A DNA stretch of 64,000 nt from a phage: the sequence record PZ171032.1; one strand, written 5' to 3'. Each line of letters opens with the position of its first letter. Within the stretch, counting starts at the first letter, position 1. Shown here one piece after another: positions 1 through 64,000 of this stretch. The translations under genes were made by a program, and so were the position numbers. The notes below the pieces were generated by a model that did no database searches, had not been told where the DNA came from, and saw nothing but the letters and a program-made list of their open reading frames with translations.

Positions 1-54
1 AAATAGGCTCCACACAACACCTTTGTGGTAGTGTTCTTTGTAGATAAATTTCAA
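1..54 (-). CDS. possible start of a gene continuing beyond the window edge (partial)
   Basis: AGGAGA (reverse complement of 62-67) lies 7 nt upstream of a TTG at 54 and the frame stays open to position 1; alternative start and very short, so weak. Confidence 0.2.
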   Translation of the reverse strand, partial: MKFIYKEHYHKGVVWSLF

Positions 55-77
55 TTTGCTGTCTCCTAATGCAAAAA

Positions 78-99
78 GCCCCACCCTTTCGGGCAGGGC
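78..99 (-). terminator. rho-independent terminator-like hairpin after the 106..588 gene
   Basis: GC-rich interrupted stem (gcccc a ccc / ggg c a gggc) with tttc loop, followed on the minus strand by TTTTTGC. Confidence 0.4.
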
Positions 100-105
100 C
101 TAGTG

Positions 106-588
106 TTAAACCCGGATACCTATTGTATACTCGGTGGATACCAATGTCAAATCTAAATTTAAAATTTCTTGCATCTCATAATATGCGTCCAGGGTGAGAT
201 ACATTTCCCCATCCTTTTCTACATACTTGTCCAAGTGCTTGAGGCATTTCGGATAACTATCGAGTGCAGCTTTCAGACACTCAAACTCTGTGCTGTTGAT
301 GAGTCCTTCCATCTTGGCTACCCGTTCTGGGGTAACGATAGCACTGTAGTGAGATTTAGCTTCCTGAATGCAATGGGTCCAAGCATCAACTTTCTCTTCG
401 AAAAGCCCGAAGAATTTCTTTTTGGTGAGCTTCAGATTCTTTAAGTGCTTAAGCACTCGGTTGCCGATCACAGCCACATCACGAAACTTAAGGATCACTT
501 TGTCGATATCCTCGCGGCCTATTTTCACAAAGCAAGCCTCACACATTTCAGGAGCTGCGTAACCTACTTTCCACATAAAATCTGACAT
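106..588 (-). CDS. hypothetical protein, N-terminal Cys motif
   Basis: 160-aa ORF; N-terminal WKxGYAAPxxCExC motif is shared with the 19144..19344 product; no recognisable family. Confidence 0.6.
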   Translation of the reverse strand: MSDFMWKVGYAAPEMCEACFVKIGREDIDKVILKFRDVAVIGNRVLKHLKNLKLTKKKFFGLFEEKVDAWTHCIQEAKSHYSAIVTPERVAKMEGLINSTEFECLKAALDSYPKCLKHLDKYVEKDGEMYLTLDAYYEMQEILNLDLTLVSTEYTIGIRV

Positions 589-600
589 AACACTATCTCC

Positions 601-999
601 TTATTCTTCCTGAAAAGCAACGATATCATATGAACTTGCAGACGATCCTGGTGAAGAATGACTCCAGTCTAGGTCATCAGAGTAGTCAGCGTACTGTGCA
701 CCACTACGTAGTTTATATTTTACCCACTTACCTGGTGCAGGGTTTTCACCACCTTCCCATACTTCCCAGCCTTCTGGCAGGCCGTCCTGGGAATAGTCAT
801 CCACCTCACTAATAATCTTAGGGTTTGGCACCAAGATCCCTGCAGGCTCTTCCTTCCGGATAAGTGTCCACACAACATAGGTGTCTGAGCAGGCGCATGA
901 TAGCAAAGTATATCCACTATTCAGAACTTCTGCAAGCTCTTTTTCAGCATCTTCCAATTTGGTTAAGTGGTATTGGAGAATCTTCACACCTGTAATCAT
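601..999 (-). CDS. hypothetical protein
   Basis: 132-aa ORF packed tightly in the co-oriented minus-strand gene run. Confidence 0.55.
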   Translation of the reverse strand: MITGVKILQYHLTKLEDAEKELAEVLNSGYTLLSCACSDTYVVWTLIRKEEPAGILVPNPKIISEVDDYSQDGLPEGWEVWEGGENPAPGKWVKYKLRSGAQYADYSDDLDWSHSSPGSSASSYDIVAFQEE

Positions 1000-1343
1000 C
1001 AGAAACCTCCCACTTCTTCGGCAAATGCAGCTGCTGTCGTCGCTGCATCCAGATAGGACTCTAGTTCACGGGCTGCACGTTTGTAAATTGAGTGGCGAAT
1101 ATCGTTTGGCAGTTGGTAGAAGTCCACCTCTTCACCGTTGTGGTAAACATGCACATCAGTGATCTGTCTAAATCCGTAATAGTCAACATCAGAATCACGG
1201 CACTCCGGGTCTGGCAACTGGACAACTGCCTGAGCTTCTACAGTGAACATATCGTCAAGTTCGAAATCGATTTCAAAAGTGTATGGTTTATAACGTTTCA
1301 TCATTTGATTGTACTCTTTATTGATCAGACTTATCTTTCGCAA
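999..1343 (-). CDS. hypothetical protein
   Basis: 114-aa ORF; its stop overlaps the start of the next gene. Confidence 0.55.
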   Translation of the reverse strand: MRKISLINKEYNQMMKRYKPYTFEIDFELDDMFTVEAQAVVQLPDPECRDSDVDYYGFRQITDVHVYHNGEEVDFYQLPNDIRHSIYKRAARELESYLDAATTAAAFAEEVGGF

Positions 1344-2643
1344 TTAAGGTCGGGGCAAGTTTGTAATAACGGAAGCCACCACCACCTTGCCAGTTTACAG
1401 ACTTAGAAATACCACCTTGATCTTCCCCATCGATCACTTTTTCCAAGCGCGGAATAATATGGGTATGGCAATGATCACCAATCTCGATGGAGATCCAACG
1501 TCTTTTCATCTTGTGAGCTACAGCGGCAGTAGTTCCCGAACCACCGAATGAATCCAATACCAAATCACCTTCTCGCGTACACATTTCGAAAATCCGCTTC
1601 AAAAGCGCTTCTGGTTTTTTCCCATTTTTGAAACTAACGCCGCCTTCATTTGCTATTCCATTCCAACTAATGTCTGTCCAAACATCAGTTATTAGTTCCG
1701 CAGGTTGCATATCACCGTCAATTTCCAAAAGCCTGTTGGAGTAAAAGACCATTTGCCTACCATTTGCGATATAAAATCCTTCAACATCCTCATTTGGATG
1801 TACATAAACCTTATCCCTATCTTTCTTTGACTTCTCTATAGTTTCTTTTCTCTTTATTTTAGCACCACCACCAATTGCAACAGATTGAAATACACGTTCT
1901 GCATTATCAATTGCAAATTGTGCTAATTCATCATCGAATGTGTCAGGCAGTTTTTTCTTGGCTTCTTTTGCATCTTTATAGCCATTGGCCTTTGCAAACG
2001 CATCGGCAATACCGCACCACGTCCAATTTTTATAATGATCATCCGGGTTTAATAGGTATTTGTTATATCCGGTATCATAACCTTTAGGTATATAGATTTT
2101 GTTAAGCGGTTTCTGGGTGCGATCTTTTGCATATACAAGCAAAAAGTTTGCTGTGGAGAAAACTGTGGCTCCTGTTGCCTTAAATCCCGAAGGGGAATTT
2201 GTGGTCATCGATATGGTATTTAACTGATTTGCACGACCAAAAATCTCGTCCATCAAAACTTTTAAATACGCCATTTCGCAATCATCTAAGTGAACGAATA
2301 TTACCCCGTCATCACTTAGAAGATTACGAATTATTTCTAACCTATCCCTCATTAAGCCCAGCCAAATGGAATGCTCCAGACTATCATCGTAGTGCTCAAA
2401 AGCCCTCCCGGTGTTGAATGGTGGGTCTATGTAAACACACTTCACTTTGCCTGCGTACTCTTGCTCTAGCGCCTTCAATGCTAATAAGTTATCTCCAAAA
2501 ATCAGCTTATTATCAAAAATATCGTTTTCGGTAACTCTCTGGCTGTGGTAAGACTTACTCGAATCTTCTAACAAAATGTGCGGCTCTAATTTTTTGCGCT
2601 CGTTTTTACCTATCCAGGTAAGTTCTAATTTGGTTTTGCTCAT
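1318..2643 (-). CDS. DNA methyltransferase, N6-adenine/N4-cytosine family, beta-class motif order
   Basis: Catalytic motif IV 'YIDPPFNTG' precedes AdoMet-binding motif I 'LDSFGGSGTTAAVA' near the C-terminus, with a long intervening putative target-recognition region; AAGGAGAG Shine-Dalgarno upstream. Confidence 0.85.
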   Translation of the reverse strand: MSKTKLELTWIGKNERKKLEPHILLEDSSKSYHSQRVTENDIFDNKLIFGDNLLALKALEQEYAGKVKCVYIDPPFNTGRAFEHYDDSLEHSIWLGLMRDRLEIIRNLLSDDGVIFVHLDDCEMAYLKVLMDEIFGRANQLNTISMTTNSPSGFKATGATVFSTANFLLVYAKDRTQKPLNKIYIPKGYDTGYNKYLLNPDDHYKNWTWCGIADAFAKANGYKDAKEAKKKLPDTFDDELAQFAIDNAERVFQSVAIGGGAKIKRKETIEKSKKDRDKVYVHPNEDVEGFYIANGRQMVFYSNRLLEIDGDMQPAELITDVWTDISWNGIANEGGVSFKNGKKPEALLKRIFEMCTREGDLVLDSFGGSGTTAAVAHKMKRRWISIEIGDHCHTHIIPRLEKVIDGEDQGGISKSVNWQGGGGFRYYKLAPTLIAKDKSDQ

Positions 2644-2670
2644 CGTTTGGTGCTCTCCTTAGTTTTTTGT

Positions 2671-2687
2671 GGGGAGGAGGCCTCCCC
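2671..2687. other. GC-rich stem-loop between the 2705..3046 gene and the methyltransferase gene
   Basis: ggggagg / cctcccc 7-bp inverted repeat; on the minus strand it is followed by an A-run, not a U-run, so it is not a canonical terminator. Confidence 0.3.
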
Positions 2688-2704
2688 TTTATACTCACAT
2701 CTTA

Positions 2705-3046
2705 CTACTCAAGGTCTTCAGAGTCAAGCTCAAAAAGAATCAAACTGTGCATGCCTGCAGAGAGATCAACACACCCTGCAACAATAAGGGTCTGATAGTA
2801 AGGTTCAGCACCCTCGATGTCTTCGTTAAAATCCACAACAAGGTAGTCACCTTTGTTAAAGGTGTATTTGTCCGATGTGAATGCAAAACCTGCCCAGTCC
2901 CCTACTGCAGGATCTTTATCAGTCACCTTTGTTAGCAGTAGATCTTTTTCACGAGATCTTTTAGTAAAATCGTGAATCACAACATCCTTCTCTTCAGGAG
3001 TTGGATTGCCACACACGTAGTTAACGATATTTCTCCACAAACTCAT
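2705..3046 (-). CDS. hypothetical protein
   Basis: 113-aa ORF; its start overlaps the helicase stop. Confidence 0.55.
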   Translation of the reverse strand: MSLWRNIVNYVCGNPTPEEKDVVIHDFTKRSREKDLLLTKVTDKDPAVGDWAGFAFTSDKYTFNKGDYLVVDFNEDIEGAEPYYQTLIVAGCVDLSAGMHSLILFELDSEDLE

Positions 3047-4413
3047 ACGTCCCCCTCTTCGGCTCTGGTTTCAAAATCTTTCCTGACAATTTTGTCTAAG
3101 TCAGGGAATGTTGTATTGTAAAACTCTACGACTCGCGGGTCAACAATAATGTCAACTTCTCTTAGTGGACGCAACAAGTTTATTCCTTGTATTGTCTTAA
3201 CTCTGCTCAAAGCGACATACGTCATCCCAGGAGAGAAAGCTCCGTTCTTTCCAAGGTCTAGGTTGTAACAATCTAGCGTAAGTCCTTGACTTTTATGAGA
3301 TGTTACGGCGTACCCAGATTTCAGAGGAAGTTGCTTGTATGACCCAATCACTACCCTCTCTATAAACTTCTCCATCTTCCTTTCTGCAATGTTGTATCTC
3401 TGAGATGGCTTATACTCGTTATTCTCCCACAACCTCTGCTCTATGTCAACCTGTGTTCCATCTTCAAGCTCTACCACCACCGCCTTGTTCTTAAATTTAA
3501 CAATTGTGGCACGTGTTCCGTTAACATAATAAGGTACTTTGTGCGTCGGGTCAACATCGTTGGCGGTTATCATAACTTTCATGCCAATTTTCAACTTCAT
3601 CTCCTGCTCAACTGGCAGGGTGGAGGGAAACTTACCCTTCATTTCCCCAGTGTATACCTTCTCCGGGGCGTTGATGGCATCATAGAACCTTCTGTTCACT
3701 TCCTCTGCTTGTTTGTTGGTGGCGCAAATTGTGAGAGCGTCTGTTGGTACACCGCCTTTGTAACAGCGAGCATTAAGTTCTGCTACAACCTCTTTTATGC
3801 GACGACCCTCACGAACACAGTTGAGCATTGTGGCAAATCGAATAGACTCCTGTCGGAACTGATCTATTAGGGCTATGTTGTGGAGGTCAAGCTCTTTCCA
3901 AGATTCGGTATAGCAACACAGGTCTGTATGGTAGAAGTTGAAGTAGGCTTCCTTCTCCATAGAAGAGACAACAGGAGGTGCCTGGTAAAAATCGCCAAAC
4001 AATATGACCTGTATGCCTCCGAAAGGTTTGTCATTTTTTCGAAGGAAGCGAAGTTTCCTATCCATCTCTATAAACTTATCAGCACGGATCATAGAGATTT
4101 CATCGATAATCAGGATGGTAAATGCCTTGCTTTTCAAAGGCTTTGCTGTTTTTGCCCTTATTGCGGTCCAGTCTGACTCCATGCTCACACCTGCTGCAAG
4201 ATCGAAGGTTCGGTGTGCTGTTGCTCCATTAACGTTTAAAGCGGCTACCCCTGTCGGGGCAACCGTTATGCAAGAGTCTCCATACATTGACTGGATCATG
4301 TTGATGAGGTACGTCTTCCCACAACCTGCGGGTCCTGAAACGAAGACATTCTCACCGCTCATGATTGCAACGAGGGCAGCATCTGTGCCTACATCATACT
4401 GCCCTTTTTCCAT
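3043..4413 (-). CDS. Dda/PIF1/RecD-like superfamily 1 DNA helicase
   Basis: Walker A 'VSGPAGCGKTY', Walker B 'ILIIDEISMI', and C-terminal 'SHKSQGLT' and 'YVALSRVKT' motifs typical of RecD/Pif1/Dda helicases. Confidence 0.88.
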   Translation of the reverse strand: MEKGQYDVGTDAALVAIMSGENVFVSGPAGCGKTYLINMIQSMYGDSCITVAPTGVAALNVNGATAHRTFDLAAGVSMESDWTAIRAKTAKPLKSKAFTILIIDEISMIRADKFIEMDRKLRFLRKNDKPFGGIQVILFGDFYQAPPVVSSMEKEAYFNFYHTDLCCYTESWKELDLHNIALIDQFRQESIRFATMLNCVREGRRIKEVVAELNARCYKGGVPTDALTICATNKQAEEVNRRFYDAINAPEKVYTGEMKGKFPSTLPVEQEMKLKIGMKVMITANDVDPTHKVPYYVNGTRATIVKFKNKAVVVELEDGTQVDIEQRLWENNEYKPSQRYNIAERKMEKFIERVVIGSYKQLPLKSGYAVTSHKSQGLTLDCYNLDLGKNGAFSPGMTYVALSRVKTIQGINLLRPLREVDIIVDPRVVEFYNTTFPDLDKIVRKDFETRAEEGDV

Positions 4414-4778
4414 TACGCCTCCTCGTAAAGAATGTCGATAGTGTTACCGTCTCGGTCAACCACGTATTCAATCGGGTCTCCGTCCTTGCGTGCTTCCGGA
4501 GCTACCACAATCTCATAGCGGCATGCACGGCACTTAGCGCTATTGTGTTGGTATGGCACACTAACCACATCTGCAGGGTCAACCATGACAGTCATTACAG
4601 TGCCGTAGCTCTTCGCATACTCTTTGCTGGCGCAGTGTAAGCCATAGGAGCACGCAGCTTCAGGATCATCCTCTACAAAGTTACGAGGCATGGATACAAA
4701 AGCACCTTGGTATTGTGGGACTTTACCACTGTGCCAATCCACCCACTTGCTACCGTTAAACTGAACCCTTTGTAGCAA
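4413..4778 (-). CDS. hypothetical protein; may be the frameshifted continuation of the 4673..5617 gene
   Basis: 121-aa ORF with TTG start, overlapping the 3' end of the upstream ORF by about 105 nt in the -1 frame. Confidence 0.4.
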   Translation of the reverse strand: MLQRVQFNGSKWVDWHSGKVPQYQGAFVSMPRNFVEDDPEAACSYGLHCASKEYAKSYGTVMTVMVDPADVVSVPYQHNSAKCRACRYEIVVAPEARKDGDPIEYVVDRDGNTIDILYEEA

Positions 4779-5617
4779 ATGATTCGACCATCTTCTGCAA
4801 TCTGAATATCATTGGCCTGCATAAAATCGTAGAGCATGTTTACAGATTTTGCAGAAGGATTGCGTAGCAGGCGAACGAGGAATTTCACATAGCGGTCATC
4901 CAGCGTTCCGTCTGCATAATCTTTCTCAATTTTCTTTGCAATGGTGGATCGCATCTCTACACCGTAGTAGTAGAGCTTACCATCTTTCATGATCAGGTTG
5001 TCTGCAAGTGTGGTGAACTCATTCTTGCGTTCCAGCCAGACAAGGATTTCACCAATTGCCTCGTCATATTCCTGAACAGAGATATGGTCGAAGACTTTCT
5101 GGTAAACTTCCTCACTTTCGCTGCGGCGAATTTCAAAAATGCCTTCGTTGCAGGTGATCTGGAGGAGTTCCCCACAAATAACTACCAAAGGCTCGATGCT
5201 TCGAGTTTGTTGCTGAGACACACTGCTCACCACCTCCAGCACCGGATCTTTGACTTCTACTAAAGGTTCTTCTGACTTGATTGCCACCCCAGTGAACCCC
5301 ACACCGTGAACAACACACAGTGGGTATACCACGCCCCAACGTTTAACGGAACCTTCGCCTAAGTCTAAGATCATGGCGTACTTACCATTATCTTCCAATC
5401 CATAGCGGAATAAACGGGCCTCTTCGCGGGTTTCAAAATCCTCACGGGTGTAGCAGACGCTGTCACGGTCAGGATCGAACAACTCTGGGGCACCCACTGC
5501 CAGTGTCCAGGTTGTGTCGCCTTTCTCAATGGCACATGTGAAACCCTTCTTCTCAAGTTCTGCACGGCGGTCTCGTGCTTCTTTACGGGTTTTGAAATGT
5601 TCGTAGATGAAAATCAT
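4673..5617 (-). CDS. hypothetical protein
   Basis: 314-aa ORF; no recognised motif; the last ~35 codons overlap the 4413..4778 ORF. Confidence 0.55.
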   Translation of the reverse strand: MIFIYEHFKTRKEARDRRAELEKKGFTCAIEKGDTTWTLAVGAPELFDPDRDSVCYTREDFETREEARLFRYGLEDNGKYAMILDLGEGSVKRWGVVYPLCVVHGVGFTGVAIKSEEPLVEVKDPVLEVVSSVSQQQTRSIEPLVVICGELLQITCNEGIFEIRRSESEEVYQKVFDHISVQEYDEAIGEILVWLERKNEFTTLADNLIMKDGKLYYYGVEMRSTIAKKIEKDYADGTLDDRYVKFLVRLLRNPSAKSVNMLYDFMQANDIQIAEDGRIICYKGFSLTVASGWIGTVVKSHNTKVLLYPCLVTL

Positions 5618-5627
5618 CTTGGTCTCC

Positions 5628-7610
5628 TTATTTGATGTTATTCTTTGTATCGATCAGTTCACGGTATTCAATCATAGCAGGAGTGTCCCAATATTTCAAG
5701 CCCACATGCTTCAAAAGTGGATATTTCTTTTCCAATCTTGCAATATAGGCCTTTCCGCACTTAACCCGGTTGGCGATTAAGATTTTGGCACGATGATTTA
5801 GCTCACTGTGCTTCCACGCGGTGTTACCTTCCCACTTGTGGAAATGTGGCCGATAATTTCCAAAATCCTGCATGGGGATAATTTTCCCTAATTGTCTATA
5901 CAGGCTGTCATATGAAGTTTCATTTGCTGCGCGAGTCAGTAAGAATTTCCAGGCGTCCTCTTTCAACAAATGTTCCACATTTTTCTCTGTAACATACTGG
6001 CAATCAGGATCAGTCCAAAGCAGACGGGATTCTGATACCAGGTACAGGTCTTCCCCTTCAGGAATCTGGAGTGCCGCACGCACACGGTCATAATTTTGCT
6101 GGTAGATGTTACTCAGCTGTCCCAGCCAACAACTTCCACGTTGGATATCGCCCTCATAAGGAATGCAGTGCTTAATCTTCTTGAACTCTGCCTTAGTAAT
6201 ACGTTCACGACGGAAGTAACCATCCTTCTCAAGCTTTTTAACCCAATAACCTGGCTCGTAATGAGTTTTTGTTTCACCTTTCTTCGCAGGTCGGCGAGGG
6301 AGCTCTGATAACAATTTGACCGTATCTGCAAAGAACGGGTGGTGTGCCGCTTCTTTAAACTCTTCCACCAAATCCGTGTTACGGCAATAGAAAACGTTGC
6401 GTCCGGTGATCTCGCTTAAGTAGTTACACTTATTTCGGTTATATTTGCCGTCTCCGTCGTTAAACACTAAGTAGACCCCTCGTAAGAACTCCGACTTTCC
6501 GTAGCAGGCGTAACCTATGCGGCCTTTATTTAAGCCGCCAGCGAAGATCTCACAATCTCCCAAACTTCCTAGTCCTGTCTCTTCCCATCGGTCCCACATA
6601 AAATTCTTACCGAAGATGTGCCCGAACACTCCACTGTTCTTCATCATCTCACGTGCTTCTGAGGATGTTTTTGCTGTCTCCAATTCCGCAACAACTTCTG
6701 CCCCACGAAGACGGATACCCTCTTTGACAAAAGCCTCCAACCGCTCTTGGAATCCACCATCGTCGTGCCCCTCTATGGTCCATTCGCGCCCAGGGTTAAT
6801 ATTGCAATCCCCAATAGGGATCTCTACACAGATTGCAGGGTAGTCTGTCAATGTTTCCAGAAACTTAGAGCGGTAAGGTTGGTGTCCCATCACCACACGG
6901 CTCTCATCAGAGCTGGTATAACCTTTCAGGATAGTCATTTTCCAACCATCTTTCTCGTAGCGATACTGCGCCTCAACCTTGTCACCTTCCAGCATCTTAC
7001 TGGTCATAGGGTCGGTAACGGTAAACGGAAACTTTGCATAGCGTAGGCATGACGCAATAGCAGTGCGATATTTCAGAATATGCTCTTTCTTAACATGGAA
7101 CTGAACTTTTACCCCGTTGTGCTCTTCAGTCTTTCGCTCGCGGATCTTGGTAACGTTTGGGATACCCTGATCCAAGAACAATAGATATGTGCTTTCAACA
7201 CCATTGTGTACACTGATCACATCGAAAGTGTCCACCATGCTGAACGGGGCCTTTGAACCAACACCTTTATTACCCACCAGAGCGTTGCTGTTGCGCTTGG
7301 TTGACTCTCCGAGGTTCATGAAAGTGTTGCGGACCATCTCTTCTGACATGCCTAATCCAACGTCCTGCACAAAGAAGTATGGTTCAAGGTCTGTAGGAGA
7401 GTGAATGATGATCGGTACATCGCCCCGTCCAGACTCAACATGAGAGTCCACAGCATTGAAGATTGGTTCACGGCAGCTTGCCAGCACCTTATCTTCGTAA
7501 ATCCCTTTAATGATTAGCCCAAAAGTCTCTTTGTTCAGAGAAATTGAGCCCCTGGTGACCTCCATATTTCCAGTTAGCACTGCTTTAGTTTCATTACTGT
7601 TTACAATCAT
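5628..7610 (-). CDS. GHKL-superfamily ATPase, Hsp90-like N-terminal domain, with a large uncharacterised C-terminal region
   Basis: N-box 'EPIFNAVDS', G1 box 'QDVGLGMS', Hsp90-like 'NLGESTKRNS' and G2 box 'GNKGVGSKAPF' within the first ~130 aa; the remaining ~500 aa match nothing I recognise. Confidence 0.6.
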   Translation of the reverse strand: MIVNSNETKAVLTGNMEVTRGSISLNKETFGLIIKGIYEDKVLASCREPIFNAVDSHVESGRGDVPIIIHSPTDLEPYFFVQDVGLGMSEEMVRNTFMNLGESTKRNSNALVGNKGVGSKAPFSMVDTFDVISVHNGVESTYLLFLDQGIPNVTKIRERKTEEHNGVKVQFHVKKEHILKYRTAIASCLRYAKFPFTVTDPMTSKMLEGDKVEAQYRYEKDGWKMTILKGYTSSDESRVVMGHQPYRSKFLETLTDYPAICVEIPIGDCNINPGREWTIEGHDDGGFQERLEAFVKEGIRLRGAEVVAELETAKTSSEAREMMKNSGVFGHIFGKNFMWDRWEETGLGSLGDCEIFAGGLNKGRIGYACYGKSEFLRGVYLVFNDGDGKYNRNKCNYLSEITGRNVFYCRNTDLVEEFKEAAHHPFFADTVKLLSELPRRPAKKGETKTHYEPGYWVKKLEKDGYFRRERITKAEFKKIKHCIPYEGDIQRGSCWLGQLSNIYQQNYDRVRAALQIPEGEDLYLVSESRLLWTDPDCQYVTEKNVEHLLKEDAWKFLLTRAANETSYDSLYRQLGKIIPMQDFGNYRPHFHKWEGNTAWKHSELNHRAKILIANRVKCGKAYIARLEKKYPLLKHVGLKYWDTPAMIEYRELIDTKNNIK

Positions 7611-8107
7611 TTATTGCGCTCCTTGTAGTAGATATGACTCCCGAATTGAGCTGTCCTCTGCATCTTTTTTGCCCATTTCGGTCGTACTTTGGTCGTATGG
7701 TAGTGTGTTGCTCCACCTGTTATATCCATAGCCATGTATGCAACATGGTTGTTATTATAGACCTTTAGAAGCATCTTTGCAAGACTTTTAGCGTGATCCC
7801 ATGAATCTTTTTCTGTCACCTTAAAAGTTTTGCCGTAGTTTGTCCACGAAAACTGATTAGGTTGGTAGACAATCTTTCTTATAGTGTCCGGGTATTTGGG
7901 ATGAGATTTCCTGTTTAGGGTGGCAAACCCAGATGCCAGCATACCCATCGTGCCATCCCCTCTAGCTTCCCTGTAGATATTGCATGCTAGAATGTTTTCC
8001 TTAGTATCTGATGGCTTGCAAGTATGGTATACTTTTTGTTTTGGTGCTGCAACAACAGGCAGCGATAAAAATGCGCTCAAAATAATAGCAAAGATCTTAA
8101 TTTTCAC
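7607..8107 (-). CDS. secreted cell-wall hydrolase, SleB-type (Hydrolase_2 family); candidate endolysin
   Basis: N-terminal signal peptide 'MKIKIFAIILSAFLSLPVVAAP'; 'NIYREARGD...LNRKSHPKYPDTIRKIVYQPNQFSW' matches the SleB consensus (IYxEARGE...LNR...P.FP.TI..V..Q..QF). Confidence 0.7.
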   Translation of the reverse strand: MKIKIFAIILSAFLSLPVVAAPKQKVYHTCKPSDTKENILACNIYREARGDGTMGMLASGFATLNRKSHPKYPDTIRKIVYQPNQFSWTNYGKTFKVTEKDSWDHAKSLAKMLLKVYNNNHVAYMAMDITGGATHYHTTKVRPKWAKKMQRTAQFGSHIYYKERNK

Positions 8108-8127
8108 AATGACTCCAAATAGAAAAT

Positions 8128-8143
8128 CCCCGCCGAAGCGGGG
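8128..8143 (-). terminator. rho-independent terminator after the 8157..8537 gene
   Basis: ccccgc-cgaa-gcgggg hairpin followed on the minus strand by ATTTTCTATTT; the same hairpin sequence recurs at 34562 and in near-identical form at 40373. Confidence 0.6.
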
Positions 8144-8156
8144 GAGGTCTTAGAAA

Positions 8157-8537
8157 TTAATCGTAGTGTGCCAAAATCTCTCCATCGTTGCAAGTTCCCT
8201 CTACAAAGTTATGAAGATTCATGCACTCATCTTGATAGAAGAATTTACCGCTTTTCAGCCGTAGGCCAAACAACTCCGCATCTCCACGATGGCAAGCCTC
8301 TACAAGTTCATAGATTTCATACGGCAACTCTCCGTCGTCATGGAAGAATCCAGCCTTATCGTTGACATAAATGAAGAAATAATCACTGCTATCGCAAGCG
8401 TCCAATATTTTAAACCAGATTTCATCTACATCTTTTTCTCGGATATCGATCACGCAAGTGGAGCTGCATTCGTACTCCTTCTCCGGCTCCTCGGTCAATA
8501 CCACCAGGTAGTTTCCCCGCTTACCTACTTTAGCCAT
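8157..8537 (-). CDS. hypothetical protein
   Basis: 126-aa ORF, acidic and Cys/His-containing; no family recognised. Confidence 0.55.
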   Translation of the reverse strand: MAKVGKRGNYLVVLTEEPEKEYECSSTCVIDIREKDVDEIWFKILDACDSSDYFFIYVNDKAGFFHDDGELPYEIYELVEACHRGDAELFGLRLKSGKFFYQDECMNLHNFVEGTCNDGEILAHYD

Positions 8538-8546
8538 ACAACCCCC

Positions 8547-9731
8547 TTAAGCTTTAGCCAAAATGGCGCTAAACTCTTCACCAAACTCTTTTACAATCTT
8601 CATCAGGTTTGGGTATGCTTTGATCAACTGAGCAACAATCTTGTCACGCCCTTTACCGATAAGCAAGGCATTTCCTAAGGCGTTAGGTTTCATCATCGCC
8701 ATAAAGACTGAGAATACAAAATCTCGGTTCTCGTCCTTGAAATTTTCCCAAAGGAAATCGAGGAAGTTTGCCACACAGCTAACAAGATCTTCGTCGGAGA
8801 TACTTGCATTTTCCATCATATTGCGAATAGCGATACAACCTTCAGATCCAAGAATCCACAAAATGTCTGGCTGCTTAGGACCTACGTATTCTTTGCAGCC
8901 ACCTGCCATAATCCGACCGATTTCCGGTAAATTACGTTTCTTGGTGTGGTAAGTCCAGATCTCTACCGCTGCAGTGTGACCAATAGCACCTTGTAGAAGA
9001 ACACGGGCCATAGCGTCAGAAATAATACCGCTGTCAAAATCGTGCAAGATGTCAGATGCAGCAACCCAAGATCGCGGTGTGGCAAAAGATGGACAATTAA
9101 TCTCAGCCATAGCCTCATAATTATCAATAGCTGAGGGAACTCTTTTCAAATATCCAATTACAGAGGAATGCACCCCATTAAGGAATGCGTAGTCCTCAAT
9201 AAACACCTCTGCATTGCTTGTAACCTCTACAATGATAAAACGGTTAGCCAGAGGGGCTTCGAGCGCCGAAAGAACCGCACCATCTGTAGAACGGTTACCC
9301 GCAGCCACAAAAACAGAACCCTTAGGGAATGCATAGGTGCCGCACTTGTGGTCAAGCATAATTTGCATTGCAACCTTTTGCAGGTAGTTATCTGCATGAG
9401 TGAGCTCATCCAGAAAGATAATTCCGCTCCAGTCAGGATCCGCAGGCCAAAATTCTGGAATTGCAAACACTGTACGTGTAGTTCCATCCGCTTCTACAGG
9501 GATAGGTAGCCCAGATAAGTCGGCAGGATCTTTATCTGACAGTCGCACGTCAACAAGGTTGTCATCTCGCTCACCGAACATATTATCAGCGATCTGCTTC
9601 ATCACCTGGCTTTTACCCACACCCATTGGTCCCAAAATTAGGACAGATCGGCTATGACGTTGGGCAAACTGAATAATAGCTGGCAACTCACGGACAGTGA
9701 TTTGACCACTTTCGAATACGTTTCTTGACAT
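8547..9731 (-). CDS. AAA+ ATPase, MoxR/CbbQ-like
   Basis: Walker A 'LGPMGVGKSQ', Walker B 'IIFLDELTHAD'; size and layout typical of MoxR-type ATPases that partner with VWA proteins. Confidence 0.78.
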   Translation of the reverse strand: MSRNVFESGQITVRELPAIIQFAQRHSRSVLILGPMGVGKSQVMKQIADNMFGERDDNLVDVRLSDKDPADLSGLPIPVEADGTTRTVFAIPEFWPADPDWSGIIFLDELTHADNYLQKVAMQIMLDHKCGTYAFPKGSVFVAAGNRSTDGAVLSALEAPLANRFIIVEVTSNAEVFIEDYAFLNGVHSSVIGYLKRVPSAIDNYEAMAEINCPSFATPRSWVAASDILHDFDSGIISDAMARVLLQGAIGHTAAVEIWTYHTKKRNLPEIGRIMAGGCKEYVGPKQPDILWILGSEGCIAIRNMMENASISDEDLVSCVANFLDFLWENFKDENRDFVFSVFMAMMKPNALGNALLIGKGRDKIVAQLIKAYPNLMKIVKEFGEEFSAILAKA

Positions 9732-10000
9732 TAGTAAAAGTCCTCTACTTGTGTGTAAGTGTTTTCAAAGTTTTCCAAAACAGATATCACATCGAATCTG
9801 TCAATATCATACGTGACTCTCCAGTTGTACGCAACCCTTTCTGCTGTTGCCTCTTCTGGCGCTAGTCGTCTGCTGGCATAAAAGAGTGTTGGAGTACACT
9901 TTCTTGCTTGCCCTCTAACTTTCCCATAATAATATCTGTGAATATCTTTGTCAAAATTTAACTCTTTTTCTGCACGAAGTTCATATTGCTGGTATAACAT
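9731..10000 (-). CDS. hypothetical protein
   Basis: 89-aa ORF; stop overlaps the MoxR start (translational coupling). Confidence 0.5.
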   Translation of the reverse strand: MLYQQYELRAEKELNFDKDIHRYYYGKVRGQARKCTPTLFYASRRLAPEEATAERVAYNWRVTYDIDRFDVISVLENFENTYTQVEDFY

Positions 10001-10044
10001 CTCTACTACTCCTTAAGCAGCATCCTTGCCGCCATTCCTGCCCA

Positions 10045-10425
10045 CTAAAATGCAGTCCGAATCCAGACAAGGTTCTTATCTGCCCAATCATAGAGGCAAG
10101 TCATTGCACTATTGAATTGCTCACACGGAGGATAATCTTCTTCCATCTGGCGCATAGCAGAGCCTTGTGGGTAAAGCTCCCGTGCTGCAAACCACGCGTC
10201 GTAGTCATCAACGGTGTCGAAGTAGTATACAACATCCTCTAACTCAGGATCGAACTTTGAACTATCAGGATCCAGTTGTTCAGGGAACTTGGAGCGTAAC
10301 TTGCCAGCTACAATACTTGCCAACTCGCTAACATGCTTATTGTCCCACTCCACTAGCTTCCCGTCTTCAGTGATGCGTCCTAACCACTGATCATGAAGGT
10401 CAACTGTTGTCTTCCACTGGGCCAT
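10045..10425 (-). CDS. hypothetical protein
   Basis: 126-aa ORF with AAGGAG Shine-Dalgarno downstream for the next gene. Confidence 0.55.
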   Translation of the reverse strand: MAQWKTTVDLHDQWLGRITEDGKLVEWDNKHVSELASIVAGKLRSKFPEQLDPDSSKFDPELEDVVYYFDTVDDYDAWFAARELYPQGSAMRQMEEDYPPCEQFNSAMTCLYDWADKNLVWIRTAF

Positions 10426-10427
10426 TA

Positions 10428-10685
10428 TCAGTCCACCTCTTCTTCTCGTTGTAGTTCAAGATACCCGTAGGTCTGGACATCTTCAAGGGTGTGGAACTCC
10501 CCATCTGCCGCTAATGCACGAACAACTTGGCACAAAACCTTATGAGGAACTTCATCCAGACCAAGATTCAGTGCAGGGAACACCTTATCTAAGTCAACAA
10601 AATAAATGAACTGTAGCTCACCAGCTTCAAAAGGTGTATCTTCAATAAACATCTTCTCGGCATTAGTCAAGATCTGCACTTTCAT
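10428..10685 (-). CDS. hypothetical protein
   Basis: 85-aa acidic ORF. Confidence 0.5.
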   Translation of the reverse strand: MKVQILTNAEKMFIEDTPFEAGELQFIYFVDLDKVFPALNLGLDEVPHKVLCQVVRALAADGEFHTLEDVQTYGYLELQREEEVD

Positions 10686-11041
10686 TATTCTACCTCCTCT
10701 TCTTTTTCTTCGGCATTAGTTTCATGGCTACCCCACTCCGGAGTTTCCACCTCGATAGTAAACTCACGCACTACACGGTAATTGCCCATGAAGCGCTCTA
10801 CTTCGTCAAGGCTTATGGAGAGGCCATTGGCAACCAGGTCTGCAGCACCCTCTTCTACCAGGTAGTCCAGATTGGCTTCCAGAGCCTCAGGTTCAAACCC
10901 TGTCAATGCAATCAGATAACCTTCCCCTTCATCAGGGAGGACAATACAGCCCAATTGATTTTCTTTAAAAAGGCAGTGACCATCATTATTGATTGGGTGT
11001 TCATTGCAGTAAATAGCTGCACGATAAGTAACTTTAGACAT
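10685..11041 (-). CDS. hypothetical protein; start re-assigned to the ATG of MSKVTYRA
   Basis: The ORF-track start at 11062 has no ribosome-binding site; the ATG at 11039-11041 is preceded by AAGGAGA at 8-nt spacing; the first 8 codons lie inside the 29-bp inverted repeat. Confidence 0.55.
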   Translation of the reverse strand: MSKVTYRAAIYCNEHPINNDGHCLFKENQLGCIVLPDEGEGYLIALTGFEPEALEANLDYLVEEGAADLVANGLSISLDEVERFMGNYRVVREFTIEVETPEWGSHETNAEEKEEEVE

Positions 11042-11046
11042 CGGTA
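11018..11046. repeat. 29-bp perfect inverted repeat, copy A
   Basis: tgcacgataagtaactttagacatcggta is the exact reverse complement of 12880..12908. Confidence 0.85.
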
Positions 11047-11054
11047 AGGTCTCC

Positions 11055-11333
11055 TTAGGCAATTGTCATTTTACATTCTTGAAATTTTAACACAAGACGG
11101 TGATTGTGTCTAGTGTCTAAAAAGATTTTTTCAACCATCAGGCACACGGTATAACCGTCCATCTTGTTGACAACAAAATCTCCAGGATGAGGGAGGATGT
11201 CTCCCGGATTGGGGAAACATAGTCCACTCAGAAAGGCATCGTCAGTGGTGGACTTAATAGATTTCCACACACTGTCTGCCTGAACATGTTCACCGACGTA
11301 ATATACATTACCACATGCCTTCATCATAGTCAA
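11055..11333 (-). CDS. hypothetical protein
   Basis: 92-aa ORF; start overlaps the upstream stop. Confidence 0.5.
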   Translation of the reverse strand: MTMMKACGNVYYVGEHVQADSVWKSIKSTTDDAFLSGLCFPNPGDILPHPGDFVVNKMDGYTVCLMVEKIFLDTRHNHRLVLKFQECKMTIA

Positions 11334-12229
11334 ACCCTCGCATAAATTAAACTTGTATCAGTATACTTCTTTAATGGGTAAATATCCTGTCCATAGATGC
11401 AATCATTAAACACCTCATCTACCCAAAGGCTACACTTATATCCCATCATTTCTAAAACACCCATCTCTTCTTCGGTAAACTTATCACCGCTCTTGCAAGA
11501 TGTCAATACCTCATTCTGAACTCTTGCTACCTCGAAGCGGTTATTGGCAATATCGCTATTGGCGATCAAATACTCACCTAGAGGGTGTGCGGCATTAAAG
11601 ATGCACAGTGGACGGCTGACGTAATAGTCTCCGGGTGTATAAAAATTGTTGAGGTCTTTCACTAGAACATTCTTATCAGTCACTTCATTTATAACATCAT
11701 GCATATCGCACATCTTTATATGTTTGAGGATTCCATCCCCCATCACAAAATAAAAACTTGCTGAGACACTTTCGGCATAGATCTTACTAGATCCGTTGTA
11801 GTTGTATTTTACTCGGATGCTAACGGGGGTTTTTCCTGTCGCGTTAGCCATCATCCAAAGAAATGGCAGCTCATACTTCTCCTCTGAGGAAACAAAAGGT
11901 GAGGTAGCCAGAGATCGAAAACCTCCAGAGAAGTTGAAAGTTACAGAACCGCTCCGGCGGTATGATACCGCGTATTCTACTTTTATATCGACATACCCAT
12001 TGGAATAGGTGTGTCCTTCATTATCTAAATATGTCCACTTATCAGACCCAGATACCAATCTACGCTCAATAACCTTCATCACTATAGGAATTAATGGGTT
12101 GGTACAAACCGCTTTTGAAGTAGCTTTATCATCTAAAGCCTCGTAAATTGCAGAAAGGATGTCCCCAGCTGAAAGATTGGTTGTTATGTCCTGTTTCCAC
12201 CGCGTACTAAAACTGTTAAGATTTGCCAT
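11330..12229 (-). CDS. hypothetical protein, first gene of the minus-strand early unit
   Basis: 299-aa ORF; AGGAG Shine-Dalgarno 9 nt upstream; sits directly downstream of a sigma70-like promoter. Confidence 0.6.
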   Translation of the reverse strand: MANLNSFSTRWKQDITTNLSAGDILSAIYEALDDKATSKAVCTNPLIPIVMKVIERRLVSGSDKWTYLDNEGHTYSNGYVDIKVEYAVSYRRSGSVTFNFSGGFRSLATSPFVSSEEKYELPFLWMMANATGKTPVSIRVKYNYNGSSKIYAESVSASFYFVMGDGILKHIKMCDMHDVINEVTDKNVLVKDLNNFYTPGDYYVSRPLCIFNAAHPLGEYLIANSDIANNRFEVARVQNEVLTSCKSGDKFTEEEMGVLEMMGYKCSLWVDEVFNDCIYGQDIYPLKKYTDTSLIYARV

Positions 12230-12269
12230 AAGTAAGTGCTCCTATGTTAGTTTTCTTTCGAATGGGTGC

Positions 12270-12298
12270 ACTATATTGTGGAGTTAGAGTAAAGTCAA
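12270..12298 (-). promoter_or_regulatory. sigma70-like promoter for the minus-strand early unit
   Basis: On the minus strand: -35 TTGACT (reverse complement of 12293-12298), 17-bp spacer, -10 TATAGT (reverse complement of 12270-12275). Confidence 0.55.
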
Positions 12299-12311
12299 CA
12301 CGTTTTTGATG

Positions 12312-12340
12312 TTGACATCTGTTGAGACAATTGATACGAT
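12312..12340 (+). promoter_or_regulatory. sigma70-like promoter for the plus-strand unit
   Basis: -35 TTGACA at 12312-12317, 17-bp spacer, -10 TACGAT at 12335-12340; its -35 box forms an inverted repeat with the -35 of the divergent promoter. Confidence 0.4.
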
Positions 12341-12371
12341 TTCTTCACTTACAGAGCACGAGAGACGACTC

Positions 12372-13349
12372 ATGAATCTTGAAAAATATTATACACCAGA
12401 AGAGTTAGAGCGCTTGCTCAAAAAATATAGACGCAAACAGAATAACGCACGGAAACGAGATATAGAGTTCGACCTGTCATGGGAAGAATACCTCCTATTT
12501 GGTAAAAAACTTTTAGGAGATGGAGTATGCGACTATACCCTTATACCTTTTGACATGCACACAGATGAAAACGGGCTGGGGAATCCTTTCTACCCATCTC
12601 TGGAGCGGATAGATGATGAAGGTCCTTATGCGGTTGATAACTGTTGTGTGGTGGGATTGAGATGCAACTCTCTAAAGGACTGTCTGGTAGATAAAAAGAC
12701 TGCAGTCTTGATTAAAGACGAAACTGATCGAAAAATTGTCCAGCAGATGATGCTCCACCTGAGCGAAGAGCGTATGGAGAAATTGAAAGGTGATTATACT
12801 TTTGAAGATTTCATCTTGCAATATGGAACGGAAGAGGATAAACTAGCACTCTTTGACGAAGAAGAGGAGGAAGATATGCTACCGATGTCTAAAGTTACTT
12901 ATCGTGCACCCAAGAAGCACATTTCCGACATTGTAAACGAGCCTATCACAGAAGAGATTGAAGAAATGACGCAACAGGTGCATGAAGAGGAAAAAGAGAC
13001 TCAGGAGGTCGAAGAGGAGATTACAGAAGAGGTTCCTGCACTACCTGATGATGTTGAGATTGCCAAAGCTTACACTTTCTATTGTCAAACGTTCTACGAT
13101 GTAGGTATGAAAGTTGATCTGTCGTTCAGCCAATTTAAGAGTTCGTATATTCGCAAATGCTGTGCTTTAACTGGTGAACGTCTTGGAGCTGGACTTAAAC
13201 CCCTGTTGGTGACCGACTGGAATAAAGGTTTCACTAAAGGAAACTTTATGGTAGTATCTCCAATTATGGAGAAAGCTATGACAGATCTTATGAAGACCAC
13301 CCGCATGACAATGACCGAGTTGGCAGGTATTTTCAAACACGTTAAATAA
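12372..13349 (+). CDS. hypothetical protein with acidic linker; possibly two fused modules
   Basis: The ORF-track TTG start at 12306 lies upstream of the promoter -35; the first ATG after the promoter is 12372 (MNLEKYY); an internal 'MSKVTYRA' at 12884 lies within the 29-bp inverted repeat and is preceded by GAGGAGG. Confidence 0.55.
   Translation: MNLEKYYTPEELERLLKKYRRKQNNARKRDIEFDLSWEEYLLFGKKLLGDGVCDYTLIPFDMHTDENGLGNPFYPSLERIDDEGPYAVDNCCVVGLRCNSLKDCLVDKKTAVLIKDETDRKIVQQMMLHLSEERMEKLKGDYTFEDFILQYGTEEDKLALFDEEEEEDMLPMSKVTYRAPKKHISDIVNEPITEEIEEMTQQVHEEEKETQEVEEEITEEVPALPDDVEIAKAYTFYCQTFYDVGMKVDLSFSQFKSSYIRKCCALTGERLGAGLKPLLVTDWNKGFTKGNFMVVSPIMEKAMTDLMKTTRMTMTELAGIFKHVK
12880..12908. repeat. 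29-bp perfect inverted repeat, copy B
   Basis: taccgatgtctaaagttacttatcgtgca is the exact reverse complement of 11018..11046. Confidence 0.85.
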
Positions 13350-13361
13350 TGACAGGGGCCA

Positions 13362-14843
13362 ATGGCCCCTTCTGGAGTTTTAATGGATAGCAGAAGTTCA
13401 GAAATCATTGCCTCGCAGAAAGATGATGCCCTGAGAATGTTGCAGGCTGCACGTATGTATCTCCTTGAAAAGCTGCCGTTTTATGGCACACTACTGTCAG
13501 GGTTGCAGTTCGTAGAAAACCACACATGGTGCTCCACCATGGCAACCGACCATAAACGCATCTATTACAGTCCTGAGTTCATTATGGGATTGGCTGATGA
13601 GCGCAAGGCTATTCTTAAGGCTTCTCTAACTGACGAGCAGTTTGAGATGGCTGAAGTTTTCTATTCCCCAAAATCTGTGAAAGAGGTGGCCTTCCTTCTG
13701 TCACATGAGGTGGGGCATATTATCTGTGATCATCTAGTCCGTGGTAAAAGCTTTGAGCCGGAACTGTTCAATATTGCTTGTGATCACGTTATCAACACAG
13801 GCCTTGTGGTTGACTTTAGCAAACCTCCTTGTGTTTTCTTCCCGAAGGGGAAAAGCACTACGTTCATGAAAGGTAAGCCTTTTGGCTTCTTAGCCAGCTG
13901 CTACTGTGACATGAGGTTTCATGGATGGATTGCTGAGAACGTTTATGCAGTTCTTGATAAGCAAAGAGATCAGAATAACGGTAAAAGTAAGAACGGTAAA
14001 GGTGAGAACTCTCAAAGTGATAAGCGACAAACCGATGATCACATGAGTGGGAACGGTGGCACCAGTGATAATCTTGGAAAGGCTATGGGGTATGATCAGC
14101 CACAACCTGTAATCAGCCAATCTGATAAAGATCAGGCCATGCAGGACTCTGGTGATATGCTGGAGGCAGCAATGCAAGCTTCCGGAGGTCGTTGCCCTGA
14201 GGCGGTGCGTGAGTTTGTCAAGAACAGGGGTAAGCCTGTAATCAACTATATAGACATCATTAAGCAACGCATGTTGTCTAAACGAAAGGCTGAACTGACC
14301 TACAGAAAACCTGGTCGCCGATCTGGGTCTTTGACCAGCACAATGCGAAAAGTTGGGGCTATAAACAAGAACCAGCACGTTATTGTTCCCGGTCGTAATC
14401 CGGAAAACACCATAGATATTGTTGTAGCTTTAGACGTTTCTGGCTCGATCTCTCAAAGAACTTTAAAGAAAATGTTCAATGAAATCACCGGATTGTGCAA
14501 TCTGTATAAAGAGTTTAAGGTTACAATGTTCTGTTGGTCAACTGAGGTTGGAGAGGTTAAAGTATACACTCGCGGTAACATAGATGAGATGATCAACTAT
14601 GAGGTCCACTCAACATGGGGCACAACAGCTGCTTGCGTGTTCGAGTATCTAGATGCCAACATACCAAATGCAAAAGATGTCATCGTATTGACCGACCTAT
14701 ACTTTGAGCATAACTTTGAACAAAAGGCTGTTGACAACAAGTGGAAAAAGTACGATACTTTATGGGTTCTCACCGAAGGGTATAATAAAAATTATATCCC
14801 TAGCTTTGGGAAAACTGTGGAATTAATCGAGTACGCTAAGTAA
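13362..14843 (+). CDS. metallopeptidase-like (HExxH) plus von Willebrand factor A domain protein (DUF2201-type layout)
   Basis: 'LLSHEVGHIICDH' zinc-binding-like motif in the N-terminal half; C-terminal VWA MIDAS motif 'VVALDVSGSIS'; this layout commonly partners with MoxR ATPases. Confidence 0.72.
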   Translation: MAPSGVLMDSRSSEIIASQKDDALRMLQAARMYLLEKLPFYGTLLSGLQFVENHTWCSTMATDHKRIYYSPEFIMGLADERKAILKASLTDEQFEMAEVFYSPKSVKEVAFLLSHEVGHIICDHLVRGKSFEPELFNIACDHVINTGLVVDFSKPPCVFFPKGKSTTFMKGKPFGFLASCYCDMRFHGWIAENVYAVLDKQRDQNNGKSKNGKGENSQSDKRQTDDHMSGNGGTSDNLGKAMGYDQPQPVISQSDKDQAMQDSGDMLEAAMQASGGRCPEAVREFVKNRGKPVINYIDIIKQRMLSKRKAELTYRKPGRRSGSLTSTMRKVGAINKNQHVIVPGRNPENTIDIVVALDVSGSISQRTLKKMFNEITGLCNLYKEFKVTMFCWSTEVGEVKVYTRGNIDEMINYEVHSTWGTTAACVFEYLDANIPNAKDVIVLTDLYFEHNFEQKAVDNKWKKYDTLWVLTEGYNKNYIPSFGKTVELIEYAK

Positions 14844-14858
14844 GAGAGGAGGTTATTT

Positions 14859-15122
14859 ATGGCAACAGAGTTAAAATTTGCATCAAACCGTAAAACTAAG
14901 AAGTATCTGTCCTCAGTAGCTCCAGGCACTGTGGTGATGTTTGTTGATGAACTTGGGGATGTGAATACAGCACTTGTTGTAAAATCACATCCTGCAAACA
15001 TATATGTTGGGGTATTTGACCTGTTCAGAAAGGTGTTTGTAGAACTGCCTCACAGTTTGGTTGTTACAGAAATGGATGCCTGCATAGAAATTCTTGGCGA
15101 AGTTATGGTGGAGGAACAATAA
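14859..15122 (+). CDS. small hypothetical protein, member 1 of a 4-gene tandem paralog array
   Basis: 87 aa; shares a G-T/E-VV...ELD.KI.ILGE pattern with the next three ORFs; GAGGAGG Shine-Dalgarno. Confidence 0.6.
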   Translation: MATELKFASNRKTKKYLSSVAPGTVVMFVDELGDVNTALVVKSHPANIYVGVFDLFRKVFVELPHSLVVTEMDACIEILGEVMVEEQ

Positions 15123-15385
15123 TGGCTACCAGCATTGTATTCAATTCTAAGGTGAAGAACAAAAAGCGTGCAGACAGTTTTCCGTGTGGGACCGTGGTAA
15201 GTTGCGACGGAGACGGCATTCAAAACATAGTTATGATTGTCAAAACAGGAGAACATTGTGTGTGGGGGTTCGATTTAGAAAATAATGAGTTGTACGATCT
15301 GCCGCCAAACATGAAAGTTACAGAGCTTGACACCAAAATTACCATCCTTGGAGAGACAAGCTATTCAAAAGAAGGAGGAGAATAA
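15122..15385 (+). CDS. small hypothetical protein, paralog 2
   Basis: 87 aa; start overlaps the preceding stop (TAATGG). Confidence 0.6.
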   Translation: MATSIVFNSKVKNKKRADSFPCGTVVSCDGDGIQNIVMIVKTGEHCVWGFDLENNELYDLPPNMKVTELDTKITILGETSYSKEGGE

Positions 15386-15648
15386 TGACCACAAAAATCA
15401 CTATCGCAGAACCGAAAGCTAACACTCAGCCTATCGAAAAGTTTAAGTGCGGTGAGGTGGTAACATTCACACCAGATAATGAAGATGCTAAGATTTTCGC
15501 AATGGTCACAGCTGAGTGGATGTGTGACAACACCACACAGGTTCTGCGTTTTGACACCTATCTTACCGATGAAATCAGGAACGACAAGATTGTGACTGGT
15601 GTGGATACTGAGATTGTTTTCTACAAGAGCTTTTTAGAGGGTTTCTGA
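15385..15648 (+). CDS. small hypothetical protein, paralog 3
   Basis: 87 aa; start overlaps the preceding stop (ATAATGA). Confidence 0.6.
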   Translation: MTTKITIAEPKANTQPIEKFKCGEVVTFTPDNEDAKIFAMVTAEWMCDNTTQVLRFDTYLTDEIRNDKIVTGVDTEIVFYKSFLEGF

Positions 15649-15649
15649 T

Positions 15650-15883
15650 ATGGCAAAAATTAGAAAATTATCTAGCAATCAGGTTGTGAAAGACTTCGAA
15701 TCTGGAGAGATTCTTTATGTTCGTGATGCAGATGACGAAGGTGAAGATCTCGTTATGTTGGTGGGGCACGCTGAGGACGGATGCATCCAAGCTGTTTTTC
15801 TTGAAACAGCTATGGTGCACTGGATAGAGCTGGACCTGAAAGCACGAAAACCTAAAGCAGAAATCCTGATTTACGAAGATTAA
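15650..15883 (+). CDS. small hypothetical protein, paralog 4 (more diverged)
   Basis: 77 aa; keeps the central Gly, acidic patch and hydrophobic C-terminal pattern. Confidence 0.55.
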   Translation: MAKIRKLSSNQVVKDFESGEILYVRDADDEGEDLVMLVGHAEDGCIQAVFLETAMVHWIELDLKARKPKAEILIYED

Positions 15884-15899
15884 CAAAAAGGAGATAGCC

Positions 15900-16349
15900 G
15901 TGTTGAGCAAACGTGAATGCGACAGCATTAGCCTGAATTCTTATAAGAAACAATGGTTTGGGGTGGAAGTTTGCCGACTGCGGCTAGGCTCCTACCTGAA
16001 CTTCGTTTATTATGAGAGTGACAGTCGTATCGTTTCTTATGAAGTGTTCTACACTAAGAACACATTCGAACTGCGCCGTAAAGTAGATGGCGGGAGAACT
16101 ACCCCCCAGAATAATTGGGAAACTATTCTGCCTCCAGATGTTATAGGAAGTCCCCTGAATGTATCTGAAGATGAAAATCTTATGGTTCATGCTATGATGG
16201 GACTTGACAGCTTAGAGCTGGCAATCTATGATATGTCCATCGAAGCAGTTAAGCTGGACTACATCGAAAACACTTTAGAGGAAGGTATCAAGAAGTTTCT
16301 CAGTGAGAAATTAAAAGACCACTTTCATAAGGAGCTATATCTGTTATGA
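15900..16349 (+). CDS. hypothetical protein
   Basis: 149-aa ORF with GTG start preceded by AAAGGAGA. Confidence 0.55.
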   Translation: MLSKRECDSISLNSYKKQWFGVEVCRLRLGSYLNFVYYESDSRIVSYEVFYTKNTFELRRKVDGGRTTPQNNWETILPPDVIGSPLNVSEDENLMVHAMMGLDSLELAIYDMSIEAVKLDYIENTLEEGIKKFLSEKLKDHFHKELYLL

Positions 16350-16591
16350 AGACCCGTAAAGAACGTAACAAAATTTTACCTGGAGCTCTCGAACACCTGA
16401 TGAAGTGCAGATCTATTTGGCACTCTGCCAAGGAAGGGCAGAAGGTGGTTGTGGTTAGTGACAATACCAACCCGTTTGGAGATTATACCACCATGATGGC
16501 CCCATATGTCCGTGATGGCGTTGTAGAAGTGGTCCCTTACAACGGTTTGCATGAACGGCACTTTGAAAGCACTTTGCTAGTGGAGCTATAG
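16346..16591 (+). CDS. hypothetical protein
   Basis: 81-aa ORF; start overlaps the upstream stop. Confidence 0.5.
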   Translation: MKTRKERNKILPGALEHLMKCRSIWHSAKEGQKVVVVSDNTNPFGDYTTMMAPYVRDGVVEVVPYNGLHERHFESTLLVEL

Positions 16592-16593
16592 TC

Positions 16594-17160
16594 ATGGCGG
16601 TCAATGTGGCTTACAACACAGGAAAGCTTGACAGAGACATTGGGTGTCTTGTCCTTTCAGATACAGAAGAGTATTGGGGTTATGGGTTGCTGTCAGACCC
16701 ACACCCGAGCAACCTTGTATCAACAGTGCTATACCGCTACGACCCTGTGCCAACGGTACACGACAAAGACATTCACGACCTTCGGATCAAGTGTCTGGAA
16801 GATCTGCTGAACAATGGTTGCAACGATCTGCGGGTAGCCAAGGAGAAGCTTACAAACATTCACAAAGAGGAAGTGATGAGTACCCTCAGTAAAAGATCAG
16901 TGCACAAAAAGATGATGCTGAACTTTGCAATGGGTATCTACATGGATGGGTATAAGGGAGGGGATCCGATCCTCAAGCTTCGCTGCCCGACACTGTGGGA
17001 AAGAGTGGTTGACAGTAAGGACGGTACTGCCCTGCTCGAACTCCACACTGCAGGTTGGATTTGGCGGTATGTAGACGGATACCCTCTGTGGGCATGTGGA
17101 CCTGGGGAATTTGTTGACAGACCTAGCGCGGTGGTGGACTTACTATTGCAGTTTGAATAA
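16594..17160 (+). CDS. hypothetical protein
   Basis: 188-aa ORF. Confidence 0.55.
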   Translation: MAVNVAYNTGKLDRDIGCLVLSDTEEYWGYGLLSDPHPSNLVSTVLYRYDPVPTVHDKDIHDLRIKCLEDLLNNGCNDLRVAKEKLTNIHKEEVMSTLSKRSVHKKMMLNFAMGIYMDGYKGGDPILKLRCPTLWERVVDSKDGTALLELHTAGWIWRYVDGYPLWACGPGEFVDRPSAVVDLLLQFE

Positions 17161-17217
17161 AAAGGTGAGTTATAAGGTATTCATACACCTACCAACAATA
17201 CAACAGGAGAGACTAAG

Positions 17218-17493
17218 ATGACGAAAGAAGAGGCCGACGTATTAGATTTTGCACTAGAGGCTACGCAGGAGGCTTTGGTGTTAGCTTGGAAAATGAACCA
17301 GCGTGCTGCAGAATGCAACCGCCGCATCAATGAGATCTTGGGCATGTCTATGTATGATTTCACCATGCATGCCGGAGAGATTCCTGAATTAACTGCCGAG
17401 ATGAATGATCTTGACGATAAAATTAATATCATTCTGAAGACAGCAGAAACAACTCACCAAACCGCCCGTAAATTTATCAACGAGAAGGTGTGA
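17218..17493 (+). CDS. hypothetical protein, predicted helical
   Basis: 91-aa ORF; AGGAGAG Shine-Dalgarno. Confidence 0.55.
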   Translation: MTKEEADVLDFALEATQEALVLAWKMNQRAAECNRRINEILGMSMYDFTMHAGEIPELTAEMNDLDDKINIILKTAETTHQTARKFINEKV

Positions 17494-17960
17494 ATATGGA
17501 CTACAGCTACTGCGGGGAAGAAGTCCCTTTTAATTACAGCAATCTTACCACGAGCAATCCATATGAGACTCGCCACGGCACGCACATCATTGCCATCGAC
17601 TTTGATGGAACGTTTAATGCGAGCCCTTTCATCTTCTCCCGCCTGATCAGGGATCTGAAGAAGGAGGGGTGGACAGTCTACCTTGTGACTTTCCGATTCA
17701 TTACTCAAGACAATGTAGACATTGAGTATTGGCGCAAGGAGCTCGATGTTGGTGTGTTCTACACAGGTGGTGTTCAGAAGGCAGCCTACCTGGCGCAGTT
17801 TGATATCTACCCAGATATCTGGATTGATGATTCTCCGGCATGTATTCCGGCTAAGAATCAGTTAGAGTTTGCAATGAAGGAGATTGAGTATAAGTCTGAG
17901 GCTAAGCGGAACGGATGGCCCTTTATTATTGAAGATTACCCAGATCCTGAACCGGAGTAA
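17490..17960 (+). CDS. HAD-superfamily phosphatase-like protein
   Basis: HAD motif I 'IIAIDFDGT' and motif IV-like 'IWIDDSP'. Confidence 0.55.
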   Translation: MNMDYSYCGEEVPFNYSNLTTSNPYETRHGTHIIAIDFDGTFNASPFIFSRLIRDLKKEGWTVYLVTFRFITQDNVDIEYWRKELDVGVFYTGGVQKAAYLAQFDIYPDIWIDDSPACIPAKNQLEFAMKEIEYKSEAKRNGWPFIIEDYPDPEPE

Positions 17961-17965
17961 GAGCC

Positions 17966-18136
17966 ATGAGGCGAAGATATCATTACCTGATGTGGAAGTT
18001 ATATCAAAATGCTGCCAAAGCCTATCATACCATGTTTGGCAATGACGATCACTACATCATGTTACATCTCACCGCTATTGAGCATCACAATGAGTGGATT
18101 CATGCAATCGTGGCAGGTGATAAAGACTTTAAGTAA
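17966..18136 (+). CDS. small hypothetical protein (not in the ORF track, below 60 aa)
   Basis: 56-codon ORF MRRRYHYLMWKLYQ... with GGAGTAAGAG Shine-Dalgarno; fills an otherwise empty 226-nt gap. Confidence 0.3.
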   Translation: MRRRYHYLMWKLYQNAAKAYHTMFGNDDHYIMLHLTAIEHHNEWIHAIVAGDKDFK

Positions 18137-18186
18137 AGTATACCTCAAAAACGTATAGTGCGGCTTTCTAGACGGAGACTGATTAA

Positions 18187-18567
18187 ATGTGCAAGTGTAA
18201 ATCCTATAATTGGAAAGTGAAAGGTGCCAATCATCCAAATGTTATCGTTGATGTGCCTAAAAATCTTCGTGACGGCAAAAAACGTGTGTGCCTTGATAAG
18301 TGTATGGCTAAGCCTATCATGAGTTTGTGGGCAGCAGGTTTGAAAACGCTAAACTGCTGCTGTGGTCATAACAAAGATATTCCAAGCATCATTATCCCAG
18401 AAGATGCAGATCCTAAAGCTTATGCCAAAATACTGACCCGCTATCCCAGCACCTTCCTGATCGGAAAATGGTGTCACGATGAACTCCAATGGTGGATAGC
18501 CTATGGTAGTATAGGCACTACTTTTGGCTTCCCAGCTTTGTCAGAGCGCTATGTCAAAGTGTCATAA
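18187..18567 (+). CDS. Cys-rich hypothetical protein
   Basis: 126-aa ORF with CKCK...C..KC...NCCCGH cysteine cluster; GGAGACTG Shine-Dalgarno. Confidence 0.55.
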   Translation: MCKCKSYNWKVKGANHPNVIVDVPKNLRDGKKRVCLDKCMAKPIMSLWAAGLKTLNCCCGHNKDIPSIIIPEDADPKAYAKILTRYPSTFLIGKWCHDELQWWIAYGSIGTTFGFPALSERYVKVS

Positions 18568-18576
18568 TAGAATTTA

Positions 18577-18594
18577 AGGCCTCAAACGAGGCCT
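18577..18594 (+). terminator. weak terminator-like hairpin
   Basis: aggcctc-aaac-gaggcct 7-bp stem; the downstream U-run is poor. Confidence 0.3.
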
Positions 18595-18671
18595 GTGCCT
18601 TCATAAATTTCCCCACCCTGTGCGATTGCCTTCCTGAATAAAATACCCTCTCAGATCTCTTAAAATTAAGC

Positions 18672-18700
18672 TTGACACCACCACCAGATCTATATATAAT
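18672..18700 (+). promoter_or_regulatory. consensus sigma70 promoter
   Basis: -35 TTGACA at 18672-18677, exactly 17-bp spacer, -10 TATAAT at 18695-18700; followed by GAGGAG Shine-Dalgarno and the ATG at 18733. Confidence 0.65.
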
Positions 18701-18732
18701 TCTCACCAACCAACCAAACAGAGGAGATCGTC

Positions 18733-19140
18733 ATGGATAATCTTGCAGATGTAAATGTCGAAATTGTTAAACTAAAGTTCTTGGGCTTTCGGGACCCTTA
18801 TTCTTTAACAGCCATACTAATGGATACTCACTTCACACCAGGTAAAGAGTACACTGCCTTCCGTTATATTTGCGGAGATCACGAATCAGCTTACAGTGTG
18901 AATACAAACCTCGGCGAGGGATATTTCATCAGAGATATCACAGATCACTTGTGGGGCATGTGGGAGTTGGTGGAGGAAGAGAATAAATCCCTTCCTAAAG
19001 AGATTTGGGTGCACACCTTCCACACAGGTAAGTTTGGAGGTACGGAACATAAGTCTATCCACTATGATGAAGAAAGTGCCATCAAACAACAAGCTGTGCT
19101 TGGTGGATCTATAGAAAAATTTGTTAAATGCGAGGACTGA
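18733..19140 (+). CDS. hypothetical protein
   Basis: 135-aa ORF directly downstream of the consensus promoter. Confidence 0.6.
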   Translation: MDNLADVNVEIVKLKFLGFRDPYSLTAILMDTHFTPGKEYTAFRYICGDHESAYSVNTNLGEGYFIRDITDHLWGMWELVEEENKSLPKEIWVHTFHTGKFGGTEHKSIHYDEESAIKQQAVLGGSIEKFVKCED

Positions 19141-19143
19141 GAA

Positions 19144-19344
19144 ATGGCTGATTTTTGTAAAGATTGCTCTGAAGAGTTGTTTGGCTTTGACTGCAAAGAT
19201 TTGGAAGGTCTGATCACTGAGGATCAGTGGAAGGAAGGCTATGCAGCACCTGTTATTTGTGAAGGTTGTGGCTATACCTATGTTGACCATAAAGGTAAGC
19301 GCGTCAAGCCGTCTGAAGATGGGGCATGTTGGGAGTATTACTAA
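19144..19344 (+). CDS. small zinc-ribbon-like protein
   Basis: 66 aa with two CxxC pairs (CKDC, CEGC); 'WKEGYAAPVICEGC' motif shared with the 106..588 product. Confidence 0.5.
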   Translation: MADFCKDCSEELFGFDCKDLEGLITEDQWKEGYAAPVICEGCGYTYVDHKGKRVKPSEDGACWEYY

Positions 19345-19357
19345 CTATAAAAAGAAA

Positions 19358-19373
19358 GGGGCCGTTTGGCCCC
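19358..19373. terminator. bidirectional rho-independent terminator at the convergence point
   Basis: ggggcc-gttt-ggcccc hairpin flanked by AAAGAAA upstream and TTTTTATTT downstream, so a U-run follows it on both strands. Confidence 0.65.
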
Positions 19374-19391
19374 TTTTTATTTACCCCCTTG

Positions 19392-22300
19392 TTAACGAGA
19401 AAAGGTTGCGTAGGCTTCTAGACGATACTGCTGGTCACCAGGGAACATAACACCTATAGAGGCTGTCCCTAGAATCCTGCCTTCCTTTCCAGACTCCATT
19501 CTGAACCCTACCCATCCTGAACTCCTTGCAGCCTCGATGTTGTCGCTATACCCGAAAGTGGCAAGATCGTCAACACCAGCCCCAAACAGCAACTGAAGCT
19601 GACTTCTCGGAAGCCCTATAATTTCAGGAATATACGCACCAAAGTACACCATCTGCCCTACCTTAGGACCGCTGCCGTACTCCATCGGTTTGCTTGTAGA
19701 GAAAGTCTTCATACCAGAAGTACCTGCCGGATTAGGGTATGCCCCGTTTGTTGCTGTACCTATCCACATTCTCCACTGTGGTGCCATCTGTTTGACAGTA
19801 AAAGATGTTGAAGACGTTTTGCGCCCTGCATCATCTGTAACTACAAACTTTATGGTGACATTCCCAGTAGCTTTAAATGTTACCAGTCCTGTGGTGGCAT
19901 CCACTGTTGCAATGTTGGTATTACTACTTTCCCAAGTCTTTCTAATCCCGGATACGTTGGAAGGGGTAATAGAAGGTTCCTGCATCTGCAGTTTACCGCC
20001 CACAATCCCTATGCCGTTGCCAGGATTATACAGTGCACCAACCTCGTCTATAATGTTCCCTGCTTTGAGACTATACTTCCTTGAGAAATTGTAGGTTCCG
20101 TTATAAGTGTGTGTCCCTGAGAAGGTGACATCTGCCTTCCCGTAAGAGATGCAAACCAACGCATACTTCCTGTCAGGCAACGTTTCTCCAGTCTCTGGGT
20201 GAGTTTTACCTACCTGGAACACACTCGGGTCAGTAGAGTCGTGACTATCACTAACGGAGCTTGGACCGCCCATCAACTGTGACAAACAATTCCTTACCCA
20301 TGTCCAGTTATTATCGCTGGAGAAGTCCACAGTCAAATCAAACACAACCCACTCATTTGGCTTCCACACAGGTGTTGTAATGGACTTGCCTACACCACCT
20401 CCTTGGAGTGTTGCCGACTGTTCAGTGATCAGGGCCGCATAGGCCAGAGTTCCTAAACTCAGAGTCTGGCTTGCTGTCCTCACTACCTTAGAATCAGCAT
20501 CTGTGAAGTTGTTGATGATTTGGAATGTGCCATAAGTGTTTTTACAGGTAATTCTGGCGTTCAGTGTGTCAATCTTCCTCACATCTGCCATAGCAGTGTT
20601 AGACACAGAGAAGTCAGAAGCTTTAGCTGAGTTTGCCGCAACAGCAGGATCAACGTTAAGAGTTGCGTTGAACTGACAAGCAGGAGTAACCAGTAGCTTG
20701 TTATCACCTATTTGCTTCCATGAAACACTTTGAACAGGGAGATTCCATTTAATACCTGAGAAAACCTTAGCAACCCTTGGCCCCAAAGCTCCAGTCCTGT
20801 TGTCTTTACAGCACATAGACATGGTGATCGTTGACGGAGTGGCCTGACCAAATAATTGCTGTGCTTTTGCAGAGGACATAGTGTAGAAATTGTCCTTAAC
20901 AAACTCATCAGCAGCTAAAGATCCATCAGCTCTCCACCACTGAACCTGATACCCTGTTTTGTCCCAACCACCGACCTGCTTCAAGTCCTCCCAGGAGATT
21001 TCCAGATCCCCGGTGGTAGGATTGATTGCAGCAGTTCCTGGTGTTCCAGATGACCATATTGGAATATCGAACCACGCTGGTTTAACCGACTGCACTGCGC
21101 TGGGACCTATTGCGGCAGCAAGTTGCTGGCCCATCAATACGCGAGCATCTTTCACCAGACCCCACTCAATCATAGACCCAGAGTAACCTTCTTTCTTGTA
21201 GGCTGAGGATCCGTTCAAATGGATGAGTCGGCTTGTGCCAAAGTTATGTGCTCCACCACCGTTGTCGTCTGCAAAATTGGTTATGATTCTGTCCCTGATA
21301 TTTTTCCATGCCCTGCCTCCAATCTCGTAGTCATGGTCATAACATCTTTGCAGTGTTGTCCAGCAAATGATCGCCATCCTTCTACCATTGCTGAAGCCAA
21401 AGGCCTGATCGTTAAGCTCTCTCCACAAGTAGCAGTTGGTGGTCCACATGGCCCTATGAATGTTAAACCAGTTTATAGATTTGGCTGAGTTGTTCCACTG
21501 AGTCCCAGGTAATTCAGGCCATACTGCATTAACCAGCATGTCTTCTGTTCCTGCATCAACCAGGAACCCTCTCACCTTCTTACCCATGCCTACCCTATCT
21601 TTTGCAATCCAACTGCCAAACAATCTCAGTTTTGGACCGTAGACAACATCTTCCGGATGCTCAAAAGAAATATATTTTAGGTATATTGTAGGGTCACCAT
21701 AGGTGCCATCACAAACAGCTTTGTGCATGTTCTCACCAAGGTCTAGACGAAGTCCTGTTACAACTCTAGACGTGTCGGTGAATTTGTCTGTTAAATCAAA
21801 CTCATACCACCACCAACCTGCACCCAACAATACTTTCTTACAACGCTGTGCATCTGTATCAGATATTCTCTTATCGCCTGCAAAAGGTGAGTCAGCAAAC
21901 TGATAGTGCAGAGCAACCTCAAAAGGATGTGTGGATGTCCCGTTTTCTGCAAGAACTTGTTTACCTATCAGGTCGCACTTAATGATCATCACAACACGTT
22001 TGTATCCGTTTGTTACCGGAATTTGCATGGACATGGATGTCCCATCCATGTTTGATCTCAGTGCAGTCATGATGATATAAGGGTCAACGGCATTGCCCAA
22101 AGTCTCAGGACCGGGGATTATCTTATACTTCTTGACCTGCCCCATGATGTAGTCACTTGCGTAAGTTGCCTCATTCAAGCAAGATCCTCCACCAGGTAAC
22201 TCACCAGGTCCCCAGAAAAATGCGCCGTAACAGTTGTAGAACCACTTGTTAGGATCGTATTTATTCTTGAAGGTCTGAACCTCGTTGGCCTGTTTTGTCA

Positions 22301-25028
22301 AGAAAACCTGCGTGTCTGTGAAGATTGCAGGGTTTACTCTCGCCTGTCTTGGAGGGTAACCTGTAGTTTGGTTAAACCACAAATTACAAGAGTAATCCCT
22401 CATATAGTCATAATCAGAGTATTTGTTTACATCTTCGTTCCAACACATGTTTAGGTTGGTACCGCCCATGCATACAATATATTCTGCGACATACTTATCA
22501 CTTCTGGTAGGAATACCTATGAACCATCTGTTAACAGGCTCATCCCAAGCTGTGCGCTCATCTTTAACGCAGATAGCAATCCAGTCATGTGTTCCTGTTT
22601 TCTTGCACACATCTCGCTTCATACCATAGTAGAACTCTTTAGTATTCGGCTCAGGTGCATTTATCAGGTAACTCCATGCCTGATTTGCATAAGTTCCATT
22701 GGTGCGTGGATCATGATCAAAGGCATACATGATGATCCTTTCCCCACCAAGATGTTCGCCAAGAGTAACTTTGACATTCACATCGCCGTAACCATTGCGA
22801 ACAACATCCATATTGTCAATAGAGATGCCTCTGGGAGTGTAGGCAATCTTCAGCGAGTTATCCTCACTAGTGCCACCAAGTGTAATCCCTATGTTGTTTG
22901 TTGTCCCGTCGGCATATCTTACTGTGGCTTCCCAGCGTATTCCGAAATATCCTGCATCATGGCTAACAATTTTCAGTGTACGAGCACCAGAGTTAGGTTT
23001 TCCAGGATCAGGCCAAGGATTTGGATGTTCATGGACAGTCAACGATGTCCCGTTTTGCTCGTTGACCTGCAACATTTTACCGCCTCTGCCGTTAGGGTTG
23101 AACTCCCACAAGGCTTGTGTTTTCACAATATTGTCATACGTGGTACGTCTCTGATCGTAGATCTCCTGAGTCACATCGTAGGTTACAGACCCGGCATCCA
23201 TTCTATGGAGTCGTACTATATACGATGTATCGCCTTCTACAGCAGGTTGAGCTGCGTTAAGCCCGAAGTATACAGTATCGTTGACATGGAACTGTTTGTT
23301 TCTACCGACAGTATGCCACTTGCCGTTGGACGGGTACGCTGGGACGATAGTGTTCCAGTTCAAAGTCCTTGTTGTGTGGGTTCTGCCTGTGCCATGTTTG
23401 TCATGATAGGTTATTTTTACAGAGTACAGTCCACGTCTGTTAACATTTCTGTTATATTGGGTAACAACAACTTCGTTGGCCCCGCCGTGGTTCCAGTTGG
23501 TGGAGAATTGGTAATTTGCATCTGTAACAACCGTGCCTGCAGCATTTACCAGTTCAATCTTGTCAATAATGAACGTAGCCCCCTCTGGCTGAGGCTTCAA
23601 TTTCATCTTGACCGTGTCACCAATGTAAATATTGCTAACGCTGCTAACACCGTTAACTTCGAAAATATAATCAACACCCCAACTGTCTACTGGGACATTT
23701 TTATACCAATTCTCAGGAACCTCTGTGAACCCCTGGCTATTAAGTCTGCCGCCAAACAGGTTGTTAGATCCTGCAAAACTTCCCCTTGGGATGCCTGACC
23801 ACCAAAGTTTACCATTAACAACAGTAAAGGTTCCTAAGAAACCTTCTCTGTGGATGCCTTGGAAATAAACACTCTCTGTCCAGCTAACTGGCAGGCGTTG
23901 CTCAACATATTTAGCTGTAGCAAGAGCTTGATAGTGGATAAAATTAGCCCTAGGGCTATTGTTTGCAGATTGTGCACCAATATCATTACACAAGTTGCGA
24001 GAGAATCCACGATACTGTTTAGTGCCATTATTGAAGAAAATGCCACTTGTGCCATATCCACGAGCCATTATCACCTCATGGGTGTAGGTGATATTTAAGG
24101 AACGCCATGTGTCATCTCCCCAGACGTCTTGCCCGTAGAATACGTTAACAAGCTGCTGGTCATTGGGTTTGTGCATCCTCTGTGTGGCAATTATTGCCCC
24201 GTTAGGGCCACACATAAACCCTTTCCACTCCTCATCTGCAGGAATGCCCCTCAAATCGTTACGAGTAATCTGCACAGGGGGCCAAACAAGGTCGTTTCTA
24301 CTGTTATTTCTCAGAAAGTCGTATCCAGCAATCCAGAAACCCCTAGGACCACCGAAAATAACAGAGTTGTCATGCACCTCACAGTTGATGCTTGGGTTTT
24401 TCCAAGGGCCTGTTTCAGGATTTTCCGATGTCTCACCAATCTTTACAGGGGTTGCATGCTGATTTTTATCTACATGCAAAGATCCGTAGGTGTTGTTACC
24501 AGATCCATACAGGTTAAGTATGCCAGTACCTTCTGCCTCTGCAATAACCCAGACAGTGTTGTTAATACCGCCCATCACCTCAATAAGGCGTTCTGGGTGG
24601 GTGTCAAGGTGCAATCCTTTAACAATCTGCTCTGGGAGTGGTGTCCACTCGTTTACGCAAACATCATTACCGCCTGCCGCAGTGGATCCGATAAGACCTG
24701 CAGTGCAGCCGATGTAGAAAAACTGGTTATCAAAAGTCCGGATCACAAACGCGCGGTCTGCTCTCCACACATGATCAACATTCCAGGCTGTTTCGCTCGG
24801 ATAGTTTATAGGGCTACGATCCCCAGTGCGGCACTCTCCGAACTTGTTATAGCCAGTAATATTAAGCTGACCATCATCAAAAAGTATAGCTAAGCTATTT
24901 ACATAGGATACTGTGTTGCTTGTACCATCACTGTTGTCTATTGGGTATGACAGAACAGCAAGTTCCTTAATTCCACCCCTCTTATCGAGGAAATGACGAC
25001 CAAGTTTTAGCAAAGGGATTGGAAGCAT
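19392..25028 (-). CDS. giant virion-associated protein (1878 aa), probable tail fiber/tailspike with RCC1-like N-terminal repeats
   Basis: Largest ORF in the window, at the distal end of the fiber cluster; N-terminus has RCC1-like repeat signatures ('ILFDDGQLNITGYNKFGE', 'VWVIAEAEGTGILNLYGSGNNTYG'); Trp/Tyr/Asn-rich. Confidence 0.6.
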   Translation of the reverse strand: MLPIPLLKLGRHFLDKRGGIKELAVLSYPIDNSDGTSNTVSYVNSLAILFDDGQLNITGYNKFGECRTGDRSPINYPSETAWNVDHVWRADRAFVIRTFDNQFFYIGCTAGLIGSTAAGGNDVCVNEWTPLPEQIVKGLHLDTHPERLIEVMGGINNTVWVIAEAEGTGILNLYGSGNNTYGSLHVDKNQHATPVKIGETSENPETGPWKNPSINCEVHDNSVIFGGPRGFWIAGYDFLRNNSRNDLVWPPVQITRNDLRGIPADEEWKGFMCGPNGAIIATQRMHKPNDQQLVNVFYGQDVWGDDTWRSLNITYTHEVIMARGYGTSGIFFNNGTKQYRGFSRNLCNDIGAQSANNSPRANFIHYQALATAKYVEQRLPVSWTESVYFQGIHREGFLGTFTVVNGKLWWSGIPRGSFAGSNNLFGGRLNSQGFTEVPENWYKNVPVDSWGVDYIFEVNGVSSVSNIYIGDTVKMKLKPQPEGATFIIDKIELVNAAGTVVTDANYQFSTNWNHGGANEVVVTQYNRNVNRRGLYSVKITYHDKHGTGRTHTTRTLNWNTIVPAYPSNGKWHTVGRNKQFHVNDTVYFGLNAAQPAVEGDTSYIVRLHRMDAGSVTYDVTQEIYDQRRTTYDNIVKTQALWEFNPNGRGGKMLQVNEQNGTSLTVHEHPNPWPDPGKPNSGARTLKIVSHDAGYFGIRWEATVRYADGTTNNIGITLGGTSEDNSLKIAYTPRGISIDNMDVVRNGYGDVNVKVTLGEHLGGERIIMYAFDHDPRTNGTYANQAWSYLINAPEPNTKEFYYGMKRDVCKKTGTHDWIAICVKDERTAWDEPVNRWFIGIPTRSDKYVAEYIVCMGGTNLNMCWNEDVNKYSDYDYMRDYSCNLWFNQTTGYPPRQARVNPAIFTDTQVFLTKQANEVQTFKNKYDPNKWFYNCYGAFFWGPGELPGGGSCLNEATYASDYIMGQVKKYKIIPGPETLGNAVDPYIIMTALRSNMDGTSMSMQIPVTNGYKRVVMIIKCDLIGKQVLAENGTSTHPFEVALHYQFADSPFAGDKRISDTDAQRCKKVLLGAGWWWYEFDLTDKFTDTSRVVTGLRLDLGENMHKAVCDGTYGDPTIYLKYISFEHPEDVVYGPKLRLFGSWIAKDRVGMGKKVRGFLVDAGTEDMLVNAVWPELPGTQWNNSAKSINWFNIHRAMWTTNCYLWRELNDQAFGFSNGRRMAIICWTTLQRCYDHDYEIGGRAWKNIRDRIITNFADDNGGGAHNFGTSRLIHLNGSSAYKKEGYSGSMIEWGLVKDARVLMGQQLAAAIGPSAVQSVKPAWFDIPIWSSGTPGTAAINPTTGDLEISWEDLKQVGGWDKTGYQVQWWRADGSLAADEFVKDNFYTMSSAKAQQLFGQATPSTITMSMCCKDNRTGALGPRVAKVFSGIKWNLPVQSVSWKQIGDNKLLVTPACQFNATLNVDPAVAANSAKASDFSVSNTAMADVRKIDTLNARITCKNTYGTFQIINNFTDADSKVVRTASQTLSLGTLAYAALITEQSATLQGGGVGKSITTPVWKPNEWVVFDLTVDFSSDNNWTWVRNCLSQLMGGPSSVSDSHDSTDPSVFQVGKTHPETGETLPDRKYALVCISYGKADVTFSGTHTYNGTYNFSRKYSLKAGNIIDEVGALYNPGNGIGIVGGKLQMQEPSITPSNVSGIRKTWESSNTNIATVDATTGLVTFKATGNVTIKFVVTDDAGRKTSSTSFTVKQMAPQWRMWIGTATNGAYPNPAGTSGMKTFSTSKPMEYGSGPKVGQMVYFGAYIPEIIGLPRSQLQLLFGAGVDDLATFGYSDNIEAARSSGWVGFRMESGKEGRILGTASIGVMFPGDQQYRLEAYATFSR

Positions 25029-25047
25029 TGTGTTCTCCAGATAAGAA

Positions 25048-25069
25048 AACCGCCCCGTCAGGAGCGGTT
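25048..25069 (-). terminator. weak terminator-like hairpin
   Basis: aaccgc / gcggtt stem with a 10-nt loop; U-rich tract follows on the minus strand. Confidence 0.25.
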
Positions 25070-25076
25070 AGATATA

Positions 25077-26822
25077 TTAACGTTGTGCAATTACTACGTC
25101 TACAATATCACCAACACCACAATATGTTAATTGCAGCAGGGTAACACTGTTAGCCTTGTTGTTAATAACAGGTGTTGCCGACAGGATAGCATACTTATCG
25201 TGCAAAGTCACGTTGTGACCTACAGCATCCTGAATGACATAGATAACTGCAGTGAATGGATAAGGTTTATCTTCCGCTGATGTCCCAGGCCACTGCCCTA
25301 TTGTAAAATCCCCTTTAGCGTGGACAACATACATACTGGCCTGCCCGTTAGGTGTCCATGTCCCACTAGATGCGTCAACCTCCTCTAAGTCAAAGTCTAC
25401 TTTTCCTGCATGGAAAGAAGGGGCGGTGATAGTTTTACCTGCCTCGATCTCTTGTGAGGTGGTTATCTTGCCACTAGAGTTGATACCATTACAGACAAAG
25501 TTAACATTAGAGAAATCTGGCAACCACCCTGTCACTGTGCCAGAAATCTCAAGGTTATGCAGGCGTGTTGTTCCTGTGCCGTTGTCATTTAAGCTAACAT
25601 CACCATTTACCTGCAAGTTTCTGGTAACGTTGCAGTTTTCAGAGTTTGCAGTTGTTGCAGTTAAAGTGGTTGTTGTCAGCTCGGTAATTATGCCTTTGTT
25701 GGCTGTAAGACCTTCCCCTTCAAAAGTTGCACGCTCATTGACTCTCAGGGTATTCAGAGCTATGTTTTGGATAGAGGCTGTACCTCGAATAACTACAGAC
25801 CCGCCAACCTCTAAATCGCCATTTACCAATGCATCGCCCGTGCTTTCAATGTAGCTAGGGTAGATCATGGTGCCATCGACAGAGTAGGTTATCCCTGTAA
25901 CGGTGCCTGTCACCTCAAGGTTCTTAACCCTAGCGGTCCCATCGACCTGCAATGTCGGTTCGGTTGCTGCCTTCATGGCATTGCCACGAATGTACACGTA
26001 GTCAAAAAAGTTATTACCCAGACCATCAAAATGCACATCGTTATTATTAGCCACTGGTTTCCCAGAAGTTATAGTGTCAGCTATAATCCTGTGGGTGGAC
26101 ACTTCATGAGGTTGCAGCTCTGTGCTTCTCCAGTCTGCATGCTTAGGATCGCTCCACGCAAAAGTAAGTGTAGAAGTATTTGCCGTGAGGATCAGGTTCC
26201 TGAAGCGTGCATTGGAATCTGCTCCATTAACAGGCCCATGTAAGGTAAGTGTGCCCCCAACTATGGTGTTGGCAAGTTCTGTAAGACCTTTTACCACCAA
26301 AGACCCTACAGTAACTTTCATCCCCTCCATGGCTTTAAATATACTATCTACATAGTCAACAACAAACTCTGTGTTTGCTATAGACTCAGACTTATCGTCC
26401 ATTGGAGGAGTAGGTACTCGCGGGTCACCTTCGAACCTTGGGCTGTTAAGTTTTGCGTAGTATTTTGCCATTACTGCAGAGTCGGTGTATAATCTCCAGT
26501 TTGGAGATTGTGAAGGATCTGCTGGCATTCTAACCGGGTTAGATTTTGATGCTGCGGGAGCGTACCACCACTGAGGGCCTGTGTCCCCTTTAAACTCATA
26601 CAACTGGTTAAAAACTGTTGTGGATGCACCATACGCCCAAGGGATTGGTGGCGTTTTAAAATAAAGGGTGTCAAGCATGGCTTTTCGTACCGTAGGGATA
26701 GTGGTCCCATCCTCTACGACAACTTCATCCACAGCGTTACCGTTGACAATCAAGTGCAAACGTTCAGAATCAACAATTACTTGATCTACCGCCTGCTCGA
26801 AGCTTGTCATGTCTTGCGCCAT
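25077..26822 (-). CDS. tail fiber/tailspike-like protein
   Basis: 581 aa, Thr/Asn/Gly/Val-rich repetitive beta-strand-like sequence ('NLEVTGTVTGITYS', 'LEISGTVTGW'); located in the fiber cluster. Confidence 0.5.
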   Translation of the reverse strand: MAQDMTSFEQAVDQVIVDSERLHLIVNGNAVDEVVVEDGTTIPTVRKAMLDTLYFKTPPIPWAYGASTTVFNQLYEFKGDTGPQWWYAPAASKSNPVRMPADPSQSPNWRLYTDSAVMAKYYAKLNSPRFEGDPRVPTPPMDDKSESIANTEFVVDYVDSIFKAMEGMKVTVGSLVVKGLTELANTIVGGTLTLHGPVNGADSNARFRNLILTANTSTLTFAWSDPKHADWRSTELQPHEVSTHRIIADTITSGKPVANNNDVHFDGLGNNFFDYVYIRGNAMKAATEPTLQVDGTARVKNLEVTGTVTGITYSVDGTMIYPSYIESTGDALVNGDLEVGGSVVIRGTASIQNIALNTLRVNERATFEGEGLTANKGIITELTTTTLTATTANSENCNVTRNLQVNGDVSLNDNGTGTTRLHNLEISGTVTGWLPDFSNVNFVCNGINSSGKITTSQEIEAGKTITAPSFHAGKVDFDLEEVDASSGTWTPNGQASMYVVHAKGDFTIGQWPGTSAEDKPYPFTAVIYVIQDAVGHNVTLHDKYAILSATPVINNKANSVTLLQLTYCGVGDIVDVVIAQR

Positions 26823-26831
26823 GATTTCTCC

Positions 26832-27098
26832 TTAAGCTTTTTGCTCTTCGTTTTTAACGTGGTCAGGGTGCTGGCAACCCCACCGGAGCGAGATGAATTT
26901 GCTAATAAGCTGGGGGCAGGCTACTGAAGGTGCATATATCCACGCATACCATTCAGGAAGCGTATCATTATACCCCATATGAATAAACACCCCAGTCATC
27001 ACCGCCATGCCTATGTTCGACCATAGCTTAGATTGGGATACTTTCGTAGGGTCATCAGATGCCGCAACCAGTCCCCATAAAAACTGAGTTAGTTTCAT
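26832..27098 (-). CDS. small membrane protein (holin-like topology)
   Basis: 88 aa with 2-3 hydrophobic segments ('FLWGLVAA', 'IGMAVMTGVFIHMGY', 'WYAWIYAPSVA') and a charged C-terminus; directly downstream of a fiber gene. Confidence 0.45.
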   Translation of the reverse strand: MKLTQFLWGLVAASDDPTKVSQSKLWSNIGMAVMTGVFIHMGYNDTLPEWYAWIYAPSVACPQLISKFISLRWGCQHPDHVKNEEQKA

Positions 27099-27109
27099 TT
27101 ACCCTCTTT

Positions 27110-28156
27110 TTAAGCATAAGATATAGTGATCCATTGACCGTTTACAAGTTTTTGGATAGCACCTGTCCAGTAATCACCTTGATAAGGGTGTTTATAAGCG
27201 TAGTTACCAGAGCACATCACATGTCCAGGGTAGACTCTTGACTCTCTGTAGGTGGTTTTGAAACGGTTCGCTATCCTTACATCGTCAACCCCTCTACTGG
27301 GCATAGGGACAGTAAGGTTACCACTACCGTCTGCGCTGTTACCGTTTACCCTGCGGACCACGTTTCTTCCACCAACGGTTGCATATTGGCCTCTAACGGT
27401 TTCATCGTTACAATCAACTCTTCCACCTATTTGAGCGCTTCCGCAGGATTGTTGTCCGTTAACAGTGGCTCTTGGTATCGTGACCGCATTGGCATTTGCA
27501 GAGGAACTTTTTGCATCGTTGCATTCAAGATTTCCTTGGATAGCCAGTCTTGCACGGTTGGCAGTTATAGCATTGAGCTTCATAGCCGAAAACACAGTCT
27601 GCCCACCAGAAGGTTGAAATCTCCAACGGAACCCGTCTATTTGGTGAGAAGGATCATCAAGGTCTGTGCCGTCAGCACCACCGATGTTGTCCATAATCCA
27701 GAAGTCCATCGTCGTCTTGTCTGGAGTTATGGTGGTATATATTGCCGCATTGTCTGTTGACGCAGATGCAAACTCGATTCTTTGAAGGCCTAAAGTTTGA
27801 GTCTGAGTCATTATGTCTCCAGACTTGTCAACATACAGATCGTCCATTTCTTCAGGCGAGTATACATTGAGAACTTGACGTGCAGCAGCTTTGTCTGGAA
27901 CGTCTGCTAGATTATTAGTGACCCTTAAGAATCTATTATCCCATCCTGGGACAACATCTTCTGTTAAATGCTTTAACCACGCAGAAAGCATGTGAAGTTC
28001 AAAGTTAACAACTTCACATGCCACTCTTTGTGTCATATCCCAACCTTTCAATCTCTCTTCTTTTTTTGGTTGAGACTTATTCAACTCTCCCGTATTTTCA
28101 AGCACAACATCCTGATTGGCCCAAATATCAAGAGGGATAACTGGTTTAGTCATCAC
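27110..28156 (-). CDS. tail fiber protein with P2 gpH-like C-terminal tip (paralog 2)
   Basis: 348 aa; C-terminus '...AIQKLVNGQWITISYA' resembles the conserved P2 H / Mu S tip ending; paralogous to 29168..30208. Confidence 0.7.
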   Translation of the reverse strand: MMTKPVIPLDIWANQDVVLENTGELNKSQPKKEERLKGWDMTQRVACEVVNFELHMLSAWLKHLTEDVVPGWDNRFLRVTNNLADVPDKAAARQVLNVYSPEEMDDLYVDKSGDIMTQTQTLGLQRIEFASASTDNAAIYTTITPDKTTMDFWIMDNIGGADGTDLDDPSHQIDGFRWRFQPSGGQTVFSAMKLNAITANRARLAIQGNLECNDAKSSSANANAVTIPRATVNGQQSCGSAQIGGRVDCNDETVRGQYATVGGRNVVRRVNGNSADGSGNLTVPMPSRGVDDVRIANRFKTTYRESRVYPGHVMCSGNYAYKHPYQGDYWTGAIQKLVNGQWITISYA

Positions 28157-28183
28157 GTTCTCCTGAGAAAATTCCTTAGGACT

Positions 28184-28212
28184 ATTTTAACACTTTAGGG
28201 AACAAAATGCAA
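28184..28212 (-). promoter_or_regulatory. sigma70-like promoter with extended -10 (TGnTAAAAT)
   Basis: On the minus strand: -35 TTGCAT, 17-bp spacer, TGT-TAAAAT; sits right after the 28212..28233 terminator and before the fiber gene. Confidence 0.4.
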
Positions 28213-28233
28213 GAACGGAGTCCTTTCCGTTCT
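28212..28233 (-). terminator. rho-independent terminator-like hairpin
   Basis: agaacgga-gtcctt-tccgttct 8-bp stem followed on the minus strand by TGCATTTTGTT. Confidence 0.45.
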
Positions 28234-28242
28234 GACCTTTGT

Positions 28243-28557
28243 TTACCTTTTACTATGCTCTACGAGCATGTGCAAAATCTTTTGTACATCGGCTCTGATG
28301 CCGGAGACATCTGTCCTGACATCCTGCTTAAGGTCGTTAATATCGGCCTCTAGCTTGCTTAACCGGGTCTCTATAACGGAATCAAGTTTATCTTTTGTAA
28401 CCATACTGTTTTTCACTAAGATGAGGTCTTTCTCCAGCTCATCCAACCTCTTGGAAATGCCTTTCCATTTGGTGTGCCACTGGTTGAAAGCCCATACACA
28501 GATCGGGACAACGGTACCCATGCAGATACCGTACAATGCCGCCAAATCCAACTCCAC
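28243..28557 (-). CDS. membrane-anchored coiled-coil protein
   Basis: 104 aa; N-terminal hydrophobic segment 'LAALYGICMGTVVPICVWAF' followed by a charged helical region. Confidence 0.5.
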   Translation of the reverse strand: MELDLAALYGICMGTVVPICVWAFNQWHTKWKGISKRLDELEKDLILVKNSMVTKDKLDSVIETRLSKLEADINDLKQDVRTDVSGIRADVQKILHMLVEHSKR

Positions 28558-28568
28558 AACACCTCCTC

Positions 28569-29153
28569 TTAGAGGGTAGGTCGCTCCGGGAAGAAAATGT
28601 CAGGGGCTTTAGATGTATCTATTTCAAGAAGTTTTACCCTGTACATTTTCAAATCTCTGATGTTACGTTTCTGGTCATCAGTAAGATCATATTCAAGGTC
28701 AATCATGTCTTGATAGGCACCAATTCTAGCAGTAGCCCAAGCAAGTTCTGTCTCTATGACACCCTCTGCCTGTTGAACAAAGAATTCATTATCTGTGACA
28801 AATTCATCACCAACTAAACGCAAAGCGTCGTGGTGAAGCATAATGTTTTCTGGTACCTCTTCTTTTTTGGCGATAACCACACGAAGACCTGGAGCAGGCC
28901 ATAAGGCATCAGGTTCTTCTGTAGATGTCTTAAGAATTCCCTTCTCGTCAACAAGTAGGAAGATACAACCCGGATTTTCTTGTCGCAATGTTCGTGACTG
29001 CACATACCAATCGCCATCATCATTACGTAAAAAATACCCAGTGTATGCGGTGTAATCCTCAACCTCTTGAGGGGTCAGCTCCTTGGTTTCCTTGTTGGCG
29101 TGGTATTCGCCAGATCCCGGTTGGTAAAGTTTAAACTCTTTAAGTATTTTCAT
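28569..29153 (-). CDS. tail fiber assembly protein (Tfa chaperone family)
   Basis: C-terminal 'LTDDQKRNIRDLKMYRVKLLEIDTSKAPDIFFPERP' matches the Tfa signature as recalled (a conserved Y-R, a D-x-S and an A-P-D-I ... P tail); immediately downstream of a gpH-like fiber. Confidence 0.75.
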   Translation of the reverse strand: MKILKEFKLYQPGSGEYHANKETKELTPQEVEDYTAYTGYFLRNDDGDWYVQSRTLRQENPGCIFLLVDEKGILKTSTEEPDALWPAPGLRVVIAKKEEVPENIMLHHDALRLVGDEFVTDNEFFVQQAEGVIETELAWATARIGAYQDMIDLEYDLTDDQKRNIRDLKMYRVKLLEIDTSKAPDIFFPERPTL

Positions 29154-29167
29154 GCTAGTCCTCCGAT

Positions 29168-30208
29168 CTATGCATAATTAACAGTGATCCATTGACCATT
29201 TACAAGTTTTTGTAAAGGTCCTGCCCAGTAAGTTGAACCACGCATCTCTTTTTTGTCACCGAAATGCCAGCCTGTGACAACGTAGCCGTTGCGGATTGGA
29301 GATTCAGAAACGCCGTCCACAAGTCTTGCACCGATTCTGATGTCTTGCACACCCGTCTGCGGGATAGTGATCGTTACATCACCGTTACCGTTAGCCGTCA
29401 CTCCGTTCACAGAGCGAACCACATTTCTGTTACCTACAACACAGTGCTGGCTTCTTACAACCATACTGTCACAACTTGCACCACCATTAACATATACTGA
29501 CCCAGCCGTCAACTGACTAGCCACATTACAGTTGGTGAATGTTGCGGTATTGCTGATAGTAAGGTTATTGCACCTCATGTTATCGACAACTTCAACATTG
29601 CCTACCACTTTCAACAGCGCACGGTTAGCCGTGATCGCGTTAAGGTACATCAAAGTGAACTCTGGATTAATATCCGGCTGAGTTGGCTGGAATCTCCAAC
29701 GAAACGCATCTATTGTAGATGTGCCACCATCATCAAACGACCCAAAATTATCACTTAACCCAAAGTCGAGAGTTGTCTTATCTGGGCCAATAGTTGTCTC
29801 TATCCAAGCCTTATCTGTCTCGGCAGCTTTAAAGTTGATACGTTGCAAACCCAATGGGCCTGTCATTGTATCACCTGTAACTTTTACATACCTAGCGTCT
29901 GCCTCTTCCTTAGTAATAATCCCAAGGTTTCTACGGGCAACAGGAATGTTCAAAAGATCACTCAAGTTATTATCACGTACCAGATAACGGCCTTCTTGAG
30001 CGGGGATCTGCTCGTCAGCAATGTATTTTGCCCAAGTCCCGAGCATATTGAAAATATAGTTAAGCTCTTCGCATGAGGGCTTTTGACCAAGATCCCAACC
30101 TTTTCTCCACAAATCATCAATCGGGCGTAGCCTGTTCTGTCTGTGGGTGTTAGGCAGAACCTGATCCTCCTCTGCCCAAATCTCTAATGGAAAACTAGGT
30201 TTTGACAT
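29168..30208 (-). CDS. tail fiber protein with P2 gpH-like C-terminal tip (paralog 1)
   Basis: 346 aa; C-terminus '...GPLQKLVNGQWITVNYA'; N-terminal and central regions align with 27110..28156. Confidence 0.7.
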   Translation of the reverse strand: MSKPSFPLEIWAEEDQVLPNTHRQNRLRPIDDLWRKGWDLGQKPSCEELNYIFNMLGTWAKYIADEQIPAQEGRYLVRDNNLSDLLNIPVARRNLGIITKEEADARYVKVTGDTMTGPLGLQRINFKAAETDKAWIETTIGPDKTTLDFGLSDNFGSFDDGGTSTIDAFRWRFQPTQPDINPEFTLMYLNAITANRALLKVVGNVEVVDNMRCNNLTISNTATFTNCNVASQLTAGSVYVNGGASCDSMVVRSQHCVVGNRNVVRSVNGVTANGNGDVTITIPQTGVQDIRIGARLVDGVSESPIRNGYVVTGWHFGDKKEMRGSTYWAGPLQKLVNGQWITVNYA

Positions 30209-30220
30209 TTTATCTCCTGA

Positions 30221-32293
30221 TTATGAGAAGTCTGGCGGGACAACATCTTCTACATACCCTTTCAGAGCAACCTGCCCCATATGAAGCACGGTAGAATCTC
30301 TAGCGGTAACAGTGATGCTGTCAGACATTACTTGCGGGTATGCCCACACATACTGTTTTACCTCAGGGTATCTATACTCTATAGTTGCCATGTTTCCGCA
30401 AATACATCTCCATAAAAATTCTTGGTAATTCCTAGTTGGGTCGTAGCCATATACCGGAGCAAGCTCTTTACTAGGAACGAACCCTGCAAGGTATTGTATT
30501 TCAGACGGTTGCCAACCTAACTTAACGATAGGTATGTTTACAGACTCTTTTGCCTTTTCAATACCTCCCTGCATCACCCAATCGTAGCACTCAGTGCAGA
30601 AGAAATCAAGAGCACCTGCTTCCTTTTTATATTGGTCAGCAAGGTTCAGCTTTTGCGTAAGCTCGGTTTCCATAATGGTTGGGAAAAACAGCAAAGCTGT
30701 CATCTGAGCTGATGCAGCGTGTGCTTTTATTGCCTTTGAAATAGCCGCAATACGAGCGCCAAGCTTACCACGACAAAATGCTACATACTTGTCGTAAACA
30801 CCGCCAGTTTTAGGATCGTCAATAGTCCCAATATCTAATGCATACTCGCCTGTCTCATCATAAAACGCCTGTTTTGTAGGGTAATCATAAATACAAGGTC
30901 TACGAGTATCGGTATTGTACCACCACCACGGTTCACCAACCTGCATAATCACTGGCAGGTTGTTTCTCATAGCGGCTGATGCAAAATTCTTAAATACTGC
31001 AGTAAGGAAATTCATACCCTCTTCAATGGTTGGAGACAGGAGGTAGCTACAAGGTGTATACCCTGTTTTAGCGTAGTTATCGTTCCAGTCTCTTTGGGTC
31101 CATTCCAACGGGCAGGCGTCGCTGAAAAGCTCAAAACTTACAGATTGCATAACGTCGAAGTTATGTCGTTTGGCATTGTACATAAAATCATCATGCCATT
31201 TATAAGCTGCAGCGTTTAGCGCTCCTGTTCTGTTTATAGACCATTGGGTTCCTGACCATGTGTAGTCATAATAATGACTCATACCAACATAATGGTTTAT
31301 GGTTCCGGTATAGCCCAGACGCTTGATATTGTTCAACACCCTTAAAGGAGACACGTTCCACATATCGTCATATGCGGTGCAGATCCCAACATCGTGCTCT
31401 TTAACCTGAATATTGTTAAGTTGCATCATTTTCCAGCCTGTGTCTGGCTGGAGCAGATCTAGGCGCAACTCACACTCTACATTTTCCGTTCTCGGGTCTG
31501 TGCTATTACTTACCCAGTCTTTAGGCATGAGCGGTATTAAAATCCTTCTCACCTGCCGAGGATCAACACCCATCATGTTGTTGTTCTGGTCCATCCCGAC
31601 GCAGTCCTCAAAATCAATATGAATTTCTGCAACATTCTTATCCTCTGAGATGCTGACAGCATATTGAGCTAAAGGAACATAGATGATTGTGCCATCAACA
31701 AGGTCTACAGTCATAATCATCTTTTCAGGAGTGGAGAAGTTGCTGGCGTTGGTTATTGACATTCTGAACCAAAGCTTGGTGTTTCTCATCTCATAGTGAT
31801 CATCAAACCCAATACCGAAATGGTCATACTTGTCAACTGTTTCCCAAATGCACCCAGCCATACCCCCATATGTTCTTGACACTAAACGGTTAATACAACA
31901 GTTGTTATCTGCAACAATACAGGTACTTTCAGTCTGCTGAGTAGTTGTAACCCAATACCTTGGGTGAAACATTCTCTCCTCAACAGTATCCCAAGATATC
32001 CTGTCAAGATTCTCATCTGAAACTATTGTACATTTCGCCCTTTGTGTTCCAATCATCACCCCTTGAGATTTTGATGAAAACTCCATAAAGAAGCTTCTTG
32101 GCAACCTGTTGGGTAATTTGTCAACAATTTCCACAGGGATCTCAATACTGGTTGCCCCAATTGGGATAGTTACATCGCCCTCAACATGATTATAATCCCT
32201 ACCAGGAACGGCAGTATCCTGAACTGTTCGGTAATGAAACTGTGCAGCCATTGTAGAGTAATCACGGTAAGGTTTAAAAACAGCTGTTGCCAT
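30221..32293 (-). CDS. baseplate/tail fiber-associated protein with possible glycoside-hydrolase-like C-terminal domain
   Basis: 690 aa; aromatic-rich C-terminal half ('GEPWWWYNTD', 'FFCTECYDW') reminiscent of carbohydrate-active enzymes; position between baseplate and fiber genes. Confidence 0.45.
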   Translation of the reverse strand: MATAVFKPYRDYSTMAAQFHYRTVQDTAVPGRDYNHVEGDVTIPIGATSIEIPVEIVDKLPNRLPRSFFMEFSSKSQGVMIGTQRAKCTIVSDENLDRISWDTVEERMFHPRYWVTTTQQTESTCIVADNNCCINRLVSRTYGGMAGCIWETVDKYDHFGIGFDDHYEMRNTKLWFRMSITNASNFSTPEKMIMTVDLVDGTIIYVPLAQYAVSISEDKNVAEIHIDFEDCVGMDQNNNMMGVDPRQVRRILIPLMPKDWVSNSTDPRTENVECELRLDLLQPDTGWKMMQLNNIQVKEHDVGICTAYDDMWNVSPLRVLNNIKRLGYTGTINHYVGMSHYYDYTWSGTQWSINRTGALNAAAYKWHDDFMYNAKRHNFDVMQSVSFELFSDACPLEWTQRDWNDNYAKTGYTPCSYLLSPTIEEGMNFLTAVFKNFASAAMRNNLPVIMQVGEPWWWYNTDTRRPCIYDYPTKQAFYDETGEYALDIGTIDDPKTGGVYDKYVAFCRGKLGARIAAISKAIKAHAASAQMTALLFFPTIMETELTQKLNLADQYKKEAGALDFFCTECYDWVMQGGIEKAKESVNIPIVKLGWQPSEIQYLAGFVPSKELAPVYGYDPTRNYQEFLWRCICGNMATIEYRYPEVKQYVWAYPQVMSDSITVTARDSTVLHMGQVALKGYVEDVVPPDFS

Positions 32294-32979
32294 TAACCCT
32301 CCTGTCTAGTTGCGTTTACTGTAATACTTTCACAATAAATGGTTGTGGTGTCCCAATCAGGTCTTACGTCAGGAACATATAGCAAAGTAGCCAGCCCACC
32401 AACTCCGAATTGGTTTTCTTCCCACACTGATCCGAAGCCAAGAGCTGTGGAGTCCCCTTCAAAACCAAAAGCTTGCCCTTGCGATTCTGTAAGACGCAAA
32501 TGACAAGGCAATGGTAGCATATCTAAGATCTGGTCGATAGACTGCAGTATGTCAAAGCAGGTTTTTCTAATGTTTATGTCAAACCTGAAGTTGTCTCCTT
32601 TCCACGTATCGAAATTGTCTCTTCCGAACAATTGTCGCAAGGTAGAGATGACATCTTCGCGAGTCCCGCCCCTTGATGCTGCGGCCTGCTGAATAATTAG
32701 TGTGGCACGAAAATCAGCATCTGAAAGTCCATTTCTAAGAATACCAAGTTGATTACCAACTTCGTCAAGGTATCTTCCGCTGGCATTGTTAAGCAATCTT
32801 CCTTCAGCCAAACCTACCAGCATCTTATCAACATCCTCCAACCTTTTAAGGTACACGGTTAAGAATGTGACTAAATTAACCTTCTCAGCCAGAAAATCTC
32901 CAGGCAGGTAGTCAAGACCTCCCTGAACAAAATCTGGCAGAGTGTGGATGTGGTTAACATCCGACTTAATCTCTGCCAT
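32293..32979 (-). CDS. putative baseplate wedge/tail-fiber attachment protein
   Basis: 228 aa directly downstream of the baseplate-J-like gene with overlapping stop and start; assignment is by position. Confidence 0.35.
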   Translation of the reverse strand: MAEIKSDVNHIHTLPDFVQGGLDYLPGDFLAEKVNLVTFLTVYLKRLEDVDKMLVGLAEGRLLNNASGRYLDEVGNQLGILRNGLSDADFRATLIIQQAAASRGGTREDVISTLRQLFGRDNFDTWKGDNFRFDINIRKTCFDILQSIDQILDMLPLPCHLRLTESQGQAFGFEGDSTALGFGSVWEENQFGVGGLATLLYVPDVRPDWDTTTIYCESITVNATRQEG

Positions 32980-32990
32980 ATCTCGCCGCC

Positions 32991-34481
32991 TTAAATAGTT
33001 TGTTGGAAAGTTATATTACTTTCGTCGAGGTCAAACACCTCGGTCATGTTCGCAACAATATCGTTTGTAGTGTAAGCTTCATCAGAAGCTCCTACTGGTT
33101 TAACTTGAATTACCAGTCTATTAAATCTGCCTATTGACACAGCAGCAGATGCAGCACCGACCAATTGGATATTATACAACGTATCTGCAACATCCAGTCC
33201 GTTAACAACCTGCAAAAGAGCCTCTACAATGGCATCTTTTTCGGTTGTGGAAAGCGCAGCACCGGAGTAGGTAATTCTTACATCCAGTCGGTAGGTATTT
33301 GCCTTGGAATAATAAATTCTTTCAGTTTGACCGTCAGATGTAGTGACATCGTAGAAAATATTACCATAAGTCCTGTTCGTACAGGCGATAGTTTGGTAAA
33401 GCGCTTGGCAAATGTCCTCCGTTGCACCACCAAACACAACCACTTGGAACTTGTAAGGAGGTATACCTTTAGCATCAGTTTTATCGGTGTTGTTGGAGAA
33501 CACTCTCACTTTCTCAACACCTTTCACCTCGCTTACAGCGCTAAGGATTGCAGGACGAGTGGCCTTAGATGTTAACTGTTTTGTGCTGGAAGCTCTTAAG
33601 CGATACTCGGAGTCTTTCTCAACATCCCTGCCCTCATTGAATCTTTCTCGGTTGGTAAGTTTGATAAATCCACTGGGCGTAGGCGACATTGTTGTTACGG
33701 TTTCTGCCTCTCTTGACAGCTCACCAGCCTCGTTGGCGATAACATCCAGGGTGATAGTTCTTTCCCCTACAATCGGGGATACTCTGAAATCTACTCTACT
33801 ATTAAGTCCAACTTGATCAAGATTCGAATTGTACCCTATCCACAACGTCCCTGTCAACATATCGATCTGAATCAAATCGTCGTTCAACAGGGTTGTATTA
33901 TCGACAATGAATTGCTTAATCTCTCCGTAAAAGCTTGGCAAATCAGAAGAGTCCAGAGACTTATCTGTTAAAACCAGGCTTTTTGTTTTGATACTTCCAT
34001 CTGTCTGGTTGGTAATTTGGAAGTTGTATTTCCCAATCCTTAGGTCTGGAGCATTTATTCTGTGAGCAATAAGATTCCCTGCTACTTGCACATCGTTGCT
34101 AAGAACAAAGTTGCCACTGTCCAGCGTATAAGTTTTGGAATCATAAATCATATTGTACGGCACAGTTGTGTTGATTGTCAACTGGCAGGTACCTGATGAT
34201 TTAGAACGGCCTCTTCGGTAAATACCCTGTCTTCCAAGAAGCTCATCTAGGTAAATACCTTCTGCCCCATACAGCGTCTGTGATGCGTATACAGATGCTG
34301 CCATAAGAATAAGTTGATACTCTCTCTCGTTGAAGATAGTGGTCAGCTTATCTGCAACGGAGTTACTCTGTACGTTGAAGTTTTCGCCAAAAGCACGGAT
34401 CAGGCTTTGCTTAGTTTCAACGATTAGGTCATTTAGGGTTGGTATAACGAAACCAGCCTCTGTCAATCCATACTTAGCCAC
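32991..34481 (-). CDS. baseplate J-like protein
   Basis: 496 aa; N-terminal pattern 'YGLTEAGFVIPTLNDLI...L..AFGENF' typical of the baseplate J family; preceded by its own promoter. Confidence 0.5.
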   Translation of the reverse strand: MAKYGLTEAGFVIPTLNDLIVETKQSLIRAFGENFNVQSNSVADKLTTIFNEREYQLILMAASVYASQTLYGAEGIYLDELLGRQGIYRRGRSKSSGTCQLTINTTVPYNMIYDSKTYTLDSGNFVLSNDVQVAGNLIAHRINAPDLRIGKYNFQITNQTDGSIKTKSLVLTDKSLDSSDLPSFYGEIKQFIVDNTTLLNDDLIQIDMLTGTLWIGYNSNLDQVGLNSRVDFRVSPIVGERTITLDVIANEAGELSREAETVTTMSPTPSGFIKLTNRERFNEGRDVEKDSEYRLRASSTKQLTSKATRPAILSAVSEVKGVEKVRVFSNNTDKTDAKGIPPYKFQVVVFGGATEDICQALYQTIACTNRTYGNIFYDVTTSDGQTERIYYSKANTYRLDVRITYSGAALSTTEKDAIVEALLQVVNGLDVADTLYNIQLVGAASAAVSIGRFNRLVIQVKPVGASDEAYTTNDIVANMTEVFDLDESNITFQQTI

Positions 34482-34514
34482 GTCACTCCTCCGGTATGAA
34501 AATCTCTACAAGGT

Positions 34515-34543
34515 ATTTTACCAAATTTTGTAACAATAGTCAA
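34515..34543 (-). promoter_or_regulatory. sigma70-like promoter with extended -10
   Basis: On the minus strand: -35 TTGACT (reverse complement of 34538-34543), 17-bp spacer, TGG-TAAAAT (reverse complement of 34515-34523). Confidence 0.55.
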
Positions 34544-34561
34544 TCTGAGCATAAAAATAAA

Positions 34562-34577
34562 CCCCGCCGAAGCGGGG
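34562..34577 (-). terminator. rho-independent terminator
   Basis: ccccgc-cgaa-gcgggg hairpin followed on the minus strand by TTTATTTTTAT. Confidence 0.65.
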
Positions 34578-34586
34578 CTTTAAAGG

Positions 34587-37500
34587 TTAGTCGTGAGACT
34601 CGTTCCAAGGTCCCTGGAAGCTTGAGTTAGAACGGCTTACTACAACAGTAGGACAGGATATTGCGACCCCTGTTACAGAAGACGTTGACCATGGTGTGTA
34701 GATTTCAACAACAATATCTATGGTTTGTTCACCAAGACCTGTTATCCCTACCGCACACATGCCGTTGTTGTCGTTTCCGTACTTCTTACCTGCAAGGATT
34801 TGATGTCCGGCTATCCAAACGTTGAGCTGGGAGCTGGCAAGAGTACCATTCAGTTTAAAGAAGAATGTTACGTTCTTACCCTGACCTGAAACGTTATCTA
34901 CGTATCTCCACCTCCAACGGCAAACCCTTTGCTGGGAGTTATATACTGGAGCACAATCCCCATAAGTCCTGTGTGCAACAATTGCACCTTCGAACTGGTT
35001 AGCGCGGATAACAGAAGCTTCTACACGACCACGGAAGGTACCTCCGGTTGCGTCTATGGTGCCTCTAAAGCTACCATTATTGGCATAAACATCCCCACGG
35101 AAGGTACCACTAGTGGCGTTAACTGCCCCTGTGAAGTTACCAGAACTGGCGTTGATGTTGCCTTTCACCCACACATCCATAAATTGGGCGTGCCCGTTCT
35201 TGTTAATATACCAACCGTATTTATGGTACCCGTTGCCATCGTAGTTGTTTGACGAAATTTCTTGTGCGATCTTGGCAGAGGAGATCGTGCCATTCTCTAT
35301 AAAAGCGTCTTTCAAGAATGCTTGGTTGTTCTTGATTGCGAAAGCAAGGGTTGCTGTTCCATTGCCTGGGTTGTATACCGCAAAATTGTTTGCACTAACC
35401 ATGAAGTAGGATTGAACTTGGCCCCCAGACCCTTCCATCCCCAACTGGATACCTGCAACATATTTATTCCCTGCGGAGTCTACCTGTATTTTTGTGCCCC
35501 ACTGAGCATTTACTTTACCCTCTAAGTCGGTTACAGCCTTAGATGTTGTAGCTACTGCAGCCCTGATCTCGGACACATCCCCAACACCATCAATGATCTC
35601 CTGCTTAGCAACGGCAAGTTCTTGACGAATAGCTGACGCTGTGCCGTTAATCAGATCAACAGTGGCGTTATTAGTTTCAGAAATATTCGCAGACAAGTCT
35701 TTCTTCGTCTGAGTCAGCTTATTGTCCAACCCAGTAATATTATTGGTGTTGGTTGTAATCTGCCCTTTAGCAGTGGTTAACTGCTCAGTCAAAGCTGCCG
35801 TTTTCTGATTCAACAGGTCAGTTGTGGCCTTGTTGGTGGTAGAAATCAACGTATTAAGATCAGACTTGGCGGTGTTTATCTTACCATCAAGCGTGGTGTA
35901 GTTTTTGGACACTGTGGCGTTGGTCTGGCTAATCTTCTGGTCAAGAGTCTCAGAAGTTCTGTTCAGCAAGTCCACAGTGGCCTGGTTAGTGCTCAGAATG
36001 CTCGCATCCAACTCAGATCTTTGAGTATTCAACTTGCCCTCTAGGCTCTTATCACCAGCCAGATAGCCTTTTTCAACATCTCCGATCTGCTCAGTCAACT
36101 CGCCCTGTGCAGCAACCAGTTTTTCATCCAACGCCTCTGTTTTCTTATTAAGAAGATCAGTGGTGGATTTGTTGGTTGACTCAATCAAGGATGATAGTTT
36201 AGCACTCTCATTCTGCAGGTTGTTGGTCAACTCACCTTTCGTTGCTGTCAGCTTGCTGTCTAAAGCCTCGGTTTTCCGATTAAGGAGATCTGTAGTCGTT
36301 TTATTGGTTGATACAATCAGAGAGTTCAGCTCAGAGCTTTCCTGTGCTAAAGCATCTTCCAATTCACCCCTTGTTGAAACAATCTTCTCGTCCAAAGCTT
36401 CAGTTTTCTGATTTAACAGATCGGTTGTAGCTTTGTTAGTGGTCTGGATTAGAGAAGTCAACTTGCCACTTTCTTTAGAAAGATCATTTGCAAACTTATT
36501 CTGAGTGGCTACCAGTTTCTGGTCTAGAGTGGTAAGCGTTCCATTAACGTCCTGGAAGTTGTCGTGGGTTTCTTGGATGAATATTCCAACCCTATCCCCC
36601 AACTGAGCATACAGCTTGTCTACTCTAGAGAACTCACCTTCCATGTGGTCAAAAGCCTCGTCAACTCTACCATCCATGTACCTGTTAAGTTCTGTGACAC
36701 GATTTTCAACCTCTTCAATAGAGGAATCCAAAGTGCTCATCAACTCTTTATAAGTTTCTGTCTTTTTGAATTCAGCATCTATCTGAGGCATCAAATCCTC
36801 GATAGAGGTGTAGCAGCGTGCAGCGCATTCTACAAACTGAGAGCTACCAAAAGCGTTTGTGGTTCTAATATACCAATAATAAACCTTATCGTTCTGCAGG
36901 CCTTCAGATGTCCAAGTTGAACCAACACCCATACGGGTGGCGTTTGAAGTAACGGTTGCATCACTGGTGTCGGGCAACCTTGTCATACCAGATGTCCAAA
37001 AGTCATACTGGGTGCTTACACTTGCTAAATCCCTGCTGTGTGGAATCAAGGTGATAGCAAAGTATCCCTGCTTAACCTCTACAGAAACAGGAGCTTCAGG
37101 TGCCTGAATGTTAAACTCGCAGTACGCTTCTGGAGATACACCACCTTTATAAGATGTTGCAACCACGGTTGCTGTGTATGATCCTTTGGTCAAGCCTTCT
37201 ACTCGGACAAACTGCTCAACTGTCTGTGCTGTCCAAACAATCTCTCCGTTCTTTCTTACCTGTACAATATTTTGAGCGTAAGTTCCAACGTTGTCCCAAG
37301 CCAAAACACCGTGAGTTACTTCTCCGGCTTGGAGAACGGAATATCTGAAGTTTTGCGGTTGAGCTACACCAGATGGAGATATCGGAATATCTACATTGCC
37401 AGAATCCGGAAGTTGCCCTGTGGCATCATTCCACTCTTTAGCATCTTGACGAAGTTTTACCTTGACACCACCCTTTTTGGTAAACTCCCATTCAAGAACC

Positions 37501-38732
37501 CTCATTTCTTGGCCCACTATACCAATACTTGGAAGGTTCATTGTAACGTAACGACCAGGTTTAAATTTAAAACCTCGCATATTGCAGGTGACTTCAATAA
37601 TCCTGCCAGCTCTAGCGCGTCTTAAGAAGATTGCAGAAACACGCTGAGCTTGATAAGGACTGGTAACAAAGCGATAGTCTATATCGATTATCTTTCTTTC
37701 TCCATCCTTCTCTATCCACTCTGGGACAAACACTGATGGAAAATCTGTTTCAGAATACCCTTTGGTCGGACTAGTGAATCTGCCAGTTATTGTGTTGGAT
37801 CTTTTGTCAAATGAGGCTTCCGGATAGATCTTGACCTCACCACAGACACAATCCTCACTCAGCGTCATTGTTGCCGGGCCATAGTATGCACCAACCAGCA
37901 AACCATACTTACCAGCTACATAGCTGAGATCTGCGCCACAAGCTTTCAGCATTTCTGCCATAATGCTTGCCGGAGCCTCGTCCATGTCAAACTCGCCATT
38001 AATGGTGTATCGGCGCTCACTGGTTCCGTCTGCGTTTTTTACCGCCTCGTCGCATATGTTAGCAGCCTCCTTGAAGGACTCCCAGTTGATGGTTTCGTCA
38101 GGACATTTAAGGTACGTTCTTAAATAGTCTAGAATCACCAAGGACGCGTTATTGGTATACACCTCTTTACTGATGCGAGGATCATAGCATTTTTTACCAA
38201 CCTTGACGAGTGTAACGTTTGGCAACCCAAAAGGAAACTTGTTAGGGTCGAACTTGAAGCTGGCACGTAGCCAACTGATCCCTCTACCTATCATGTCTGG
38301 TGACCACGATGGGCAGTGTGTCCCCATGAAAGGATCAGCCGTTTTTCTGTCGTTATGTAACTCCCACGATACCAAATCTCCATACGAGGAAATAGGATTA
38401 CCATCGACAAGTATATCTTCTATACCTTCCAGAGGGTGATTGGCAAGAACAATAGCACAATGGAGGGTTTTGTCTCTATCCTGCTCCAAAAACGCAAGCA
38501 ATCCAGATGTGCGTGTCTTTCCATACACTACAGAGCAAGGTGCAGCAGAAGATCTGAGAAGCTTTTGTCTATCTTGCTGACTTCTGTAAGATTTGTTGCC
38601 CTCAAAAATCTTATCCAGAGTTCTGGTGGTAACAGTGTTCAGGCTGTCAGCCAGAGCTGCCTTGGATGCGTTCCAGTCATAACTTGAAGATCTTGCAGAA
38701 GCAACGATGTTATCAATCATTGCAATTGGCAT
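34587..38732 (-). CDS. large tail fiber protein (1381 aa) with central coiled-coil repeat shaft
   Basis: Central ~300 aa of ~44-aa tandem repeats ('LIxSTNKxTTDLLNxKTEALDxKL...GEL'); C-terminal Gly/Asn/Thr-rich region; large structural ORF in the fiber cluster. Confidence 0.7.
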   Translation of the reverse strand: MPIAMIDNIVASARSSSYDWNASKAALADSLNTVTTRTLDKIFEGNKSYRSQQDRQKLLRSSAAPCSVVYGKTRTSGLLAFLEQDRDKTLHCAIVLANHPLEGIEDILVDGNPISSYGDLVSWELHNDRKTADPFMGTHCPSWSPDMIGRGISWLRASFKFDPNKFPFGLPNVTLVKVGKKCYDPRISKEVYTNNASLVILDYLRTYLKCPDETINWESFKEAANICDEAVKNADGTSERRYTINGEFDMDEAPASIMAEMLKACGADLSYVAGKYGLLVGAYYGPATMTLSEDCVCGEVKIYPEASFDKRSNTITGRFTSPTKGYSETDFPSVFVPEWIEKDGERKIIDIDYRFVTSPYQAQRVSAIFLRRARAGRIIEVTCNMRGFKFKPGRYVTMNLPSIGIVGQEMRVLEWEFTKKGGVKVKLRQDAKEWNDATGQLPDSGNVDIPISPSGVAQPQNFRYSVLQAGEVTHGVLAWDNVGTYAQNIVQVRKNGEIVWTAQTVEQFVRVEGLTKGSYTATVVATSYKGGVSPEAYCEFNIQAPEAPVSVEVKQGYFAITLIPHSRDLASVSTQYDFWTSGMTRLPDTSDATVTSNATRMGVGSTWTSEGLQNDKVYYWYIRTTNAFGSSQFVECAARCYTSIEDLMPQIDAEFKKTETYKELMSTLDSSIEEVENRVTELNRYMDGRVDEAFDHMEGEFSRVDKLYAQLGDRVGIFIQETHDNFQDVNGTLTTLDQKLVATQNKFANDLSKESGKLTSLIQTTNKATTDLLNQKTEALDEKIVSTRGELEDALAQESSELNSLIVSTNKTTTDLLNRKTEALDSKLTATKGELTNNLQNESAKLSSLIESTNKSTTDLLNKKTEALDEKLVAAQGELTEQIGDVEKGYLAGDKSLEGKLNTQRSELDASILSTNQATVDLLNRTSETLDQKISQTNATVSKNYTTLDGKINTAKSDLNTLISTTNKATTDLLNQKTAALTEQLTTAKGQITTNTNNITGLDNKLTQTKKDLSANISETNNATVDLINGTASAIRQELAVAKQEIIDGVGDVSEIRAAVATTSKAVTDLEGKVNAQWGTKIQVDSAGNKYVAGIQLGMEGSGGQVQSYFMVSANNFAVYNPGNGTATLAFAIKNNQAFLKDAFIENGTISSAKIAQEISSNNYDGNGYHKYGWYINKNGHAQFMDVWVKGNINASSGNFTGAVNATSGTFRGDVYANNGSFRGTIDATGGTFRGRVEASVIRANQFEGAIVAHRTYGDCAPVYNSQQRVCRWRWRYVDNVSGQGKNVTFFFKLNGTLASSQLNVWIAGHQILAGKKYGNDNNGMCAVGITGLGEQTIDIVVEIYTPWSTSSVTGVAISCPTVVVSRSNSSFQGPWNESHD
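35590..36490. repeat. imperfect tandem repeats (~132-nt period) encoding the coiled-coil shaft
   Basis: About six degenerate copies of the motif gttttctgatt-aacagatc-gttgt-gc-ttgttgg visible in the nucleotide sequence; boundaries approximate. Confidence 0.6.
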
Positions 38733-39169
38733 TAATACCTCCAGACATCAACAACGATAGAATCTTTCATATCGAACATAAAGACCCCTTTATCACCTTT
38801 CGCCCAAATCTGGTTGTTCCAGAACACACCAGCGGTGAGCCCGTTCAGACCCTCGAAGATAACAATATCGCCACGCTGAACCTGTTTAGGAGTATCTAGT
38901 CGAGTCATAAAGAGATCAAAAATAGTAGGCAGGTGTGTGGTTTTGAAACGGAGCATGCACCATCTTTTGCTTTCCAACTCTGTTTTATACGTTCCTTCGA
39001 AGTTAGAAAGAAAATCTGTTCCGTATTGGGCATCAACACACTTAGCTGCAAAGGTGCAGCAATCGTGGAATCCCCATTCAAAAGGTATGGTGGCCTCTTC
39101 GTCAAACACTTTCCACAATCTTTCTTGCCAATCCACTAAACGAGGGTGTGTGCTCATTAAACCTCCCAA
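38732..39169 (-). CDS. hypothetical tail-associated protein
   Basis: 145 aa; 'WGFHDCCTFAAK' looks superficially like a Cys-peptidase motif but no matching catalytic His was found; stop overlaps the fiber start. Confidence 0.45.
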   Translation of the reverse strand: MGGLMSTHPRLVDWQERLWKVFDEEATIPFEWGFHDCCTFAAKCVDAQYGTDFLSNFEGTYKTELESKRWCMLRFKTTHLPTIFDLFMTRLDTPKQVQRGDIVIFEGLNGLTAGVFWNNQIWAKGDKGVFMFDMKDSIVVDVWRY

Positions 39170-39723
39170 ATGATCGGGCGGCTCGCCACCTGATCCACAT
39201 ATTTAAAAAATCTGTCATTATCGTTTCTTGAGCTGTGGCTTTCCTCCGTGTACCGATAAGGAAAACCTCTTAACCAGCTGTTGAAGATGGAAGAGATGGA
39301 TATGGACAAAGCACTATTCTCACCTGTCTGAATAGCCATATCTGTTATAAGTCCGTCAAACAAGCCATTAGTTGTAACAGGTAGACCATTCTCCATAGCG
39401 GTAATGTACAACGTGGCACGACAACCAGAATACTCCGTCTTCAGCAGATCACCCACATACTTAGGATCAAACCCGTTTAATGTTGCTACCACAGATCCGA
39501 AGTTGGTGGCATCTTTCTCAGACACAGCAGTTAATGTTGCTGATCCCCCTATCCCTATAAAATGTTGCCCCTCAATTACTACAACACCAGTGCCTGAGCA
39601 CACTCTGACAGTTCCTGTCGGTAGCTCCAGCTTTGCAGCAATTAAGATCTCAACACCATCAAGCTCCAGCTTTTCAAGAAATAAATTATCTAATGGCGCT
39701 CTGATCATCTTAGAAATCCTCAA
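39157..39723 (-). CDS. hypothetical tail-associated protein
   Basis: 188-aa ORF co-transcribed with the fiber genes. Confidence 0.5.
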   Translation of the reverse strand: MRISKMIRAPLDNLFLEKLELDGVEILIAAKLELPTGTVRVCSGTGVVVIEGQHFIGIGGSATLTAVSEKDATNFGSVVATLNGFDPKYVGDLLKTEYSGCRATLYITAMENGLPVTTNGLFDGLITDMAIQTGENSALSISISSIFNSWLRGFPYRYTEESHSSRNDNDRFFKYVDQVASRPIIWEV

Positions 39724-40300
39724 AGAAGTTGATAACTATATTATCACCTTTTTGCATAGCATCGACTTTTTGCTTAATTTTATAAATATCTCTGATATGA
39801 AACCTACCCTTCGGGGATTGAGTTATTATCTTCATAGTGTCCCCTGCGGCAATAGGTTTTCTAAGTCTTGGAGATATGCTTATAACAGCAGACCCAACAC
39901 CATCGCTACGCACTGGAGCTGTTACCACTTTCAATTCATCATTGACAGATATTTTATCCCCAGCTCTGGCTATGTCTCTGTTTGGCTCCCACCCAACCGT
40001 CTTCAAAAAATCGTCGTTACCAGTAGGCCCAAGGGCGATTGGCTCATTAGCTGTTACCGAGTGACCGTAAGTTTTAATAAGAAAGATGTTCCCATCTTTA
40101 TACACCTGATCAACAAAGCTCTTAAGCTCTAGCAACTGTGACTCGCTGATATTGGAAACCGTCAAAGTGCCTTTCCAGTTGGGTGTGGCATAGGTTACTT
40201 TTTGCGTTTTACCTGTAAACGGACTTTTAAACGTAACAATATCTGCCAGCAGCTCCAATCTAATATCTGGAAGGTATCTAGGCCTTTCCCATAAAAACAT
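39710..40300 (-). CDS. hypothetical tail-associated protein
   Basis: 196-aa ORF, first gene after the 40373 terminator and promoter. Confidence 0.5.
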   Translation of the reverse strand: MFLWERPRYLPDIRLELLADIVTFKSPFTGKTQKVTYATPNWKGTLTVSNISESQLLELKSFVDQVYKDGNIFLIKTYGHSVTANEPIALGPTGNDDFLKTVGWEPNRDIARAGDKISVNDELKVVTAPVRSDGVGSAVISISPRLRKPIAAGDTMKIITQSPKGRFHIRDIYKIKQKVDAMQKGDNIVINFFEDF

Positions 40301-40331
40301 TGTGCCTCCAGGTTAAACAATCATGATAATT

Positions 40332-40360
40332 ATTTTACCAGATTTTGAGTTAATACGCAA
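40332..40360 (-). promoter_or_regulatory. sigma70-like promoter with extended -10
   Basis: On the minus strand: -35 TTGCGT, 17-bp spacer, TGG-TAAAAT (reverse complement of 40332-40340). Confidence 0.4.
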
Positions 40361-40372
40361 TACAAACAAAAA

Positions 40373-40392
40373 GCCCCCGCCGAAGCGAGGGC
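40373..40392 (-). terminator. rho-independent terminator
   Basis: gcccccgc-cgaa-gcgagggc hairpin (one mismatch) followed on the minus strand by TTTTTGTTTG. Confidence 0.5.
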
Positions 40393-40399
40393 AAAACAG

Positions 40400-43300
40400 T
40401 TACTTCAGTTTCTCTTGCAACCCAGCAACAACCTCTGTCAATTTTTTAACCTGCTCCTCAAGGGCAGTTATTTTATCGTCCTGTTCCCTGCAAACCTGGA
40501 CAAGCAAGCCTGTTACAGCTGCGTAATCCACGCTGTAGAATCTTTCCTCTGTTATTAAAGGAGTTCCATCCTGATCAGGGTTTGGGATTTCCTTGCTTTG
40601 CACGAAAGAGCTAACTGCTTCCGGCAGCGCTTCAAGCACTTCTTGTGCTATAACACCTGCATAAGGCATACCATTCTCTTTTAAAGTGTAGGTATAGCCC
40701 TTCATCTTCCTGATAGCTTCTAACGCGTTAGGAATAACCTCTATGTTATCCTTCAGGTCGCGGTCAGAGTTTTGGTTCACAGATACACAGTTCACTGCAC
40801 CGTTTACAGAAAGGTATCTTGATTTATCTGGCAAGGTACCACAATGCCATACCCAATTTGATTGAGAATCGTCAAGAACCTTAAACTCCAACACGTTTGG
40901 ACGATTTCCTGTACTGCCGTTGCCCCAATAGTGCATATGAGCGCTATTCGCAGGCATGTTGCCACCGTTATTAGTAACATGGCTTCCAGAAATATATACC
41001 TTTAACTCTGAGGTCGGTATTTCCCCTTCGGGAGTTGTTCCTCCATATCTGAAGCTAACACCATTGCCACCTGTTTGGGTCCACGGGCCCCAAGTGAAGG
41101 TTTGTCTCACCATATTACCATAACGTATAAATCTATCGCCGTGATAGGTAATATACTCTTGAACACACCCATTACCGTTATTGGCGTTATTCTGCAACAC
41201 AATAAGTGTTCCAGCTTCATTTACCGGATAATGACGATCATATGTTGCATCATTATTTGCCGATTGATGGTAAATGCCTTCCCACAACCCATTATAGGTG
41301 TCAAGGTCTGAGGTACCGAGACCCTGACCCCTGTGCTGCATAGCTTTATTCCAGGGGTGGTGATTACCGCCTTCTATAGACCTGGTGTATAAGTTACTTT
41401 GTCTGCCAGCAATCTGGAAAGCGTAGTTTCCCGAGAATCCTACAGATAAACCTCCTACAACCATGGTGTCTTGTGGACCGTTAACATTACCAGCCATTAT
41501 TTTTGACGGGTTATTAGGCCCGAACTGGTTGTTCCAGTCTCCACCAGTATGACATACAAAACCACCTGGGGCTGAAAAAGTACCATCCTTATTGAAGTTG
41601 TAGAATCTATGAGCTGTGCCCACAACATCTCGAACAATAACTTGACCAGCCTCTGGAGTAGACCTGAACTCTGCTTGACCTTTAAGGCCAGCACCATTAC
41701 CGCATTTAGAGGTAAACGTGCCGTTAGTTAGATCCTCTGTTCCATCTGATGCACACTGGAATCCTGCGTTAGAGAATAGCGCCTTTCTAGGACCACTGTA
41801 GCACAAATAGTCAAAACCGTCAGCCCATAGCTCTACTTTAGGCATGTTCATTTTGCTCATTATCGCATAGCGTTCAGCAGTGCCTATATAGTGCCACTGT
41901 GTGCCGCCGCCAGTGTAGAACCCTGAAGTCCCTTTGAAGTCAACAATAGGTCTAGTGTTGGTATTGTTATCTCCAAGAACAGCCAGATTTAAATCTGCTG
42001 ACTGGAGAGGTGCAACGAACTTAACACCGTCCTGATTGTTTGTTACAGAGCCGACTTGATAATCTTGCTCTCTGGTAAACACTTCGACAACATTTCTACT
42101 TGCGTATATGCTGACAGGGAAAGCACGAGCCTCTGCATAGAAAGCAACATACTCTTGTTTACCCCTTGTTGGAGCAACCATCCCAAGAAGTGCTTTTTCA
42201 TTTTGATAGAAATTCACTACCCCGTAGAAAGAGTCCCCTCTATCTGTCCAACCACCAGTTCTATAGTGACACTGTAAGGTGGCGCAGTTCATAGGGTCAC
42301 CGCCGGATGACGATCTGGTGACTAGGGTAATATCAGTGCCAGTTGCTGGAGCATAATACGGATCTGTTCTAACGATGATTGGGTAGTATTTCCCATCTTC
42401 CATCCCTGCAGTTCTTGGCAGTGTTAAGAAATCTTTGACACCCGCAGCTATAGGAACTTTGAACAGATTCTGAGCATCTGCCAGGGTTGTAGCCCCTGTA
42501 CCACCTGCTGCATGAGGTAAAGGTTCCCACTTAGCCTTCCGGTTGTTATAAACACCCCACTCCAGACTTCCGTTACCGGATTCGTCCATCCCACCATCCC
42601 AGATAACCATCTTGGCGGCTTTCTTGGACCCCCAGAAGCCTCTTTCTGCTCCTGAACTACGGATCCACTCTCCAAGTCCCCAGTTTGTCAGCTGACCAGT
42701 AAGATCCCCAACCTGCATGTATTTAGGGCAGTCTAATACACCGTCTTCGCGGAAACCTAGATATCTATGAGTTTCAGATCCTTTTGCACCTTTGTGCAGG
42801 TGGATTGTCAACCAAGCTTTATTGTCGTTTCTTACCTCAGAGTAGATCCTATATCCATGCTCAAGGACACCGTCAGCGCTATATTTGTCCCCGTTAACAA
42901 TACCGGATGCTGACTTAACATCAGCAGAACTTTGAGACAGGTAAAGGTGCCCGAAGGTAGGGGAGTTTCTAGACCCGAGACCGATGTGCGATCTAAAGGT
43001 ATCATCGTTACGAGGTCTGACCATCGGCTGCCATGAAGTCCACTGGTTTGTGTTGGCCTGATAGGTTCTCAAATACCAAACATCTACGTTAGAGAATGGA
43101 TAGTATTCCTGACGACAGCCTGTACCGCCGTTAGCATTGTTCTGCCAAACAATCAAGTGACCAGCACCAGAACCTGCAGGGTAACCATTTGCCTCGGTTG
43201 CATAAGCAGTCATCGGCTGATAGTATACACCATCCTGATTACCAGTCAAGTTATTGATATTGAAATTTGGCTCAAGGGCTGCACGTTGCTTATAGAAAGC

Positions 43301-44212
43301 CCCTAAGTTAATGCGTGCACCTGCGGCATCTCTGGCCCCAGTACCGCCTTGCTCTATAGCAAGAGGTTGCCACGAAGCTGTTTGTTGGTTCCACATGCCC
43401 CAACGGCCTGTTGCATCAAGCTGCAAGTACCCTGCTGTGTTTAAATCATCTCCAGCACGGATAACTGTTCTTGTTGGGTTGTTTGCCTCTAGGCGTTTAA
43501 ATTCATCACGAAGTGCTATTCTTTTTGTTGTTGCTACACCGTTGGTTACTGCAATGGTATACATGGCTCCGGTGGTAGCGCCACGGAAAATACCATCAAC
43601 AGTTGTAGTATCACGACGAGATACCACACCATTCAGAAATTTTTCACCAGCTGCTACAGAAGGGTAGTTGGTAGTTCTTCCCTCTTCAATAACTGCAGGA
43701 CCAACAAAGTTATCAAGGTGAATAACATCACCTACAGTGTGCACTGTACCAAAATCTACACGCTGTGCAAGTGCTTTAGCATCGTTAGCTGTCTGAACAG
43801 TAACATCCATTACATCCTGGACAGACTGCCCTTCGGCTGTCATAATCATAGATGCACCAATGGTAGATTCCAGCTCCTCCCTTAGGGACGGGTCAGTATA
43901 TACCATCCATGCAGCGTCAGTAATCCCACCATCTGAGTACGGTGAAGACAATGCAGGAACAGTGTGTGGAAATTCGCCTTTCCAACGCAGGTAGAGGTCT
44001 TCCTCTTCGAAGTAGGCAAAATCCATTGGGCCGTTTAACTTACCACCTTCCTTAAAGGAGATTACATGAGAAACAGTCCCATCAACATGGACAACATCGC
44101 CAATTTTTACACGACGGGTCAGGTCTGGTTGTTGAACAACCAGGTAATCATCCTCTGTCACTGCGGTAGTGGCAGGAAGAGATTCAATTCTGACAACTTT
44201 AATATCAGCCAT
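40400..44212 (-). CDS. tail fiber/tailspike (1270 aa) with C-terminal intramolecular chaperone domain (peptidase S74-type)
   Basis: C-terminal 'NQNSDRDLKDNIEVIPNALEAIRKMKGYTYTLKENG...AGVIAQEVLEALPEAV' matches the autoproteolytic chaperone signature (SDxRxK ... GxIAQEVxxxLPEAV); N-terminal ~100 aa homologous to the 46847..47515 product. Confidence 0.85.
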   Translation of the reverse strand: MADIKVVRIESLPATTAVTEDDYLVVQQPDLTRRVKIGDVVHVDGTVSHVISFKEGGKLNGPMDFAYFEEEDLYLRWKGEFPHTVPALSSPYSDGGITDAAWMVYTDPSLREELESTIGASMIMTAEGQSVQDVMDVTVQTANDAKALAQRVDFGTVHTVGDVIHLDNFVGPAVIEEGRTTNYPSVAAGEKFLNGVVSRRDTTTVDGIFRGATTGAMYTIAVTNGVATTKRIALRDEFKRLEANNPTRTVIRAGDDLNTAGYLQLDATGRWGMWNQQTASWQPLAIEQGGTGARDAAGARINLGAFYKQRAALEPNFNINNLTGNQDGVYYQPMTAYATEANGYPAGSGAGHLIVWQNNANGGTGCRQEYYPFSNVDVWYLRTYQANTNQWTSWQPMVRPRNDDTFRSHIGLGSRNSPTFGHLYLSQSSADVKSASGIVNGDKYSADGVLEHGYRIYSEVRNDNKAWLTIHLHKGAKGSETHRYLGFREDGVLDCPKYMQVGDLTGQLTNWGLGEWIRSSGAERGFWGSKKAAKMVIWDGGMDESGNGSLEWGVYNNRKAKWEPLPHAAGGTGATTLADAQNLFKVPIAAGVKDFLTLPRTAGMEDGKYYPIIVRTDPYYAPATGTDITLVTRSSSGGDPMNCATLQCHYRTGGWTDRGDSFYGVVNFYQNEKALLGMVAPTRGKQEYVAFYAEARAFPVSIYASRNVVEVFTREQDYQVGSVTNNQDGVKFVAPLQSADLNLAVLGDNNTNTRPIVDFKGTSGFYTGGGTQWHYIGTAERYAIMSKMNMPKVELWADGFDYLCYSGPRKALFSNAGFQCASDGTEDLTNGTFTSKCGNGAGLKGQAEFRSTPEAGQVIVRDVVGTAHRFYNFNKDGTFSAPGGFVCHTGGDWNNQFGPNNPSKIMAGNVNGPQDTMVVGGLSVGFSGNYAFQIAGRQSNLYTRSIEGGNHHPWNKAMQHRGQGLGTSDLDTYNGLWEGIYHQSANNDATYDRHYPVNEAGTLIVLQNNANNGNGCVQEYITYHGDRFIRYGNMVRQTFTWGPWTQTGGNGVSFRYGGTTPEGEIPTSELKVYISGSHVTNNGGNMPANSAHMHYWGNGSTGNRPNVLEFKVLDDSQSNWVWHCGTLPDKSRYLSVNGAVNCVSVNQNSDRDLKDNIEVIPNALEAIRKMKGYTYTLKENGMPYAGVIAQEVLEALPEAVSSFVQSKEIPNPDQDGTPLITEERFYSVDYAAVTGLLVQVCREQDDKITALEEQVKKLTEVVAGLQEKLK

Positions 44213-44226
44213 TCTTTCTCCTGAAA

Positions 44227-44243
44227 GGGGGCAAACAGCCCCC
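44227..44243 (-). terminator. intercistronic hairpin (attenuator/terminator-like)
   Basis: gggggc-aaaca-gccccc hairpin immediately after the upstream stop codon; followed on the minus strand by TTTCAGGAGAAAGAATG (Shine-Dalgarno and start of next gene). Confidence 0.4.
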
Positions 44244-44247
44244 TATG

Positions 44248-46845
44248 TTAAAGGTACAATCCACGGTATTGAGCATAGAGGCCCAGACCGCGAAGGATTT
44301 CGCCAGAGTGATAGCCTACCGGATCAGAAACTGCCCAGCAGCCGTTTAAAACATTATCCCCATTAATGAAGTGGTGCTTTTGCAGTAGCTTCACACAGGC
44401 TTCTACAACAATGTCTATTTGAGGTATTGTCTCTGAATACCCGCACAGACCTAGCCAGCAGCAACCTGCAAGCCATTCACCTACCACCCACATCCTGTCT
44501 CCTCTGTCTTGATAAGAATATCCCCCAGAGGTGTTAAAGTCTGTAGGCAGATTTCCTGAATGAGATGACTGGAATCTGTTGAGGAACCATGCCCATTTCT
44601 GGCAGAACAGGAATAGTCTTTCATCAACAGGTTCTTTATGTTTCTTGAGCTCATATATTGTGCGGCACGCAGCAACAAAAGATCTTGACTGGAGCTTAGA
44701 GTTATCTACCATCTCCCACCAACCAGCCAACCCTTCATTACCTCTTTGCCATACATAACGTGAGGCAACTGGACCCTCTGTCTTAAATGTATTGTTATAC
44801 CAGACTTGAGCGTCATACAGAAAGCCTATTGTATTTGACAATCTATGGCGATCTATGTTTTCTGCACCCATGCAGTAGACTGCTGGGTATTGCATGCCAG
44901 GATAGGGCCAATTTGGCCTTTCCTCTAAAAGATAGTTTTCCTTATCTATTACCTTTCCGGCAGGGAACACACCTGGTGTGTGCCTGTATGCACCTTGCTT
45001 GTAGTTTCTGACATAGCAATCGCCAACCTTAGCGGTTGATTCTGTCTTGCTTGCCATCCACACGCTAAACCAGATTAGATAAGCATCTCTATCTGCAATA
45101 TAGAATTGCGGCAGCGTGTTGACGCAATACAGATCAAACAAGCCATTACCTATCTGCCTGTCGCTTAGGCTGAAATCTACAGAGGTGAGCCCCTTAGGAT
45201 TAGCAAAGAAAGGTTTAATCTCTTCTTCGGTGTGATGAGGTTGTGTCGGATCTAGTTTGAAATCTCCTAGAGTAAGAGTTTCTGTTATCCATTGTCCATT
45301 AGTGGCATATAGATCAGCATACCATAACCACCTGTCTTTGTCAAGAAATTTGACCCTTACCATCTCATCATCTGATCGATAAGTTACTGAGTTTAAAGAA
45401 ATCTCTCTCCCAAAATTGAAAGTTACTTTACCTCTTGCTATATTACAACGGGTGAAGTTGTCAGAGTGGTTGTAAATGTCTGTATCATACTGCATACTAA
45501 CACTAGCGCCACCGCTTACGGCAATGTTTTCCTCTTTAGGTAAGAGATACGGATTACCGTCTTTACCAACTACCTCTACGAAATCAGTAACCTTGGCAAC
45601 TATTTCTGTTACCTCTGCCCCTCCAAAAGGAACCCCTATCCTGTACTGTTTTTTGTTATTGTTGCCATCATTAAGGATGAAATGTGGCTGGAACAGAACC
45701 CCTTCTCCTCCGAAATTCATAACAATTTCAGCATCTCTGCCTATTTTGTATGTAGTCCCTTTTTGAATTATTTCGCAAGGCTGGCGTGCGTTCATTCTAA
45801 AATTGATATACCCGTCACTGTCCCTGCTCATGACAGGAACTGTTCCTGCAACAAGACAAGCACCATCTGTAAACGGTGCCTTAACCAACGTGGTCTTTCT
45901 AAACAGTTTGTCGTAGGCGTTTATGTCACTGAAATTAAGCAACTTGTTGTAAGACTGTTTAAACGCGGTGTAATACTTTTCCTCACCTGTCAAGGTGTAG
46001 AGTTGATAACAAGCGTCACACCACATTTCTTCCCCGTCCAACTCTGGGGCCTGATTATCTGCAACCACGTTTATAGGATTTACAATTACAGGGGATCCTG
46101 CAGGTATCACCGATCCACCCTGCTCTTGAGGTAATCTCACACAATAGGTTACCTTGTGGCTGCCTGTAACACCCTTATCTTGTAATTGGATTGTGCCGAA
46201 CTCTACAGACGTATGACCACTATCGGCTATGCTACCGTTAGCCCAATAGCGGTTACCATCCCATGCTATATACCACTCAACCCACCAACTTAATCCGGAT
46301 GTTGTCCAATCCGGGTTAGCATCTGTGCCGCCGTAAACATCAGAGTCTACAGTGTTTCTTCCTAACACACCGTTATACGCTTGGAATGCCTTGTCCAGGT
46401 ATTCCCCCCATGTCGGAGATCCAGCTGGGATTTTTCCTCTACCATTGGTAAAAGACACCACCACATCTTTAAACCCACCATGTGATGGAACCCCATCTGT
46501 GGATAGAGGGTAGTGGGACAATCTTTGCATTTTACTTTCTACTGCATATGCACCCAGAAGATGGCTATTGTAAGCTTCCCAAGCATCTTTTGCCCTATCC
46601 AAGTAGAAATCGCTTTTCGATGCCCTGTATGCTTCAATGTACCCCAGAATCAACACAGCTTGGGACTCATGCATTGCCCAATCATTATTTATCTTATTAC
46701 CTGACCACCCTGCAGCTATAAGACCATCAGGGTTTACTAGCTTATTTTGTGTAGGGGTGTTGGTAATACCTGTGTTGTTATCGAGGCACTTCCTGTGCCC
46801 CTCAATCATCTGAAATACGTTATCAATGTTGTGTTGAATACGCAT
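44248..46845 (-). CDS. tailspike-like protein with probable enzymatic (glycosidase/depolymerase-like) domain
   Basis: 865 aa, Trp/Tyr-rich ('SWWVEWYIAWDGNRYW', 'VGEWLAGCCWLG'); lacks its own N-terminal anchor; its start (ATG at 46843-46845) abuts the upstream adapter stop codon (46847-46849). Confidence 0.55.
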   Translation of the reverse strand: MRIQHNIDNVFQMIEGHRKCLDNNTGITNTPTQNKLVNPDGLIAAGWSGNKINNDWAMHESQAVLILGYIEAYRASKSDFYLDRAKDAWEAYNSHLLGAYAVESKMQRLSHYPLSTDGVPSHGGFKDVVVSFTNGRGKIPAGSPTWGEYLDKAFQAYNGVLGRNTVDSDVYGGTDANPDWTTSGLSWWVEWYIAWDGNRYWANGSIADSGHTSVEFGTIQLQDKGVTGSHKVTYCVRLPQEQGGSVIPAGSPVIVNPINVVADNQAPELDGEEMWCDACYQLYTLTGEEKYYTAFKQSYNKLLNFSDINAYDKLFRKTTLVKAPFTDGACLVAGTVPVMSRDSDGYINFRMNARQPCEIIQKGTTYKIGRDAEIVMNFGGEGVLFQPHFILNDGNNNKKQYRIGVPFGGAEVTEIVAKVTDFVEVVGKDGNPYLLPKEENIAVSGGASVSMQYDTDIYNHSDNFTRCNIARGKVTFNFGREISLNSVTYRSDDEMVRVKFLDKDRWLWYADLYATNGQWITETLTLGDFKLDPTQPHHTEEEIKPFFANPKGLTSVDFSLSDRQIGNGLFDLYCVNTLPQFYIADRDAYLIWFSVWMASKTESTAKVGDCYVRNYKQGAYRHTPGVFPAGKVIDKENYLLEERPNWPYPGMQYPAVYCMGAENIDRHRLSNTIGFLYDAQVWYNNTFKTEGPVASRYVWQRGNEGLAGWWEMVDNSKLQSRSFVAACRTIYELKKHKEPVDERLFLFCQKWAWFLNRFQSSHSGNLPTDFNTSGGYSYQDRGDRMWVVGEWLAGCCWLGLCGYSETIPQIDIVVEACVKLLQKHHFINGDNVLNGCWAVSDPVGYHSGEILRGLGLYAQYRGLYL

Positions 46846-46846
46846 C

Positions 46847-47515
46847 TTAGATAGCTCCTGCGATAATCAGTGCCCCGTACCAAGTTAACCCGTTGTCGTA
46901 GGTTTCCAACTTGAAAATATCTGTTGCACCAGCTGTAAATGTTAGGATAGGATCTCTTCCGTAGGACCATTTAACATTACCAGGCCAATAGACTTTGTTG
47001 CCGCCAGAGGTCTGAGTAATGCATACGGTTATAGTTCTCGCCACTCCTTCAAGACCTTCTGTTTGATTTTCAAAAGAGATTGTGGTATTTGAAGTTAGTC
47101 GAACCTTAAAGGTATCCGCAACTTCAAGATCCATATCAAGCTGACCACCGATAGATCCGTAATCAACTATTCTGCCAGAAGAAGTTGCAGCAAGCTCACC
47201 AAAAACAGACCAGGCATTTGCAGACACACCCCCAGCACCCTCTACAGTGGAGTCTGGGAGGATTATTTTAGGATAATCCCCGTTCCACGTGTAGTAGCGC
47301 TTAGTTTCTGGGTCATAAGCAAAGTCCTTCTTGCTCTTAAGATAACCACCCTCTGTGAAATAGACTATCTTAGTAATGCTAAGATCGTTGACAACATCGT
47401 CAATCTTAGCCTTTCTTGTCCCATCAGTCTGGTTGACAACCAAGAAGTCATCACTCAGGACTGTTTCTGCATCTTCAAGATCTGGAATTGGTATTGTAGG
47501 ATAAGCTACAGCCAT
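46847..47515 (-). CDS. tailspike adapter/anchor protein
   Basis: 222 aa; N-terminus 'DDFLVVNQTDGTRKAKIDDVV...FTEGGYLKSKKDFAY' is homologous to the N-terminus of the 40400..44212 fiber. Confidence 0.55.
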   Translation of the reverse strand: MAVAYPTIPIPDLEDAETVLSDDFLVVNQTDGTRKAKIDDVVNDLSITKIVYFTEGGYLKSKKDFAYDPETKRYYTWNGDYPKIILPDSTVEGAGGVSANAWSVFGELAATSSGRIVDYGSIGGQLDMDLEVADTFKVRLTSNTTISFENQTEGLEGVARTITVCITQTSGGNKVYWPGNVKWSYGRDPILTFTAGATDIFKLETYDNGLTWYGALIIAGAI

Positions 47516-47524
47516 GATTTCTCC

Positions 47525-48241
47525 TTAGTTAACATCAATAGCACGACCAGACTGGTTGGCAATAGCCTCATCATTGGAGGTAGCAATAACACCAGAGTAT
47601 TCGCGCTCATCTGGAGCAAGCGTCCAGGTATTGCGGTTAATGGTTTGTTCTGCCTCAGTCATCAGCAGATCTTTATCCTGAGTCAACAGAGAGCCTACAG
47701 GGATCGGGTTTTCCATCTCAGGACCAGCATACTGGTTCCACCATGTGGCATCTCCGGTTCTAGGTAATCTGAAGTTGATCAGGTAGTACAGTTTATTAGC
47801 CCACTTAATCCAACCCTCATCATCACAGAGAGAGGTTGTCCCAGAATCAGGTTGTGGGTAGGTGAACTGATCAAGACCTACGAAAGCCAGCCTTACAATC
47901 TCGTTCTCTTTGGTAACAACCTCGAAGAACGCTTGGTATGTTCTCGATCTTCGGTCCATGGTAGACTGGAAGTTTATGATGTTTAGCACATCCGGCTCTT
48001 GTCTTGCCACTTCCATGATCTTGTTATCAAGAACAGTCTTCATGACCTTCTTGCTGAGAAAGTCCATATAAGGGAAGCCAAACAGCTCGTCAAAGTACCA
48101 GCTCCCCTTCCACGTATTAAACCTCATCCACAAGCGCTGGCGCAGACTTACCTGGTTTGAATCTATCAACTCAAGACCTTTGTCTATCGCCAAATCGCCT
48201 GTCTGCGGGTCCATCAATATATCACTATAAAGCGTAGCCAT
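47525..48241 (-). CDS. baseplate wedge protein, gp25/gpW-like
   Basis: 238 aa; N-terminal 'DPQTGDLAIDKGLELIDSNQVSLRQRLWMRFNTWKGSWYFDELFGFPYMDF' matches the GPW/gp25 pattern. Confidence 0.5.
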   Translation of the reverse strand: MATLYSDILMDPQTGDLAIDKGLELIDSNQVSLRQRLWMRFNTWKGSWYFDELFGFPYMDFLSKKVMKTVLDNKIMEVARQEPDVLNIINFQSTMDRRSRTYQAFFEVVTKENEIVRLAFVGLDQFTYPQPDSGTTSLCDDEGWIKWANKLYYLINFRLPRTGDATWWNQYAGPEMENPIPVGSLLTQDKDLLMTEAEQTINRNTWTLAPDEREYSGVIATSNDEAIANQSGRAIDVN

Positions 48242-48253
48242 GAAAGCCCTCTA

Positions 48254-48931
48254 TTAGTGCGGTCCACTTGTCTCGCCATCAGGGCAAGAGTGGGTATGAC
48301 CTTTATATTCTGCATAGAATGAATCCAAATCCACACCTGCAGCAGTTATAATTCTACCAGATGGGTCTATTGTAGCACCATTCATTCTGATATTCCCATC
48401 CACAGCAGCTCGCAAATTGGCAGCCCCGTTAGTGAAAGAAAACTCCCCGCTGCTGTCGCACCGTAATGTCCCACCAGGTGTTTGAAGCTCAAAATCGCCA
48501 GAAGGTGTCAGTTTAAAATAAACTCTATCATTCCATAACTCTACGTTATCAGGATCGATCTGTAAGGCGTTTGAGTCTGAATGAACAGAGGTGATTGCCC
48601 ACCCTGGAAACAGGCCGTGAGTTTGTTGATCGTCATTATTGTTTTCATTCCTCTCTGAAAACTGCAATCCTACAACATCTCCAGCCTTAATAGGAAGTGT
48701 TAACCTTGCCTTTCCGCTGTTTGCAGACATCACCTGAATTGGAACGTCATAGATAAGAGGGTATCTCTCCACATCTCCGTCATCAAACGTGGTTTCAGCT
48801 ATTGGCTGCACGGCTGCAGAAGGTATACTGTAGTCAACACTGACAACTCTGGCCCTGATACTTGTGTGGTAATCCCTCATTATTTTTTCTATGAAGGATC
48901 TTACAGCAGCATCTTTCCTATTTATTGCCAT
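48254..48931 (-). CDS. baseplate central spike, gpV-like
   Basis: 225 aa; C-terminal 'YKGHTHSCPDGETSGPH' is an apex-type His-containing motif; sits between the baseplate hub and wedge genes. Confidence 0.55.
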   Translation of the reverse strand: MAINRKDAAVRSFIEKIMRDYHTSIRARVVSVDYSIPSAAVQPIAETTFDDGDVERYPLIYDVPIQVMSANSGKARLTLPIKAGDVVGLQFSERNENNNDDQQTHGLFPGWAITSVHSDSNALQIDPDNVELWNDRVYFKLTPSGDFELQTPGGTLRCDSSGEFSFTNGAANLRAAVDGNIRMNGATIDPSGRIITAAGVDLDSFYAEYKGHTHSCPDGETSGPH

Positions 48932-49935
48932 TATACCTCCTCAGTTTTGTCAACAACTCCACCCACTGTTTCCCCAAGGCCAAGCTCTGTAGTGTAATCA
49001 CCTCCTTCTATGGTGCCCTTATGATGCACCGTGATCACCTTATAGAATCCTGTATATTGCTTGCTTTTAAGATAAATAGTGGACTCTGGGAGGATAGCTC
49101 CGTTAAGGCATGTGGTTACAGTAAGGCCAACATCCTCTCTCGGGTTTTTCTTTTTCTTTTTAGATGTCGAACCACCTTTGGCAGCAGCTTTAGCTTTTCG
49201 TTTTTTAGCAGGTTCTGGGTTTTTAGGGGTAGGCGATCCGTGCATCCCAGACTCTGCACTTATTTCAAACACAGAGTCTTTGAACCTTTTTCCAACCTTG
49301 GTCCAATACAAAGCTCCATCCTGAACGCTAAACGTGGAGTTGGTCAGCCTTGCAAACCTGCGTAGGTTCTCTGCAGTGTTTCCAGAGAAAGCCATAGAGT
49401 ATTGCAAAGTCTGGTTTCCAAAACCAACAACCCTACCTTTTGGCAAGTTCATATCCTTCAGCAGGTCATTAAGCACAGAATTCAGAGGTGTTCCTTTCTG
49501 ATAAGATCTTGTGCTTTGGCACTTAATGATGTTCTCAGTACCATCCCCAAAGATGAACTTAGTTTTTCTGGTCGGACCTTCCCACCTGTCTTCAACAAAC
49601 TCTACAGTTCCGGAGAATATCAACTGGTTCTCATCATCATAGCCAGCCTCAAACATGACTGCAAGGGCATCAGCCTGATGCATATCCAGATAGTTAACTG
49701 TATCGTCAGACAGGTTGTAAACTGTCACATAACCTTTGTTTGGCTCTTTGGTATTGTCCTTTTGTATGTCAAACTCTATATTGGCAGCACCAGTGTCTGA
49801 GCTAACTTCATAAACTCCGGAATCACTATCCCCTTTCTTTTCAACAGATTTTGGGATATTGGTTTTTGATTTACCGCCATGTTCTACCGGACGACCAAAC
49901 AATAATCGCCATGTTCTACGTCTGTACTCTGCCAT
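48931..49935 (-). CDS. baseplate hub/tail protein with Lys-rich low-complexity insert
   Basis: 334 aa; contains 'PAKKRKAKAAAKGGSTSKKKKKNPRE'; assignment by position after the tape measure gene. Confidence 0.45.
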   Translation of the reverse strand: MAEYRRRTWRLLFGRPVEHGGKSKTNIPKSVEKKGDSDSGVYEVSSDTGAANIEFDIQKDNTKEPNKGYVTVYNLSDDTVNYLDMHQADALAVMFEAGYDDENQLIFSGTVEFVEDRWEGPTRKTKFIFGDGTENIIKCQSTRSYQKGTPLNSVLNDLLKDMNLPKGRVVGFGNQTLQYSMAFSGNTAENLRRFARLTNSTFSVQDGALYWTKVGKRFKDSVFEISAESGMHGSPTPKNPEPAKKRKAKAAAKGGSTSKKKKKNPREDVGLTVTTCLNGAILPESTIYLKSKQYTGFYKVITVHHKGTIEGGDYTTELGLGETVGGVVDKTEEV

Positions 49936-50315
49936 TATTCTAACCCTTGCTGTTCCTTGTAAAGATCAACCGGAGTGCCGTATACAAGTTGTAGCTCAGA
50001 TCTCGCCCCAAGGTTATATCTTCCAACCCTACCCCAATATTGATCGTCTTTAAACGACAGCACCATCAGTCTACCTTTCGGTAAATCATCTCTGTAATGC
50101 AGTCCGTCTAAAATATCTTGACAAGCTGTTACTTTTCTGGTTACTAAAGGGCTGTCACCTACTGGACCAAGAGATAACCACCAGGACTCATCCCTCTCAT
50201 TCCATTGCATACGCATTTCATACGTTTCGTTGTCTAAAACAACACGCATGGTTTGATCAGGAAAGCCGTCAATGTCCCACACAAAGGTGATTATGCACCA
50301 ATCTTTAAGCTCCAT
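49935..50315 (-). CDS. hypothetical tail/baseplate protein
   Basis: 126-aa ORF, translationally coupled to its neighbours. Confidence 0.5.
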   Translation of the reverse strand: MELKDWCIITFVWDIDGFPDQTMRVVLDNETYEMRMQWNERDESWWLSLGPVGDSPLVTRKVTACQDILDGLHYRDDLPKGRLMVLSFKDDQYWGRVGRYNLGARSELQLVYGTPVDLYKEQQGLE

Positions 50316-50327
50316 TATACGCTCCCC

Positions 50328-51212
50328 TTATTTCCCGTTAACTCTGTTGTAGTTTCCCTGCTCAGATGGGACTATGGTAGAGGGTCTTCCATATTCCTGA
50401 TAATACCAATCAGCAGCTGATTGGGTAACACCGTTTTCATCTGTCCACATCATGGATTTATATGGCTGCCACTCCTCTGCAGCATTTGTGGATGCAGTGT
50501 CTGCAAATGCCCCTGTGTCCCTCTTGTTACCTACGTTACTACCATTCTTACAGTCGTTGACAGCACCTTTTTGTTGGGTCTTGCCTACTTTCTTGGGATT
50601 GCTGTATACAGTTGCATTAACAACCTTGTTCAAGTAGAATGTGCGGAACTCTGTAAGTTCTACATCAAAAACCATTGCAGCACCTTCGCCAACAGACTTG
50701 CTGGCAGAAAGACTGGTTATGATATAGTTCTCAAGAAGTCTCTCCTCGGTAACCAAAGAAACCAACTGTCGCTTATTAATGATCTCAGTCAAAGCCTCCA
50801 GTGCAGCACTTGGTCGCATAGATGCTGCGGGGTTTTTAGAGTCAGTATTCCTATCGATGTAGTTTTGCTCATAGATTATATGTGGAGATGTATTTACCCT
50901 ACCAGTAAAAGAAAATACACCATCTTTAATTACAGCGTGGTCTGACAGGGTAGATTTATCTTCCACCGCAAACCCAGTCTTATCAACAGAATGTTTGAAA
51001 GAGTAATTCTCAACCTGATCGAAGATAATGGCAAGATCGTTAGTAAAGTTTTTACCCTTCATCTCTATGTTGCGACCGCCATAGTTAAGACCGCTGACAA
51101 ACATGGTGTACTTTACATCGCTTTCGGTTTGCTGCTCTGCCTTTTCAGCCTTTGGAGATTTAACCTCTCGAGGCTTGTACAGGTCTTTTTCATCAACTAT
51201 ATTACTTTGCAT
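50328..51212 (-). CDS. tail/baseplate protein (post-tape-measure gene)
   Basis: Start re-assigned to the ATG of MQSNIV (preceded by GGAGAGG); the ORF-track start at 51239 lies inside the promoter region. Confidence 0.5.
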   Translation of the reverse strand: MQSNIVDEKDLYKPREVKSPKAEKAEQQTESDVKYTMFVSGLNYGGRNIEMKGKNFTNDLAIIFDQVENYSFKHSVDKTGFAVEDKSTLSDHAVIKDGVFSFTGRVNTSPHIIYEQNYIDRNTDSKNPAASMRPSAALEALTEIINKRQLVSLVTEERLLENYIITSLSASKSVGEGAAMVFDVELTEFRTFYLNKVVNATVYSNPKKVGKTQQKGAVNDCKNGSNVGNKRDTGAFADTASTNAAEEWQPYKSMMWTDENGVTQSAADWYYQEYGRPSTIVPSEQGNYNRVNGK

Positions 51213-51245
51213 AACCTCTCCAGGACACTCCGATACCATCTAAAT

Positions 51246-51274
51246 ATTGTATCATAAAATAGCCGTTTTTACAA
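51246..51274 (-). promoter_or_regulatory. sigma70-like promoter
   Basis: On the minus strand: -35 TTGTAA, 17-bp spacer, -10 TACAAT, between the 51290 terminator and the gene start. Confidence 0.35.
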
Positions 51275-51289
51275 CACTGATAGAATAAA

Positions 51290-51305
51290 GGGGGCCAGAG
51301 CCCCC
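51290..51305 (-). terminator. rho-independent terminator after the tape measure gene
   Basis: gggggc-caga-gccccc hairpin followed on the minus strand by TTTATTCTAT. Confidence 0.6.
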
Positions 51306-51316
51306 TGCACAGTTTA

Positions 51317-53653
51317 TTACCAAAGGTCGGTAGACATGAAGTTGATATCTTTATTGTTCTCCCACTCCAGTTTTGCATCAAATATTTTGTTAAACTCACC
51401 CTCATCTATTGAAATCGTGATTTTCCCATCACTGATTTCTAAAGGTAACATTTCCATAGTTCTTAATTGAGAAGCAAAACCAGGGCCACCTGGTAACGGA
51501 AGAGTCCCGCCCGGCAAGGTGTCCAAAGGATTAACAAACCCGTTACCTCCTGATATGATATCTTTGCGAATCATATCGCTGATAGTATCCAGCTGCTGAT
51601 TTCTTTCACTCAACGGGTTGTAACGGTCATTAAACAATTCCCCGGCGCTTAGTATTGTACCGATAATGCCTAACTTACCGAGCAGACCAACTTTGCCACC
51701 AGGTGTCTTGAGGCCACCTCCCCCCTTTCCTGCCGGAGCGCCACCACCAGATCCTTCTGTAGTAGCGGCACCCGCTGCTCCAGCTGCACCCCTTAGAGAG
51801 TTAAGGAATTTAAAGGTTTTTACAAGCATGGATGCCATGACAAAACCTTTTGTAAGGGCGTTCACTACCAGCATGATGGCAGCAGCAAACCCTGCCCATT
51901 TAGCATAGCTAAAGGTGTCATGAAGCTCTTCAGAATATTCCTTCGTCTTGGCTGTTATGAATCCCCATTTAATCCCCCATTCAAGGAAAAACATGCGGAT
52001 CTTGACTATAGTGTTGTTTAGTTCACCAACTACCCAGTTAAGGCCTCTCACAAATCCACTAACAAAATCACCAGAGGCATCCCACACAAATTGCAGAGTC
52101 TCGCCAGTGCGGATTAGTGTATAATAGAACTCTGTCAGTTCGTCAGACCAACGGGTGAACAGTTTCTGACGAGTCAGTTCGATGAAGGTTTTCAGTCTGT
52201 TTTCTGCCAGCACGTTAGACTTCTGCATTCTTTCATAGCCAGCTGCAGATGCCTCGTTCATGTACTTAGCCACATACTTCATGATCTTGGCTGTTTTAAC
52301 CTCACCTTTCTTCATCATGTCCATGAACTGATCCATGGATAGTTCAGAAAGACCAAAAGCCTCTTTAGTGGCCTTGATAAAAGGTTCGTATGCACCCGGC
52401 AATGCTTCAGCAAGTTGTTGCTTCAGTTCTTCGGACATTACTTGTCCTTTCCCAAGCATCTGTTGGATTGCCATAATACCGCGCTGGTATTTTACCTCAT
52501 CAGCACCATAAGCAGCAGCATACTGGGAGTATGCAGAAAACAGCTCATGCACTTCCTGATTTGTCATCTGGTTTTTGGCGTTTACCGACATCTGGGCGTA
52601 ACCTTGAAGACCAGATTTGAGATCAAAACCAAGACGCATAGCCTCTTGCTGGACAAACGCAACCTCACTGTTGGCTTTGTTTGGATCTCCAGTAACAGCA
52701 GTAAGAGCAGCACTTGCGCCCTCCATCATGTGACCGGATCTGTTAACCGCAGCAAATCCAGAAAAAGCTGTATACGCAGCTGTTGCATTAATAACAGATC
52801 TACGTAAGTCTCTCATGGCATCGCCTAGTGTAAGCGTTTGGCTGGTGGCACTTTTAAATCCAGACTGCAGCGCTGACAGGTGGGCGTTAAAGGTTGACTT
52901 TTTCATTTCCCCGCGAGCAAACCTGGACTCTAACTCTGAGTATCCTGGCAAGCTTCCACGGAATCCTGCCCCATACTTGGCAGAGAGTCTTATCGCAGAG
53001 TTGTAGAGGTGGGTTCTTCTTGCCTCACGATCCGACATAAGCCTATTATCCATACCAGCTTTACTGTCTCTTCTTAGCTGTCTATGATAACGATTCATAG
53101 CGGCTGTCTGGGCTTTCACAAGATTAGGATCTGAAGCCACCCCACCCATGTTCGGGTTGCCTGGAATATATCTGAAAGACTTGGCGTTAGCAAGAACTCT
53201 TGCCTTAGGTGCCTTATAACCCCCATAGGATACTGGTGCAGATTTGGCAGCTTTTTTAGCCTCTTTAGCTTGCTGCTGGTAGAACTTACGCATCCTAGCC
53301 ATCTCTGGGTTTTTGGCGGTAAGATTGCCTACAGCTTGCCTACGTCTTGCATTCTCCCTACGCTCTATTGCAGCCTTTACTGCAGCCTCTTTCTTGGCCT
53401 GAGCAACGCTCTCCCTGTGCAGTTTAGCATTTGCCTGAGATTGCTGTCTGGCAACCCTCTGCATTGTCTGCTGGGTTTTAACAGCTACCGCCTGCCATCT
53501 ACTCATGGGGTTGGCTGAGTTAAAATCCTCGCCCAGTTTCCTGAACTCCCTCCCAATACTGCGAATTTTCTCTACAGCTTTTTTGTAGGAGGAGTTCTCT
53601 ATCTCAAAGCCAATCTTGTTGACTGTTGTGGCAACTATTTTGTTTGTAGCCAT
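51317..53653 (-). CDS. tail tape measure protein
   Basis: 778 aa, Ala/Gln/Lys-rich helical N-terminal half, Gly-rich C-terminal region; position after the frameshifted chaperone pair. Confidence 0.8.
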   Translation of the reverse strand: MATNKIVATTVNKIGFEIENSSYKKAVEKIRSIGREFRKLGEDFNSANPMSRWQAVAVKTQQTMQRVARQQSQANAKLHRESVAQAKKEAAVKAAIERRENARRRQAVGNLTAKNPEMARMRKFYQQQAKEAKKAAKSAPVSYGGYKAPKARVLANAKSFRYIPGNPNMGGVASDPNLVKAQTAAMNRYHRQLRRDSKAGMDNRLMSDREARRTHLYNSAIRLSAKYGAGFRGSLPGYSELESRFARGEMKKSTFNAHLSALQSGFKSATSQTLTLGDAMRDLRRSVINATAAYTAFSGFAAVNRSGHMMEGASAALTAVTGDPNKANSEVAFVQQEAMRLGFDLKSGLQGYAQMSVNAKNQMTNQEVHELFSAYSQYAAAYGADEVKYQRGIMAIQQMLGKGQVMSEELKQQLAEALPGAYEPFIKATKEAFGLSELSMDQFMDMMKKGEVKTAKIMKYVAKYMNEASAAGYERMQKSNVLAENRLKTFIELTRQKLFTRWSDELTEFYYTLIRTGETLQFVWDASGDFVSGFVRGLNWVVGELNNTIVKIRMFFLEWGIKWGFITAKTKEYSEELHDTFSYAKWAGFAAAIMLVVNALTKGFVMASMLVKTFKFLNSLRGAAGAAGAATTEGSGGGAPAGKGGGGLKTPGGKVGLLGKLGIIGTILSAGELFNDRYNPLSERNQQLDTISDMIRKDIISGGNGFVNPLDTLPGGTLPLPGGPGFASQLRTMEMLPLEISDGKITISIDEGEFNKIFDAKLEWENNKDINFMSTDLW

Positions 53654-53707
53654 GGTTTCCTCATAATAAAAAGGGCCAGATCCCAGAAAAGGAATCCGGC
53701 CCTTAGA

Positions 53708-53956
53708 TTATCCTCTCCTGCGCTTAGCTTTCGCAGCAGCTGCGGCAGCCTTCTGCTCCCGCTCCATTTCCCTGTTTTGGACGGTATCTAGGAATTCTTC
53801 GATATCAAGATACTCACAGAGCTTCAGGAAATACGCCATATCTGCAAGATTTAGCGATTCAAAATTTTCCCCTTTGAAATTCTTGAGCACCCTGCACCAA
53901 AGAAAGTCGAACCAGTTGAGTGAACTATTCTTAGCTGCCCACTCACTGGCCCTCAC
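53708..53956 (-). CDS. tail assembly chaperone, frameshift extension segment (T-like part)
   Basis: 82-aa ORF with GTG start, in the -1 frame relative to 53968..54441; that frame is open upstream back to the slippery site. Confidence 0.55.
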   Translation of the reverse strand: MRASEWAAKNSSLNWFDFLWCRVLKNFKGENFESLNLADMAYFLKLCEYLDIEEFLDTVQNREMEREQKAAAAAAKAKRRRG

Positions 53957-53967
53957 AACAACCTTGC

Positions 53968-54441
53968 TTATTCCTGCTCTTCCGGAGTCTGATCCAGGTT
54001 GTTCACCTGCTGAATCATACCCATCTGCTGTAACATCTCCAGAAGGCTTCCTAAACCGTCTTGTGTGAAAAAACAGCCGTAGTTAACCTCCAGAACCTTA
54101 CCTGCCAGCTTAATCATCTCCAGCAGATGCCCTGCAAACACAACATCAGGGTTAAGCTTATCCACACCATCTACGGTAATATCTTCGAACAAGATTTTAA
54201 ATAACTCTTCAATAGAGCTATCATCGAGTTCTTGGAACAGGTAAGCCAGAGCAGTAGGAAGGACCTCTGCCATATTCTGACCACCAGAGATAATAGATCC
54301 ACCGATAGCACCTAGCGGGACAGCCACAATCTTACCGATTTTAGGCATGTTTTTCATTGCTTTCATCGGTCCCCAGTGGGTGATCACGAAGTTGTGCCCT
54401 GCTAAATCAATCTCTGTTGTAGGTCTAAAGTTTATAGCCAT
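53968..54441 (-). CDS. tail assembly chaperone (G-like part)
   Basis: 157 aa, between the tube and tape measure genes; contains an in-frame U UUU UUC slippery heptamer. Confidence 0.65.
   Translation of the reverse strand: MAINFRPTTEIDLAGHNFVITHWGPMKAMKNMPKIGKIVAVPLGAIGGSIISGGQNMAEVLPTALAYLFQELDDSSIEELFKILFEDITVDGVDKLNPDVVFAGHLLEMIKLAGKVLEVNYGCFFTQDGLGSLLEMLQQMGMIQQVNNLDQTPEEQE
54067..54073 (-). other. candidate programmed -1 ribosomal frameshift site
   Basis: Minus-strand heptamer T TTT TTC, phased X XXY YYZ with the 53968..54441 reading frame; the -1 frame is open from here through the 53708..53956 ORF. Confidence 0.5.
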
Positions 54442-54484
54442 TTTATAGCATCCTTATTAGTCATGTTGTGCACCATATTTGTGT

Positions 54485-54513
54485 ATTTTACCATGATTAT
54501 GGTGCATTGTCAA
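54485..54513 (-). promoter_or_regulatory. sigma70-like promoter with extended -10 and overlapping inverted repeat
   Basis: On the minus strand: -35 TTGACA (reverse complement of 54508-54513), 17-bp spacer, TGG-TAAAAT; a 9-bp inverted repeat TGCACCATA / TATGGTGCA (54469-54477 and 54498-54506) straddles the -10 element. Confidence 0.55.
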
Positions 54514-54565
54514 TTTAACCTTTCAAGCAATTCAAGAACGTGTGTCAAAACCATAAAAGCAAAAA

Positions 54566-54585
54566 GCCCCACCCGAAGGTGAGGC
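54566..54585 (-). terminator. rho-independent terminator after the tube gene
   Basis: Minus-strand GCCTCACC-TTCG-GGTGGGGC hairpin (one G-U pair) followed by TTTTTGCTTTTAT. Confidence 0.65.
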
Positions 54586-54603
54586 TTATGCTAAAGTGTG
54601 CCC

Positions 54604-55077
54604 TTAGATAATACCTGCAAGACCTGCGAGGCCAGTAAGAGCACCAGTGATGTTATCACGGTTGAGCCATGCATCCAGAATACCGATATCCCAGTCCAGT
54701 TGGCCTACTTCGGTTCCGTAAGTCAGGTCAGGCTGTTTCTGGATCCAACCGATTGTGGAAATACCAGGACCCTGGCTACCTTCCAGCAGAACCGGGAAGA
54801 ATACCAGACCAGTAATCGATGCCTGTTTCTGCCAGTCAGAAAGGTAAGCGTTCCATACAGAAGTGTTCTGCAAAGACACGGTCATAACACCAGATTGGTT
54901 ACGGGACAGAGCTGCAGACATTTCACCATCCACACCAACGTGAGGATAAATGTTGTCTTCGTTTCTTGAAACAACAATCTTGGTGTCAGCAGCGAAGCCA
55001 GTGACACGCTGCTGCATCAGATACAGTTTGACCTTTTTAGGGTCATACGCATAAGGAGTTAAAATTTGAGTTTCCAT
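54604..55077 (-). CDS. tail tube protein
   Basis: 157-aa ORF directly downstream of the sheath-sized gene and upstream of the chaperone/tape-measure unit; followed by a strong terminator. Confidence 0.55.
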   Translation of the reverse strand: METQILTPYAYDPKKVKLYLMQQRVTGFAADTKIVVSRNEDNIYPHVGVDGEMSAALSRNQSGVMTVSLQNTSVWNAYLSDWQKQASITGLVFFPVLLEGSQGPGISTIGWIQKQPDLTYGTEVGQLDWDIGILDAWLNRDNITGALTGLAGLAGII

Positions 55078-55087
55078 CTAGGCTTCC

Positions 55088-56464
55088 TTATTCAGTCATT
55101 GCAACAGCATTGGTGGATTTAGAACCAACTTTGTCCAGAAGGACGTTGATCCGGATACGAACGAAGTGCAGGGCGTTGTTATACACCAGTTCTACTTTCA
55201 CACCTTCCAGAACACGAGCAGCCAACTGATTGGTTGGGATTTCTGCACGTTTAGGAACTGTGATGATCGGGTCGTAGAATACATTATTGTCTTCGTCGAA
55301 ACCCGTCAGGATCGCACCATTCTTAATGCCAGTGTTGATTGGGTTGTTCATCAAGACAGATTTGATAACCGGAAGATCATCATCAGACATCTTCATGCTT
55401 AAACCCATATTGGAGCGACGATGCATGTACCCAAACATGGATTCTTCAGATCTGAACTTGATCCAGTGTGCAAAACGAATAGCGTCTGCATACTGACCTG
55501 AAGCACACTTGCCTTCCCAGAAAGCACCAACACCATTAATCATTCTGTAGAAGTTAACGTGGTTTTCCCAAATCGCCATACGCTGAGTTAAAGTCAGAGA
55601 TGGGGCAATCACACCCGGCATCTGTTTTAAGTGCAAGCTGTCACCGTAAGACGGATCGTTGGATGCCATAGCGCCTACGATACCACCCTCTGGAAAATCT
55701 TTATCAGCACGAGGATCGTACATGCCAACACTGTCATACTGTGCAGCCATTAGCTTGGTGGCGATGTTATTATCTTTACCAGTCACATCTTCTGCAGTAG
55801 AGTAGACATGCAGCTTGTAGTTAGCCTGAGCCCACTTAGCACATGCTTCAATGTCGGTGTGGTCTTCATGGCACAGGAAGTACCAATTGTCACGCTCAGC
55901 ATTGATCTTATCAACTACTGTCGAAGGTTTTTCAGCATTGGCGATATTTTTGATTGTATAGTTACCGGTATGATAACCAACAGTGCAGTCACCAGTGATG
56001 GTGAGAACACCTTCATCAGCCTCTACAGTGATATCGTTCAAGCTATCATCTGCTTCAATTTTAGTCTTCATTGACTCTGCAATCTGAGTTGCACCTGTTC
56101 CACCAGAGATAGGCACTATCAAAGAAGTATTGTAGCTACCTTTTGCAATAGTCATTACGACATCGGTATCAGCTGCGGCAGCAATACCTTTAAAATCTAC
56201 AGTGGTCTTTTCTTTGGCCTGTCTGCCGATCATAACATATTGTGGAGGGAATACACCACCAAAAGCTTTTGCTGCAAACTCATACGCTGCAGAGCCTTGT
56301 GCGAAACCATCTTCCACCATCTGGTCCAGCTCAGCATATACGCGAGCTCGCTCAGTAAAGTTATTGTGGATAGCGATGAACAGGGGAGTTTCGAAACCTA
56401 CAGTGTCAATAGGCTGGGTTCCGAGGTTAACTGTAACATCTACCACTTTATCTAAATATGGCAT
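55088..56464 (-). CDS. tail sheath protein
   Basis: 458-aa ORF immediately upstream of the tube gene (conserved sheath-tube-chaperone-tape-measure order); assignment by synteny and size. Confidence 0.55.
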   Translation of the reverse strand: MPYLDKVVDVTVNLGTQPIDTVGFETPLFIAIHNNFTERARVYAELDQMVEDGFAQGSAAYEFAAKAFGGVFPPQYVMIGRQAKEKTTVDFKGIAAAADTDVVMTIAKGSYNTSLIVPISGGTGATQIAESMKTKIEADDSLNDITVEADEGVLTITGDCTVGYHTGNYTIKNIANAEKPSTVVDKINAERDNWYFLCHEDHTDIEACAKWAQANYKLHVYSTAEDVTGKDNNIATKLMAAQYDSVGMYDPRADKDFPEGGIVGAMASNDPSYGDSLHLKQMPGVIAPSLTLTQRMAIWENHVNFYRMINGVGAFWEGKCASGQYADAIRFAHWIKFRSEESMFGYMHRRSNMGLSMKMSDDDLPVIKSVLMNNPINTGIKNGAILTGFDEDNNVFYDPIITVPKRAEIPTNQLAARVLEGVKVELVYNNALHFVRIRINVLLDKVGSKSTNAVAMTE

Positions 56465-56503
56465 TTGTTTCCTCTTAATATCTGTGCACGGATATCAAAC
56501 ACG

Positions 56504-56520
56504 CAGTGTAATCATTACAC
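56504..56520. promoter_or_regulatory. perfect 17-bp palindrome upstream of the sheath gene
   Basis: AGTGTAAT-C-ATTACACT lies between a TATAAT hexamer (reverse complement of 56526-56531) and the sheath Shine-Dalgarno. Confidence 0.4.
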
Positions 56521-56536
56521 TACACAATTATAACGA

Positions 56537-57088
56537 TTACTGACCGCTGTCTGTAACCGCTTGACCAGCATCGGGTGAAGGGAAATGTGTGGTTACTTCA
56601 GCCTTGATTCCCTGGAGATCTTCAAAAGCCCCAATGTCTGTCTCAACAAACCTTACGTTAAATGTCAGCATTACTGTGGCTCTATTTTCATACGTCTGCT
56701 TATTCAACGGCACCCTTTGAGGTGAGATTGTTGAATTGTTGGAGTAGGCAAAGCACGACCCCAGAGGGAAATACTTGTCATAAAACATTGGAAGATTTAT
56801 TGCTTGCAATACTCTACTCAGTGCAGCATATGCCCTGCCACGATAAGCTGTTAACAGATAAGTAACAGTGTAACTGTGGGTGACGTAAGCATTACCCTCC
56901 GCATCTTGAAACTCATTGTCTTCCCAAGTGGTGGGGTTGATCGCCAAAGTTTGTAAAAGTACAAACTCACCTTCCGGCTTCGGTATAGTAGAACTTTCTG
57001 CCAGAACCACAGTTCTTCCTGTAGCAACCTTGACGAGTTTAGCAATAGTGGTTTCAAGATCAGAAAAAACTTTTTCGAAAGCTTCCAT
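56537..57088 (-). CDS. virion neck/tail completion protein (by position)
   Basis: 183-aa ORF in the head-tail joining block. Confidence 0.5.
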   Translation of the reverse strand: MEAFEKVFSDLETTIAKLVKVATGRTVVLAESSTIPKPEGEFVLLQTLAINPTTWEDNEFQDAEGNAYVTHSYTVTYLLTAYRGRAYAALSRVLQAINLPMFYDKYFPLGSCFAYSNNSTISPQRVPLNKQTYENRATVMLTFNVRFVETDIGAFEDLQGIKAEVTTHFPSPDAGQAVTDSGQ

Positions 57089-57513
57089 TAGTTTTCTCCT
57101 TCAGGCTCTTCTACCACAAAAAATCTATATCTCCCCCCGCCAGACGTGACATATGCATCACACTTTAAAACGGTAAACCATTTCAAGTCACCACGGATGT
57201 CAGGCAGTTGAATTTGATCAGCCATTGCATACGTTCCTTCATCTGGACTATACAACTTGGTTGATGAGTAAACTGTAAAAGCCTCATACTGTCTGTCACC
57301 TTCAGGGTTTATTTGAGAGGAGTAATCTTTAGCTGCCCTTCCTGTCAACGGCTGCACAACACACTCTAAGACATCAAACTCTTCATACTCAAGTTCTAAC
57401 CCCTCGTTGACAAAAGGCCCACCAGTTGTTTTGTTATACACTCTGTGGCGACCTTTGAATGTTTTACGAGGTATTAGCCTGTTCTTTCCTATCAGCCTAT
57501 AACCTGCTGCCAC
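57088..57513 (-). CDS. virion neck/head-tail joining protein (by position)
   Basis: 141-aa ORF, translationally coupled. Confidence 0.5.
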   Translation of the reverse strand: MAAGYRLIGKNRLIPRKTFKGRHRVYNKTTGGPFVNEGLELEYEEFDVLECVVQPLTGRAAKDYSSQINPEGDRQYEAFTVYSSTKLYSPDEGTYAMADQIQLPDIRGDLKWFTVLKCDAYVTSGGGRYRFFVVEEPEGEN

Positions 57514-57522
57514 TCAACCCCC

Positions 57523-57987
57523 TTATTTTTGCTGTCCGATTTTAAAGGTTGCAGATTCAAGCAGCACATCGTAATGCCGCATAGCTTCGTTGAAGCCCTT
57601 CTCTTGTGCCCACTGCTCACTAACCGTAGGATTACTAAACTGCCCAGCCTCAATAACAAACTGGATAGCTTTGGCCCCTGTATCCCCCATCTGCCTGAGA
57701 ATGGCCTCTGCACTTGACCCTCTAGCCATAGCTCTCAACAATTTTTCTGTTAAGGTCTGCAGTTGAGTGCTGTGAAATGCAAAGGCTGTCTCCATAAAAT
57801 TGCGAACAGGCAGCCCGTTCCAACCGAAGTTGTGAATAGCTGCCAATGTCGCCATATTTAAGCCCGAAGGGTGAGGTTCGTCATAAAAGCCGTAGGTTAT
57901 TGTTTTGCTCTCAAGTTTCACAAGTTCTTTGTAAAAGCGATCTAAACGCTTTAGGTTGAACCTTGTTTGACATTTAACCTTTAGCAT
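57523..57987 (-). CDS. virion neck/head completion protein (by position)
   Basis: 154-aa ORF downstream of an extended -10 promoter. Confidence 0.5.
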   Translation of the reverse strand: MLKVKCQTRFNLKRLDRFYKELVKLESKTITYGFYDEPHPSGLNMATLAAIHNFGWNGLPVRNFMETAFAFHSTQLQTLTEKLLRAMARGSSAEAILRQMGDTGAKAIQFVIEAGQFSNPTVSEQWAQEKGFNEAMRHYDVLLESATFKIGQQK

Positions 57988-58006
57988 TATTATTCCTCAC
58001 TAATGT

Positions 58007-58035
58007 ATTTTACCACAAAGATGAATCAAAAGCAA
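58007..58035 (-). promoter_or_regulatory. sigma70-like promoter with extended -10
   Basis: On the minus strand: -35 TTGCTT, 17-bp spacer, TGG-TAAAAT (reverse complement of 58007-58015). Confidence 0.4.
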
Positions 58036-58041
58036 CAATTT

Positions 58042-58662
58042 TTAAAAGCTGCGTTTGCGTCTCGGGTGGCGAGGAGGTTGGTTATTTAGACCACTGATAG
58101 GTGTAATCCCCTGGACATCGAACGGTCCGTTGCTGTTTTCATTAAATTTAACCCGAATTCCTTCATCTACACGAACACCACCAATGATAATCATTCTGCT
58201 GTAAGCATCTAGCTCAGAGTCTACATAGTCTGGGTGTGCCAGCAGCCAATCAAGGAAATCTTTCCATTGGGCGTAGGAAGATCCACCACGAATCTCTATG
58301 GTCTCATCCCCTATTTTTTCCAGACGGGAAGTTATACTTGCATTACCGCTGGACACTTCCTGCATCATCAGCCACCGCACAAGCTGCACAAGCACATTGT
58401 ACTTAAGCAGAGGTAGCTTATCAGGATCTGCCGGATAATTTAGTTTCAGCTTCTCCATGTCAAGGAATGTTTTAATTACCTCGTCAGAGAGGGTTTCCTC
58501 ATCAACATTGCCAAGCAACAACCTAATAATATTAATAAGAGGTTGGTCTGGATCAGGTTCCGGAGGTACAGGATCTTCTTTTGGTGGTTCTTCTGGGGTA
58601 TCAACTACACCATCATGGTTAGGCGGGGACGGGATAATCTCTTCATCTTCATACCATGCCAT
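58042..58662 (-). CDS. hypothetical virion protein (head-tail connector region)
   Basis: Start re-assigned to the ATG of MAWYEDEE (GAGG Shine-Dalgarno 9 nt upstream); the ORF-track N-terminal extension to 58719 covers the terminator hairpin. Confidence 0.5.
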   Translation of the reverse strand: MAWYEDEEIIPSPPNHDGVVDTPEEPPKEDPVPPEPDPDQPLINIIRLLLGNVDEETLSDEVIKTFLDMEKLKLNYPADPDKLPLLKYNVLVQLVRWLMMQEVSSGNASITSRLEKIGDETIEIRGGSSYAQWKDFLDWLLAHPDYVDSELDAYSRMIIIGGVRVDEGIRVKFNENSNGPFDVQGITPISGLNNQPPRHPRRKRSF

Positions 58663-58686
58663 TTGAAAATACCTCGTAAAAATAAA

Positions 58687-58711
58687 GCCCCATTCCTGAT
58701 TTGGAAGGGGC
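58687..58711 (-). terminator. terminator-like hairpin
   Basis: gcccc ... ggggc stem with inner ttcc/ggaa pairing, followed on the minus strand by TTTATTTTTAC. Confidence 0.4.
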
Positions 58712-58721
58712 CTTAACAAAA

Positions 58722-59567
58722 TTATGCCAGTGCAGCCTCAAAATCTTTCATCATATTTTGGAAAGTTTTTGCCTTACTTAAGGTAACACCGTACTCTTTG
58801 GCGAAGGTTTGGAGTGCATCTTTTGAACCACTTTTGTCATCTTCGTTGTTAAGAGCTGCTGCCTGCTGTAGTATGGCATCAACATCACTACGAGAAGATC
58901 TTGATTCTTGTGCCTGTTCAGGATCCTGCTCAGTGCCTTCCTCAGGTACAGTCGGGCCTTGGGATTCTTCACCACCACCAGGTTCAGTAGGACCTACAGG
59001 CGGCTCCGGCTCTGGTTCAGGCGGTGGAGCTATCGTAGAGACCAGTCCAAGATTTACAACCTGAGAACGTTTCTTAGGCCACTCAATGGTGAAAGTTTGG
59101 GTATCTTCTTCATAAACAATGTTGCATTCCTCATCGTTTATGGTCACTTTTTTAGGCATCCCTACAGGGTCCCATAGATGGCCCTCTGCCACGGAAACTT
59201 GGAAAGCCGCATCTACCTCTTTAAACACTGACGGGGTGAGTGTGATATTGACATCCCCGCTTTGCAGTGTTAAAGTGCTTTCATCAAGGTTCTCTGTGAA
59301 GAACAGAAGAATAACACCCATACGGATAGTTGAAATACCAGTATCAATTGGCAGGCCTGTGTGTTTTGCAATCTTCTCGAAGAAGTCTACAATCGTTCTA
59401 CATGGATAGTGAACACTGCCGATAACGAATTCTGTTGGTGGCAGCAGGGCTGATAAACCAACATTGATTTCTGGGTTATATTGTGCTAAAAATTGATAAA
59501 AACTTAACTGATTGTTGAAAACTCTTAATAGAGGATCATACTCAACTGGATATACGGCTCTCTTCAC
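58722..59567 (-). CDS. hypothetical virion protein with Pro/Glu-rich linker
   Basis: 281 aa with GTG start and AGGAG Shine-Dalgarno; contains 'PPPEPEPEPPVGPTEPGGGEE'. Confidence 0.55.
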   Translation of the reverse strand: MKRAVYPVEYDPLLRVFNNQLSFYQFLAQYNPEINVGLSALLPPTEFVIGSVHYPCRTIVDFFEKIAKHTGLPIDTGISTIRMGVILLFFTENLDESTLTLQSGDVNITLTPSVFKEVDAAFQVSVAEGHLWDPVGMPKKVTINDEECNIVYEEDTQTFTIEWPKKRSQVVNLGLVSTIAPPPEPEPEPPVGPTEPGGGEESQGPTVPEEGTEQDPEQAQESRSSRSDVDAILQQAAALNNEDDKSGSKDALQTFAKEYGVTLSKAKTFQNMMKDFEAALA

Positions 59568-59600
59568 GGGACACTCCTGTTAAACCCTAATAAATAAAAA

Positions 59601-59623
59601 GGGGAGGGGAGAACCCCCTCCCC
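59601..59623 (-). terminator. strong rho-independent terminator after the major capsid gene
   Basis: 9-bp GC stem ggggagggg / cccctcccc with agaac loop, followed on the minus strand by TTTTTATTTATT. Confidence 0.7.
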
Positions 59624-59647
59624 ATATGGGATGAATCACCTTAGTGA

Positions 59648-60658
59648 TTAGCCACCGTTTTTCAGAGTTACTTTAACAACCAGCTCTGGGCGGGTGTTAA
59701 CTGCCAGCATAGAAGTTTCAGATTCAATCTTCTCTTCACGCAGGTATGCAGAGTGTTTGTACCACATGTACAGTTCCTGTGCTGGAGTGTTTGCTTCGTT
59801 AACATCGTCTGCCGGAGCAAAGTGCAGCTGGAACATCTGATCAATACCCATCGGCAGGATGCGAGCCTCTTTCTTAGGAATATTGCCAGAGATATCTTCG
59901 ATAAAGGTGATACCTTTATGCTCAAACACACGGTATACGCTGTCTTGACCGCCAGCACCCAGACGGCGACGCAGAGGTTCCTGAGCAGAGCCGTAATAGG
60001 TGTATGCCAGTTCTACCAGAGGATGATGGGTAATAGCACTGAAGAACTCTGGTGAGCACAGGGCTACAATACGATAGCCAGCTGCGTTATCGCCAGCTTG
60101 CAGCGCGATGTGCAGACGAGCTTCTTCCAGAACCTCCATCGGATCCTGATCTGCTTTTGCAGGGTCAATCTCAACAGACTTCTGAGAAACACCCCACAGA
60201 GTGTAGTAGTCATACTGACAGGTTGTGTCGCCAGGTGCATAGGATTTACCCAGAATAGCCTGGAACAGCGCCTTCTCACGCAGTGCTTCATGAGAAACAC
60301 GGATACGGCGAACAACGCGGGTTACTACATCCTGAACAGTTTTCGGAGCATCAGGGGTGAAGTAACGACGGAAGTTCTGAACATCTGCTGCGGTGATGCC
60401 TTTGTCCAGAGGGAAGAACGGGATGTTCAGGTTTTTAACCTGAGCACGTTCACTACCAACGTAGTTACGCTCACCGCCACGACGGCGTGCCGGAATGTCG
60501 GTTACAACTTCATCAACACGCTCAATCTGGGCAATTGTTGAGGTGCCGAGACGGGTTTCGAACAGATCCATACCAGTAATCAGGCGGAATTGACGCGGAA
60601 CAAGGTCCAGAGTAGCACCTAAATCAACAATGCCAAATTCATCTTTACGAGTAATCAT
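59648..60658 (-). CDS. major capsid protein (lambda gpE-like family)
   Basis: 336 aa; follows the scaffold and decoration-like genes as in lambda-type head modules and is followed by the strongest terminator in the window; the family assignment is from recalled resemblance to lambda gpE (~341 aa) and is not verified. Confidence 0.65.
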   Translation of the reverse strand: MITRKDEFGIVDLGATLDLVPRQFRLITGMDLFETRLGTSTIAQIERVDEVVTDIPARRRGGERNYVGSERAQVKNLNIPFFPLDKGITAADVQNFRRYFTPDAPKTVQDVVTRVVRRIRVSHEALREKALFQAILGKSYAPGDTTCQYDYYTLWGVSQKSVEIDPAKADQDPMEVLEEARLHIALQAGDNAAGYRIVALCSPEFFSAITHHPLVELAYTYYGSAQEPLRRRLGAGGQDSVYRVFEHKGITFIEDISGNIPKKEARILPMGIDQMFQLHFAPADDVNEANTPAQELYMWYKHSAYLREEKIESETSMLAVNTRPELVVKVTLKNGG

Positions 60659-60706
60659 TTATTTCTCCAAAGTAAAACTTAAATATTTTCCCGAACAATT
60701 TAGGGC

Positions 60707-61096
60707 TTACTCTTCACCAAGAGTCTGGACGTGAACTTTGTTACCCAGAGCTTCCAGCTTTTCAAGAACAGCCTGCTTAGCTGCTTCACCGTTAGACCCC
60801 AGCAGCTTATCTTTTGCAAAGGTAACACCGTGAACTGCAACAACCAGTTTATATTTCTGACCTGTTTGCAGAGGCTCAGCGAGATGAACTTTTCCTGCAT
60901 CTTTTACCAGAGCTCGGTCTACGAGAACGCCATAAACGTCTGAGCCATCATCGTTAGCGATAGTGCCAGTTTTTGTTACAACAGTACCAGCATGATGGTG
61001 CTCTGTCAGTGTAATTTCCATCTCTTTAAAATTGTAGCCAGCATCGCTAGAATCAACTTTGCCGAGCACGATATCAGAATATTGAGCGGTAATCAT
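60707..61096 (-). CDS. head decoration-like small capsid protein
   Basis: 129-aa ORF between scaffold and major capsid genes, the position of gpD in lambda-like head modules. Confidence 0.45.
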   Translation of the reverse strand: MITAQYSDIVLGKVDSSDAGYNFKEMEITLTEHHHAGTVVTKTGTIANDDGSDVYGVLVDRALVKDAGKVHLAEPLQTGQKYKLVVAVHGVTFAKDKLLGSNGEAAKQAVLEKLEALGNKVHVQTLGEE

Positions 61097-61116
61097 TTAT
61101 TTCCCCCGTTAATGTC

Positions 61117-62094
61117 TTATTTGTTAGATTCTGCACGTGCACGAGCAAGTGCTTTTGCAACGTTTTCAGCAAGAATTTCTTCTGCGGATTTTGCAATATC
61201 ATCCACAACAGGTTCGCCATCATTACCATGTTCAGTGGTGGCAAACTCTTCTTTGGTTTTATGCACCTCTGCTTCCAGCTCTTCAATTTTTGCTTGAGCT
61301 TTCTCCAGCATAGCTACGATAGGTTCGTTAGCTTTTTCCAGCATGAAGTCAACCAGGGTTGCATGATCTTCTTCACCAACAAAGCTTAAAGCTTGAGCCT
61401 TAGTCAGCATTTTAGCTTTTTCAACTTCAACCTGGGCCTTGATGATTTCTTCAGCTTTACTCTGGGTTGCTTTCAGCTCTTCTACTTGCTTCAGCAGATC
61501 CAGATACTCTTTAGTTTTGGTTACGTCCACCGGATTCTCCTCGGTATTTGCGGATTTTGCAACATCATCCACCTCGGTAGTTTTATCCACCTCAGCAGGT
61601 TCCTGTACCGCCTTGATCAGGTTCCCTTCTTTATCGAAGAGATCAGCGGTTACTTGTTCAAAAATCTGTTGTGTTTTTAACAGGCTGTACTGATCTACCA
61701 CACTAAGCTGCTTGCCTTCTTTTGCAGCCTTATGAATGGTCACGTTATCACAACGCTCTTCCAGCCATGCAATACAAGACTCTGCGTCAGCTTGCGCCCA
61801 TTCCCAATCAGGATGCTCTTTAGCCCAAGCCTCCTCTTCAATCTCAAAACCAAGCATGTGTGCAAGTGCTTTAGCATCATCATACCACATATCGAAGAAA
61901 CGACGCAGGTATTCTTCAAAACTAAGCTCCACAGTAACTTGGCGAAGTGCCTTAACAATATCGTCTGTTAACTGCTCAGGCTTAAGATCACTCTTCATCA
62001 AAAGAGATACAGGTCTGTTGTTAGCGCTATAGCCTTGCGCCTTATGGCACAGGGCAATCCCCTTCTCTTTAATAGTAATCGTTTTTTCAGACAT
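61117..62094 (-). CDS. capsid scaffolding protein
   Basis: 325 aa, acidic and Ala/Glu/Lys-rich with coiled-coil character ('KIEELEAEVHKTKEE'); directly upstream of the capsid genes. Confidence 0.6.
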   Translation of the reverse strand: MSEKTITIKEKGIALCHKAQGYSANNRPVSLLMKSDLKPEQLTDDIVKALRQVTVELSFEEYLRRFFDMWYDDAKALAHMLGFEIEEEAWAKEHPDWEWAQADAESCIAWLEERCDNVTIHKAAKEGKQLSVVDQYSLLKTQQIFEQVTADLFDKEGNLIKAVQEPAEVDKTTEVDDVAKSANTEENPVDVTKTKEYLDLLKQVEELKATQSKAEEIIKAQVEVEKAKMLTKAQALSFVGEEDHATLVDFMLEKANEPIVAMLEKAQAKIEELEAEVHKTKEEFATTEHGNDGEPVVDDIAKSAEEILAENVAKALARARAESNK

Positions 62095-62525
62095 TATTCA
62101 TTGCCCTCTTCTACAACACTGATCCCGAAGTTTACGTTGGTAATTTCACCAGTTTCTTCATCAACATTACCTGTTGCCTGAATGCTTAGGCCACCAACAA
62201 TGCCAGCCTTCTTAGCTTCCCATAATTCAGGATTATTGTATTTAACTTTAGCAACCCAAGAGCCAGCCTTGATGACCTGCTCAGTGCCAATTACTACAAC
62301 ATCAAACTCTTCTTGAATCCACGTCTTTTCAATAGTGAAAGCATCTGTAGAGGTCAAGTGAAAAAGGTTTTCAGAAACTAGGCCTGCGGCGTATGCTGCG
62401 TCCCAGTTATCTTTAGCCTTTTTGATGGTGTCTTTACTCATCCACTCACCGTGAGCATCTTTAGTGTCAGGCTCGTAGATGATTTCGTAGGAAATCATTT
62501 CTTCCTGTGGCATCTTATTCCCCAT
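62094..62525 (-). CDS. putative prohead protease/head maturation protein
   Basis: Located between portal and scaffold; the ORF-track N-terminus overlaps the portal gene by ~90 nt, so the start is set to the internal Met (MGNKMPQEEM); no catalytic motif verified. Confidence 0.35.
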   Translation of the reverse strand: MGNKMPQEEMISYEIIYEPDTKDAHGEWMSKDTIKKAKDNWDAAYAAGLVSENLFHLTSTDAFTIEKTWIQEEFDVVVIGTEQVIKAGSWVAKVKYNNPELWEAKKAGIVGGLSIQATGNVDEETGEITNVNFGISVVEEGNE

Positions 62526-62580
62526 GTGGATTATTTTATCACGCCAAAGGAGGTTTTGCAACCCCCTGTGTTGATAATTT

Positions 62581-63993
62581 TTAATTTTCCATGTTGGATA
62601 TGGAATTATCTCTGGTTGATGACATCTTAGAAGTGCCGTTGCCAGTGGATCCTGCAGCCATTCCATCACCAGCCCTACTGATGTCCTGGCCCAAGAGCTT
62701 CATCAGCTCTTCCTGATCCATGTCCTCGTCAAATCTTTCATCAAACCCGCCTACTTCAAGAATCTTATTAATTACTGCAGGAGTTTTTGGCAAGTAACCT
62801 ACAGCACCGATCCTCTGGACAAACTTGGAGAAGCTCTCCATATCCACTTCTTCAATCAGACCAGGTTTCAGTTTAGGCATATCATCATCTTCAAGGATGA
62901 TACCATTCAATGCCAGAAGCTGCGGAATAAGATCTTTATTGAAGGCCTCAGTGATAATATCTATATCACGCTGAACAAAATGACCATGGATAGACTGTTT
63001 TGACTCAGACAGAGAGAAGGACCCAACGTTATCGTTACCGAGGTTAATAAAGCCAGCACCGAAACGGTCAAGAATCGCCTTCTTACGGGCATCAATCAAA
63101 TCTTTAGTGGAATACTGCTTACCCATACCGTCAACCCCCTTCAGGGTCATGGAGTAAAGCTCTTTACCAGACTTATCTCTATCAGACGGAAGTATAAAGA
63201 AACTTTGCTCACCACTATGGGCGTTTGCTGCGTCAAGCATAAGGTCTGCAACCATTCTCCCTTCCATTGAATTCGGGTCAATGCTGGCCTTGTTCAAAAT
63301 ATTGGAAGGAATTTTCAGCTCAAGCACACCACCAAGGTCTTTGGAACAGCCAACAACCTCAAGGTTTTCAATCAGAACTTTCTCACGGAAAGATCTGTAG
63401 CAACCTATCATCGGTGACACACCTGCAGGGTTAGATTCTGTTCCTGACAGGGTCATGAGCATAAGCTTTTTAGCAGGGATGAAAATTTCAGGCTCATTAA
63501 AGCCTTTTGAAGGCATTGCAGCAAGAGGTCCAGCCCAGCGTGCATTCTGAGTGTTTAGAAATGCATTAGGTGATTGATAAATACCTGTCAGTGTTCTACT
63601 ATTCTTGTCAAAGACAAACGGCTCTGATCTGGACAAACTGGCCTGAGGTCGGAATGCAATTTTATCAATAAGAAGCATCCCGGCATATTTACCTTCTTTC
63701 TCTCTGCGGTATACTTTCTCAAACAGTGAAAAACCATACTCGTTAAAGGTAGCTGCACTTCTTGCAATATCTCGAAGAGTTTGTTGGTTTGCCAAATTAC
63801 GCAAAGAATACTCTATAAGCTCGGCAGCTTTCTTAGAGTCTTCACTTTTAACATTATAAAGGATCTTAAAATCATTAAATGCTTTCGTGATGAAAACATA
63901 TTTTGTATCTAAGGCAGTAGCAACTGTGGAATCACATTTCATAGTCTCCACTGTAGCAATCAGCTGAGGCCAACGCAATTCCTCAACCATCAT
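62581..63993 (-). CDS. portal protein (5' end probably beyond the window)
   Basis: 470+ aa, first gene of the head module with an acidic Gly/Ser-rich C-terminus; the frame upstream of the first ATG stays open to the window edge. Confidence 0.5.
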   Translation of the reverse strand: MMVEELRWPQLIATVETMKCDSTVATALDTKYVFITKAFNDFKILYNVKSEDSKKAAELIEYSLRNLANQQTLRDIARSAATFNEYGFSLFEKVYRREKEGKYAGMLLIDKIAFRPQASLSRSEPFVFDKNSRTLTGIYQSPNAFLNTQNARWAGPLAAMPSKGFNEPEIFIPAKKLMLMTLSGTESNPAGVSPMIGCYRSFREKVLIENLEVVGCSKDLGGVLELKIPSNILNKASIDPNSMEGRMVADLMLDAANAHSGEQSFFILPSDRDKSGKELYSMTLKGVDGMGKQYSTKDLIDARKKAILDRFGAGFINLGNDNVGSFSLSESKQSIHGHFVQRDIDIITEAFNKDLIPQLLALNGIILEDDDMPKLKPGLIEEVDMESFSKFVQRIGAVGYLPKTPAVINKILEVGGFDERFDEDMDQEELMKLLGQDISRAGDGMAAGSTGNGTSKMSSTRDNSISNMEN

Positions 63994-64000
63994 AGATTGC

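What the first reader, a model, noticed from the sequence alone, without database searches (positions are those of the whole stretch)
53708..54441. Programmed -1 frameshift predicted in the tail assembly chaperone pair
A perfectly phased slippery heptamer U UUU UUC (minus strand, 54073 to 54067) lies about 100 nt before the stop of the 157-aa chaperone ORF. The -1 frame is open from there through the downstream 82-aa ORF. This recreates the conserved G/GT-type arrangement between tube and tape-measure genes and independently supports the tail-module assignments.
Basis: partly seen in the sequence, partly recalled or inferred. Interest (0 to 1): 0.4.

Follow-up and report, generated by a model that had tools for sequence, protein, structure and literature searches.

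The report
Tail chaperone -1 frameshift, rV5-like phage
This rV5-like coliphage almost certainly makes a long form of its tail assembly chaperone by a ribosome slipping back one base at a conserved UUUUUUC site; the trick is well known in tailed phages, but it is missing from the public annotations of this phage group.

Summary
On the minus strand, T_TTT_TTC (54073-54067) is phased with the 157-aa ORF 54441-53968, which is a Pfam Phage_TAC_15 tail assembly chaperone. It lies 32 codons before that ORF's stop. The -1 frame is open from 54082 to the stop at 53710-53708. The predicted fusion is 244 aa (27 kDa), against 157 aa (17 kDa) for the short form.

The window is about 99.5% identical to coliphage rV5. 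The gene order is sheath, tube, chaperone, small ORF, tape measure.

I examined 26 related loci, with chaperone identity down to about 27%. All 26 keep a phased shift-prone motif at the equivalent site, and the -1 frame stays open for 72-97 further codons. The motif itself changes between lineages: U_UUU_UUC, C_CCU_UUU, G_GGA_AAG, A_AAU_UUU, and G_GUU_UUU, where only the U_UUU tetramer fits. Synonymous positions of the heptamer codons are invariant. Most relatives checked have no start codon ahead of the conserved C-terminal domain.

I found no conserved downstream RNA structure. A GGAGGT sits 12 nt upstream and is a candidate stimulator.

None of the 22 GenBank records inspected annotates the shift. 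A 2025 paper proposes the same site for sister families. Verdict: real, ordinary, a new member of the lambda G/GT kind. It has not been tested experimentally.

The parts
54485..54513 (-). Near-consensus sigma-70 promoter (TTGACA-17-TAAAAT, TG extended) ahead of the chaperone gene.
   Evidence: scores it 11 of 12 matches. The rV5 record annotates promoter P51 at the equivalent place.
53968..54441 (-). Tail assembly chaperone ORF, the 'G'-like short product: 157 aa, 17.2 kDa, pI 4.5.
   Evidence: Pfam PF21822 Phage_TAC_15 E=3.3e-23. phrog_3840 tail assembly chaperone E=6.5e-69. Mass and pI.
54086..54091 (-). GGAGGT, a Shine-Dalgarno-like hexamer 12 nt upstream of the heptamer. It is a candidate 5' stimulator. 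This is inference only.
   Evidence: An SD-like element of at least 5 nt, 8-13 nt upstream, is present in 13 of 26 loci. It overlaps the conserved Leu-Glu-Val codons.
54067..54073 (-). Slippery heptamer T_TTT_TTC (U_UUU_UUC), phased X_XXY_YYZ. This is the proposed -1 shift site.
   Evidence: Third-position entropy is 0.00 bits across the three heptamer codons in 12 lineages, against 1.44 bits in codons 1-110.
53968..54082 (-). 115-nt stretch where the zero frame and the -1 frame are both open. The dual-coding part runs from the heptamer to the chaperone stop.
   Evidence: Both the zero-frame tail and the -1-frame RRFRKPSG motif are conserved.
53708..54067 (-). -1-frame extension, the 'T'-like part: 119 codons plus the TAA stop. 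It consists of HTRRFRKPSG, a Gly/Ser/Pro/Asp-rich linker, the conserved domain KNSSLNWFDFLWCRVLKNFKGE..., and a basic C-terminus. The fusion product is residues 1-125 of the chaperone plus these 119 residues: 244 aa, 27.1 kDa.
   Evidence: phrog_10409 E=8.5e-51 covers the last 82 residues. tblastn aligns from residue 1 in relatives down to about 51% identity.
53708..53956 (-). The 82-aa GTG ORF as a gene caller sees it (rV5 gp050 region). I read it as the 3' part of the frameshift product, not as a separate gene.
53671..53704 (-). Intrinsic terminator-like hairpin with a T-run after the -1 ORF and before the tape measure gene.
   Evidence: Annotated as a rho-independent terminator in rV5.
54604..55077 (-). 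Tail tube gene, the upstream neighbour. A terminator-like hairpin follows it at 54587-54564.
   Evidence: PF11681 E=7e-9. rV5 gp52 was identified as the tube protein by virion mass spectrometry (PMC3606486). Hairpin.
51317..53653 (-). Tape measure protein gene, the downstream neighbour, 778 aa.
   Evidence: PF20155 TMP_3 E=2.4e-18. phrog_5255.

Best explanation
ORF 54441-53968 encodes the short tail assembly chaperone. A minority of ribosomes translating it pause with tRNA-Phe on UUU (P site) and UUC (A site) of U_UUU_UUC (54073-54067). Both tRNAs slip back one base and re-pair with UUU-UUU. Translation continues in the -1 frame (CAC ACA AGA CGG... = His-Thr-Arg-Arg-Phe-Arg...) to the stop at 53710-53708.

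This gives a 244-aa fusion. It shares residues 1-125 with the short form and swaps the short form's 32-residue acidic tail for a flexible linker plus a conserved, basic 'T'-like domain.

By analogy with lambda gpG/gpGT and P2 E/E+E', both products coat the tape measure protein. The rare long form recruits tube subunits so that the tail polymerises to the right length, and neither product stays in the virion.

What is shown: the sequence anatomy, its conservation, and the homology of the chaperone. What is inferred: that the shift happens, its efficiency, any role of the upstream GGAGGT, and the division of labour between the two domains.
For: (1) Anatomy: the heptamer is phased and the -1 frame is open for 119 codons.

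(2) Context: the gene order is sheath, tube, chaperone, small ORF, tape measure, and the chaperone is a curated Pfam TAC family member.

(3) Site conservation: all 26 related loci, from Vequintavirinae, Stephanstirmvirinae, Plateaulakevirus, Barbavirus, Mooglevirus, Nankokuvirus, unclassified phages and five metagenomic contigs, have a phased shift motif inside the -1-open stretch, with 72-97 further open codons.

(4) Motif turnover: the motif varies while the site stays put. It is U_UUU_UUC in most lineages, C_CCU_UUU in KLEP7, G_GGA_AAG (lambda's own heptamer) in Barba16S, and A_AAU_UUU in Vibrio P018-4. These four belong to the top-efficiency classes H_HHU_UUY and V_VVA_AAR measured in E. 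coli (PMC4066793).

(5) Synonymous sites: the residue before Phe-Phe changes (Cys TGT, Pro CCT, Ser AGT, Ser TCT) but its codon always ends in T. Third-position entropy is 0.00 bits at the heptamer codons against 1.44 bits in codons 1-110.

(6) The -1 peptide: it is conserved from the first residue after the shift (R-F-R-K-P-S-G). The length-variable Gly/Ser-rich linker never acquires a stop.

(7) No independent start: in 8 of the 13 sequences checked (the window and 12 GenBank relatives), no ATG, GTG or TTG exists in the -1 frame ahead of the conserved domain. In two metagenomic relatives and two GenBank records no gene was called there at all.

(8) Homology of the site: the window chaperone aligns with that of Shigella phage Sf16 (E=6e-7), placing LEVNYGCFF over LEANFGSFF. 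This is the same site proposed as a -1 frameshift site for Andersonviridae and Vandenendeviridae (PMC12846349).

(9) Virion proteome: the rV5 virion mass-spectrometry table contains tube, sheath and tape measure, but no peptide of gp50 or gp51. This is as expected for chaperones.
Against: - There is no protein-level evidence for the 27-kDa product in any member of this clade.
- No conserved downstream stem-loop or pseudoknot was found. Folding z-scores were -1.67 and +1.15, and the consensus structure energy was -0.57 kcal/mol. Efficiency may therefore be low, and it is unknown.
- In this genome a GTG (53956) preceded by AAGG could start the 82-aa ORF independently.
- The C-terminal part has no Pfam family, and the 244-aa fusion has no PDB sequence relative. 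A single-sequence AlphaFold model was uninformative, with pLDDT 37.5.
- Among 73 database homologues no natural in-frame fusion was found that would act as a Rosetta stone.
Confidence: 0.9

Rival explanations
1. There are two independent genes. The 82-aa ORF is translated from its own GTG at 53956. The heptamer is only a by-product of a conserved Cys-Phe-Phe in the chaperone.
For: A GTG with a weak AAGG 5 nt upstream exists in this genome. Public records annotate a separate small ORF.
Against: Eight of the 13 sequences checked have no start codon before the conserved domain. Candidate starts are not conserved in position and mostly lack Shine-Dalgarno sequences. Conservation of the -1 peptide begins right at the heptamer, 37 codons upstream of the GTG. 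The synonymous sites of the heptamer are invariant, and the motif is replaced by other slippery heptamers rather than lost.
Confidence: 0.04
2. The same fusion is made by transcriptional slippage: RNA polymerase adds one U in the T6 run. Ribosomal slippage is not involved.
For: The site contains a homopolymeric run of six T. An extra U would put downstream codons in the same -1 frame.
Against: Efficient bacterial transcriptional slippage is described for runs of about nine A or T (PMC5009743). Here the run is 6 nt. Relatives use C_CCU_UUU with 5 T, A_AAU_UUU, or G_GGA_AAG with no run at all, always in X_XXY_YYZ phase. Phase conservation has no meaning for a polymerase.
Confidence: 0.04
3. The frame change happens elsewhere in the 115-nt overlap, or by another route such as a single-tRNA P-site slip or -1 at a tetramer further downstream.
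For: The overlap is long, 33 codons after the heptamer, so the heptamer is not the only geometrically possible place.
Against: Only one phased heptamer lies in the overlap. The -1 peptide is conserved from the residue immediately after it. In relatives the -1 frame opens only 3-93 nt before the motif: 3-54 nt in the rV5-like and phi92-like loci, and 93 nt in Barba16S.
Confidence: 0.02

Closest known systems
Lambda gpG/gpGT and the conserved G/GT-type tail assembly chaperone frameshift of long-tailed dsDNA phages (Levin 1993; Xu, Hendrix and Duda 2004, 2013, 2014; summarised in PMC5009743)
   Same: The gene pair sits between the tube (major tail) gene and the tape measure gene. The -1 shift occurs on an X_XXY_YYZ heptamer. 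The two products share an N-terminal chaperone domain. No downstream RNA structure is evident. One relative (Barba16S) even uses lambda's G_GGA_AAG. The products are not seen in the virion proteome.
   Different: The host phage has a contractile tail. There is no detectable sequence similarity to lambda G or T. The heptamer is U_UUU_UUC. The shift site lies 32 codons before the chaperone stop, so the short form has its own conserved 32-residue tail that the long form lacks.
P2 E / E+E' (myovirus tail chaperone, -1 shift on a T-rich heptamer; recalled from Christie et al. 2002, not checked here)
   Same: It is a contractile-tailed phage with a T-run slippery site and the same position upstream of the tape measure gene.
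   Different: It belongs to an unrelated protein family. The P2 heptamer ends in G as I recall it. I made no direct comparison.
TAC-N/TAC-NC locus with the 'GTTTTT' motif proposed for Vandenendeviridae (phage Adele) and Andersonviridae (PMC12846349, Dec 2025)
   Same: The chaperone is homologous: the window aligns with Sf16 at E=6e-7, with the Phe-Phe site aligned. Sf16 has the same phased T_TTT_TTC, and CHA_P1 has G_GTT_TTT. The window's CTG TTT TTT C contains the GTTTTT motif. In both cases the argument rests on conservation alone.
   Different: The frameshift section of that paper, as read here, covers Vandenendeviridae and Andersonviridae and does not name Vequintavirinae or Stephanstirmvirinae. 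The C-terminal domains are too diverged for pairwise BLASTP (E=0.44).
E. coli dnaX -1 frameshift cassette (internal Shine-Dalgarno, A_AAA_AAG, stem-loop)
   Same: There is a heptamer, and in this window a GGAGGT lies 12 nt upstream.
   Different: There is no downstream stem-loop. The SD-like element is present in only 13 of 26 relatives and overlaps conserved codons. The expected outcome is a minor long product, not a 1:1 ratio.

Membership tests
G/GT-type tail assembly chaperone pair with programmed -1 frameshift | The gene pair lies between the tail tube (major tail) gene and the tape measure gene. | tested here: met
   Tube 55077-54604 (PF11681), chaperone 54441-53968, -1 ORF ending at 53708, tape measure 53653-51317 (PF20155).. 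The same order holds in all relatives.
G/GT-type tail assembly chaperone pair with programmed -1 frameshift | The upstream ORF is a tail assembly chaperone. | tested here: met
   PF21822 Phage_TAC_15 scores 83 bits against a cut-off of 22 (E=3.3e-23). phrog_3840 E=6.5e-69.
G/GT-type tail assembly chaperone pair with programmed -1 frameshift | The second ORF overlaps the end of the first in the -1 frame and lacks its own conserved initiation signal. | tested here: met
   The overlap is 115 nt. No start codon precedes the conserved domain in 8 of the 13 sequences checked. No gene was called there in L016, L018, L020 and L021. This genome itself does have a GTG with a weak AAGG.
G/GT-type tail assembly chaperone pair with programmed -1 frameshift | A phased slippery sequence lies in the overlap and is conserved among relatives. 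| tested here: met
   T_TTT_TTC at 54073-54067. All 26 relatives have a phased motif, and five motif types occur at the same site. The synonymous sites are invariant.
G/GT-type tail assembly chaperone pair with programmed -1 frameshift | The fusion protein is really made, at a low fixed ratio to the short form. | not testable with these tools
   This needs a Western blot, mass spectrometry or a reporter assay. No such data were found for rV5-like phages.
G/GT-type tail assembly chaperone pair with programmed -1 frameshift | Both products are needed for tail assembly and are absent from mature virions. | tested here: inconclusive
   The rV5 virion mass-spectrometry table has no peptide of either ORF, while tube, sheath and tape measure were found. 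Absence in one shotgun data set is weak evidence. Requirement for assembly was not tested.
TAC-N/TAC-NC 'GTTTTT' frameshift locus of Andersonviridae and Vandenendeviridae (PMC12846349) | The chaperone is homologous, with the motif at the aligned position near its 3' end. | tested here: met
   BLASTP of the window against Sf16 gives E=6e-7, with LEVNYGCFF aligned to LEANFGSFF. Sf16 has phased T_TTT_TTC and CHA_P1 has G_GTT_TTT, each with the -1 frame open for 77-79 further codons.
TAC-N/TAC-NC 'GTTTTT' frameshift locus of Andersonviridae and Vandenendeviridae (PMC12846349) | The C-terminal (-1 frame) domain is homologous. | tested here: inconclusive
   Pairwise BLASTP of the window -1 product against the Sf16 -1 product gives E=0.44. 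No profile comparison was run.
dnaX/IS-type stimulated -1 frameshift cassette | An internal Shine-Dalgarno-like sequence lies about 10-14 nt upstream of the heptamer (the spacing range is recalled from the dnaX literature, not checked here). | tested here: inconclusive
   GGAGGT at 54091-54086 has a 12-nt spacer. The chance of GGAGG in such a position is about 0.006 in this window. However, it is present in only 13 of 26 relatives and coincides with conserved Leu-Glu-Val codons.
dnaX/IS-type stimulated -1 frameshift cassette | A stable stem-loop or pseudoknot lies 5-9 nt downstream of the heptamer. | tested here: not met
   The 64-nt fold gives -7.8 kcal/mol with z=+1.15. The 117-nt fold gives z=-1.67. 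The consensus structure of 7 relatives gives -0.57 kcal/mol.

The most novel reading that the evidence does not exclude
The two isoforms are forked rather than nested. Because the shift occurs 32 codons before the chaperone stop, the abundant short form carries its own conserved acidic tail (...QVNNLDQTPEEQE) and the rare long form replaces it with the basic T-like domain. The upstream GGAGGT, found at the right spacing in half of the lineages including very distant ones, would then tune the ratio of the two forms. On this reading, the site is one ancient recoding signal maintained across at least five phage families, with repeated turnover among slippery heptamers. It would be a natural series for studying how frameshift sites evolve.
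Probability: 0.25. Interest if true: 0.4.

Novelty: new member of a known kind. Interest (0 to 1): 0.25.

Why it matters
The practical value lies in annotation. The -1 ORF is found in 359 phage records and the chaperone in 491. None of the 22 GenBank records I inspected carries a ribosomal-slippage join. The region is drawn in one of three ways:
- as a short hypothetical ORF with arbitrary starts;
- as a 122-aa ORF with a CTG start, as in the rV5 reference;
- as an empty 300-nt gap.

Several of these phages (rV5, PVP-SE1, phi92 relatives, Klebsiella and Cronobacter phages) are used or proposed for biocontrol and therapy, so their tail genes are engineered and need to be annotated correctly.

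In biological terms it extends a frameshift site already proposed for two sister families to Vequintavirinae, Stephanstirmvirinae and several unclassified groups. It also shows that the site is kept while the heptamer changes. It does not change what is known about tail assembly.

Tried and rejected
- Downstream stimulatory RNA structure: single-sequence folds of 64 and 117 nt and a consensus fold of seven relatives gave nothing above shuffled controls. Only Aeromonas phage phiA009 has a strong local hairpin (z=-3.55), and it is lineage-specific.
- Natural in-frame fusions: a search of 5.8 billion proteins with the 244-aa fusion returned 73 homologues. All were 149-159 aa and covered only the chaperone half.
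- Structure: AlphaFold2 on the fusion as a single sequence gave pLDDT 37.5, so no fold search was run. phmmer against PDB sequences found nothing at E up to 1.
- Literature: full-text searches for rV5, V5-like or Vequintavirinae together with 'frameshift' found no paper describing this site. The rV5 genome paper contains no mention of frameshift or chaperone.
- Virion proteomics: no gp50 or gp51 peptides appear in the rV5 supplementary mass-spectrometry table. This is consistent with the prediction but weak.
- C-terminal domain homology to the Mooglevirus -1 product was not detectable by BLASTP.
- The +1 frame was rejected. It closes 7 codons after the chaperone stop here and within 1-19 codons in relatives.

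Full report
**What is in the sequence**

On the minus strand the 157-aa ORF 54441-53968 reads ...GGC TGT TTT TTC ACA CAA GAC.... T_TTT_TTC (54073-54067) is therefore a heptamer in X_XXY_YYZ phase, with zero-frame codons TTT (Phe124) and TTC (Phe125). The ORF stops at 53970-53968, 32 codons later.

In the -1 frame the last upstream stop is TAA at 54085-54083. From 54082 there is no stop until TAA at 53710-53708, and this frame contains the 82-aa GTG ORF 53956-53708. The +1 frame closes after 7 codons.

A tandem -1 slip would give residues 1-125 of the ORF followed by HTRRFRKPSG... The total is 244 aa and 27.1 kDa, against 157 aa and 17.2 kDa for the unshifted product.

**Where the window comes from, and the gene context**

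The region is 99.4-99.6% identical to Escherichia phage rV5 and about 120 other Vequintavirus records. Family searches give the following assignments:
- 56464-55088 is the tail sheath (DUF3383, phrog_205).
- 55077-54604 is the tail tube (PF11681).
- 54441-53968 is a tail assembly chaperone (PF21822 Phage_TAC_15, E=3.3e-23; phrog_3840, E=6.5e-69).
- 53653-51317 is the tape measure protein (PF20155).

The rV5 proteome paper identified gp52 and gp53 as tube and sheath by mass spectrometry (PMC3606486).

The chaperone pair looks like its own transcription unit. It has a near-consensus promoter at 54513-54485 and is flanked by terminator-like hairpins at 54587-54564 and 53704-53671 (the promoter and the downstream hairpin are also annotated in rV5).

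**Is it more than chance?**

Forty-seven long ORFs of this window contain 18,056 codons.
- Phased heptamers of the classes that are most efficient in E. coli occur 10 times. T_TTT_TTC occurs once, and that one is this site.
- The chance of at least one such heptamer in a 38-codon overlap is 0.02.
- The -1-frame stop density in coding sequence is 0.093 per codon. An open -1 frame of 38 codons has probability 0.024, and one of 119 codons has probability 9e-6.

**Comparative test**

I collected 26 related loci:
- 21 GenBank phages. Fourteen are classified: rV5 and five further Vequintavirinae, three Stephanstirmvirinae, two Plateaulakevirus, and one each of Barbavirus, Mooglevirus and Nankokuvirus. 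The other seven records carry no family-level classification.
- Five metagenomic contigs found through a protein search.

Chaperone identity to the window ranges from 100% down to about 27%. In all 26 loci a phased shift motif lies inside the stretch where the -1 frame is open, and that frame continues for 72-97 codons beyond the chaperone stop.

The motif is U_UUU_UUC in 21 loci. In six of these it overlaps C_CCU_UUU. The other five loci are:

| Locus | Motif |
|---|---|
| KLEP7 | C_CCU_UUU alone |
| Rheinheimera phage Barba16S | G_GGA_AAG, lambda's own heptamer |
| Vibrio phage P018-4 | A_AAU_UUU |
| Nankokuvirus CHA_P1 | G_GUU_UUU, in which only the U_UUU tetramer is canonical |

U_UUU_UUC, C_CCU_UUU, A_AAU_UUU and G_GGA_AAG all belong to the H_HHU_UUY and V_VVA_AAR classes that Sharma et al. 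measured as the most efficient in E. coli. U_UUU_UUC is also used by IS elements (PMC4066793).

A site that stays in place while one slippery heptamer is exchanged for another is hard to explain except by selection for slippage.

**Synonymous sites and the second frame**

In a codon alignment of 12 Vequintavirinae-like lineages, third-position entropy is as follows:
- 1.44 bits over codons 1-110;
- 0.00 bits at the three heptamer codons;
- 0.90 bits over the next eight codons.

The residue before Phe-Phe differs between lineages (Cys TGT, Pro CCT, Ser AGT, Ser TCT), but its codon always ends in T.

Immediately after the heptamer the -1 frame encodes a conserved x-R-F-R-K-P-S-G. A Gly/Ser/Pro/Asp-rich linker follows; it varies in length and sequence but never acquires a stop. 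Next comes a conserved domain (KNSSLxWFDYLWCRxLKxFKGE...LDIEEF), and the product ends in a basic tail.

tblastn with the 119-aa -1 product aligns from residue 1, which is the shift site, in relatives down to about 51% identity. It finds 359 phage records. The zero-frame tail of the short form is also conserved, so the overlap is dual-coding.

**Can the downstream ORF be made on its own?**

In this genome a GTG at 53956 with a weak AAGG could serve as a start. In 8 of the 13 sequences checked (the window and 12 GenBank relatives), however, no ATG, GTG or TTG exists in the -1 frame ahead of the conserved domain, and the candidate starts that do exist are not conserved. In two metagenomic relatives and two GenBank records the gene callers found nothing between the chaperone and the tape measure gene.

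The rV5 reference record draws gp050 as a 122-aa ORF. It begins at a CTG three bases before the heptamer, so it is the whole -1 ORF with an implausible start.

None of the 22 GenBank records inspected carries a join. In Shigella phage Sf16 both ORFs are simply named 'putative tail tape measure chaperone'.

**Stimulators**

No downstream structure stands out:
- The 64 nt after the heptamer fold at -7.8 kcal/mol (z=+1.15).
- A 117-nt stretch gives z=-1.67.
- The consensus fold of seven relatives gives -0.57 kcal/mol.

[quoted passage not shown] As I recall from Levin et al. 1993, which I did not check here, lambda's site works without a structured stimulator.

GGAGGT lies 12 nt upstream of the heptamer (54091-54086). 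[quoted passage not shown] An SD-like element of at least 5 nt, 8-13 nt upstream, occurs in 13 of the 26 loci in that tally (which includes the window), among them distant ones such as Sf16 and Vibrio P018-4. It overlaps conserved Leu-Glu-Val codons, so I treat it as a candidate only.

**Ribosome or polymerase?**

The run is six T. Efficient bacterial transcriptional slippage is described for runs of about nine (PMC5009743). Relatives with G_GGA_AAG, A_AAU_UUU or five T keep the X_XXY_YYZ phase. That argues for tRNA re-pairing.

**Comparison with what is known**

The arrangement is the lambda G/GT type. A short chaperone and a rare -1 frameshift fusion are both encoded between the tube and tape measure genes. 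The shared part binds the tape measure protein, the extension binds the tube subunit, and neither is present in virions (PMC5009743).

The rV5 virion mass-spectrometry table has no gp50 or gp51 peptides. This fits but is weak evidence.

The closest specific precedent is a December 2025 paper on Pseudomonas phage Adele. It argues from conservation alone for a -1 frameshift at a 'GTTTTT' motif in the chaperone genes of Vandenendeviridae and Andersonviridae. Its frameshift section, as read here, does not extend the claim to Vequintavirinae (PMC12846349).

The window's chaperone aligns with that of the Mooglevirus Sf16 (E=6e-7), placing LEVNYGCFF over LEANFGSFF. Sf16 has the same phased T_TTT_TTC. 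It is therefore the same ancestral site. The C-terminal domains are too diverged for BLASTP.

One difference from lambda is that the shift lies 32 codons before the stop, so the short form has a conserved tail of its own.

**What did not help**

- A search with the fusion found no natural in-frame fusion among 73 homologues.
- A single-sequence AlphaFold model was uninformative, with pLDDT 37.5.
- PDB sequence search found nothing.
- Literature searches found no description of this site in rV5-like phages.

**Verdict**

I put the probability that a -1 ribosomal frameshift at 54073-54067 produces a 244-aa chaperone isoform at about 0.9. It is a new member of a well-known kind. It is useful for correcting the annotation of several hundred phage genomes, but it would not surprise a specialist. 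The efficiency of the shift, the role of the upstream GGAGGT and the function of the two alternative C-termini all need experiments.

Noticed in passing
window 54587-53671 (minus strand): The chaperone pair sits between two terminator-like hairpins (54587-54564 and 53704-53671) and has its own near-consensus promoter (54513-54485). It therefore looks like a separate transcription unit between the tube and tape measure genes, which could set chaperone dosage independently of them.
   Followed up: partly
L001 3625-3993 (rV5 NC_011041, gp050): The reference rV5 record annotates gp050 as a 122-aa ORF that starts at a CTG three bases before the heptamer and overlaps gp051 by 109 nt. That is the entire -1 ORF with a non-standard start.
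   Followed up: yes
GenBank MG0656xx records: About 18-23 records named 'Campylobacter phage' with host Campylobacter jejuni are 99.5% identical to rV5-like or phi92-like coliphages over this region. Some are only 58-87 kb and are unannotated. The host label or the assemblies look doubtful.
   Followed up: no
L015 1-1397; L011 2132-2770; L027 1-1276 and 7588-8292: The tail module carries inserted genes in some relatives. A gut-metagenome relative has a 512-aa DUF723 protein directly upstream of the chaperone. Barba16S has a reverse-strand DNA-binding protein gene between the -1 ORF and the tape measure gene. Vibrio phage P018-4 has homing endonuclease genes flanking the module.
   Followed up: no
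L010 1842-1906 (Aeromonas phage phiA009): A strong hairpin forms over and just after the heptamer (-20.6 kcal/mol, z=-3.55). It is absent from the window and from most relatives, and it may be a lineage-specific frameshift stimulator.
   Followed up: partly
L008 1333-1953 (Pseudaeromonas phage KLEP7): The chaperone is annotated as 206 aa, about 50 residues longer at the N-terminus than in all other relatives, and the tube gene is annotated as shorter. The start codons in that record probably need revision.
   Followed up: no

Follow-up and report, generated by a model that had tools for sequence, protein, structure and literature searches.

Comparison of related sequences indicates that the perfect 17-bp palindrome upstream of the tail sheath gene in an rV5-like coliphage represents, at the DNA level, a small RNA hairpin in a short sheath leader. 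The palindrome lies in a 64,000-nt stretch of phage DNA (sequence record PZ171032.1), referred to here as the window. The hairpin, termed hp1, is probably a selected RNA stem-loop that acts in cis. It has been unannotated until now, and it is of a familiar kind, being one of the stem-loops of mRNA leaders or intercistronic regions. In the explanation that we consider best overall, and to which we give an even chance, hp1 is a protective and a second hairpin (hp2) an insulating element of the sheath leader. A preliminary description of the same DNA had read the palindrome either as the operator of an activator-dependent late promoter or as a 5′ UTR hairpin controlling sheath translation.

Gene order and predicted fold of the sheath leader

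Over 3 kb, the window was 96-97% identical to rV5-like coliphages of the genus Vequintavirus. Its minus strand carries the late structural genes in the order Ne1-Hc1-Tc1-sheath-tube, with Hc1 and Ne1 upstream of Tc1. The Tc1 ortholog matched Pfam family PF23961 (Phage_tail_terminator_9). The features of the region were as follows:

56537..57088, minus strand: Tc1 tail-terminator/tail-completion gene, 183 aa (ORF list; rV5_ev147 annotation "Tc1 tail completion protein")
56539..56537, minus strand: TAA stop codon of Tc1, 72 nt upstream of the sheath ATG
56527..56532, minus strand: TATAAT, a -10-like hexamer (sequence)
56503..56523, minus strand: hp1, predicted RNA stem-loop of 9 bp (3 G-C, 5 A-U and 1 U.G) with loop UGA at 56514..56512 (MFE and centroid folds)
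56474..56499, minus strand: hp2, predicted stem-loop UUGAUAUC-CGUGCACA-GAUAUUAA of 8-9 bp with an 8-nt loop containing GUGCAC (folds)
56468..56476, minus strand: Shine-Dalgarno region AAGAGGAAA, with core GAGG at 56474..56471, 6 nt before the ATG at 56464..56462
56415..56527, minus strand: 113-nt invariant block (alignment of 11 Vequintavirus sequences)
55088..56464, minus strand: tail sheath gene, 458 aa (ORFs; rV5_ev147 annotation)
55077..54604, minus strand: tube gene, following the sheath gene
54587..54564, minus strand: strong terminator after the tube gene (terminator scan)

Read on the minus strand, the first half of the 72-nt Tc1-sheath spacer is TAA(stop)-TCGT-TATAAT-TGTGT-AGTGTAATGATTACACT-GCGTGTT, and the second half is TGATATC-CGTGCACA-GATATTA-AGAGGAAACAA-ATG. 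The palindrome, AGTGTAATCATTACACT, is present, although at 56505-56521 in plus-strand coordinates and not at 56504-56520 as first reported. It lies between the TATAAT hexamer and the sheath start, on the minus strand, as had been described; TATAAT is 5 nt upstream of it. The spacer contains a second inverted repeat, TGATATC/GATATTA, whose 3′ end reaches the Shine-Dalgarno sequence.

The palindrome forms the core of hp1, which reads 5′-GUAGUGUAA-UGA-UUACACUGC-3′. The predicted stem-loop is AU-rich and of modest stability (-8.4 to -10.0 kcal/mol). It is located 40-60 nt upstream of the sheath AUG, and the Shine-Dalgarno sequence is not inside it. The 3′ arm of hp2, by comparison, stops right at the Shine-Dalgarno sequence, of which GAGGA is predicted to be mostly unpaired in the window (mean P(unpaired) 0.84). 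RNA folding of the leader, one of the checks proposed in the preliminary description, predicted the same hp1 plus hp2 fold in the window and in the two sister lineages presented below (-15.4, -17.0 and -16.2 kcal/mol). Folding is much more stable on the sense strand (-20.2 kcal/mol) than on the antisense strand (-11.3 kcal/mol), and the G.U pairs of the leader occur only on the mRNA-sense strand. The z-score of the leader fold was modest (-1.55). Rfam covariance models gave no match in 56300-56700 at E ≤ 10, and nothing relevant in 7 related loci at E ≤ 1. hp1 presumably forms in vivo.

As bare motifs, neither the palindrome nor TATAAT exceeds chance. The window contains 4 perfect 8+1+8 palindromes, vs 1.4 ± 1.0 expected, and 22 inverted repeats having 8-nt arms and loops of 0-10 nt, vs 11.9 ± 4.3 expected. 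TATAAT occurs 27 times on the two strands, vs 32 expected. The signal above chance is conservation together with covariation. Thus, the case for function comes from the comparison with relatives and not from motif counts.

Conservation and covariation of the leader

Of 117 GenBank Vequintavirus records, 116 shared one and the same 72-nt spacer (100% identity), whereas the surrounding 3 kb of those genomes differs by about 3-10%. The palindrome is therefore conserved in related phages, a point on which the preliminary description had made its proposal depend, and its pairing is kept in two sister lineages. The lone spacer variant, phiWec191, has TATAGT in place of TATAAT, and its hairpins are untouched. 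In a 2.4-kb alignment of 11 sequences, in which 15.7% of columns vary, the longest invariant run was the 113-nt block listed above. It includes both hairpins and the Shine-Dalgarno sequence and extends through the ATG into the sheath ORF, of which it takes in the first 50 nt.

The two sister lineages, L033 and the L013 clade, were recovered by protein-guided searches of IMG/VR, metagenomes and Logan assemblies. Their sheath proteins are about 70% identical to that of the window (71% and 70%, respectively). The L033 spacer differs from that of the window at only 3 nt: TATAAT is changed to TAAAAT, and the closing pair of the palindrome is changed from A-U to G-C on both sides. The L013 clade comprises 9 contigs from several samples, all with one common spacer, in which TCTCCA stands in place of TATAAT and both hairpins are kept. 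Its hp1 reads GUAGCGUAA-UGA-UUAUGCUAC; relative to the window, a U-A pair has become C-G through a double change, a G-C pair has become G.U, and the flanking U.G pair has become U-A. The hp2 stem of this clade is kept as well, with G.U changed to A-U and U-A changed to U.G by hand reading. MAFFT shifts hp2 by 1 nt between the window and L013, and this misalignment gave a spurious long-range helix in RNAalifold; hp2 was judged by hand and from single-sequence folds, and its changes were not tool-counted. The terminator and promoter module after the tube gene is common to Vequintavirus, L033 and L013.

All 9 pairs of hp1 are kept in the three lineages, with two double compensatory and two one-sided changes. 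In the three-lineage alignment, each of the 27 pair cells was paired, vs 15-63% when the partners were slid. When an equal number of stem substitutions was placed at random, the probability that every pair survived was 0.06-0.16 in L033 and 0.008-0.036 in L013, which gives a joint chance probability of about 5e-4 to 6e-3. The shuffle control is weak with only three distinct sequences: 55 of 500 shuffles reached the observed covariation score. A search for further hp1 lineages covered IMG/VR (by protein and by a stem-agnostic DNA pattern), JGI/ENA metagenomes, 5.8 billion proteins and 7 contig look-ups, and yielded none beyond these three; P0002 and P0004 gave no new hp1 variants. hp1 was thus found in Vequintavirus and the two sister lineages only.

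These results bear on the possibility that the palindrome arose by chance, has no function, and is conserved as part of a recently shared or recombined segment. The palindrome counts in the window are compatible with such an origin, and the window and L033 share a nearly identical block of roughly 120 nt, which could partly reflect recent recombination instead of selection. However, the spacer is nearly invariant among Vequintavirus genomes whose flanks have diverged, two independent double compensatory changes occurred in two lineages, and the joint probability of pair retention is low. We therefore regard a functionless palindrome as the most improbable of the readings considered.

The apical 11 nt of hp1 is identical in the three lineages, whereas the lower stem covaries. 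This pattern is consistent with the main alternative to a stabilising role: an RNA operator or switch, in which the hp1 apex (GUAAUGAUUAC) would be bound by a phage protein, or an alternative between hp2 and an anti-Shine-Dalgarno helix would be refolded, so that sheath translation is timed or autoregulated. In the predicted folds, hp2 has a competitor within about 0-2.5 kcal/mol, a helix between UGUUU..UCC and GGA..AAACA, and the L013 prediction contains a three-way junction that an upstream UUCUCC closes on the Shine-Dalgarno sequence (P unpaired 0.22). However, thermodynamic predictions are unreliable at such a scale, and the alternative helices use invariant bases and so receive no support from covariation. 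The analysis yielded no candidate binding protein, and the distance of hp1 from the AUG and its exclusion of the Shine-Dalgarno sequence also speak against this reading, which we consider unlikely. The earlier proposal of a 5′ UTR hairpin that controls sheath translation stands in part: a stem-loop structure is under selection, but its position gives no specific support to translational control as such.

A more far-reaching form of the RNA switch is slightly less likely still. In this form, hp1, hp2 and the Shine-Dalgarno sequence would together make up a dedicated phage riboregulator and a new cis-regulatory RNA family, either with the apex bound by a late protein (e.g., sheath, tube or Tc1) or with hp2 toggling with the anti-Shine-Dalgarno helix, and the leaders of all Vequintavirinae genera would be its variants. 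If this were true, sheath translation would be timed or autoregulated relative to tail-tube assembly.

Promoter, operator and terminator readings

The statement that TATAAT has no recognisable -35 proved correct. No hexamer with at least 4 of 6 matches to TTGACA was present at 16-18 nt spacing; the best hexamers matched at 2-3 of 6 positions at 17-18 nt, and a sigma-70 scan was silent here. The -10 hexamer itself is close to consensus. The TG of an extended -10 is absent, the preceding bases being CGT and not TGn. We built a PWM from the phage's six late/extended -10 sites (TGnTAAAATA; TGGTAAAATA). The TATAAT site scored 0.47 bits (rank 1312 of about 128,000 positions), vs 15.6-19.1 bits for the six sites; the corresponding positions scored 5.0 in L033 (TAAAAT) and -17.5 in L013 (TCTCCA). 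No promoter at this position is listed in the rV5 genome paper (Kropinski et al. 2013, PMC3606486, Table S4) or annotated in the RefSeq record, and our literature search found no transcript-mapping study and no 5′-end or half-life data for any Vequintavirus. By these sequence comparisons, a promoter is not supported as a conserved component of the leader. TATAAT may be a fortuitous match, or it may serve as a weak internal promoter in some lineages.

The palindrome was searched for in the window with up to 3 mismatches, and in the whole 138-kb rV5 genome with up to 4 mismatches and with two shorter cores. Such a search had been proposed in the preliminary description; it revealed no further copies beyond chance in either sequence, and the near-matches in the rV5 genome were at the level of shuffled controls. 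The idea of a regulon or operator was dropped on this ground. In an operator, the bases touched by the protein should stay the same, and further copies of the site are often present; this site is unique and its arms covary, so an operator is not supported.

Both results count against the proposal of an activator-dependent late promoter, with TATAAT as its -10 and with the palindrome, centred at about +9, bound by a dimeric phage or host regulator. Several features are in its favour: the hexamer is a perfect consensus -10, TAnnnT is kept in phiWec191 (TATAGT) and in L033, whose TAAAAT is the hexamer of the phage's own promoters, the DNA dyad is a perfect 8+1+8, and the site precedes a gene needed in high copy. 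However, the -35 and TG elements are missing, the late-motif score is far below that of real sites, and the published lists do not include the site. In the L013 clade the -10 is replaced and the hairpins are retained. The arm changes in the sister lineages, compensatory substitutions and G-U wobbles, keep pairing, not base identity or DNA symmetry. A promoter with an operator is therefore very unlikely. The half-site GTGTAA resembles GalR-type operators, with a spacing one base short. Sites for host regulators (CRP, TyrR box, GalR/LacI-type and LexA) were dropped as leads.

A weak internal promoter (TATAAT/TAAAAT) that is specific to some lineages and works alongside the hairpin is a less remote, though doubtful, possibility. 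With 5 nt between the -10 and hp1, transcription would start at A56521 or G56520, i.e., at the first stem bases, and would give a 5′-terminal stem-loop; TAnnnT is kept in two of the three lineages. On the other hand, the site has a poor late-motif score and neither a -35 nor TG, it is absent from the L013 clade, and TATAAT occurs in the window at the chance rate. An internal promoter is compatible with a protective hairpin, for which it would provide one of two routes.

In a further reading, hp1 (12 pairs when G.U pairs are included) and the following UUUGAUAU form a weak intrinsic terminator or attenuator between Tc1 and sheath. A permissive consensus scan did flag 56526..56500, with 12 pairs, 3 G-C, and 5 T in the 8-base tail window (tail TTTGATATCC), and in the L013 clade, too, the stem is followed by a U-rich tail, UUGUUAAUAU. 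However, the stem is AU/GU-rich and has a predicted energy of only -8 to -10 kcal/mol, whereas the terminators recognised in this phage combine G+C-rich stems (-11.5 to -24.7 kcal/mol) and long T runs. The T tract here is not continuous, and it also serves as the 5′ arm of hp2. Terminator-like matches in the region are in modest excess (7 vs 3.1 ± 1.8 in shuffles), and a stop before the most abundant tail proteins would contradict their stoichiometry. We consider a terminator as improbable as the promoter with operator.

Proposed role of the leader and comparison with known systems

The role that we favour is that of a 5′-proximal stabiliser (hp1) combined with an insulator of the ribosome binding site (hp2). 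The sheath and tube proteins are needed in hundreds of copies, and Ne1, Hc1 and Tc1 in about 6-12. The nearest strong promoter-like site upstream of sheath, TGGTAAAATA, is at 58016, before Ne1, and the scan found no strong terminator between this site and the one after the tube gene, which indicates that sheath is co-transcribed with the low-copy genes. The Tc1-sheath junction is therefore where expression must step up.

Under this model, the leader would be transcribed within a late Ne1-Hc1-Tc1-sheath-tube unit running from the 58016 site to the terminator at 54587..54564, and possibly also from TATAAT, 6-7 nt upstream of hp1. The sheath-tube mRNA could come to begin with hp1 by two routes: transcription could start at about 56521/56520, or the polycistronic RNA could be cut by an endonuclease. 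The base-paired 5′ end would then withhold from RppH and RNase E the single-stranded end that they need, and hp2 would stop upstream sequence from trapping the adjacent Shine-Dalgarno sequence. The net effect would be higher expression of sheath and tube than of the upstream low-copy genes. That a structured 5′ end stabilises mRNAs in E. coli, by keeping RppH and RNase E from a single-stranded end, is established for ompA and papA (reviewed in PMC3997798, its refs 92-95). We infer both the 5′-end position at hp1 and the stabilising and insulating effect. The assignment of this mechanism to hp1 and hp2 is made by analogy, and we hold it tentatively, at somewhat below an even chance. No conserved RNase E-type site was evident by eye upstream of hp1. 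RNase III processing was rejected, the stems being only 9-12 bp. The predicted pairing of the L013 Shine-Dalgarno sequence with the upstream UUCUCC fits translational control better than pure stabilisation.

rV5-like phages are widely isolated as candidates for therapy and biocontrol, and their late gene expression is essentially unmapped; the rV5 genome paper notes the lack of T4-type late factors (PMC3606486). A short, extremely conserved, covarying element at the junction between low-copy Tc1 and the most abundant tail proteins, within one transcription unit, provides a mutable handle on post-transcriptional stoichiometry. The leader might also serve as a compact part in phage engineering or reporter-phage design. 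More generally, a TATAAT plus a palindrome that is read as a promoter with an operator can instead be an RNA feature. hp1 is a useful but ordinary addition to the known phage gene-expression signals; most likely it stabilises or tunes sheath mRNA and is not a protein-binding operator.

Among known systems, the 5′ stem-loops of the ompA/papA type resemble the sheath leader in having a short stem-loop early in the leader of an abundant structural-protein mRNA. In pap, the stable mRNA of the major subunit is cut by RNase E from polycistronic papBA, which also encodes a low-copy product, and a similar arrangement may apply at the Tc1-sheath junction. hp1 differs from the ompA/papA stem-loops in being AU-rich, weaker and without sequence similarity, and in being followed by a second hairpin that adjoins the Shine-Dalgarno sequence, so that it is placed in this class by analogy only.

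The late promoters of rV5 (TGGTAAAATA; PMC3606486) and of T4 (TATAAATA) share with the TATAAT site a -10-type element without a -35 before a late structural gene. In contrast to the rV5 promoters, the site studied here reads cGtTATAATt, has the low score of 0.47 bits, is outside the published list, and has lost its hexamer in one sister lineage. Rho-independent terminators of the rV5 type are similar to hp1 in that a hairpin is followed by a U-rich stretch. In those listed in the rV5 genome paper (PMC3606486), the stem is rich in G+C (-11.5 to -24.7 kcal/mol) and the T run is uninterrupted, whereas hp1 has only 3 G-C pairs.

Phage translational operators (the coat-protein hairpins of MS2/PP7; the T4 RegA, gp32 and gp43 sites) also combine a small hairpin, an invariant apex and a covarying stem near the ribosome binding site. 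The MS2/PP7 and T4 operators include or occlude the Shine-Dalgarno sequence or the AUG, and their binding proteins are known. hp1, in contrast, lies 40-60 nt upstream and is without an identified partner.

In every other Vequintavirinae genus examined, a structured leader precedes sheath, and its sequence is unrelated. Seunavirus, Avunavirus, Henunavirus, Certrevirus and the A73-like phages have multi-hairpin Tc1-sheath leaders at the same position, whose sense-strand stems contain G.U pairs. The elements are a 13-15-bp stem (GGUUAUUGAUAAGC...GCUUAUUAGUGAUC) that includes several G.U pairs, a G5/C5 hairpin and a GCAC/GUGC hairpin. Both the sequences and the number of these hairpins are unrelated to those of the hp1 leader. 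In most lineages, a small hairpin stands immediately before the Shine-Dalgarno sequence. In the lineage of L022, L035 and L036 it is the only one, GGUUAGCUAACC or AGUUAGCUAACU, and its outer pair again shows compensatory change. Conserved "AGQ*" codons in other genera suggested that Tc1 has a recoded C-terminal extension; this was rejected, as the frame differs between genera, which favours a constraint at the nucleotide or RNA level. A structured leader at the Tc1-sheath junction thus appears to be a subfamily-wide trait, and hp1 appears to be its Vequintavirus form.

Sheath initiation region and its upstream hairpins

Over its first 50 nt (window 56415-56464), the sheath ORF was invariant in 11 Vequintavirus sequences, synonymous sites included, whereas the gene beyond this segment was variable. 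This pattern suggests that the translation-initiation region of sheath is under constraint additional to that on the protein sequence. Seventeen GenBank records (MG0656xx) titled "Campylobacter phage", with Campylobacter jejuni as stated host, showed ~96% identity to the rV5-like coliphage region of the window, and their spacer between the Tc1 tail-terminator gene and sheath was identical. These deposits look like genomes of Vequintavirus whose host label is doubtful.

Two elements were noted at the stem-loops of this spacer, hp1 and hp2:

56515..56495, minus strand: 6-codon ORF, MITLRV*, with its AUG within the hp1 apex
56484-56489, minus strand: self-complementary hexamer GUGCAC inside the 8-nt loop of hp2

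The ORF reads MITPRV* in the L033 sister lineage; in L013 it is 13 codons long. Its AUG lacks a preceding Shine-Dalgarno sequence, and the ORF is therefore probably meaningless. The self-complementary loop hexamer was conserved in all three lineages (Vequintavirus, L033 and L013), being UGUGCACA in the L013 clade. Self-complementary loops in general make kissing (loop-loop) dimerisation possible.

Sheath leaders in related lineages

The leaders of the relatives contained the following features:

L013:1424-1503 (also L014-L016, L020, L021, L028, L034, L046): UUCUCC in place of TATAAT, L013 clade
L002:1386-1503, L003:1389-1503, L005:1386-1503, L006:1385-1494, L007:1391-1503, L038:902-1003: structured pre-sheath spacer of 100-130 nt, other Vequintavirinae genera
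L022:1168-1203, L035:968-1003, L036/L037:970-1003: short Tc1-sheath spacer of ~30 nt, a further sister lineage

Fold prediction paired the UUCUCC with the sheath Shine-Dalgarno region, so that hp1 and hp2 are enclosed in a three-way junction; the predicted probability that the Shine-Dalgarno sequence is unpaired was 0.22 in L013 vs 0.84 in the window. Because UUCUCC lies 4 nt past the Tc1 stop codon, a ribosome terminating on Tc1 could open the predicted pairing, and such opening could result in translational coupling of Tc1 and sheath.

The 100-130-nt spacers combined a conserved box, GCTGGTCAATAA, with three paired elements: a G.U-rich stem of 13-15 bp (GGTTATTGATAAGC-loop-GCTTATTAGTGATC), a G5/C5 hairpin that varied, and a hairpin formed by GCAC/GTGC. 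Some of their parts were homologous to the final Tc1 codons of Vequintavirus (CGGTTA..., GGTCAGTAATCGTT), and no Rfam match was found for them. The lineage with the ~30-nt spacer (sheath identity 61-69%) had one small palindrome directly 5' of the Shine-Dalgarno sequence. L022/L035 carry GGTTAGCTAACC here and L036/L037 carry AGTTAGCTAACT, with a compensatory change of the outer pair from G-C to A-U.

Post-tube promoter and other palindromes

A promoter was found 3' of the tube-gene terminator, with orthologues in two sister lineages:

54469-54506, minus strand: strong sigma-70-type promoter, -35 beginning at 54513, -10 ending at 54485
L033:2952-2969 and L013:3425-3469: orthologous promoters with inverted repeats around -10

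In the window, the promoter lies within a perfect 9-nt inverted repeat, TGCACCATA/TATGGTGCA, whose arms are 20 nt apart and flank the -10. The repeats at the orthologous promoters, AAGTAT/ATACTT and TCTCCTGCTGT/ACAGCAGGAGA, were unrelated in sequence; across these promoters, the repeat is kept as structure, not as sequence. At the L013 promoter, the Shine-Dalgarno sequence of the next gene falls within the right arm. Read-through RNA might adopt a fold different from that of promoter-initiated RNA.

Three further perfect 8+1+8 palindromes were present in the window:

13354-13370: AGGGGCCAATGGCCCCT
44126-44142: palindrome
50407-50423: palindrome

Table S4 of the rV5 genome paper (Kropinski et al. 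2013, PMC3606486) lists terminators t026/t027, whose stems are G+C-rich (GGGGCC...GGCCCC); the palindrome at 13354 is similar in sequence to these stems.
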